Positions 1 to 64,000 of a stretch of DNA of 64,000 nucleotides are shown one piece after another. A program made the position numbers and the translations under genes. Source of the DNA: Zootoca vivipara (lineage: Eukaryota). A model generated the notes under the pieces. The model did no database searches and was not told the origin of the DNA. It worked only from the letters and a program-made list of their open reading frames with translations. The DNA is taken from the NCBI RefSeq assembly GCF_963506605.1, contig NC_083278.1, forward strand, positions 67,518,001 through 67,582,000, in the 5' to 3' direction. The first letter of the stretch is position 1, and each line of letters starts with the position of its first letter.

Positions 1-13849: not shown

Positions 13850-15170
13850 AAGGATGCCCGTCGGAAACAAGCTATCTGAAAAACGCGCGCGCGGGGGGGG
13901 GGGAATGCGTGGAGTTTTTTTGATGGGGGTGACGACAGCCATGAGGAAATACCCGTAACGCAGGATAAGGCGCCGACAACGCAGGATAAGGCGCCGACTC
14001 TGACCCGCCGCCCCCCCGCTTCGAGTTACGTTAGTCCGGGAAGCCGCTCCCCGCCCCGCCCGTAGGATGGAGGCCCCTTCCCGCTCAGGGCCGGCGAGCC
14101 TCGGGTCTCTCCAAGAGCCGTAGTAGCGGGGACTGCGGCGGGCGGATGCGGCCCGCGCGCGAGGAAGCGGACAGAGGCCGCCACTCACCTCCCGCCCGTG
14201 GCGGCCCCGAGGCGTCGTCGTAGTCTCCCGGTTGCAGCGGATGCCTCCACGCCGAGGCTCGCGTCGCATTAATCAAGCGGGCCCAGTACCACCCCTGCTT
14301 GGAGAAGGCCGCCGCCAACACCGCCGCCGCCGCACCAGCACCACCACGTTCGCTTCCCGCCCCGCTCTTTATTTGCTGCTTCGCTGCGCTACAAAATGGC
14401 GCCGGACAGGGAAATGAGAGGAGCCGCCGCCTCGCCCCTTCCTTGCCTCCCGCCTCGTCCTAGCGAGAAGGCAGAGCCGCCCGCAGCGCGGAGCCAACCG
14501 CTGCCACTCACCCACGGCTCCTCCCCCTCCCTCGGCCGCGCGCTCCCTCGCGCCGCCTTATTCACACTTACCGGCCCAGCGAGAGAGAGAGAGAGAGAGA
14601 GAGCGAGCAAGCAACTGCCCCTGCAGCAGGAGCGCTTTGCCTGGCGCCGGGACTACTTCCCTCGCACGGCACTACTGTCTCCCCCCCCCTCCTTGCTTGG
14701 TTCGGTCTGCTTTTCTGTTCTCTCTGCGGAAAAAAGACGCTGTTTGTGCGGAGAAGGGGGGCGGGTGAGACGTAAGTATTCGGCCAAAGTTAGCGGGGGA
14801 CGACGACTGAATGCCCCGCTCCAGTCCCGCGTCTCTACGCAGTTGCAAAGCATGATGGGAAGAAGCAGGGTGGTAGTCGCGTCGGCGGAAGGATTCGGAA
14901 TCGCACTGTCTAACCACCTGCAGGAGTGAGGCCGAGTGAGGCGGAAGGAGACTTGATGTTGCTGAAGAAAGATAGTTGCGGCGGAGGCGGTGAAATTCCT
15001 ACGCAGGAATTTATTTTGAGTCCACAGGCTTATTTTCCGATGGACTGAAAATGGAGCAGTCGAGTCCGTTCCTATGCAGAATTTGGAAATCGGTGGCGTT
15101 GAAGGGTCGCTTAACCGTGCACGCGATCGGGCTGTAATATTGGGTTAGAGAGAGTTACGAGGTGCGCGCA
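13850..15170 (-). promoter_or_regulatory. WTAP CpG-island promoter with candidate non-coding first exons
   Basis: Very GC/CpG-rich. Minus-strand donors GAG|GTGAGT (14189/14188), GTGG|GTGAGT (14512/14511) and CCG|GTAAGT (14572/14571). YY1-type CAAAATGGCGCC at 14392-14403. ZNF143-type TTCCCATCATGCTTTGCA on the minus strand at 14844-14861. (GA)n at about 14580-14602. Confidence 0.85.
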
Positions 15171-17036
15171 ACTCCCACTGAAATCAGTGGAATTACAGAA
15201 TTATGTTTGCATCCAGGAGCTTGACAAGTTGTATCTTTTTAACTGTTGGGTACAGCACTCGCAACTGTGAAACTTTCTGTACCCATGAGATTAACTGGAA
15301 GGGAACCAGTAAAGTTGATTGGCATTAATTTTAAGACTGACAGGGGATTTGCGATTATGTGCCTTAATTTATGGAATTCAGGCCACATGATGTAGAATAT
15401 CTTTTAAAGAGATTCTTCTCAAGTTAGCCACCATAGCTAAACAGTCTTTGTGGTCAGAGGCAAAACTGAACCTGTTGGAACAGGTGAAAGTTCTCACTTT
15501 TTCTCTCTTTTAAAAAAACAACAACAACATTTTAAACAAAGATAAACCAACTGCATACAGTCAGAGAATCATCTATTAATACCCTACAGCACTTTGTCAA
15601 AGTGCATAACAAACACAAATTAATACATATTAACCACCATCACTTGAATGGTTGTCCATAGCTAAAAAGTTATTGTATCAGCATCGGTGGTCTGCAGGGT
15701 TTATACAAAAGCAGGAGGGGAGAAGAAATAATAATAATTAAAATATGTGCTTCTTGCAAGCCAAACTGCTGTAGGCCATAGGCATCATTCTGCTATATGC
15801 CTTATTCTTTGTATAATCTATAAAGTCACCCCAGACTGCTTAAAAATTATTATATTTCCCCCAGCCTCTTGCTATCTTCAATTTCCATGTCAATTTTCCC
15901 AATAATGCTACCTGCCAGATTACCCTATTCCACTGGTCCTGGCAATGGGCATCCTTGCTGCGGTTAACAAATTGGTTCCAAGTTCTTTGTTTCTAATTCA
16001 TGGTGTGTCCTGTACAGGTTAAGCAGAGCCAGTCCTGGGGTCATGGGTATTGTCTGCCTTGTGATCAGGGATATCTCTGTAAAAACATTTGGTCGGAATC
16101 AAATTGGGATTTAGAAATTGAAGAAGAGGCATAATGCCAAGATTGCAGGTTTGATCCCCATAAGGGACAGCTGCATATTCTTACATTGCAGGGGGTTAGA
16201 CTAGATAATCCTGATTCTATGTCTTGGTCTAGCCCTGAGTTAGGGTTGGAAGGAAAAGTAAGTATAGTATTGCATATAATTCAGTTCCCTCCCAACTTTT
16301 CAGTTCTCTCTATCTATCTCTCTCTTTTTTAAAGAACCTTAATCAGCCTCAAAATTTTGAGAAATACATTGTATTATTCTGGTGACATTTAAAGTGGGGC
16401 AAATGTAACTTGTGAACAATGGCAATGGGCATTAAAAAATAATTGTGAGAAGGAATTTATTAAAGGAATTGTAGTTTCAACCCTTGTAAAACAACAACAA
16501 CCCTTTCCGTGTTTTCTTAGCAGTGTTGGCTCCAGCATGTTGGCAGGAGTAAAGTAAATAAATAAATAAAGTGCAATCATCACTAGAGGGCAGATCTGCT
16601 GCTACAGGATGAACAGAAAAAGAACTCTGGAATTAACTAACTCCACAAACACATTTTTAAAGGGGAAAAGTGTGCCTGTTCCCCATAGGGCTGGTAGAAT
16701 TACCAGGGTTCACTTAACAGTAGCAATCCATGTTGTAATTTTTGGAAATGTCTTGTTTTCCATGTGTAAATATTAGTACATTGACATGGAAGCCCCCATG
16801 TAACACTAATAGTATTTAAAAGGATCTGGAATACACCTTTGCATCATTCCTACAGTTTTTTTTAAAATTCATCATGGGGTTTCCGTACTTGTCTCTAAGG
16901 ATGGAAGAGCATCTTCACGTGTGCCTGTGGTGCTATTATTTAGTTAAACGACAAAGTGTAAACATATCCTTATTTGCTCAGAAGTGACCCTAGATCAATA
17001 CGCTCAATGAGATTTACTCCCAGGTAAGGTACCTAG

Positions 17037-17454
17037 TGAGAGCTGCACCATAAAGAAGGCTGATCGCCGAAGAATTGATGCTCTTGAATTATGGTGCTGG
17101 AGGAGACTCTTGAGAGTCCCATGGACTGCAAGAAGATCAAACCTATCCATTCTTAAGGAAATCAGCCCTGAGTGCTCCCTGGAAGGACAGATCGTGAAGC
17201 TGAGGCTCCAATACTTTGGCCACCTCATGAGAAGAGAAGACTCCCTGGAAAAAAAACCTGATGCTGGGAAAGATGGAGGGCACAAGGAGAAGGGGACGAC
17301 AGAGGACAAGATGGCTGGACAGTGTTTTTGAAGCTACAAACATGAGTTTGACCAAACTGCAGGAGGCAGTGCAAGACAGGAGTGCCTGGCGTGCTATGGT
17401 CCATGGGGTCACGAAGAGTCGGACACGACTAAACGACTAAACAACAACAACAAC
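17037..17454 (+). mobile_element. RTE-BovB LINE 3' fragment
   Basis: Encodes ...ELWCWRRLLRVPWTARRSNLSILKEISPECSLEG...LQYFGHLMRR, with a frameshift. (CAA)n tail. TSD AAGGTACCTAG at 17026-17036 and 17455-17465. Confidence 0.92.
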
Positions 17455-19382
17455 AAGGTACCTAGCATTGCCACCTTAAACTGTTATGGATGATGCTAAG
17501 GTCCTCTGGAGATTCTAGCTCTACAAAAATATGAGGGAATTGTGTCTCTAAGGTCCTGGCACTATCCTGGCATTACTACTCCCAGGTTTTATTACAGGGA
17601 TGAAGGAGGAGAATAGTTAAATTTACACTTTAAGCTGTAGGCATACTCACAGAAACTATTTCTTCGCTATTCTCAAAAAAGAAAAAGGGAAGGCTGTATG
17701 TGGCAGCTGAAGAAAAGTGAAGACTGAAAACAGTATCAAGGTGGGTCATGGTATGAACAACCCTTGACAGAACCAGGGTCAATTAGATGAGCTTTTTTAG
17801 AATTTTACTGACAAGCAGAGTTGCCTAAAGAGGTCAAAAGTGTTCAACAATTGCCAAGGGGGAGACTCATAGGAGGTCCAGAGTCCAGACAGTGGGCGAC
17901 TATTCATGAAGGCAGCTTCAAAACAAGGAATATTAATTCTGGAGGATATGTATCAAATAATATTAGATAACGTGGTCATAAGCAGATGCCACAGCTGGAA
18001 TTCATAGTTGTTAAAGCATTGGAGACTGGAATAGTCTTGACATAGTGGGTGGGAACTCACAAGAAACAATGCCCCAGTGTAAATACGTAGTTACAGGAGT
18101 AACTACTGTGAAGGGGATTATAATTCAATCCAATCATCTTGGAGAATGTGTCACAGGTTCTCAGATGGTGTTCTGTGAGCCACTGGTAGTCTATGAGCTC
18201 CCTTCAGGTGGTCTGGACTGTGAAATTCAGCTTTATCGGTGGGACCACATCTACTAGACTGGAAAGCTGCAGTAGTAGTTGTCCCACCAAATATAAGTAC
18301 ACACTGTTTAATCGTGAAATCAAATGGGGAAATACTCCAATCTAGAGCCATATTTTATTCACTAATTGTTTTAAGTTGATGCAGAATTTGTTGTCAGAAC
18401 TGTTCTAATAAGTTGACGTATTTCAGTTTTCTAAACTGTTGCAGAATTGTTTGTGATACATAAGAATCATTAACACTTCTGACTTCTGCACTGATTTTTA
18501 GTGCATTAGAATTCCCAAGCAATGCTAGGTTCAATGTGCTAGTAATGTATATATTGGTGGTAGTGGGGTGTTTTTAAAAAGTAGGAGGAGAAAAATAAAA
18601 CCTCATCATGATTACTATCCTGAATACACTTTTGAGTATCTCCTCAGATGTCAGCGGTTTTTACTGAAATAACACAGGATCGTTTTGACAAAAAGGCATT
18701 ACGAAATGAACTCTGATATCCACACATAGCCCCCTGCAACTATTTGTTAATGGTTATTTAGTGTGCCAAGAGTGGTAGATTCTTGGCTTCAATTTTTTGC
18801 TGGCATTCACCTTCAGAAGAACCTCTTAACTTTCATAGTTGCTGATTTACCAACTTTTCTAAACTCTCTATTATTTGATTACTCTAGCAGTTCACCTTGA
18901 TGTGACATTTGACCATCATTTGCAGTGATGACATAGGGTGGTATCCAGCAAACTTGTTCAATTCATGTGGACTTCCACTTGTGCCCTTGTACCTCCCTCT
19001 CCTCCTACCATCCAGCCTCCAATCTGTTTTAGGGGTTCCCCCAATCCTGAAGAGCAGATTTGAGGGAGTGCACAAGGAGATTAGAGGGAGGGGAAGAGAA
19101 CAACTTCATTGCAAACAAACTGTATTATATCTTTTTGTTTTATACAGTACTTTAGAATATTCAGAGTACTTCACATAGAATATCAGTAATTTTACACTAT
19201 TGCTGTAGGATCAATTATTATTATTCCCATATTGCACATAGGGGACAGCTAGAGAAACAGAAGTTTGCCTTTCGCCTACTTACTCAACAAACTGAATTTC
19301 ACAAAGGAAAGACAAGGTGGTATGGCCACTATAAGCCTGCGCTGCTTTACTGTTGTTTATCAGCATCTGTAACATGTGAATA

Positions 19383-19611
19383 CAGTGGTACCTCGGGTTA
19401 CAAACGCTTCAGGTTACAAATGCTTCAGGTTACATACTCCGCTAACCCAGAAATAGTACCTCAGGTTAAGAACTTTGCTTCAGGATGAGAAATCGTGCTC
19501 CGGCGGTGTGGCGGCAGCAGGAGGCCCCATTAGCTAAAGTGGTGCTTCAGGTTAAGAACAGTTTCAGGTTAAGAACAGACCCCCAGAACGAATTAACCAG
19601 AGGTACCACTG
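19383..19611. mobile_element. Tigger-like MITE
   Basis: TIRs CAGTGGTACCTC / GAGGTACCACTG with TA TSDs. Confidence 0.85.
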
Positions 19612-21358
19612 TACTCAAGAATAGGAAGTCTCCTTTGAAAAACAGAAGAGAAAGTGACAGAGTACCATTTGTCACCTACATCTGCTAGCTAGAACATATC
19701 ATCAATGAACTATAGCCCATTGGGACAAGGATGCTCTCCTGTCAGAGGCCTTGGATAGTAGGCATTTCCTTGCTTATAGATCCCCCCATCTACTTACAGC
19801 AACAGGCCAAATGATAGTACCACCAGATTTGCTAGTGCATTAGCACACACATTTACACAAACATCTCTTGCACACATGTTCACTGAAGGACTAATTAGCA
19901 GAATAAAAAAAATAGTATTCATTGATTCTTTCCTGGAGATTATTATGTCCACATATGCACTTCTATTGGCTTTGATAACCTTACGTCATTTGGGAATTTA
20001 ACATAGACCAATATTGGTATGCTTGCTGCTTGTTATAATTGTAATATTTCTCTTAAAACGACTAAAAGTTTAGGGATGGCTTCATGCCAATATAAAATGA
20101 TTTACAGGTAATAATACAGTTTTGAAGCTTGAAACACCACTATGGAATAATGCTGTACACAAGCAAGGCCTGGACAATATACAGTGCCTGGACAATATGG
20201 TCAATTACCATTGCAGAGATTGGGGTGAATAAGTGGAGAGTTATCAAATAGGATTTATGAGGCAGAGTCTTACAAGGCCCAGCTTTGCAGAAATGGAAAA
20301 ACCAGAAAAGGTTCCATGTCATGAAATGGAAAATTTTGGGAGATAAGAGGAAAGTTGGGATGCAGTATTTACCTACCTGGTAACAGAAGAAAAAGGGAGA
20401 AGGCACGGTTATTCACTGTAACTTAGTGGTTTACTACCACAAATGGACTAGCAGTTCACAATGGAGCTCAATGTGATTTGTCATACATGTGATTGATCAG
20501 ATATTTTATAAGACAGAATTTAATATAGTTTTATTACATACTATGTAGTAATTCATGATATTTATCTGGTTGGATACTCTTTAGTATTGCATCATATGTT
20601 CTAGGGTTGAATCCTGGCACTGAAAACAGGTTCCAGAGCCAAGCTATGTTTATGTGCTGAGTTTAGGGCACACTAGTTTGCATGCTCATATGGGAACTTC
20701 TATTGGCAAATCAGATCAACAAGGAATAAATTAATGGGAAGATCATTATCTTGCACAATGACTTTCAGCAAAGCGGAAAAAAAAATCTTCACTGTCCAAT
20801 GTTTTTGGTGATCTTTACCCTGGTCTAGGACCCCTGAAAAATATATTTTCAGGACCAACACAATTTTTTTGCTATTGCGTTTTTTAACTGTAAGCTTTTT
20901 AAGTGTTGTAAACTGTAGTTTTAATTGTTGCAACCTGTCATAGGACCTTAGGGTGAAGACTGGCTAATAAATTTAACGATAATAATAATAATGTTAAGAA
21001 TGAGTCTGCATTTTAAAGCAAATTGACTGATGGTTTAGGTATTAACAAACAATATGAAAGGAAAAGTTAAGAGTGGGAATGGCTCTTCTAGGTCCTGGTT
21101 GAGACTTTACTTTCTAGAGTTCTAAATTTCATGTCTGATTTAATGTTAAGGTGTCTAAGGCTTAAGGAAGGATGCTCCCTGGAAAAAGAAGCAGCTGGCT
21201 GTTTGACTTGTGCCTATAACTTTTTATACATTAGTTGTTATGTTTTAAACAAGTAACAATAAATAATTACAACAAATATTCTTCAGATTAACAGCTTTTT
21301 ATCCATGCAAGGCCACCTGAACCTTAGTTGCCGCAAATCTTCTCTTTTGACCCTAGCC

Positions 21359-21494
21359 CAGGCACCCCCAAACTGCGGCCCTCCAGATGTTTTGACCTGC
21401 AACTCCCATGATCCCTAGCTAACAGGACCAGTGGTCAGGGATGATGGGAACTGTAGTCCAAAACATCTGGAGGGCCGAAGTTTGGGGATGCCTG
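21359..21494. mobile_element. ~135-bp palindromic hAT MITE
   Basis: TIR CAGGCA(C/T)CCCCAAACT and 8-bp TSD CCCTAGCC. Confidence 0.88.
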
Positions 21495-22173
21495 CCCTAG
21501 CCCAATCTGAAATTACCATGCCTGTTGGGTTAGGGTTGCCAGCTGAGGATCAATTTATGACAACTGGTTTACAACTCTTAAAACATGGGTCCTATCTATG
21601 CATGATTCGGGGTCAGCACTGGGGGAGAACAGTGCTCTTGTTCCCTTACAGAGGCAGAAATGCATCTGGTTGTGCCTTTTCCAGTACTGTACAGAAATAA
21701 AATTACAAGGAAAGCTTCACCTGTTGACACCCTGCCAGGCTCCTAACAACTTGCTTGTGGCATGTTTTGTTTTAGCCCCTCCACCCCATCTGCAAAAGAA
21801 AATACAAACGTGCACATTACACAAATCAACAAAATTAGTTGGTCTCTAAGGTGCTACTGGACAATTTTGCAATTCCTCAGTGAAGCTTCCCGCACACTTG
21901 CATCCTCCATCTTTTGGGCACTTCCACCTTCGAAGCCTCTCTGGAAGCGAAAACGCAGCCTCCCTTCTTCTCAGACCCATCCCTCCTCCCGCCTGTCACG
22001 TGACGACACGCTCAGCCGAGCCCTCCGTGACGAAGGCGCTTGAGGGGGTGGGAGTAGTCCCGCGCAGCCAATGAGAACGCGCGAGGGATTTTCGGGCGGC
22101 GCGAGGCGGCTTAAGGGCCAGGCGTAAGGTGCAACAGGACCAGCGGCCGAAACGGGACCTGGCTGAAGGCAGC

Positions 22174-32901
<10,728 letters not shown>

Positions 32902-33214
32902 TGGAAGTGTTTCGGTAATTCTGTATTAATTTGTTGCATGGCTTCTAATTAAAACTGGAACTGTCTTAACTGCCGCCTCTTCCTTCAATTACTGTGACCA
33001 CATCACTCTCTCAGTTCCATCACTGCATATGCTGTACCAACTTAAAATTACTGGTATTGTGTTGTATATAAACAAGTCATACATACTGAGATCCATAGTC
33101 ACGGGATAAATATGGCTTAAAATAGCCAATGTTCTCTATCACATCAATCCCTCTGCTGGCTGCTGCAGAGAGCACCTTAGTGGGCAAAATCAGTCTCTTA
33201 CTTGACTTCAGGAA

Positions 33215-33433
33215 CAGGTAGGTAGCCGTGTTGGTCTGAGTCGAAGCAAAATAAAAAAATTCCTTCAGTAGCACCTTAAAGACCAACTAAGTTTTTATTT
33301 TGGTATGAGCTTTCGTGTGCATGCACACTTCTTCAGATACAGTGAAGAAGTGTGCATGCACACGAAAGCTCATACCAAAATAAAAACTTAGTTGGTCTTT
33401 AAGGTGCTACTGAAGGAATTTTTTTTTATTTTG
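33215..33433. mobile_element. Penelope-like retroelement terminal fragment arranged as an inverted repeat
   Basis: Arms 33244-33335 and 33343-33436 are reverse complements apart from an A7/T9 run. Flanked by the 14-bp direct repeat CTTGACTTCAGGAA (33201-33214, 33434-33447). The sequence GAAGAAGTGTGCATGCACACGAAAGCTCATACC...TTAGTTGGTCTTTAAGGTGCTACTG matches my recollection of squamate Penelope-like ends. Confidence 0.75.
33303..33340 (-). ncRNA. Minimal type I hammerhead ribozyme motif
   Basis: Minus strand reads GTAT-CTGAAGA-A-GTGTGCATGCACAC-GAAA-GC-TC-ATAC: stem I GTAT/ATAC, core CUGANGA and GAAA, stem II hairpin, palindromic AGCT stem III, UH cleavage site. Confidence 0.7.
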
Positions 33434-33529
33434 CTTGACTTCAGGAAGTTAAGCTGTTGTTTGCCCCACCCAGCACAGAGCTGCGACTTTAGCACTAGGC
33501 ATGACTGCACAGCATTCCTTAGTGTAGAC

Positions 33530-33769
33530 TGCAGGAACGTCCAACAGGTAGATCGTGATCTACCGGTAGATCACCGGCTCCCCCCAAAGAAGCTCAACAA
33601 CTTTGGCTCCCCTAAAAAATCTCAACATTTTAGCCCTTCACCTTCCAAAAACAGGGCTTTCCCGCCTCAGAAAAGCCCAACAACTCTGACCTGAACCCCT
33701 AAAAGGTGGTAGATCACTGCCAGTTTTTAACTGAGTACATCGCAGTCTCTTCGGAGTTGGCCCCCCCTG
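33530..33769. mobile_element. Non-autonomous hAT-like DNA transposon
   Basis: Imperfect TIRs CAGGAACGTCCAAC / GTTGGCCCCCCCTG and near-8-bp TSD GTGTAGAC / GTGTAGAG. Confidence 0.6.
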
Positions 33770-33841
33770 GTGTAGAGAACCAAAAGCATTGTATAGTGAC
33801 TTCAGTTTAAGCCCTAAAAAGCTCTTAGCCACCTTGCATTG

Positions 33842-33847
33842 TTTATT
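33842..33847 (-). terminator. Probable TCP1 polyadenylation signal
   Basis: Minus-strand AATAAA about 145 nt after the TCP1 stop codon. Confidence 0.65.
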
Positions 33848-33991
33848 GTGGTCTTAAATATTAGAACAAGTATGAGGACACAGCCATTTTTTAATTTTAA
33901 GTAATTAAGCAGAAGTGCAACAGCTTCATTAATTAACACACTTGTACATACAAGACTAGACTTTTACAGGAACAGTTGAATAAAAATGCAT

Positions 33992-36900
33992 TTAGTCTTC
34001 AATTGCTCCAGAATGAACTGCATCTTCATAGCATCCGCCTTTATCACCTTTACTTTCAGGGTGCAGCTTAATAACATCATCGATTCGAAGAATGGTAATT
34101 GCAGCTTCTGTTGCAAACTTCAGACTCTTTGTTTTAACCACAGTAGGCTCGAATACACCAGCCTGCTTGTTGTCACGTGGCTTTCCATTGATTAAATCAA
34201 GACCAATCCTTTAAAAACAAAGTTAATTGTTTTAGATAGGTACATAAACTTTAGACTATTGGTTTAATATTCACAGAGGGCTAACGTTTAATCCCAATTT
34301 TGTAACATTTTTTATACAGCGAGAGCAAGTCAACATTTAGCTCCTGTGCTCTTTCTCAAACTTTTATCCATTTTTGTCAACAATGTACCTGAACAAAGTA
34401 CACCACCAGAAAAATCTACCTTGGCAAAGCTGCTGTTACAGACACAGGGCTTAAGTCATTTTTTAAAGATGATTTGTATTTAATGCTGGCATATTAAGAC
34501 TAGAATTGAATGTTCGATAGCTTTATGTCATGACACCTACCATTTCAAGTTTTTGCGTTCTGGATTCACTTGAGCTTCATTGTGAAATGCCCTGAGTTTT
34601 GCAACAAGATCTATAGCATCTTGAGCAGCATTGACTGCTAAAGTGTTCGGAATAACCAGAAGCGACCTTGCAAATTCTGCAATAGCAAGCTGTTCACGTG
34701 ATCCCTAATTATAAAAGAATTATATATTAGCATTTCAGAACTGTAATGCAAAAGAACAATGCATTATTATCAATCAATAGTCTATTGTGCTAAAAGTTAG
34801 TTTAAGTGATTCCATAGAAGTATTCAAAATAAACCTACCCCTTTTTAAAATCAATCTAACGTTTAAAAATTCCCAATGCATCCTTCAACAATTATTAAGT
34901 GAATTATGGCTGCTCTCAACTGGAAAAAAACAACTCCAAAGCTACAATAAAACAAAGTTCACAGGGAGAAGTGTTTCCAAACATTTATTAACTAGAAACT
35001 TACCATGCTGGTTGCATAATTTTCTAGGTAAATAGAAAGCGCTGCTTCAACTGCGCCACCTCCTGGAACCACAGACTTTGACTCCAATACTCTCTTGACA
35101 ACACAAAGAGCATCATGCAAGGATCGCTCCATTTCATCACACATGAAGTCATTTGCCCCTCGTAATATAATGGCGGCGGTAGTCCGTGCCTTAGTACTGT
35201 TTCACAAAGACAAAGTGAAAGGTCCTTATTCCGGAGTTAGTTATCAAAACGTTTACTAGCTAATCTAACCAACCCTATTTAGCTATGTACGTAGTTAGCA
35301 ACAACTGAATTGTGTCCAGGTTTATCAAGAAAATTCATGGTCTCAAACTAATTACAGAGGACTGAAGATAATCTACCCCACACATATGCAGTAACTGCTC
35401 ACACAATTTAAAAGGCATCATGGCAGCTATCAAACAGGAAATTTCAAAAGATGTAGCAAAATACACTGGTGCCAATACTTTATGCAGGAGAATAATTCTT
35501 ACTTCTTGATTAAGATTAATTCATCATCACAAATTCTTTCTTGAACCACTTCTTCTGCTTGTCCTAGCATTGATGCCTCAAAAGTTTCTTCACCTTCCAG
35601 ATTTGCCAGGGTTGAACACAGAGTGGCTTATAAAAAAACAACACACAAACAAGGCCTTTAGTATGCTTCACAAAAGCCACTTTTATTTTGCCAAACAACC
35701 CCACTCAAATTTGGGTTTTTAAGGTCCAACAAGTGGCAGTAAGCAACGTGTTTCTATATATTTAACTTCAGTACTAACAAGACAAGCAAGCTGTGGTGTT
35801 AAGATTGAACGCTGAGAAGTCTGTAGTTACCTCCAGAAGCCTTAGCAATGCGTTTAAGATCTCTTTTTAGCACTCTGCGTACTCCCATGGCACCAGCATC
35901 CGCAAAGTATTTCAGACACATATCATCAATTCCACCAGTAGTCAAAACAACATTTGCGCCTGTGGCCAAAATCTTATGAATTTTCTCTTTAGTGATGTCA
36001 GACTCTCTGCATGAGAGAGTAGGTATGCATTAGTTAAACAGAAACAAACTCAAATATGAAATTAGTGGTCAAAAAGATAAAATACTCAATAAAACTAGCT
36101 GTGATTTAATATGCGATCTATCTTCCCAATTATATTAAAACCCATTTCATATAAAATGCTTTTCAGACATGCCTACAAAGCCTCTGCTAAAGATCTTTAA
36201 AGATCAAAAGTAGCATTTTGAAATGGTTTAGACGCCTGTGCAATTGACGTGATCATAATGCCCAGTCCCATATAAAAGCTTTGCAGATATATCTCAGATT
36301 AACTGCAGTTTCCAAACCATCTTCAAAGACAGCTCTACATACTAGACAATTGTCTCATTTGAAGGTTACCAGAACATGCATCACCACTATCACAGACAGG
36401 TTAATTAATAAAGTATACAACTTTTCCCATCCAAACCTAGCTGTCTAGCAATAGACAGAAGCAGAAGCCTGTGATATAGCTCAGTTAGTAAAGCTAAGAG
36501 TTCTATGCTCTCAAGGTTATGAGTTTAAGCCCCACATGGGACAAAAATATTCCTACATTGCAGGGAGTTGGACCTTTCCAACTCTACCATTCCATGATGC
36601 AAAGGTTGCTGGACCCTGCAAAAAGATGGAGCTACATCAGATGTAGCCCTACTGCAGCCTTTGTAAGGTGCCCACTAGGATGTTACGGGCACAGAGATAA
36701 TAAAAGTTGTAGTCAAAACGTCTGGAAGGCACCAGGTTGGAGAAGGCGATTCTACTGTTTTCAGTTATGGCACACAGTTACAAAGATTATGAAGCTCCTT
36801 ATGCAGGTAGATGAGGAAGCAAACTTGTGGGAAGGTAAACTGATTTAATGGATTTCAAATTAGCCGTGAGTTTAGATTCACACGTCAACACTTAATTAAA

Positions 36901-39900
36901 ATAAATCTGCTGCTACTCTTTATAATCAACTTGAATTGAGCATATTCTTTGCAAGAATAGTGATACAGTTTGGAACACACTGCTTCAAAATTCTTACGAT
37001 TCCGTATTTGGCCCTGGTTCTTTAAATAAACAGGTTTCACTATCTAAGACAAGCTTGAAACATCAACATGCATACTATCATTTTAGTTCAAAGTGTCCCC
37101 CCACAGCATACCTCTGCCTAATCTGGTCCAGTTTTTCAGGATCTGTGACTACGACCTGAACACCAAGCTTCATTTTAGTCTTCTGTAAGCTGAAGTCAAG
37201 ACATGCAATCTTTGCATTTACTATTCTCTTGGGCATACCTTTAAAAAGGAGAAAAAACATACCACACATCCTGGGTTGTTTATTAAAATACAGTATTTCA
37301 AAATTGTTTTTAAAAATCAAGTTAGGAATAAATTCTTTAAAATATTTGTGCTATTAGCAATTCTTGTAGCAAAGTTATTCACCAAAGACTCATTTTCCTG
37401 AAACCCACTCTGTTCATAAACCCTCTAGGCTAAATCAATGTCCATCCATTCAAATCATGCATTATTGGCTGATACACTTTTACACCACAAATCTTTAGAC
37501 ATCTACTAAAAAGCGAGTCCCACTAAATTCAGAGGGCTTAATACCAGGTATGAGGGTGCAGAATTGCAGCCTGAGACAGAAGAGGACCAAGAGTCTCCTA
37601 CAGCTTAATCTATTACTAATAATTCAAGCCCCCCACCCAATATTTAGTATCATACTTTCATGTTAAACAGAAGTGTTAACTATATTTTATGCCATCTATT
37701 AATACTTTAGGATTCCTCAGAAAAAGAAAGTGCATGTGTCTTTACTGCTAACACAAAACTGAGATCACTGTATTGCTTTGTTGATAAGAATGTGACCTTA
37801 CTTTGGGAGCCCACAATACAGTTCAACGCATAGCCATTTACAAGAATGCTCTCTTTCTGACTGCGACCATGTGCCTTCAAAACGTTAATGGAGTTGATGG
37901 GATAATGTGCTTGCCCTTTTGAATCTGTGTATTTTACTGCAAGTGCAGCATCCACTACCATGTTGGCAAAGAAGTCACTGTCACTATAAGAGCACTGTTA
38001 AGGAGAATAGGAGCAGTAGAGTCTCTATTAAATTTACTGCACATTTCACATTAAAAAGACATTAGTCATACCTTGGGTTACAGACGCTTCAGGTTGCGTG
38101 TTATTGGGTTGCGTACCGCGCCGAACCCGGAAGTACTGGAATGGGTTACTTCTGGGTTTCAGCGCTTTGCGCATGCACAGAAGCGCTGAATCACAACCCA
38201 CGCATGCGCAGATGTGACGCTGCGGTTGTGAACTTGCCTTCCGCACGGATCACGTTCGCAACCCGAGCAGCCAAGAGGATTTCATAGGAGCTAAGACTAA
38301 TGTTATTATACAGATGTGAGTTCTCTGGAAAGACATTCTTAAAAGAATGCCAATGAGGCATAATGGCAGGATTAGACCATGCCTTTATGCCTCCCCCACT
38401 ACATATCTAAGAAAAAATGCCATTTTTCTCTTAAAGGTAGCACTCAATACTTTGTTTCCACAAACTGAAAGGATACATTCCAATGATTTTGGAGGACATT
38501 GATGTTTTAGCTGCATTAATAAGGCAGTCCCTGCCCAGCTCATCTGAGTTAATAACAAGGTTCTCATTGATGTATCGAACTGCCTCCCTGTTGAATAAAA
38601 ACACAATTTTTACAAGGTAGTTATGATTTAATTTTAATACTCTCAATGCTGTGACTACTTATAGAAATTATAACATTAACAGTAATTTCATCTCTTTGAA
38701 AATGGAATAAAGGCTGAAAATGAATTGTTTCCTTCAATGGCCAGCCATCATTCCAAGGGTGGCTTATGAAACAGTTTTAAAATACTACGCAACATATAAA
38801 CCAAGCTGAACCCAGCAAATAAAATGCAACCTGGATCAATGAGCTTAATCACAGCAACCTAAGACTGCCATCCTATGATGGGTTAGAGGGTGTGCGAGGG
38901 CCATAGACAGAATTGATCTCCTACACCTGCAGAAGGAGGCTGATCGTCTCAAATCTCCTTCTGCAGGTGCAACAACCTCTACCATACTTGCTGCTCTGAC
39001 AGCGGTTAAAGACAAAAATGTGGTCCTGCAAGCTTGTGAAATAGAGGACATTTGAATCAGTCCTGTGTACACCCAGACGGCAGACACACACAGATGGGAC
39101 TTAGTCCAATTACACCTGGAAAGCATCAGGTTAGCAAATGCTGACACATAAAGCCAATGGCAGCTGTTCTGCCAATGTATCTCTCCTTACCTTCAGCATA
39201 AATTGCATATATGAGTGGCCTGCCAATGTTAAAAACCCTGGATAAATTAAGTCTTTGCCTTGTGTCAAAAGGATAGCAAAGTGAGAGCCAGCTGAGGCTC
39301 CCTGCCAAGGACATTCCACATACAGCATAACACCAATGCTCTTTCCCTACTTGCCACCCACCTTTCTTGTGATGGCTGGGGCCGTTAAATGTGATGTCAC
39401 TGAGGCAAAATAACACGTTGCCCTAAACTTCAAATCTTAAGATTCAACAAAACTTTAACAGAGAAGGTTGAAATTGCTCAGCAGTAGATTTCACCACAAG
39501 TTTTCTTACTTGCAAGCGAGACGATATCCGCTAATGACGGAAGTGGGATGAATTTTCTGTTTAACCAACTCATCTGCATTTTTCAAAAGTTCTGCAGCAA
39601 TGATCACCTGTTTGTTAGAAACAATAGAGACACGATTTAACAATATGCAAGCTATTCTGTGAAAAAAAATACAGCATATTCAAGGCATAAACTTAATGAA
39701 AAAAGAATGATGGTCTTAATGTGATAAGTTCATTCTCTTTAGCAGATAGAAAGTATCATTTGAAGGTCACACTTCTTGCTGGCTCTGGACCATTAAATTA
39801 AATTTCACATCCTTTCTACTCTTTCCAAGATTCTATGGCTTAAGAGGACTTGGCGCTGGCCTGGCACGGTTGCCCTAGCTTATCCTGTCCGCCACTGCAA

Positions 39901-42900
39901 ACAGCAGCAGCTTTTGCTGTATGGGGCCCACTTTCTTTCATAGCCTGGGAGCTGAGTTCTCACCCCAAGTCCATGGCTGCAATGTCTTCCTCCTCCTCTG
40001 CAAAAGATAAGCACTTGAGAATACCTAGTGTCTATGTGAGGGAGACATATCCTATCAGATGTGTGCTCCTTAAGAACCACATGTATCTGTCCAAAAACCT
40101 GACCCCCAACTAGCCCTGGGTAGGTGGAAGTGACAAGGTAGAGAAGTAAAAAAAAAAGCCTGTAGATTACAATGCAAGGATAAACATAGCTCAGTATATG
40201 CCAGTTGCCTTGTGGCAAGCAGGACCAGAAACTGGGTGAAGAAACAGAAGGCTCTTAATGCATAACAGCATCACTATTCATTTGCTTCCTATCCAATTTT
40301 GACACAGTTCTAATACCCTATCAGTAATAACCAACCAACTCAACATGGCTTGTCCCAAAGGGATTTAAAGAGACTGGCGTATGCCATGAGATGCGCCTGG
40401 CTACAGAAATGGAATCCAAATATGGTCCAAGAATTGTATTTGTTGGTTCTCTTGCTGGGTGGGGCAGACATTAACAACTGCAGTGCTTTTCCAGGCAAAT
40501 CTTTCAAAAAGGAAGTTGCTACTTTTGCTTGCTGGGGGATGGGGGAATGATGGCCCCATTTTGTTTCCTTTGTAGGTGGTTACTTCTGGCTACTGCCAAA
40601 GCAGGCAGATAAAAACTAAGGTTTGTTCTCATGTCATTGTGAGAAGTTACTGGGTTCTTTGTGTAAATCACTGTGTGCACGTGGATGAAAAAAAAAATGA
40701 ATAAACATCTTTCAGAGTGCAGAAGAGAGTACAGTGGTACCTCGGTTTGCGACCGCAATCCGTTCCGTGGAGGCAGTCGCTCGCCGAAGGCACGCTTCTG
40801 CACGTAGCGCTGATAGAGCGCTTCTGTGCAGATCGTGTCTGCGCATTCAACGCCCCGGAACCCGGATGTAAACACTTCCAGGTCCGTGGCGGTTGCTCGC
40901 CGAAGCAGTTGCAAACACGAGGTAGACGTAAACCGAGGTTTGACTGTATACTCATCCCTATGCTGTACTGATACTGGAATAGCTAATGCAGTCCCAAAAA
41001 CTTTCTTCTTCTGCCTCAAGCTACTCCATCTTTTAAATGCACCACGCCCTAACACGAACTTGCAAGAAAGAATAATGCTTCTGACAGTAAAGTGTAACAG
41101 GTGTGTTTTCTTTGATATCTAATGTTGCAGCTCCTCTGGCACTAGGGATGTCTGTGTGTGCAACTGGTCTTCCTCTTCGTCTCGTATGCCTCTAGCCTGC
41201 CGTGTGCCCTCAAAATCAACTCTAGAGGATTGGAGGACCTTCCAGAGTAGATTCTAGAGGTGCAAGAGGGGAGGAAGAAAGGAAACCTAAGTGCTACTGC
41301 ACCAGTGGAACCTTGCTAGTGCAACATTAGATACAGCCCAAGATCTTTTATAGGAGCGCCTCCACCCCCATCATTCAGCCCAGACACTGATGTCCAGCTC
41401 CGAGGGCCTTCTGCAGTTCCCTCCCTAAAAAAGTGAGGTTACAGGGAACCAGGCAGAGGGCCTTCTTGGTAGTGGCACCCGCCCAGTGGAACACCCTCCC
41501 ATCAGATATCAAGGAAATAAACAACTATCTGACTTTTAGAAGACATCTGAAGGCAGCCCTGTTCAGGGAAGTTTTTATTGTTTGATGTTTTATCGTGTTT
41601 ATAATTTTCTGTTGGGAGCCACCCAGAGTGGTTGGGGAAACCCAGCCAGATGGGCAGGTTATAAATAATAAATTATTATAGTCCTAATTCAAACACATTA
41701 AGCCGGCGTATGTAATTTTTTTAACTGTGTATCAAGTCTGTGTTAATTCTGGTAGGCTTGACAGGTTGATTGAGCATACTTTGTTTTGACAACAACAAAT
41801 GAACTAATACTGTAATCCTTTATGTGAAACAGGCTTTTATAAAATAGGCTAAGGAATAAATAGACATAGCAACCCTAACATTAAATGGTTGCAGTATTTT
41901 TTAAAAATCAATACAAGAAGTTACTTTATTATGTATCTAAAATAAATCATATATATGCTGTTTAGATTTCAAAGCAGACCTGAGTGGGACAGCACAGAAC
42001 AGTATAGTGCTCCCAGCTTTTTCAGTGCACATGAATCTACAAACATACACATACCACAGAGGTGGTCCCATCTCCAACTTCTTTGTCTTGTAGCTCTGCC
42101 AGTTCACACAGAACTTTTGCCGCAGGATGCTCTACCTCCAGCAATTTCAGAATAGTTGCACCATCATTTGTAATGGTCACATCCTAATATTTCAGACACA
42201 CAAATAATTAAATGATTGCTAACATTAATCATAATTATGAAATATAATTATGCAAATAATCATAAAGAATTGCTTAAGGGCCCCTAGTTTTGGACTAACA
42301 TTTCTAGCTGTCAGAAAATGTGGCTGCCAAGTTCCTGTTCCTTTCTCTTCCCATCTACCTTGGCAGAGGAAAGTGCCCCTGTCCAACATCAGCCAAGGAA
42401 GCACCCCCCCCCCAATTTTCCTGAGGGAAGGACAGGCTGGGAGCACGTCACCTTTGGCTGACCCTCAACATACAGTATCAGCACTAAGCAGTCAAGAAGC
42501 CTACCCTGTTTTTTGTTGCACGTTTTACCAAGCAGAAACCAAACAAGACCCCACTTCATTTTTCTGCTTCAGAGCAGTTGGCGAGCTTACTGGTTTGGTC
42601 CTGCACACTCTGGTCATATAACTACCAAATAACTTCCAGCTTTCCTTTCAGTGTTGGAGCTGCTAGGAGTACAGGGATAGCTGTGTAGCTTCAAAGTGAG
42701 GATGAAGCTTCAAAGTGAGGATGGAGACTGGTTGCTTTTTACTCTCACTACGATGAGCCGAAGTGTTGAAGCCTAGACTTGCTGTCACTGCTTCCACCAG
42801 TCTTAATTAAGTGCCCATATTCTGCAAGGCTGCTGAGAATGGGTAACTGAATTAGCATGTACAGGGTGAGTTGTTTAAAAGAGGCCCCGTGGAACATGTA

Positions 42901-45900
42901 TACTCTGTATCCACGGGGCTTCTTTTAAATGACTCATCCTGTATATTTATCCAATTCTGTTTTAAGCCAAACCCTTGTGACCAACAAGTTATGGAAATTA
43001 TTTGAGTACAGTAAATAGAATTATTTCATATATTACAATACAAATTAAAAGATAAGCAAGACAAGTAAGATTAAGTGATTAAAAATATTTGCCATAAGAA
43101 AACAAAAGGCTGCAATCCTATCTACATTTACAAGTAAATCCCTAATGCAATGGCTTCTGAATACATATGCATGGGAATGGGCTGTAAAATATTAAATATT
43201 TACTTATGCTTATTTAACACACATCATTGTTAAAAAGCTAGTGGCCAAATGGCTCCTTAAACCAAGGTTAGTTGCCAAAACAGAATGTCCAGTTGCCATT
43301 TTGGGGCAAGATGGTTCGAAAATCTTATTTTTCAAATGATGGACTGACTGTGATTGTGATTGATTCTCTGTTAAACATCTGGCTAGCTCAGATGACCCCC
43401 TTGAGCTACCGGTAGGTTAAGAACTTTGAGAACTTGACGTTGTTCACTGCTCCTGCTCAAGCTGCACAGAAAAAGCACTTTGGTTACTGAATTTAATTCT
43501 GATTGTGCAAATAAACTATAACTGATGAAATTCTACAGAATGGGGTATTAGTGTGTGAAAACGGTCCGGGTGCAATGATCCCCAGGCATGCACCTCCAGA
43601 TGGAGATGTCAGGCGCCATCCTGGTGCTCAGCCATCTTTACTTGGTCTTAAGTGGCCAATAGCCAGGTACAAAAAGTGCAAATTTTGAACACTGACACAT
43701 TTAAAAGCATGTTTACGGTAACTCAGGATAATTTTATAGACTTACTGGAAGACGTATCTGGGTTGCACAGTGCACTTTTCTCTTAAAAATTACTCATAGA
43801 AAATAGTGTCTACTTACACCAATGTCATCCACCAACATTTTATCCAAGCCAACTGGGCCAAGAGAACTCTTCACAATATTGGCAATGGAAGCAGCAGCCA
43901 TAACTGTTCAGAAAAAGAGATACATTTCCCTCTCAAATGGCGCCAAGAGTTTTTCTTAAAACAACAGGTTATGTGATACAGATGCTACCATATACACACT
44001 TATTTAAATCAAATCCTTTTAGAAAAGTAGTTAATTCTGGTTACGAAAACCAAACTTAATACTTTGTTTAGTATTAACTATAGTAATACTGTACCTCAAT
44101 GTTATTTGTACATGGTTTGAGCGGGGGAACAAGTGTTTTGCCGAGAACCTCTAATATGAATGAGAACCTCCACAAGTAGGCTCCATCCAGTTTTTCACAA
44201 GGAATGGACCAGACAAGCAGAGTTTGTACCGTTTCTCCGAAAATAAGACATACCCATTAAATAAGCCATAGCAGGATTTCTAAGCATTTGCGCAATATAA
44301 GCCATACCCCGAAAATAAGACATAGTGATAGGCACAGTTCTGGAGGGCGCCAAAGAATAAGACATCCCCTGAAAATAAGCCACTGGTTTTTTTTTGAGGA
44401 AACATATAAGACGGTGTCTTATTTTTCGAGAAACACGGGTAATAGCCATTTTCTAGTGTAAGCATAGATCCATTATAACAGTTCCATGCACAGTATGTCT
44501 AAATGTTCTCAGGCTCATGTGCACAGCTTGAACCAGTCCTACAAGCAATTAAGTACATTCGATATCTTTGTAATACTATGTTCTGCCATTTAATATAGGA
44601 GGAAGACAGTGTTCATTCTTCTCCTTCAGACTATGGCAGGCTTTTCTTTATCCCATAAGCATAACCTCTTATTTGGTAATGCAAATAAGTGGCAGTAGAA
44701 TGGGAAGAGTCCAACTTCTATCTGGACACAGATTCTAAATAAACTTGTACCTGAGCTTGGGGGATTAGCTATATATTTTAATTCAATAGATTAAATACAG
44801 TTTATAATGTTATAAATATGCACAATAAGGCTAAAACATGTTTTTAAAACCAATAGAATTTGCTGTATCAAAGATTATAAAGCCACCTCTCACCACAGAT
44901 AAACCAAATGCCTGCATAAACATATCTATGCAAGGTCTTAATGGAGAAGGGAAGACAATGCTGATCAGGGTTTTTAAGTTCCCCTCTACTTGTTACATCA
45001 TCTACCAATACTTGGGATTTTATGTAAAATGAGAAAAACACAGGTAACTTTTAGCTTAAAACTATATTCACTAGCCTAATCCTATAGTCACTAATGATTT
45101 TTAAAAAATAATAACCTATTCAGCAGTTTATGATTATAACACTTCTTAAAAGAAAATGTGGTTTCAACGATGTCGTGCAAGATAACACTAGTACAGATTT
45201 TAAATGACATTATTTTGAACTAATGGAATTAGATCAACTGATCACAAGTTAAGATTCTCTTGTGAGCATTACACTCTGACAGAACTCTTAACCCATGGAA
45301 CCATGTGAAATTGAAAATTACATTCAAATTTAATGTTTTAATTACAAATTAGCATCAATAATTATTCTTTTTGTGGTTCTCCTTTGAAATTCCTGAAACG
45401 TATTTTTTCAATCGATTAAATTTCCTACTGGAATAGGAGTGTGCTGAGAATACCGATATCATGGCATGGTTTCTCATAAATCCTCAATGCATCCAAATCG
45501 GGCTTAGCAATGTGGCTAACCAAAGAGCCAAGCTTCGAAAGCGAGCCCTGCCATATAAGGAAGCGAACTGCGCCCCCCCCCGTCATTGAGCCGCCAATTC
45601 TCGCGGGTGCTGACGGAAAAGGAGCGGCTCCATTGCATATGGAAGAAGCGAATTATTCCACGAACGCGAGACCCGAGGCGTGGCTAGAGCAAAGAGGACT
45701 TGATCAAGTAGCTCTGCTTGATCCTCCCGACAGATCTCTCCCCCTCTCTAGAGGCTCAAGAAAGGGATGCCTGTGGGCCATCTCAACGTTCGCCGCCTTG
45801 CCTAAAGGCCGCCCCGTTCTCTGCGCGCCCGTTAAACGCAGGAGAGCCGGTTCCGCCTTACACGCACGCGCGCCCCATCAGCCCGCGGCGCTAGCGGAGG

Positions 45901-46053
45901 CGAAGCCACCGTTAGACTCCTGAGAGGGTTTCGGAAGGCCCCGAAGAAATTATTGGTCATTCCTTCTTTCGTTTTCTTTTTACCGTTCTGCGTGCGGACA
46001 TGCTCGCCGGTGCCCCGCTCTCCGAAAACCGCCAAAGGCCCGTCGAACGCCAT
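33992..46053 (-). CDS. TCP1: T-complex protein 1 subunit alpha (CCT1 chaperonin), 12 exons, 558 aa
   Basis: Minus exons: 46053-45984, 43903-43818, 42183-42055, 39607-39510, 38587-38477, 37983-37802, 37238-37112, 36006-35831, 35626-35503, 35196-35004, 34704-34541, 34208-33992 = 1677 nt. Chaperonin motifs: [34 protein letters not shown]. Ends ...AVHSGAIED*. Confidence 0.98.
35308..35441 (-). ncRNA. SNORA20: H/ACA snoRNA, SNORA20-like, in TCP1 intron 9
   Basis: Two-hairpin layout: 5' hairpin TTTCCTGTTTGATAGCTGC...GAGCAGTTA...GGGGT, H box AGATTA (35374-35369), ACA+3 nt (35313-35308), length about 134 nt. Resembles recalled human SNORA20, which is hosted in TCP1. Confidence 0.8.
37984..38476 (-). 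other. U12-type (minor spliceosome) GT-AG intron, TCP1 intron 5
   Basis: 5' splice site GTATCCTTT (38476-38468) and branch point TCCTTAAC (38004-37997), about 11 nt before the AG, with no long pyrimidine tract. This is the canonical U12 consensus. Confidence 0.93.
38064..38272. mobile_element. Tigger-like MITE inside the U12 intron
   Basis: GGGTTACAGACGCTTCAGGTT...GCAACCCGAG is related to the 19383 and 40732 elements. Ends are degenerate. Confidence 0.65.
40732..40946. mobile_element. Tigger-like MITE in TCP1 intron 3
   Basis: TA-CAGTGGTACCTCGGTTT...AAACCGAGGTTTGACTG-TA, with a CpG-rich interior. Confidence 0.8.
41350..41680 (+). mobile_element. LINE (L2-like) 3' end
   Basis: Ends CCCAGAGTGGTTGGGGAAACCCAGCCAGATGGGC...ATAAATAATAAA. 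Related tails lie at 52790-53130, 53400-53800 and 61790-61895. Confidence 0.7.
42862..42941. mobile_element. 80-bp mariner-type palindromic MITE
   Basis: TA-CAGGGTGAGTTGTTTAAAAGAGGCCCCGTGGA...TCCACGGGGCTTCTTTTAAATGACTCATCCTG-TA. Confidence 0.8.
44229..44439. mobile_element. Short internal-deletion derivative (MITE) of the same family as 2801-4123, opposite orientation
   Basis: Both ends match the two ends of 2801-4123 (ATAGCAGGATTTCTAAGCA, GAAAATAAGCCAC, AAGACGGTGTCTT, GAGAAACACGG). TA flanks. Confidence 0.8.
44576..44707 (-). ncRNA. SNORA29: H/ACA snoRNA, SNORA29-like, in TCP1 intron 1
   Basis: CTTCCCATTCTACTGCCAC...GGTTATGCTTATGGGAT, H box AAAGAA (44649-44644), GCCATAGTCTGAAGGAG...CTCC...ATGGCAGA, ACA+TAG at the 3' end; 132 nt. 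Both hairpins resemble recalled human SNORA29, which is hosted in TCP1. Confidence 0.8.
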
Positions 46054-47740
46054 CTTGACCAACAAAGAGAGCGAGGCGTCAACGCGCGTGCAGCACTGCA
46101 AACCTCACAGCGCAAGGCTTCCTGGGTAACCCCGCCCCTCAAGGCGGCGCTCGTTGGGAGGCTCCTAGCGTCGTCATCGACGAAAGGACATAAGAGATGA
46201 ACCAATCAAAGCGCGGGGCACAAGTTTACTACGGACCTGTCTTTTGAGCTTTGGGTGGTGATTGGACCTTGCGCCGCAAACGAGCGTTTCCTTCCTGTTG
46301 CGTAGCGACAAGTGAGGCGGTTAAATGTGTTCTAGAAAATTCTAGAAAGTGGACGGGATTCGGGGAGGCTTGCTTTAGAATTCCCCAGGTTGAATAAGCA
46401 CCTTTGGAAAAGTCTTATCAGCTCCTTTCCCAACCATTTTGAAGCCACCTTTGCTTGAGACTCCCCGCAGCTTGTCATGTTGTGGGAAGTTAGTGATATT
46501 CCGATGAATTGTGATTTATATTTATTATTATACAGTCCAGAAATTAATCTGATGAATTCATTCCCGCAAGCGCCACCCCCCTCCGCATCCTTTCACAAAC
46601 GACAGAAAAATCAGAGCCGTAGTGCGCAAGCGCACTTTGGATTGACCAAATCAAGCTACAGGGAGTAGTGTTTGGTGTCAAAATGGAAGACGTAAGAAAA
46701 AGCGCCGGACCGCTACTGCTACGTAATAAAGGGCTGCGCCGGATATGGGCGCACTGTTCTCTCTCAGCCTAGATCGACTCTACGGAAAAGATAAAAGAAA
46801 ATGTAGAGGGAAATCACATTGTAGAGGCGAATTCTGGGTTTTCGGTGGAAAAGCCAGTTTTAGCTGTGAAAGGGAGAAGGAGGGGAGGTTTTCTGTGGCT
46901 CCTATACGGAATCCCAGTCCCAAAAAGACGTTCCCACTTTTTAAAACTCAGATCTTATTTCGTGTATTCCCCGCTCCGTTTCTAAGCATTTAAGGCATGC
47001 AAAGTCCAATGCCAATATAGTCCATTCTTGTAGGTTGAGGGAAGTAAGATTGAAATATCGAAGGTTAGAGATGAGTTTATAAGACTGATTTAGATTCCCT
47101 TCCAAATGCTCCGTGCAAAACGCCGCTGAGTATGTAGCAGTGGTAAAACTGCATAAACTGCCCCCCTCCAAACTCCTCTTCCAACCCAAATTCTGCGCCA
47201 GTTGACTGCAGATGTCTTGCATTCCTCTTACATGCTGAAAGTGCTGCGTAGTTGCATGTCCAACAATAGATATAGGGAATATTTTATTTTTGCTGGCAGA
47301 TGATCTCAATTCCAATCCGGGAGAGGGAAGTCTCGTGAATATATCAGTCTCTCATTTCGAAATATACGGTCCCATCTACACTCTCGGAAAGCTATGGGTC
47401 TGTGGACCCAACATCTATCCGTACAACTCAAAGCGCTGTTCGTTTATAGGACCTTTCTATGGAGGAAAGCGGGTGGATTTCCTTGAGTTGACCAATCAGA
47501 AGTAGGGTTACAAACTTGTGGCAGAGCCTTTCCCCCCGCCCCTGGGCGGAAACGGGTTTTCTCTCCTATGGTTTGCATAGAGATAAGGGGTAGAGCTGAA
47601 GCTCCGAGCTTCCCTTTGTAAAAATGGTGCTGCCCTATGCCCTGTAGCGTGTGCTTCTCCCGGCGTGATGGCACTGAGGAGGTGGCGGCCTTTGCAGCTG
47701 AGGATCGTGGCTAGGGCATTCACGGAAGCTGCTCAAGGTG
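45520..47740. promoter_or_regulatory. Divergent TCP1/MRPL18 promoter region (CpG island)
   Basis: Head-to-head ATGs at 46053 (-) and 47668 (+). CCAAT boxes at 46202-46206, 46261-46265 (ATTGG) and 47492-47496. YY1-type AAGATGGCG overlaps the TCP1 ATG. NRF1-like TGCGCAAGCGCA at 46623-46634. Confidence 0.85.
46329..46348. promoter_or_regulatory. Heat-shock element (four alternating nGAAn units)
   Basis: gTTCt aGAAa aTTCt aGAAa is a perfect HSF consensus, about 280 bp upstream of the chaperonin ATG. Confidence 0.85.
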
Positions 47741-50265
47741 CTGAGATTTGGATTTGAGTGTTAATATAGAATTCAGATGGAACCTGGGGAAGGAGCCCAT
47801 TTAAGTGAACGGGAGCATTTTCTAGGAAGCTAACTACTGACTTCGGATGAAATTTCTTTTAATCGTATACTTACTAGGTTTGTGTTCGAGGATCCCATCC
47901 TAAGCATATCTTCTCAGGAGTAAATCTCACGGAGAGTCTGCTAACTTTTAGAACACCTCCTAGGCTGTTCCGGGGAAAACTCAAACACGTCTTACTCTAA
48001 GGATCGATGCCCAACTTCCCATTTGTAGAAACTTAGCATGTAGTTGTTGTGGTACTTGTTCCTTAACAAAGCTGCATGGCTTTTCCTCTCCCCCTTTTCT
48101 TTCAAAGGAGGAGCTACTGTGCAGTAAGCTTCTGCCTGGTTTTACAAATACCGTACCTTTGCTGAGGTCACATAATGCAAAGGTTTTGTTGACCTTGTAT
48201 GCTGGAAATATTTCTGTGCACTGAGTTGTGTTAAACTTAAATGTGCATTTCAATAGTTTTTCTTTATTCATCTGCAGGTATCAGATGTAGTTCTTCTATT
48301 CCCAGTTTCAGACCTTCTGCCAAAGATGAAGTGGATACAAGAGAAAATGAGATTGTTGCCCCTGACTTCGTTAACCGTAATCCACGTAACTTGGAACAGT
48401 TATCTCTAGCACGGAAAGAGCGAGGCTGGGGAACCACATGGCCAAAACAAGAGTATTGGAATAGGTAGGTTATAAAAATGTAAAGCATAGGAGGATTCTA
48501 CAAACATCTGAAGAATATTTTGCTAAGAAACAATATTTTCTTGTTCAAAGCTTGTCTTTTTGTCTCCTGATACGTTTCTTCTAATCTTCAGAGAGCAATT
48601 GTGTTATCATGTTTTCAGGCTCATGCTCAGTGTTCTGAATCTCGGCCCTCTTCACAGTCATTCCTGTGAGCAGAGGATCCAAGTCTTGCTTCATGTATGC
48701 TTTGTTGCAGTGTTTGAGTTTTGATTTGAGACCTGGAGAGAGGAAGAGGTGGTATTGTGTTGAAGTTGGCAGGGGGGAGTTCAGGAATAAAGCATAAGGT
48801 TCTCTACTATAAATAGAATTCTTGAGAAACTTGTCATTGATACTATATCAGAATAATTGTTGAAGTAAAATTATGAAATGATGTTTTTCGTGCCTTGCAA
48901 TTCAGGTTACGACTTGAGCGAACACAGCATCATGTGGAGGCCTATGTTGTGCACTGCAGTGGTCGCATTGTGGTCTCTGCCTCCACTAAAGAGTGGGCCA
49001 TAAAAAAGCACCTTTATAGTACTTCAGATGTCACAGCCTGTGAGAATGTGGGGCGTGTGCTAGCACAACGCTGTCTTGAAGCAGGAATCAACTTTGTGGA
49101 CATTGGAGCTACAATTCCATGGGAAAATCATGGTGAGGCGGTAAGTGGATTATTTTAGCTTCTGTTAACCTAGAAACTCCTCTTACGTTTTAAGCTCTTA
49201 TAACAGCCTTGTTCACAGAGCAATTAATTTCTAGCAATGGAGTGCTAAGCGGTTCAACTGATGACAAGCAATCTCCTTTGGTGTACTGTTTCACAATGTG
49301 AAACATGTTTGTATAGTGTTGCTAAATGTCACTAACACTAAAATTAGCATTGTTCATGAGAGAAGGGAAAGATCTCTTGGAAGGGTTGGGACAATCAATG
49401 GGAAAGAATAATATATTTCAGAAAGATCTTAATTTCACATATATGCTAAGGGGGTCTGAACTGGGGGTGGTTGACAATGAAGCAGATGTTGGCGTCATAG
49501 GAGATAGCTCAATGAAAATGTCAACTCGGTATGTGGCAGGTGTGAAAAAGGCAAATTTCATGCCAGCAATCCTTAGGAAAGAAAACGAAACAGCAAAATC
49601 ATAATGCTGTTCTTCAAATCTCTGGTGCAACTGCAGTTACAGTACTGTGTAAAGTTCTTGTTGCTCCACCTCAAAAAGGATATTATAGAGCTGCCAAAGG
49701 ATAGGAAAATGACAGCTTCCCTATGATGAAAGGTTACAGCTTTGTGGGGGGGAGGTGTTGTGCGGCGGGGGACAAGGTTATAAAGAAAAGTAAGGGGATA
49801 CATGATTATGCATGGGACGGAGAAAGCAGTTAGAGAGGTCTTTTCCATCTCTCATTGTATTAGAACTTGGGGCCATCCAATCAATTTTGGAAGATTCAGG
49901 GCAGTGAAGAGGAAGTACTTCACACAGCGAATACTGAAACTATGGCATTTGCCACCACGGGATGTAGTAATAGGCACCAGCTTGGATGGTTTTCAGAGCA
50001 GAATGGGGAGTTAGGCATATTCATAGCAGACAATGCTTTCAACAGGTATTAGCCATGATGCCCTCAGGGGCATCTGGTTGGTCACTTTGATCTATCCAGC
50101 AGGATCTAAGAATTGCAACATTCTGTATGTTGAATATAATAACACAAATTATATACTAAAGGTTGTCTTTTCTCTCTTTTTTTTTAAAAAAAGGTCCAGA
50201 GATTCCAAAATGCTATGACAGAGGGCGGTGTTGTACTGGAAGAACTGCGAAGAATTTATGAATAA
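47668..50265 (+). CDS. MRPL18: Mitochondrial ribosomal protein uL18m, 4 exons, 187 aa
   Basis: join(47668-47737,48278-48464,48906-49140,50194-50265) = 564 nt. Arg-rich presequence [12 protein letters not shown]; motifs [38 protein letters not shown]; ends RRIYE*. AATAAA at 50386-50391. The exon 1 donor (GTGCTG) is the least certain boundary. Confidence 0.95.
49420..50100 (+). mobile_element. Degenerate CR1 LINE fragment in MRPL18 intron 3
   Basis: Remnant CR1-like 3' motifs (TACTGTGTAAAGTTCTTG, CTTCACACAGCGAATACTGAAACTATGG). No intact ORF. Confidence 0.55.
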
Positions 50266-50556
50266 GTTGAAAATTCATAAGAAGATGCTGAGAAATACTT
50301 TAGAAAAACCTGCAATTCTGTATTTTTAGGGGAAACAAACACATTTTCTTCCCATGTTAGAATGCTATTGAAACATTTTATGTTAAATAAAAATCTAATG
50401 AAATGATGTTGGTGGCAATTGTTGGTGATTTTTTAAAATATATATATTCATACAAATTGGGCTGCATCTGAAAAATCTTAGAAATAATATCAGAGCTGCC
50501 GTTTACAGCTTCTTGGTCCTGATCTATGAAACTGAAGCTCTACCCCCATATAAAAA

Positions 50557-51193
50557 CTTGTTGTTGTTTAGTCGTGTCCGACTCTTCGTGACCCCATGGA
50601 CCAGAGCACGCCAGGCACTCCTGTCTTCCATTGCCTCCCGCAGTTTGGTCAGACTCATGTTCGTAGCTTCAGAAACACTGTCCAACCATCTCATCCTCTG
50701 TCGTTCCCTTCTCCTAGTGCCCTCAATCTTTCCCAATATCGAGGTCTTTTCCAGGGAGTCTTCTCATGAGGTGGCCAAAGTATTGGAGCCTCAGCTTCAC
50801 GATCTGTCCTTCCAGTGAGCACTCGGGGCTGATTTCCTTCAGAATGGATAGGTTTGATCTTCTTGCAGTCCATGGGATTCTCAAGAGTCTCCTCCAGCAC
50901 CATAATTCAAAAGCATCAATTCTTTGGTGATCAGCCTTTATGGTCCAGCTCTCACTTCCATACATCACTACTGGGAAAACCATAGCTTTTTCATGGATCA
51001 CTGCCTTGTTGTGGCGAAGGGGCTTGAACAACTCAGAGAAGCTATGAGCTATGACATGCAGGGACACCCAAGATGGACAGGTCATAGTGGAGAGTTTTGA
51101 CTAAACGTGGTCCACCTGGAGAAGGAACTGGCAAGCCACTCCAGTATCCCTGCCAAGAAAACTCAATGGACAAAGACAACAGGCATATAAAAA
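50557..51193 (-). mobile_element. RTE-BovB insertion with an inverted 5' segment
   Basis: 50557-~50990 is the BovB 3' end on the minus strand. ~50991-51193 resembles the BovB 5' region on the plus strand. 17-bp TSD CTACCCCCATATAAAAA at 50540-50556 and 51194-51210. Confidence 0.85.
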
Positions 51194-51295
51194 CTACCCC
51201 CATATAAAAAGAATCAGAGAGAGATTAAACAGAACAGAAATTAATTAGCTTGTGGTAACAGTGAAAAAAGCTATTGTTTGCTACTACTGCATGTA

Positions 51296-51647
51296 TAGGA
51301 CACGGGTAGCGCTGTGGGTTAAACCACAGAGCCTAGGGCTTGCCAATCAGAAGGTCGCTGGTTCGAATCCCCACGATGGGGTGAGCTCCCATTGCTCAGT
51401 CCCAGCTCCTGCCTACCTAGCAGTTCGAGAGCATGTCAAAGTGCAAGTAGATAAATAGGTACCGCTCCGTCGGGAAGGTAAACGGCGTTTTCGTGCGCTG
51501 CTCTGGTTCGCCAGAAACGGCTTAGTCATTCTGGCCACATGACCTGGAAGCTGTACGCTGGCTCCCTCGGCCAATAACACAAGATACGCGTCACAACCCC
51601 AGAGTCGGTCACGACTGGACCTAATGGTCAGGGGTCCCTTTACCTTT
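51296..51647 (+). mobile_element. Full-length Sauria SINE
   Basis: tRNA-like head with A box and B box GGTTCGAATCC, BovB-like tail ending CCCTTTACCTTT. TSD TACTGCATGTA at 51285-51295 and 51648-51658. Confidence 0.9.
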
Positions 51648-51759
51648 TACTGCATGTACAGTTTAGTAGTCTGCAGCTATTCTTGCCACAAAACTATTCA
51701 GCAAGATGAACAGCCTGGCCAATCTGGATTGTTTCAGCACAGGAATAGTTCTGTTCAAG

Positions 51760-52000
51760 TAGTGCAAGTAGATAAAAAGTACCCCTGCAGTGGGAAGGTA
51801 AACGGTGTTTCCATGCGCTCTGGCACTCGTCACAGTGTCCCATTGTGGCAGAAGTTGTTAATCATGCTGGCCACATGACGCAAAAAGTTGTGTGCTGACA
51901 AACGCTGGCTTCCTCGGCCTGAAGCGAGATGCGCGCTGTACCTCCTAGTCTAGTTTGACTGGACTTAACTACTAAAGGTAAAGGACCCCTGGACAGTTAT
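51760..52000 (+). mobile_element. Older Sauria SINE fragment(s)
   Basis: AGTGCAAGTAGATAAA...GGGAAGGTAAACGG...TGGCCACATGAC...GACTGGACTTAAC is similar to the adjacent copy. Confidence 0.7.
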
Positions 52001-52789
52001 GTTGTGTTTGTTGTGATAAGCTTTATACCCACTTTGACAAGAAAATCTCACGGGTGCAACTTGTCTCTGGGACTACAGTTTAAATATAGAATGAGGGCCT
52101 GTGACAGCAGCGGTTCAGATTTGCCCTATTCATTTGCACTGGTTTCAGTCACCCCACTGGCGGAGGAAGAGGAGTGTGGGGGGAGGAGCGCAAAGGCCCT
52201 GCAGGCAGTGTGCCATGGCCCCAGGACACACACCAGCCCCACCCCTGTCTGCTCTCCCCCCCCCATGCCAGAGCATGAAGCTCCGCTACTGAGTCGCCCT
52301 ACTGTGACAATAGCTTCTGTACCACAATCAAGTAGGCCCCATGGTCACCCTTACAGCTGAAAGTCAATTGGGAGAAGTTAGGCTAACAATAGGATTATAG
52401 TTGATCTCATTTGCATTTAAACATGCCATTTGCACTAAAGAGACTTGCTGTCCATTACTGCCAAGGATGACTTCCTGTACATTTAGCCACCGTGTGACAC
52501 AAATAAGTCAAATGCCATTTCCCATATCAAGAGGTATGAGGGAAAGCTTCAGTTGCTTGTTTTTCCAGCTGACTACGCCGGTGTTAAAAGTCACTCCAGC
52601 CCTATTTGGGAAGAAAGCGGGTGTTCGAGGAGAAAAGGGGTTTTGTGGGAAATGATGGGTGAGGCAACCCATGGATTTTTGTTGGGAGGGGCAGTTTTTT
52701 TAAGGAGAGGAAGAAAGGAAACCTAAGTGCTACTGCACCAGTGGAACCTTGCTAGTGCAACATTAGATACAGCCCAATATCTTTTATAG

Positions 52790-53130
52790 GAGCGTCTCCA
52801 CCCCTATCTTTCAGTCTGGACACTGAAGTCCTCCTCCGAGGGCCTTCTGGCAGTTCCCTCACTGCGAGAAGTGAAGTTACACACAACTAGGCAGAGGGCC
52901 TTCTTGGTAGTGGCACTCTCCCTGTGAAATGCCCTCCTATCAAATGTCAAGGAAATAAACAACTATCTGACTTTTAGAAGACATCTGCAGGCAGCCCTGT
53001 TCAGGGAAGTTTTTATTGTTTGATGCTTTATTGTATTTTTAGTATTTTGTTGGAAGCCGACCAGAGTGGCTGGGGAAACCCAGCCAGATGGGCAGGATAT
53101 AAATTATTATTAATAATAATCATTATTCTT
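52790..53130 (+). mobile_element. LINE (L2-like) 3' end
   Basis: Colinear with 41350-41680. Confidence 0.7.
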
Positions 53131-53526
53131 ATTATAAAAAATAGCAGGTGGGCATCAGGTTGAGGAAGGCTGTTATTATTATTTCCTGTGGGTGCCCCTG
53201 TTTAAAATATAGCCTAGCCAATTTTCTCACTGCAGATGGTGTCTGCTATTGTGAAGTAAATTGTTGCATGGACAACTATAAAAACAGAGAATAGTCACAA
53301 CACCAGCACAATTTTGCGGCTGCCTATATAGCCCTACTGCATGGAAATATTTGATACCAAATGTTGGAAAACAATGAAATAGACATAATTATCTTAGCCT
53401 AAGATTATCAGGTGTTGACGAGATAAACAACTACTCAACTTTTAGAAGATATCAGAAGGCAGCCGTTTAGGGAAGTTTTCAATGTTTGATGTTTTACTAT
53501 GCTTATGTTTTATATGTGCTGTAAGC

Positions 53527-53725
53527 CAGTGTTTTTCAACCTTTTTTTGGGCAAAGGCACACTTGTTTCATGAAAAAAATCACGAGGCACACACCATTAG
53601 AAAATGTTTAAAAAATTAACTCTGTGCCTATATTGACTATATATAAATCGAATTTTTCCCACGGCACACCAGGCAACATCTCGCAGCACACTAGTGTGCC
53701 GCGGAACAGTGGTTGAAAAACACTG
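53527..53725. mobile_element. hAT MITE nested in a LINE 3' tail upstream of PNLDC1
   Basis: TIRs CAGTGTTTTTCAACC / GGTTGAAAAACACTG. Perfect TSD CTGTAAGC splits the ...CTGTAAGCCGCCCAGAGTGGCTGGGG LINE tail. Confidence 0.85.
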
Positions 53726-53762
53726 CTGTAAGCCGCCCAGAGTGGCTGGGGATAATAATACA

Positions 53763-53764
<2 letters not shown>

Positions 53765-53797
<33 letters not shown>
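53765..53797. repeat. (AAT)n microsatellite
   Basis: Directly visible. Confidence 0.9.
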
Positions 53798-53798
<1 letters not shown>

Positions 53799-53839
53799 GG
53801 TTGTTGAGCCTTTTGGGGGAAATCACGGGTAAAAACACC

Positions 53840-54350
53840 CCCAATGCGAGGAGCAAGCCTTCGTGGGGGGGAGGGGTTAGGCATCTGGCATAGTTTATGT
53901 GGATCTGAGGAGGGGGCAGCCCATGAGTCGACCGCCTTTAAAAGCTCAAGGGAGGCAGAAGCAAAGGCTCGTATCCGCTTAGCCTCGGCAATTCACGCCG
54001 CTCCTCGTTGTTTCCAGGCGGTGGGCGTGGCTTCCTCCCGGCTCTTCTTGTGGGGCGGGAATAGTCGCGATCCGCGTGTGTGCCTGGAAGCGGGATGGAT
54101 GTGGGAGCCGGGGAGTTTGAGGAGAAGTTGCCGGAGCTGCAGGAGCTCATCCTCCGCTGCGACTTTGTCGGTGAGGGAGATGCTGCTGGTGGTGGTGGGA
54201 AGCTATCCCCGCGAAGTCGGGGTGGGCATCTCCCAGTGGCCCTCGGCTGGCGTTGGGCTTAGTTGATCGAGCTGTGGTAACGGGGAGGAGGAGGAGAAGG
54301 AAGGGGTCCCCTGGGCAGATCTGCCCCAGTCCAAGCCGCGACGTGCTTGC
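53840..54350 (+). promoter_or_regulatory. PNLDC1 CpG-rich promoter
   Basis: Local CpG island with GC boxes (GGGCGTGG near 54023, GGGGCGGG near 54052) around exon 1. Confidence 0.7.
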
Positions 54351-57300
54351 ATGGAAGCAAACCCCACTGAACTCAATGGGAACCCGCCCACCCTCTCCAG
54401 GATTAGTGTCTTTAAACTAATATAACGGCAATCGTTGCAAGCATAGTGGGAATTTTAGTTCTGGAAGGAGAGCCAGTGGATCCCTCAGCAGAATGTTCAC
54501 TGCTGCTTGTGCAATGTTAAGTCCCCAGAATTCATTGGGGAAGGGGAAAGCAAGGTCAGTGTGTGCAGATCTCTTCAACGCTGCCGGCTGCTTCAGAGTA
54601 GCAGGAGTGGCTGGGGTGAGCTCCCAACTGTTATTGAAAGAGAGTTGAGAGGATAGGTGGCTTTAAAAACAAATTAGCAAACCTGCTCCAAGATCCCAAG
54701 GGAGGTGGATCGCTCTGATCATTATGAATCTGGCAACTTTGGAGGCACCCTGGCACCTCAGTCAGTCACTTCTCTTTCAGCTGCATGGGGTCATCTTGTT
54801 CGGAGTGTAAAATCTTTTATTTTTCTTAGTATTGAGGAGCTGAGGAGGTGCTGATTCCCTCCCTGCTCTGGTCAAAATAACAAAACAAACACACATCAAT
54901 ATTTATGTACGGCTTAATCAAAAAGGTCTCAAAGCGGTTTACGTACATGAAAGGAAAACAGAATACTGTACCTAATAAAATCAAACTTAAAAAACAACAA
55001 TAAGTAGATGTACTGAAATTTATCAAAATATGATTAAATCAACAGTTAAAAAACAAATATACATAATAAAACCACACAAATGCACATAATAAAATTGCAT
55101 GTCTGGATAGGATTTCCTAAGCAAAACGCTTTAGTAGGGATCACAAACAGTACAAAAATGGCACCTACATAGATTAAAGTGCAGGGAATGCAGAGTGTAG
55201 GTTTGGCTACTTTAAAAGAGCAACCCCTATTTTAAAGAGGTCTTATGTGGTGTTTGTTAAAAGTCCCAGTTCTGCAGGTTGAAGAGGTTGGAATAAGGTG
55301 ATCCTTCAAGTACTGTAAACAGTTCTCAAGTTGCTGAGGGCTTTATATGTTAATAGTAACACCTTGAATTGGACCATGTAACAAATCAGCAGCTAGTGTA
55401 GAGCTTTGAGGAGAGCTATAATATACTGACAAAATCTCACTCTTGTTGGCAATCACAATGTAGAATTTTGCATTTACTGCAGTTTCTGAAGCAAGCACAA
55501 GGGAAGCCCCACATACCGGTAAAGTGCATTGCAGTCTTGAAAGGACCAGTAGCTTGTCCACAATAGTTCAGGTATCTGATTCCAGGACTGGCAGGAGTTT
55601 TTGTACCAGCCAAAGCTGATAAAAGGTGCTGTTGGCTACCTGGACTTCCGGGAACAAAACTGGGTCAGGAAAAGTGAGTATTTGCAGCTGGTCATTAGTG
55701 TTGTGCCATGACTAACAATCAAGGTAAAACTAAATTCCAAAAGATTTATTGTTAAAAAAAAGTTACAGTTCTGATGAAACTTCTTAAAATCAACCAAACA
55801 TAGTGGACTGGTGTCTTGTCCAAAGGATTTGAGAGCATTGATGGAACCAGCAGAATATAAAATTACAAAAATGCTCACATTCTATTTACTAGTAGCAGGG
55901 AAGGCAAATGGTTTAGTTTGGTGCCCTTTGCTGTGTTCAATTTGTCCTTTGTATTTTGCAGGCATTGACATGGAGTTCACAGGTTTGCATTCTACCTTTC
56001 CACCCAGTAATCAGCACAGGTAAGTTTGTCTAACCATACATATTTTCAGATGATTTGTTCAGGAGTACTATAAAGGTGCATACACAACATGGAAGTATTT
56101 TATGGTTTTTTTCCTCCCCTCCCAGCCTCTTTGATTCACCGGCTGAGCGCTATCAAAAAGCCAGAAAGAGCGTCCAGCAATTTACAGTGAGTCAGCTTGG
56201 TGAGTTCTTTTTGAGTTGCTAAACTCAAATGTAAATCCTGTACATGTAGTATGAGTGAGAGACTGAGGGACATTCAGGATTTGGGTGGGAATGCTTGTGG
56301 TTGCCTTGTTTTGGGTTTTAGTGGGAGATTGAAATGGTCTTAAGTCCAGATTACCTCTTCTCCCTCCTTGAGCAAGGCATGAAGCTGTTTCCAAAGGGCT
56401 TTTAAACAGACCAGCGCTGCACTTTGAAGTCATGATAATTGGGGCTGCAAAGCACAGCATCAATTGATGTTACCATGAAGTCATTCGACTGACAGGCAGA
56501 CAGCTCTGCCAAGTGGGGCCCACCAAGGGGTGAAGAGATAATGATGTGGCCTGTTGGCCAGAAAAAGTTTCCCCATCTCTGTTTTAGAGGAATACTCAGT
56601 TTCCTGCATTGTTTGTTCAGTGTTACTGAAGCAGAGGTGTCTCTTTCTCTAGGTATTTTGGGGGATTGTGGCTCTTCTAGGAATCAGTCAATGACTAGAT
56701 AGGTGGTATCCTTACTAATAGGTAAATGGTTCTATCATAGCTTTAGCCAAGGAATAGAGAGGAACACACATTTGTGATCAAAATGGCACTGTGTGCCAGG
56801 TGCCTGTTTTGTGTGATAACATTTTACATTTTTCTTTCAGGTTTGTCAATATTTTCCAATGAAAAATCCAAGTACGTATAGTGTTTTCTTGTCAATGGTT
56901 ATATTTACCTGGTGATCACGGGATAAAAATGCTGCCTTTCAGCCCTTCCCCGGCAGAAATCTTGTTACTCATTCTGCTTTCTTTGCAGGTATGTGGTTCA
57001 TTCCTATAACTTTTTTCTCCTTCCCATGACATTTGGCCAAATGGATTCTGAGGTCTGTTTCCAAACATCTAGCATTCAGTTCTTGTCTCACTATGGTTTT
57101 GACTACAACAAGGTATGTTTTCTGTTACAAATAGACTAGGCAAACAAAATGTGGATTTTTTTTTTTTACTTGTTTTGCCATTTAAGTACTGTTACGTCTA
57201 CTTGCACAACAGGGTTTCCCTCTTCTCCCCACATGCACCTCCCATGCCTCCTGAAATTGGGTCAGTCTGAGTGGGTTGGAACACCCCCCAAACAGCATGT

Positions 57301-58972
57301 GTGGGAGGAGGGAGGGGTCATTCCATCTGGCAACTGGAGCTTTGTTGCGCTTGAAAATTTTAAAGCACTTGAGTTTTTAAATTAATACTGGAGTTCAGCC
57401 ACTTACAGGATTGGTGTGGTCAAATGAGCAGAGGTGATAGTTCTGGCATCCATATTCCTTAACACAGAAACTTTCTGAGGTGTAACTTTTATCCTCCTTC
57501 CTCTCCCACTCCCAAGTTTCTTAAAGATGGAATCCCATACATGAATGAAGCACAAGAGAAGAAACTTCAGCAACAACTTTTGCCCGGGAGCTGGATGGTC
57601 CACAGGTAAAACTGATCTTTCTGTGAGGTCTGCGGAGTGTTCTGGTAAGTCCAGGTTCAAACTGGCTCACAAGTTTCATACAGCTGCCTTGCTCTTCTAT
57701 CTCCAGTGCCTTTGAAAAGAACAAGCTGAAAAAAGTGATTGATGAAGTAACTTGCTGGGTGTCATCAGCAGAAGTGAAAGATTCTATGGTACTGCGCGAT
57801 ATATATGGTAGGGGGCCTAAGCTTAGGCGCTTTTGATTTTGTGTCCCACAGCCCTTGACCAAATTTGTTACTTGCTCCTTGCCCCACACCTTGAATTTTT
57901 GTATCTTTTCCTCTCACCCATTGGAGAAATAGAACCTTGTTTTGTTATCACTGTACCTGTTATTTGTGAGTCTGGACGTAAGGCTATGTACCATTTTTTA
58001 AAATTCTGTGGTGGTGGGGAAGCACTACTGTAAGACCTGGCACCTTCGCTGATGAGAATTTTGGGGGGATGCAGCTTCAATCAATCAATCAAGTATACCA
58101 CACTTAACAGAAAATGGATATGAAAATAAATTGGACTTGATAGTATCCCTTGCAAGGGTGGTATCCTTTCCCTCCATGCCCCCAACTCTCCTGAAAATGA
58201 TATTCAGTATATACTACTCTCAACATGTTCCAGAAAAACATGGGATTCTAGGAGAACCACTGCAAGATGCAGGTGATGTGACTGCATACATCAGAGAACA
58301 CCCAAAACCTTCCTTGCTTGCCATAGAAAACTAGCCTTGAGATGGAAGTTTAAGCAGGATTAGAACACTGCTCTCTGGAATGCTCTCTTTCAACAGGTAG
58401 GGAGAGTTTAAAACATATGCGTTGAGAGTGGAATCTCACAATTCATACTCTCCCTGCAATCTGCATTTTGAAATAGTACAGTGGTGAATTGAGAGATAAA
58501 AGCAGCCCGAATGCCTGATCCTGTGTGTGAGTGTGTCTTGCTGCTTGTAACAACTTAATTGGATATAGACTTGGACAGTAGTGAAATCAGTGCAGGGAAC
58601 TGCTTCTTAAATGCAATCTTAAAATGCTGTACCATTTTTCTAATTCAGTCGTCTGAGTGTTTGTGAAGGACAATGAAGCTATATCATGCTGTTCATGTTT
58701 TTGCTTCTTCTCATAGGCTTCCAGGTGTTTGAAATACAGCTGATTCTAAGACGAGCTATTCAAGATATTTGGACGATTCCTTTAGAAGGTCAAGAAGTGA
58801 GTTTCATATTGTCGTGTTTAAAATGGAACTGATGCATTCATGGCATCCAAGTCCCAGGAATACAGACATCTTTTCTCTACCATTGTGCAGGTTCCCATAT
58901 ATAGATCTTTGAGAATTCTTCTAAACTTTTGGCAGGAGTGTGTAAAAACAATTTGGCTAGTATTTTTCCTGA

Positions 58973-59017
<45 letters not shown>

Positions 59018-62000
59018 TAATAATAATAAATAACAACTTTTTATTCATACCCCACCCTTCCCGATTTGAAAACCGGGCTCAGGGTGACTAACAGCAAATA
59101 TAAACATTTATTAAAAGTGACTCAAAAACAGCTTAAAAACAGCATAAAATACAACATAAATGTAGCATCCATGCCAATAAAATTCAAAAAAAATCAGGGT
59201 CATTTTTTTTGGGGGGGGGGACCCAGTTTAGTAAACATCAAGTGATCGCCAGGGCTAACTGGCCGAGTTAGTCCTGGTAGGGCCAGCAAGGAGACCAGGG
59301 AAGAGTTTAAATGTGGGGTCCCAGAAGGGTTTCTTCATAGAAAAGGGAATGGAGGATCAGGCTAATTCAAATTGAAGGCCAGGCGGAATAGCTCTGTCTT
59401 ACAGGCCCTGTGGAAGGAGATCAAGTCCTGCAGGGCCCTAGTCTCGCGTGACAGAGCATTCCACCAGGTCGGAGCCATCACTGAAAAAGCCCTTTCTAAA
59501 TAAAGGTCCTTAGGTCACTGGAGGCAGAACACAAAATTGGCTCTGTTATACTTTACTAGGCTGCCTCCCTGTTAGCCATTTATGGCACATCTGTTCATTA
59601 TTTGGACTCATTCCAATCTGGCTTCAGAGAGCAGGACAGGGGGAGCGAGACCTTTATTCTATATCTTGATCTGCTCTGGGGAATGAGAATTGGGGACAGT
59701 GTATTTCAGTGGTTCCAATCCTACCTTCAGGACTGAGTCCAGAGAGTAGCCTTGGAAAGAGTGCCTTTCACCCCCCTGACGACTATGCTATGGGGTGCCA
59801 TAGGGAGTATTTTATATCCAGTGCTATTTAATAACTATATGAAGGCATTGGGAGTGGACAAGAGGAGGATTCCAACACTCAGTTCAATTTCTCCATAACA
59901 TCTGAATCAAGAGGGGCTGTGCGATCCCATGGCCATTGCCTGGATGCAGTAGTGAAATAGATGAGGAATAACAAGTTGAGTTTGAATCCTGGCAAGACAG
60001 AGGCACTCTGAGTGAGTCGTACCTGTGTCTGAGAAATTGGTCAGTTTCCTGCTGTGGAAGGGTTTGTACCAGGCATCCCCAAACTTCGGCCCTCCAGATG
60101 TTTTGGACTACAATTCCCATCATCCCTGACCACTGGTCCTGTTAGCTAGGGATCATGGGCGTTGTAGGCCAAAACATCTGGAGGGCCGCAGTTTGGGGAT
60201 GCCTGGTTTGTACTTTGTCTGAAGCAGCAAATCTGTGGTTTGGAGGGTGCTTCTGGATCCAGCTTTGTCACTGGAGGCACAGAAAGCCTCAGTTGACCAA
60301 CTGTGGCTGGTTTGACTGCTATGGACCAAAATACATTTATACAACAGTTATAATTGGCAGTCAGAGGCCAGGGTGGTGTGATGAAATCTCAGCAGTTTAT
60401 GCATGTGGGCTGATGCATAGGTGGTGCACAAAGCGCACGCATGCCAACGTACGGTTTCTGTCCTGTCTTGCTTCAGTTGATGGTGAAGAAGATAAGTCCA
60501 CAGCATCGCTGGCAGCTGGAAAATACTTCTTACGATTCTTGTCGGAGAGAGCGAATTCTGTTCTCTGCAAGGGGTTTCACCAACCTTTTCCACACACTAG
60601 TTAAAGCAAAGAAGGTAGATCCCACTTTCTTTAGGTTTTTTAAATTAAAAAATAATAATAATAACAATTCAGATGTAAAGTCACAGTAGTAGAAAATTCA
60701 AAATAACTTTTGAAAAGCTTAACAGAATATGTATATCCATATGAAGGTATACTTATACAGGTGTTATCAATTAAAATTGTACTGGCCTAGTGATAGCTGA
60801 ATTTTTATATATGAAATGACCAGAGCCATTGAAATTCGGCTGGTGATCTGTGATAAGCTCAATAACTAAGCATCACTAGGCCTTTATTTTGTAAATTGCA
60901 TTTGCTTTCTTAAAGGGCCTAGTATAAACATATTCCCATTAACCACTGTTCAGCAGTGCTGTGTTTTTGACAATCTTACCTTTTCTCTCTGCAGCCACTG
61001 GTGGGACACAATATGCTGATGGATCTTCTGCATCTGCATGAGAACTTTTACAAGCCCCTCCCTGGTAATGCCACTTCCAGCTTCAATCAAAAAAGAGACT
61101 TTTGTATCCTTCCCCCAGTAGGATCCTTGCTTCTGATCCTTACCTCTGCTTTAGGAACTGATCTATTTCTGGTTATTGGTCAAGCTATTGTCAGCAGCTT
61201 AGTTGTTCATTAACAAGCAAACATCGCCATCTTCTCTCTCATTGTTTTTTTTTAAAGAAAACTACGAGGAATTTAAAAAGAACATACATGCCTTGTTTCC
61301 TGTTGTCATGGACACAAAGAACATAGTAAAGGCCACCTGGAAGGTAACTCTCATTGGCTGCTGATGCTCAATATTGCCTCTCCTCTTGCCCCTCTCTCAC
61401 TGTGTCAATGTCCCAGGTTCAGTCCTCAGCAAAGGATCTTGGCTACAGCTAAGAAATGCCTTTTGCTTAAAACATTGGTGGGCCACTGCCGGTCAGAGTA
61501 GACAAGACTGGCCTAGAATAATTTAAAGCCTGACAGTTCTATATGTTCAGAAAATGAGCAAGGAAACTCAATTTTTGTCTCCTTTCCAAAGAGCAGTGAC
61601 AACTTCTGTCTGTCGCCCACTGTTTCTTCCCAGAAGTGGAGCAGCGATCCGTATTAGTAGTACTTGATAGTTCTTAGTGTCATCCCGTTGTTGGGATTGT
61701 GACTCGTCATGTCATCCCACATGAAGGCAAAATGTGTGCTGTAGACAGGACAATTCACAGTGTTGGTGCTGACTTTTAAAGCCCTAAATGGTCTTGTGTT
61801 TTTAATATTCTGTTGGGAGCCGCCCAGAGTGGCTGGGGAAACCCAGCCAGATAGGCAGGATATAAATAATTTATTATTATCATTATTATTATTAGAGTGG
61901 TTGTAATTGTCACATTCAGCAGGGCTTTAGGGGAAGGGTGCATTATGGGACTTGACAGATTTTCTTTGATGTGGTTGGCATTCCCAAGCTTGTATACTTG

Positions 62001-63411
62001 GATGCCTTGGGAACAACATGATAGGCTTAATGATTGGGGGCTGGAGGAGGTGCTGAAACTGTATGGCCAAACAAGTGGAAACCTTGCCTTTTGAGTCAGT
62101 GTGTGAATGAGAAGGTGATAGCACAACAGTTTCTAGTCGTGGGTTACGGCTTTGGTGTTCTATTCCTAAGGGCATGTTGTATGTTACAATCCTGGTATGG
62201 CTGCTGCTAAGATTTCTACCTGTGTGTATCCGAGTTGCATGAAATGGCATACAGAACATTTCGAAGTGGCTGAATTGACTGACCCACAGTGAAGCTCTAT
62301 TCCAGTTGTTCAGTAAATGTGCAGTAATCCTGTATCTTCATGAGTTTAATGATGTTGGAGGGGTCAGGGCCTTAGAAGACAAACAATGGTATAAGAAGCT
62401 TCAAGAACAGACATGTTGCACTAGAGTAGTTGATGTCCTATGCAGTGCAATCCATTGTTACTTTGTGAACCTCCAGCTCTTTCAATGCCACCAGAAAGCT
62501 TTTCTAAATTCTTCCTTTTAAACAGGAGTTCCAGTTTCCTCAAGCTGATAATCTTTTGGAGGTTTATAAAGTACTGAACAGGTGAGCCATTTTATTTGTG
62601 TGTGTGTGTGTCGCCATTGGTTTTATCACTAAGTTTGCCTGTCTGAAAAAGAAACACAACAAGTTGTTCTAGAATTCAATCAGGATTTTTTTTGGGGGGT
62701 GGGGGTGGCGGTCATGTCCTGCAGATGTTGACCCCATGATCAGCTTAATATCTGTTCTTCTGTCAAATATCTCTGAAGAAATTATACATTGTTTGCCCAG
62801 TAGTCCTGTATCTTCTGCGTGAAATGGCCCTCATAGGCTGTAGATCTCAGGGTAACATTAAGAATCAGTGAATGGACAACTGGTCTGCAGAATTTAAGAC
62901 CATGGGGAGTATAATTACAGATTGGGGAAGGGACTTAACACCTGGATAGGAGAAAAATTAAATTGTTGCCTTCCAGTTTTGAATATGTTTTGCACTGCAC
63001 AGTGATTAACACCTATCTGACCACAAATGGTTTTTTAAAAAGAATTTGAACACCCTTTGCCTCTTCTAAAAGAAAAAGACAGCCCAGTCTTTCTATTTAA
63101 CTAGAAAGACAAGACAAGGAGGACATACAATAACTTTCATATAAATAGGCACAATGGCTATATTCTTTTTCCATTGTTGGAAGTAATATACCTTTGAATA
63201 CCAGTTGCTATTCCATTCAGGTTGTATTTGCAGGCTTCCCATGGGCATTTGGTTGGCCACTGATAGAACAGGATGCTGGACTTGGGTCTGATCCAGCAGG
63301 GCTCTTCTTAAGAACTGAAAGCTTGACAATTGATACCTTTCAGCAGTGACATGAATCCCACAAACCAGCCTTGTCCAGAGATCTTTTATGCAAGCGACTG
63401 CCTCAGATACG
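54095..63411 (+). CDS. PNLDC1: PARN-like ribonuclease (piRNA 3' trimmer, CAF1/DEDD family), exons 1-13; continues beyond the window
   Basis: Exons: 54095-54170, 55962-56019, 56126-56199, 56841-56871, 56989-57112, 57517-57605, 57707-57807, 58717-58796, 60477-60614, 60995-61064, 61258-61343, 62526-62581, 63344/63347-63411, with consistent phases. Motifs: DFVGIDMEFTG (ExoI), GFDYNKFLKDGIPYMN, PLVGHNMLMD (ExoII), DTK. Syntenic with MRPL18. Confidence 0.94.
58975..59033. repeat. (AAT)n microsatellite, tail of a minus-strand LINE fragment (~59034-59490)
   Basis: Directly visible. Confidence 0.9.
60070..60205. mobile_element. ~135-bp palindromic hAT MITE (same family)
   Basis: Same TIRs; TSD GTTTGTAC. 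Confidence 0.88.
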
Positions 63412-63852
63412 GTATGTCTGGCTATGGAAACAAATTCTTGGCATGTAGTCATTAACCTTAATAAGTACTACGATTGATATGTTTTCAATTGCTTTCATCA
63501 CAGCAAAGTCACAAGGAGCTTTGAACAGGATTGTGAGGCACATAGCTTTGCATTTCTACCCCTTGCAAAACAACATCAAACCTGTGGTTACGTGAAATAC
63601 ACTCAACAAACACACATGCACCAAACTGTTCCTTCTGCTCTTGTTCCCTACCTACTACTGCAGTCCACAACACTGGGGAAATAGAAGCTTAAGGCATTCT
63701 GCAAGGCCAAAATCAGCGATGAACCTCCGACAGGCTTTGCATGATACTACTTCTACTGCCAGACCAAACTCAAGTGGGATGTGATTGCAACTTAATGATG
63801 GGATCTGATGATATTGCTTCAGAATCATTGTAGAGACTGCCATGCTCTAGAT

Positions 63853-63988
63853 CAGGCACCCCCAAACTGCGACCCTCCAGATGTTTTGGCCTGCAACTCC
63901 CATGATCCCTAGCTAACAGGACCAGTGGTCGGGAAAGATGGGAATTGTAGTCCAAAACATCTGGAGGGCTGAAGTTTGGGGATGCCTG
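63853..63988. mobile_element. ~135-bp palindromic hAT MITE (same family)
   Basis: Same TIRs; TSD CTCTAGAT/ATCTAGAT. Confidence 0.88.
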
Positions 63989-64000
63989 ATCTAGATTCTT

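Follow-up and report, generated by a model that had tools for sequence, protein, structure and literature searches.

A hammerhead-bearing, head-to-head stub of a Penelope-like element between ACAT2 and TCP1 of Zootoca vivipara is probably a bystander of both 3' ends

Does a hairpin-forming repeat that lies between two genes arranged tail to tail end their transcripts, or does it merely sit there? This question is raised by a stretch of 64,000 nucleotides from Zootoca vivipara (positions 67,518,001 to 67,582,000 of contig NC_083278.1, assembly GCF_963506605.1), which is termed the window and to which all unlabelled coordinates refer. A preliminary description of this window placed a Penelope-derived hairpin between the convergent 3' ends of ACAT2 and TCP1 and proposed that it serves as a bidirectional 3'-end cassette. 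The gene matches confirm the placement. The last coding exon of ACAT2 up to the stop (32734-32901, plus strand) encodes a Thiolase_C domain with acetyl-CoA acetyltransferase 2 as its best PDB match, and RNA depth starts at the edge of this exon. The TCP1 stop is located at 33992-33994 on the minus strand, and one exon farther upstream gives a match to T-complex protein 1 alpha with an E value of 3e-36. A SNORA29 sequence at 44572-44707 is also on the minus strand, which is the TCP1 strand, and we take TCP1 to be its host gene. The two stops are 1,090 nt apart, or 857 nt without the insertion. The left target site duplication (TSD) of the insertion begins 300 nt after the end of the ACAT2 stop at 32901, and the right one is followed after 395 nt by the TCP1 AATAAA, in agreement with the earlier estimates of ~310 and ~400 nt. 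The ATTAAA at 32948-32953 (plus strand) is likely ACAT2's own poly(A) signal, the last RNA depth falling in the bin 32944-32975. As judged from the sequence alone, the AATAAA at 33842-33847 (minus strand) is likely TCP1's own signal, and an AATAAA at 33979-33984 (plus strand), just inside the TCP1 3' UTR, is a candidate distal signal for ACAT2. A further ATTAAA is present near the TCP1 signal at 33890-33895 (minus strand). Three degenerate 24-nt direct copies (75-79%) at 33582-33688, between the insertion and the TCP1 signal, probably represent another old repeat.

The insertion consists of 219 nt between two 14-bp TSDs (33201-33214 and 33434-33447), which are identical at 14/14 positions as described earlier. 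A one-sided tail of 29 nt (33215-33243, minus strand) forms the distal end of the long, element-sense arm and lies outside the hairpin; this sense arm aligns to the parent copy L035 up to its position 4837. The tail is followed by the left arm of 92 nt (33244-33335, minus strand), which is in element sense and is a piece of the parent's pLTR upstream of its first ATG, by a 7-nt loop (33336-33342), which is the head-to-head junction and contains two parts of a hammerhead, C3 and the 5' side of stem I, and by the inverted, shorter arm (33343-33433, plus strand). As paired, the right arm extends to 33436 (94 nt), and its last three nucleotides (CTT) are common to the arm and the TSD. The sense strand of the element is the minus, or TCP1, strand. 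The loop coincides with a 4-nt microhomology (TTCA/TGAA) that is also present in L035. The only difference between the two arms is a 2-nt length change in an A run, with zero substitutions, and the predicted fold has a free energy of -175 kcal/mol (z -24.7; 0/200 shuffles equally good). The near-perfect inverted repeat of ~92 bp with a 7-nt loop thus stands as first described. The exact TSD and the lack of arm substitutions are consistent with the earlier view that the insertion is young, although they do not date it. Contigs of runs X16 and X19 cross the left TSD and match the first 24 nt of the element without a difference, where the bridging criterion is 31 nt; they are suggestive of a filled site but fall short of proving fixation, and one of them may be the assembly's own sample. 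The same repeat family has left a short, older piece at 21831-21868, which matches at 87% over 39 nt.

The Penelope origin of the stub is borne out by its match to a parent copy that retains coding sequence. The region 33215-33342 is 97.7% identical to the pLTR at L035:4709-4836 and 97-98% identical to a second pLTR at L035:7709-7836; these pLTRs are 3.0 kb apart and form a partial tandem. The 128 nt of sense sequence in the stub correspond only to the part of L035 upstream of its first ATG. The L035 copy is frameshifted, and its open reading frame was translated in pieces. L035:6228-7520 encodes an RVT_1 domain (E 8e-7, 29.3 bits, just below the cut-off of 29.6) and then a C-terminal GIY-YIG domain (E 3e-5), which is above the cut-off. 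The translation also contains CNKPRCQLC, which is a CX4CxxC linker, and CQQC ahead of YIG. A CX2-5CxxC linker is described in PMC8557442 as defining Neptune/Nematis-type Penelope-like elements (PLEs) and as absent from Poseidon. The parent is therefore assigned to the Neptune/Nematis type and not to Poseidon, the linker separating it from Poseidon but not from Nematis. A reverse transcriptase followed by a C-terminal GIY-YIG domain, the linker, tandem pLTRs, and an inverted, 5'-truncated copy with a one-sided tail and a TSD are all found. On the basis of domains, linker and pLTRs, as distinct from a tree, the stub is taken to derive from an EN+ PLE of the Neptune type.

The minus-strand sequence at 33303-33340 was identified by a motif scan as an intact, minimal type-I hammerhead with a predicted cut between 33307 and 33306. 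This motif consists of a 4-bp stem I, a CUGAAGA core, one unpaired base, a palindromic stem II, GAAA and a palindromic stem III. Core, stems I and II, the unpaired base before stem II, G10.1-C11.1 and the palindromic 15.2-16.2 are as in PLE hammerheads. The plus-strand copy in the shorter arm has G at 33342 instead of C3 and has no stem I partner. As first proposed, the insertion bears a hammerhead, which is intact on the TCP1 strand only. The same C3G change abolished cleavage by the ribozyme of the Anolis carolinensis Poseidon element PAc, according to PMC11167929. The minimal type-I metazoan PLE hammerheads described in PMC4209133 likewise have a short stem I, an unpaired base before stem II, G10.1-C11.1 and a palindromic minimal stem III, but their stem II has 7-8 bp, whereas that of the present motif has 5-6 bp. 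Close pairs of hammerheads on opposite strands, and minimal type-I hammerheads in turtle and snakes, are also described there. An Rfam scan of the window at the gathering score detected no hammerhead, only SNORA29; this absence is not taken as evidence, because minimal hammerheads may not be modelled in Rfam.

The stub is one of very many related sequences in this genome. The 39-nt hammerhead word has 13,052 exact occurrences, or one per 110 kb (control 0), the 25-nt tail word has 14,634, and the short head-to-head junction at the hammerhead is found at 874 sites (control 0). A DNA search of the same genome gave 972 candidates, of which the 40 that were scored all show 92-100% identity across most of the query, and head-to-head arms are visible at 30/30 fetched loci. 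For comparison, ~9,000 variable minimal hammerheads are reported for Xenopus in PMC4209133. The number of identical copies in Z. vivipara exceeds this count and suggests a large burst that is recent or still under way, whereas PMC4209133 stresses variability, except for the invading Penelope of D. virilis. The locus L038:1319-3240 contains four head-to-tail units of 598 nt, each with a pLTR and an intact hammerhead; this retrozyme-like tandem could form a dimeric ribozyme.

The first 50 of the 874 junctions, which are those listed for contig C1, were surveyed by aligning both arms to L035, the window copy making 51. The end of the long arm falls at parent positions 4836-4851 in 45/51 copies and that of the short arm at 4797-4812, ~35 nt away, in 40/51. 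An exact flanking direct repeat of 10-16 nt is present in 34/50 copies. At a site with three alleles, the long arms have A in 26, T in 15 and C in 9 copies (n=50), and the two arms agree in 43 of the 44 copies in which both are aligned. When only A and T copies are considered, the arms agree in 37/37, against 56% expected from independent templates. Similarly, the arms diverge by 2.3% within a copy and by 4.3% between copies. At L093 and L007, the arms carry discordant subfamily alleles, as would be expected if two templates had been used or if conversion had followed. Classification of the stub as a class II MITE was rejected, because the tail is one-sided, the TSD is variable in length (mostly 10-16 nt) and the junction is variable. 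The combination of tail, inverted arm and TSD recurs across genome copies, in support of the inverted-copy Penelope anatomy noted earlier, and it is given in PMC8557442 as a published form of PLE insertion.

These patterns may be explained as follows. The protein of the element would cut both target strands 14 nt apart, and at each cut end a copy of the same uncleaved RNA would be primed, starting at one or the other of two sites ~30-35 nt apart, the spacing of which would give the one-sided tail. Synthesis of both copies would halt a short way upstream of the hammerhead, at what is probably the 5' end of the RNA, and a short microhomology would serve to join the copies head to head. For the Anolis element, PMC11167929 reports cleavage and extension of both target strands, two initiation sites of reverse transcription with the interval between them forming the tail, and uncleaved RNA as the main template. 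The present stub resembles PAc in that both strands of the target would be open to cleavage and extension, its ends ~30-35 nt apart match the two tail-defining start sites, copies retain an uncleaved hammerhead, and its plus-strand copy carries the C3G change. It differs from PAc, as described, in that its parent has the CX2-5CxxC linker and its tail ends ~10 nt ahead of the first ATG that L035 shows; the start sites of PAc, in contrast, are inside the ORF. Another close parallel is the EN+ PLE insertion Pen2a_Av of Adineta (PMC3846280; PMC8557442 Fig. 2), which shares the head-to-head inverted copy, the enclosure of the whole unit within a TSD, the hammerhead in the pLTR, an inverted arm shorter by ~30-37 nt and a one-sided tail of ~30 nt. 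Unlike Pen2a_Av, the present insertion is a stub without any ORF, has 128 nt of sense sequence and a TSD of 14 bp rather than 8-10 bp, and belongs to a form with hundreds of copies. Self-priming is preferred for the head-to-head junction in PMC3846280, which describes the same anatomy. The concordance between arms (43/44; 37/37) fits one template per insertion, and fold-back copying or a single master that dominates in each cell would account for it as well. Two-site priming on a single RNA is favoured, since the clustering of short-arm ends is then explained. Among the 31 arms that keep stem I, 13 have a G before it, whereas 11/11 longer parent-type contexts have T. When the rows were read by eye, seven of these 13 G residues could derive from the opposite arm and six (L052, L054, L070, L073, L077 and L089), located directly before stem I, could not be explained by either arm. 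Reverse transcriptases can copy an RNA cap, and the extra G is possibly such a copy, marking the transcript start.

The preliminary description located two AATAAA hexamers on each strand of the element in addition to the ATTAAA at 32948 and the AATAAA at 33842, and all of them are at the positions given there. Those on the ACAT2 (plus) strand are at 33250-33255 and 33379-33384, and those on the TCP1 (minus) strand are at 33294-33299, the mirror of the hexamer at 33379, and at 33425-33430, the mirror of that at 33250. The same words occur on both strands because the mirror symmetry of the palindrome puts them there automatically. AATAAA is present on both strands in 36/50 unselected copies, and at least two per strand are present in 13/50; the hexamer after the hammerhead (here 33379-33384) is AATATA or AATACA in 24/50. 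The two-strand hexamers are therefore a generic by-product, and the palindrome together with these copies rules out a special meaning for them. Once the hairpin is complete, pairing is predicted for each of the four hexamers (mean unpaired probability 0.002-0.105). The hexamer at 33250 is predicted to be transiently unpaired (0.31-0.93) in shorter, nascent RNAs. By inspection, without a scoring model, the first hexamer of either strand has a U-rich stretch downstream of it, so that the AAUAAA with a downstream U/GU-rich element of a poly(A) site is present. The U-rich stretch and the unpaired state of the 33250 hexamer in nascent RNA make its use as a back-up signal physically possible.

RNA reads and DNA contigs were analysed over 32400-33342, the ACAT2 side of the locus, in 4 of 23 runs, namely the RNA runs X21 and X22, of each of which ~6% was read, and two DNA-like contig sets. 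Depth over the ACAT2 exon peaks at 15 in X21 and 7 in X22, starts at the exon edge, fades through the exon and the short UTR, and is already ~2 at the end of the exon. The last depth is in bin 32880-32911 for X21 and in bin 32944-32975 for X22. Depth is zero in 7/7 bins over 32976-33199, the 224 nt before the element, in 2/2 runs, though overall depth is thin. This pattern fits a 3' end just after the ATTAAA at 32948. Thus, the proposal that the element terminates ACAT2 is not supported, and an end of ACAT2 at 32948-32953, which was named beforehand as the outcome speaking against a cassette, is what is seen on the ACAT2 side, on thin depth. The bidirectional cassette as a whole fares no better, the hexamer pairs being generic (36/50) and predicted to be paired, and each gene having its own upstream hexamer. 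The thin depth is compatible with a minor, long ACAT2 isoform at no more than ~11% as bounded from the peak depth, or ~30-60% from the depth at the exon end (hand estimate). At 32741, all ACAT2 RNA reads (16/16 and 7/7) have a T>C change that converts Val to Ala in the last exon and is absent from the reference and two DNA runs; it is likely a population allele. Because the RNA animals differ from the reference at this position, they may lack the insertion. A downstream insertion is not expected to create read-through upstream of itself.

Within the arms, depth is 250-2,600, and 92-94% of the aligned RNA reads continue into unlike sequence, so that they stem from other copies. In these family-wide reads, T>C changes at 33276, 33277 and 33288 occur at 1.5-2.9% in X21 and 5.7-13.3% in X22, as compared with 0-0.4% of the DNA contig depth. 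They are strongly biased to one read orientation and read as A>G on the element-sense strand, one of them in a UAG context. They are compatible with A-to-I editing of some family copies, the locus and strand of which are not assignable. Massive editing of lizard Penelope, with >40,000 edited sites, is reported in PMC5625713. Like that Penelope and the palindromic frog Harbinger described there, the present hairpin is a self-folding repeat that needs no partner as an ADAR target; unlike the lizard Penelope with edited sites, the present copy is known from genomic sequence, and the family-wide reads are not tied to it.

Taken together, these results argue that the insertion is what a high-copy Neptune-type PLE has left behind, a head-to-head stub of 219 nt with flanking TSDs, which lies in the interval separating the likely poly(A) signals of ACAT2 from those of TCP1 and is probably a neutral passenger there. 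It is a new instance of a known insertion form, and a role in 3'-end formation is unlikely. The hairpin is likely a bystander because the few ACAT2 reads, from two samples, stop >200 bases before it. Mature ACAT2 and TCP1 mRNAs would end before the element, and the hairpin would be transcribed only by polymerase that continues beyond the poly(A) sites. The thin RNA depth and the unspecified tissue weaken this reading. So do the U-rich stretch and the partly unpaired plus-strand hexamer of nascent RNA, which could serve as a signal, and the position itself: the chance for a given 870-nt gap is 0.05% for a short hairpin and 0.8% for an exact hammerhead copy, though the locus was chosen post hoc. 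As ~12 short hairpins are expected by chance within 1 kb of some gene end, assuming 20,000 genes, the location is unusual for one locus and unremarkable for a genome scan. An account that is compatible with the bystander reading, and is possible though doubtful, is that the hairpin is a passive dsRNA substrate: polymerase past either poly(A) site transcribes it and ADAR edits the nascent RNA, the mature mRNAs being unaffected. The three orientation-biased arm sites, which are nearly free of the change in DNA contigs, and the editing of lizard Penelope (PMC5625713) speak for it. Nevertheless, most of these reads belong to other copies, the DNA is not matched to the RNA animals, the orientation of ACAT2 reads differs between the two runs and leaves the strand uncertain, and no read joins the flank of this copy to the hairpin.

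An improbable alternative is a back-up poly(A) cassette, by which a minor share of ACAT2 and/or TCP1 transcripts would skip the native signal and be cleaved after the AATAAA at 33250 or 33430, keeping ACAT2 from reaching the AATAAA at 33979, so that the two 3' ends stay apart. The presence on both strands of a canonical hexamer with a U-rich stretch behind it, the variant ATTAAA that is ACAT2's own signal, the predicted opening of the 33250 hexamer before the second arm is made, and the 3' overlap of mammalian ACAT2 and TCP1 (PMC2151771) would suit such a cassette. It is opposed by the zero depth over 32976-33199 in both RNA runs, by the predicted pairing of the hexamers in the finished hairpin and by their presence on both strands of 36/50 unselected copies. 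In addition, no poly(A)-like loose end occurs among the 12 RNA rows shown, where reads are family-wide and 277 further rows exist over all runs. Copying of the hairpin as a whole between loci, as a self-propagating, non-autonomous unit similar to a MITE or SINE, is highly improbable. The exact junction of the window copy recurs at 7 places, and size and shape are common to hundreds of sites, as such a unit would require; yet junction sequences differ widely among the 50 copies, arm ends vary, one arm has no tail, and the 7 same-junction copies differ in flanks and subfamily alleles. The last observation indicates that the junction in the window was remade rather than inherited. Least credible, with hardly any probability, is that the hammerhead cuts read-through TCP1 RNA as a ribozyme terminator. 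The TCP1 strand has an intact core and intact stems, and the isolated motif is predicted to fold as a hammerhead. Within the hairpin, however, the predicted probabilities of stems I and II are 0.0, the antisense arm is transcribed before the hammerhead, and each strand has a single copy, while minimal hammerhead monomers showed no activity in vitro in PMC4209133 and the Anolis hammerhead required the protein of its element according to PMC11167929. A ribozyme role is therefore considered very unlikely from these models.

The gene pair is the same, and is likewise arranged tail to tail, in mammals, where ACAT2 and TCP1 overlap at their 3' ends (Shintani et al. 1999, via PMC2151771 and PMC5366806). 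Unlike the mammalian pair as described there, the Z. vivipara pair shows no overlap, the ACAT2 reads ending near 32975 in two thin runs, and the insertion is lineage-specific repeat DNA. The adjacency of ACAT2 and TCP1 in a non-mammalian genome favours the scenario of neighbours first, overlap later, of Shintani et al. as cited in PMC2151771. It is conceivable, at a decidedly low probability, that ACAT2 has a tissue-restricted long 3' UTR that extends to 33979 and overlaps that of TCP1 as in mammals, and that the young hairpin truncates it or makes edited dsRNA, in which case filled and empty alleles would form a natural overlap switch. If so, the scar of a retroelement would act as a two-way terminator and would bear on the origin of the textbook ACAT2-TCP1 overlap. 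As found, the insertion matters little, being one stub among hundreds. Its value lies in adding one case from a genome that has undergone a large, recent Penelope burst and in which the ends, junctions and concordance of the arms preserve traces of an insertion mechanism that is still poorly understood.
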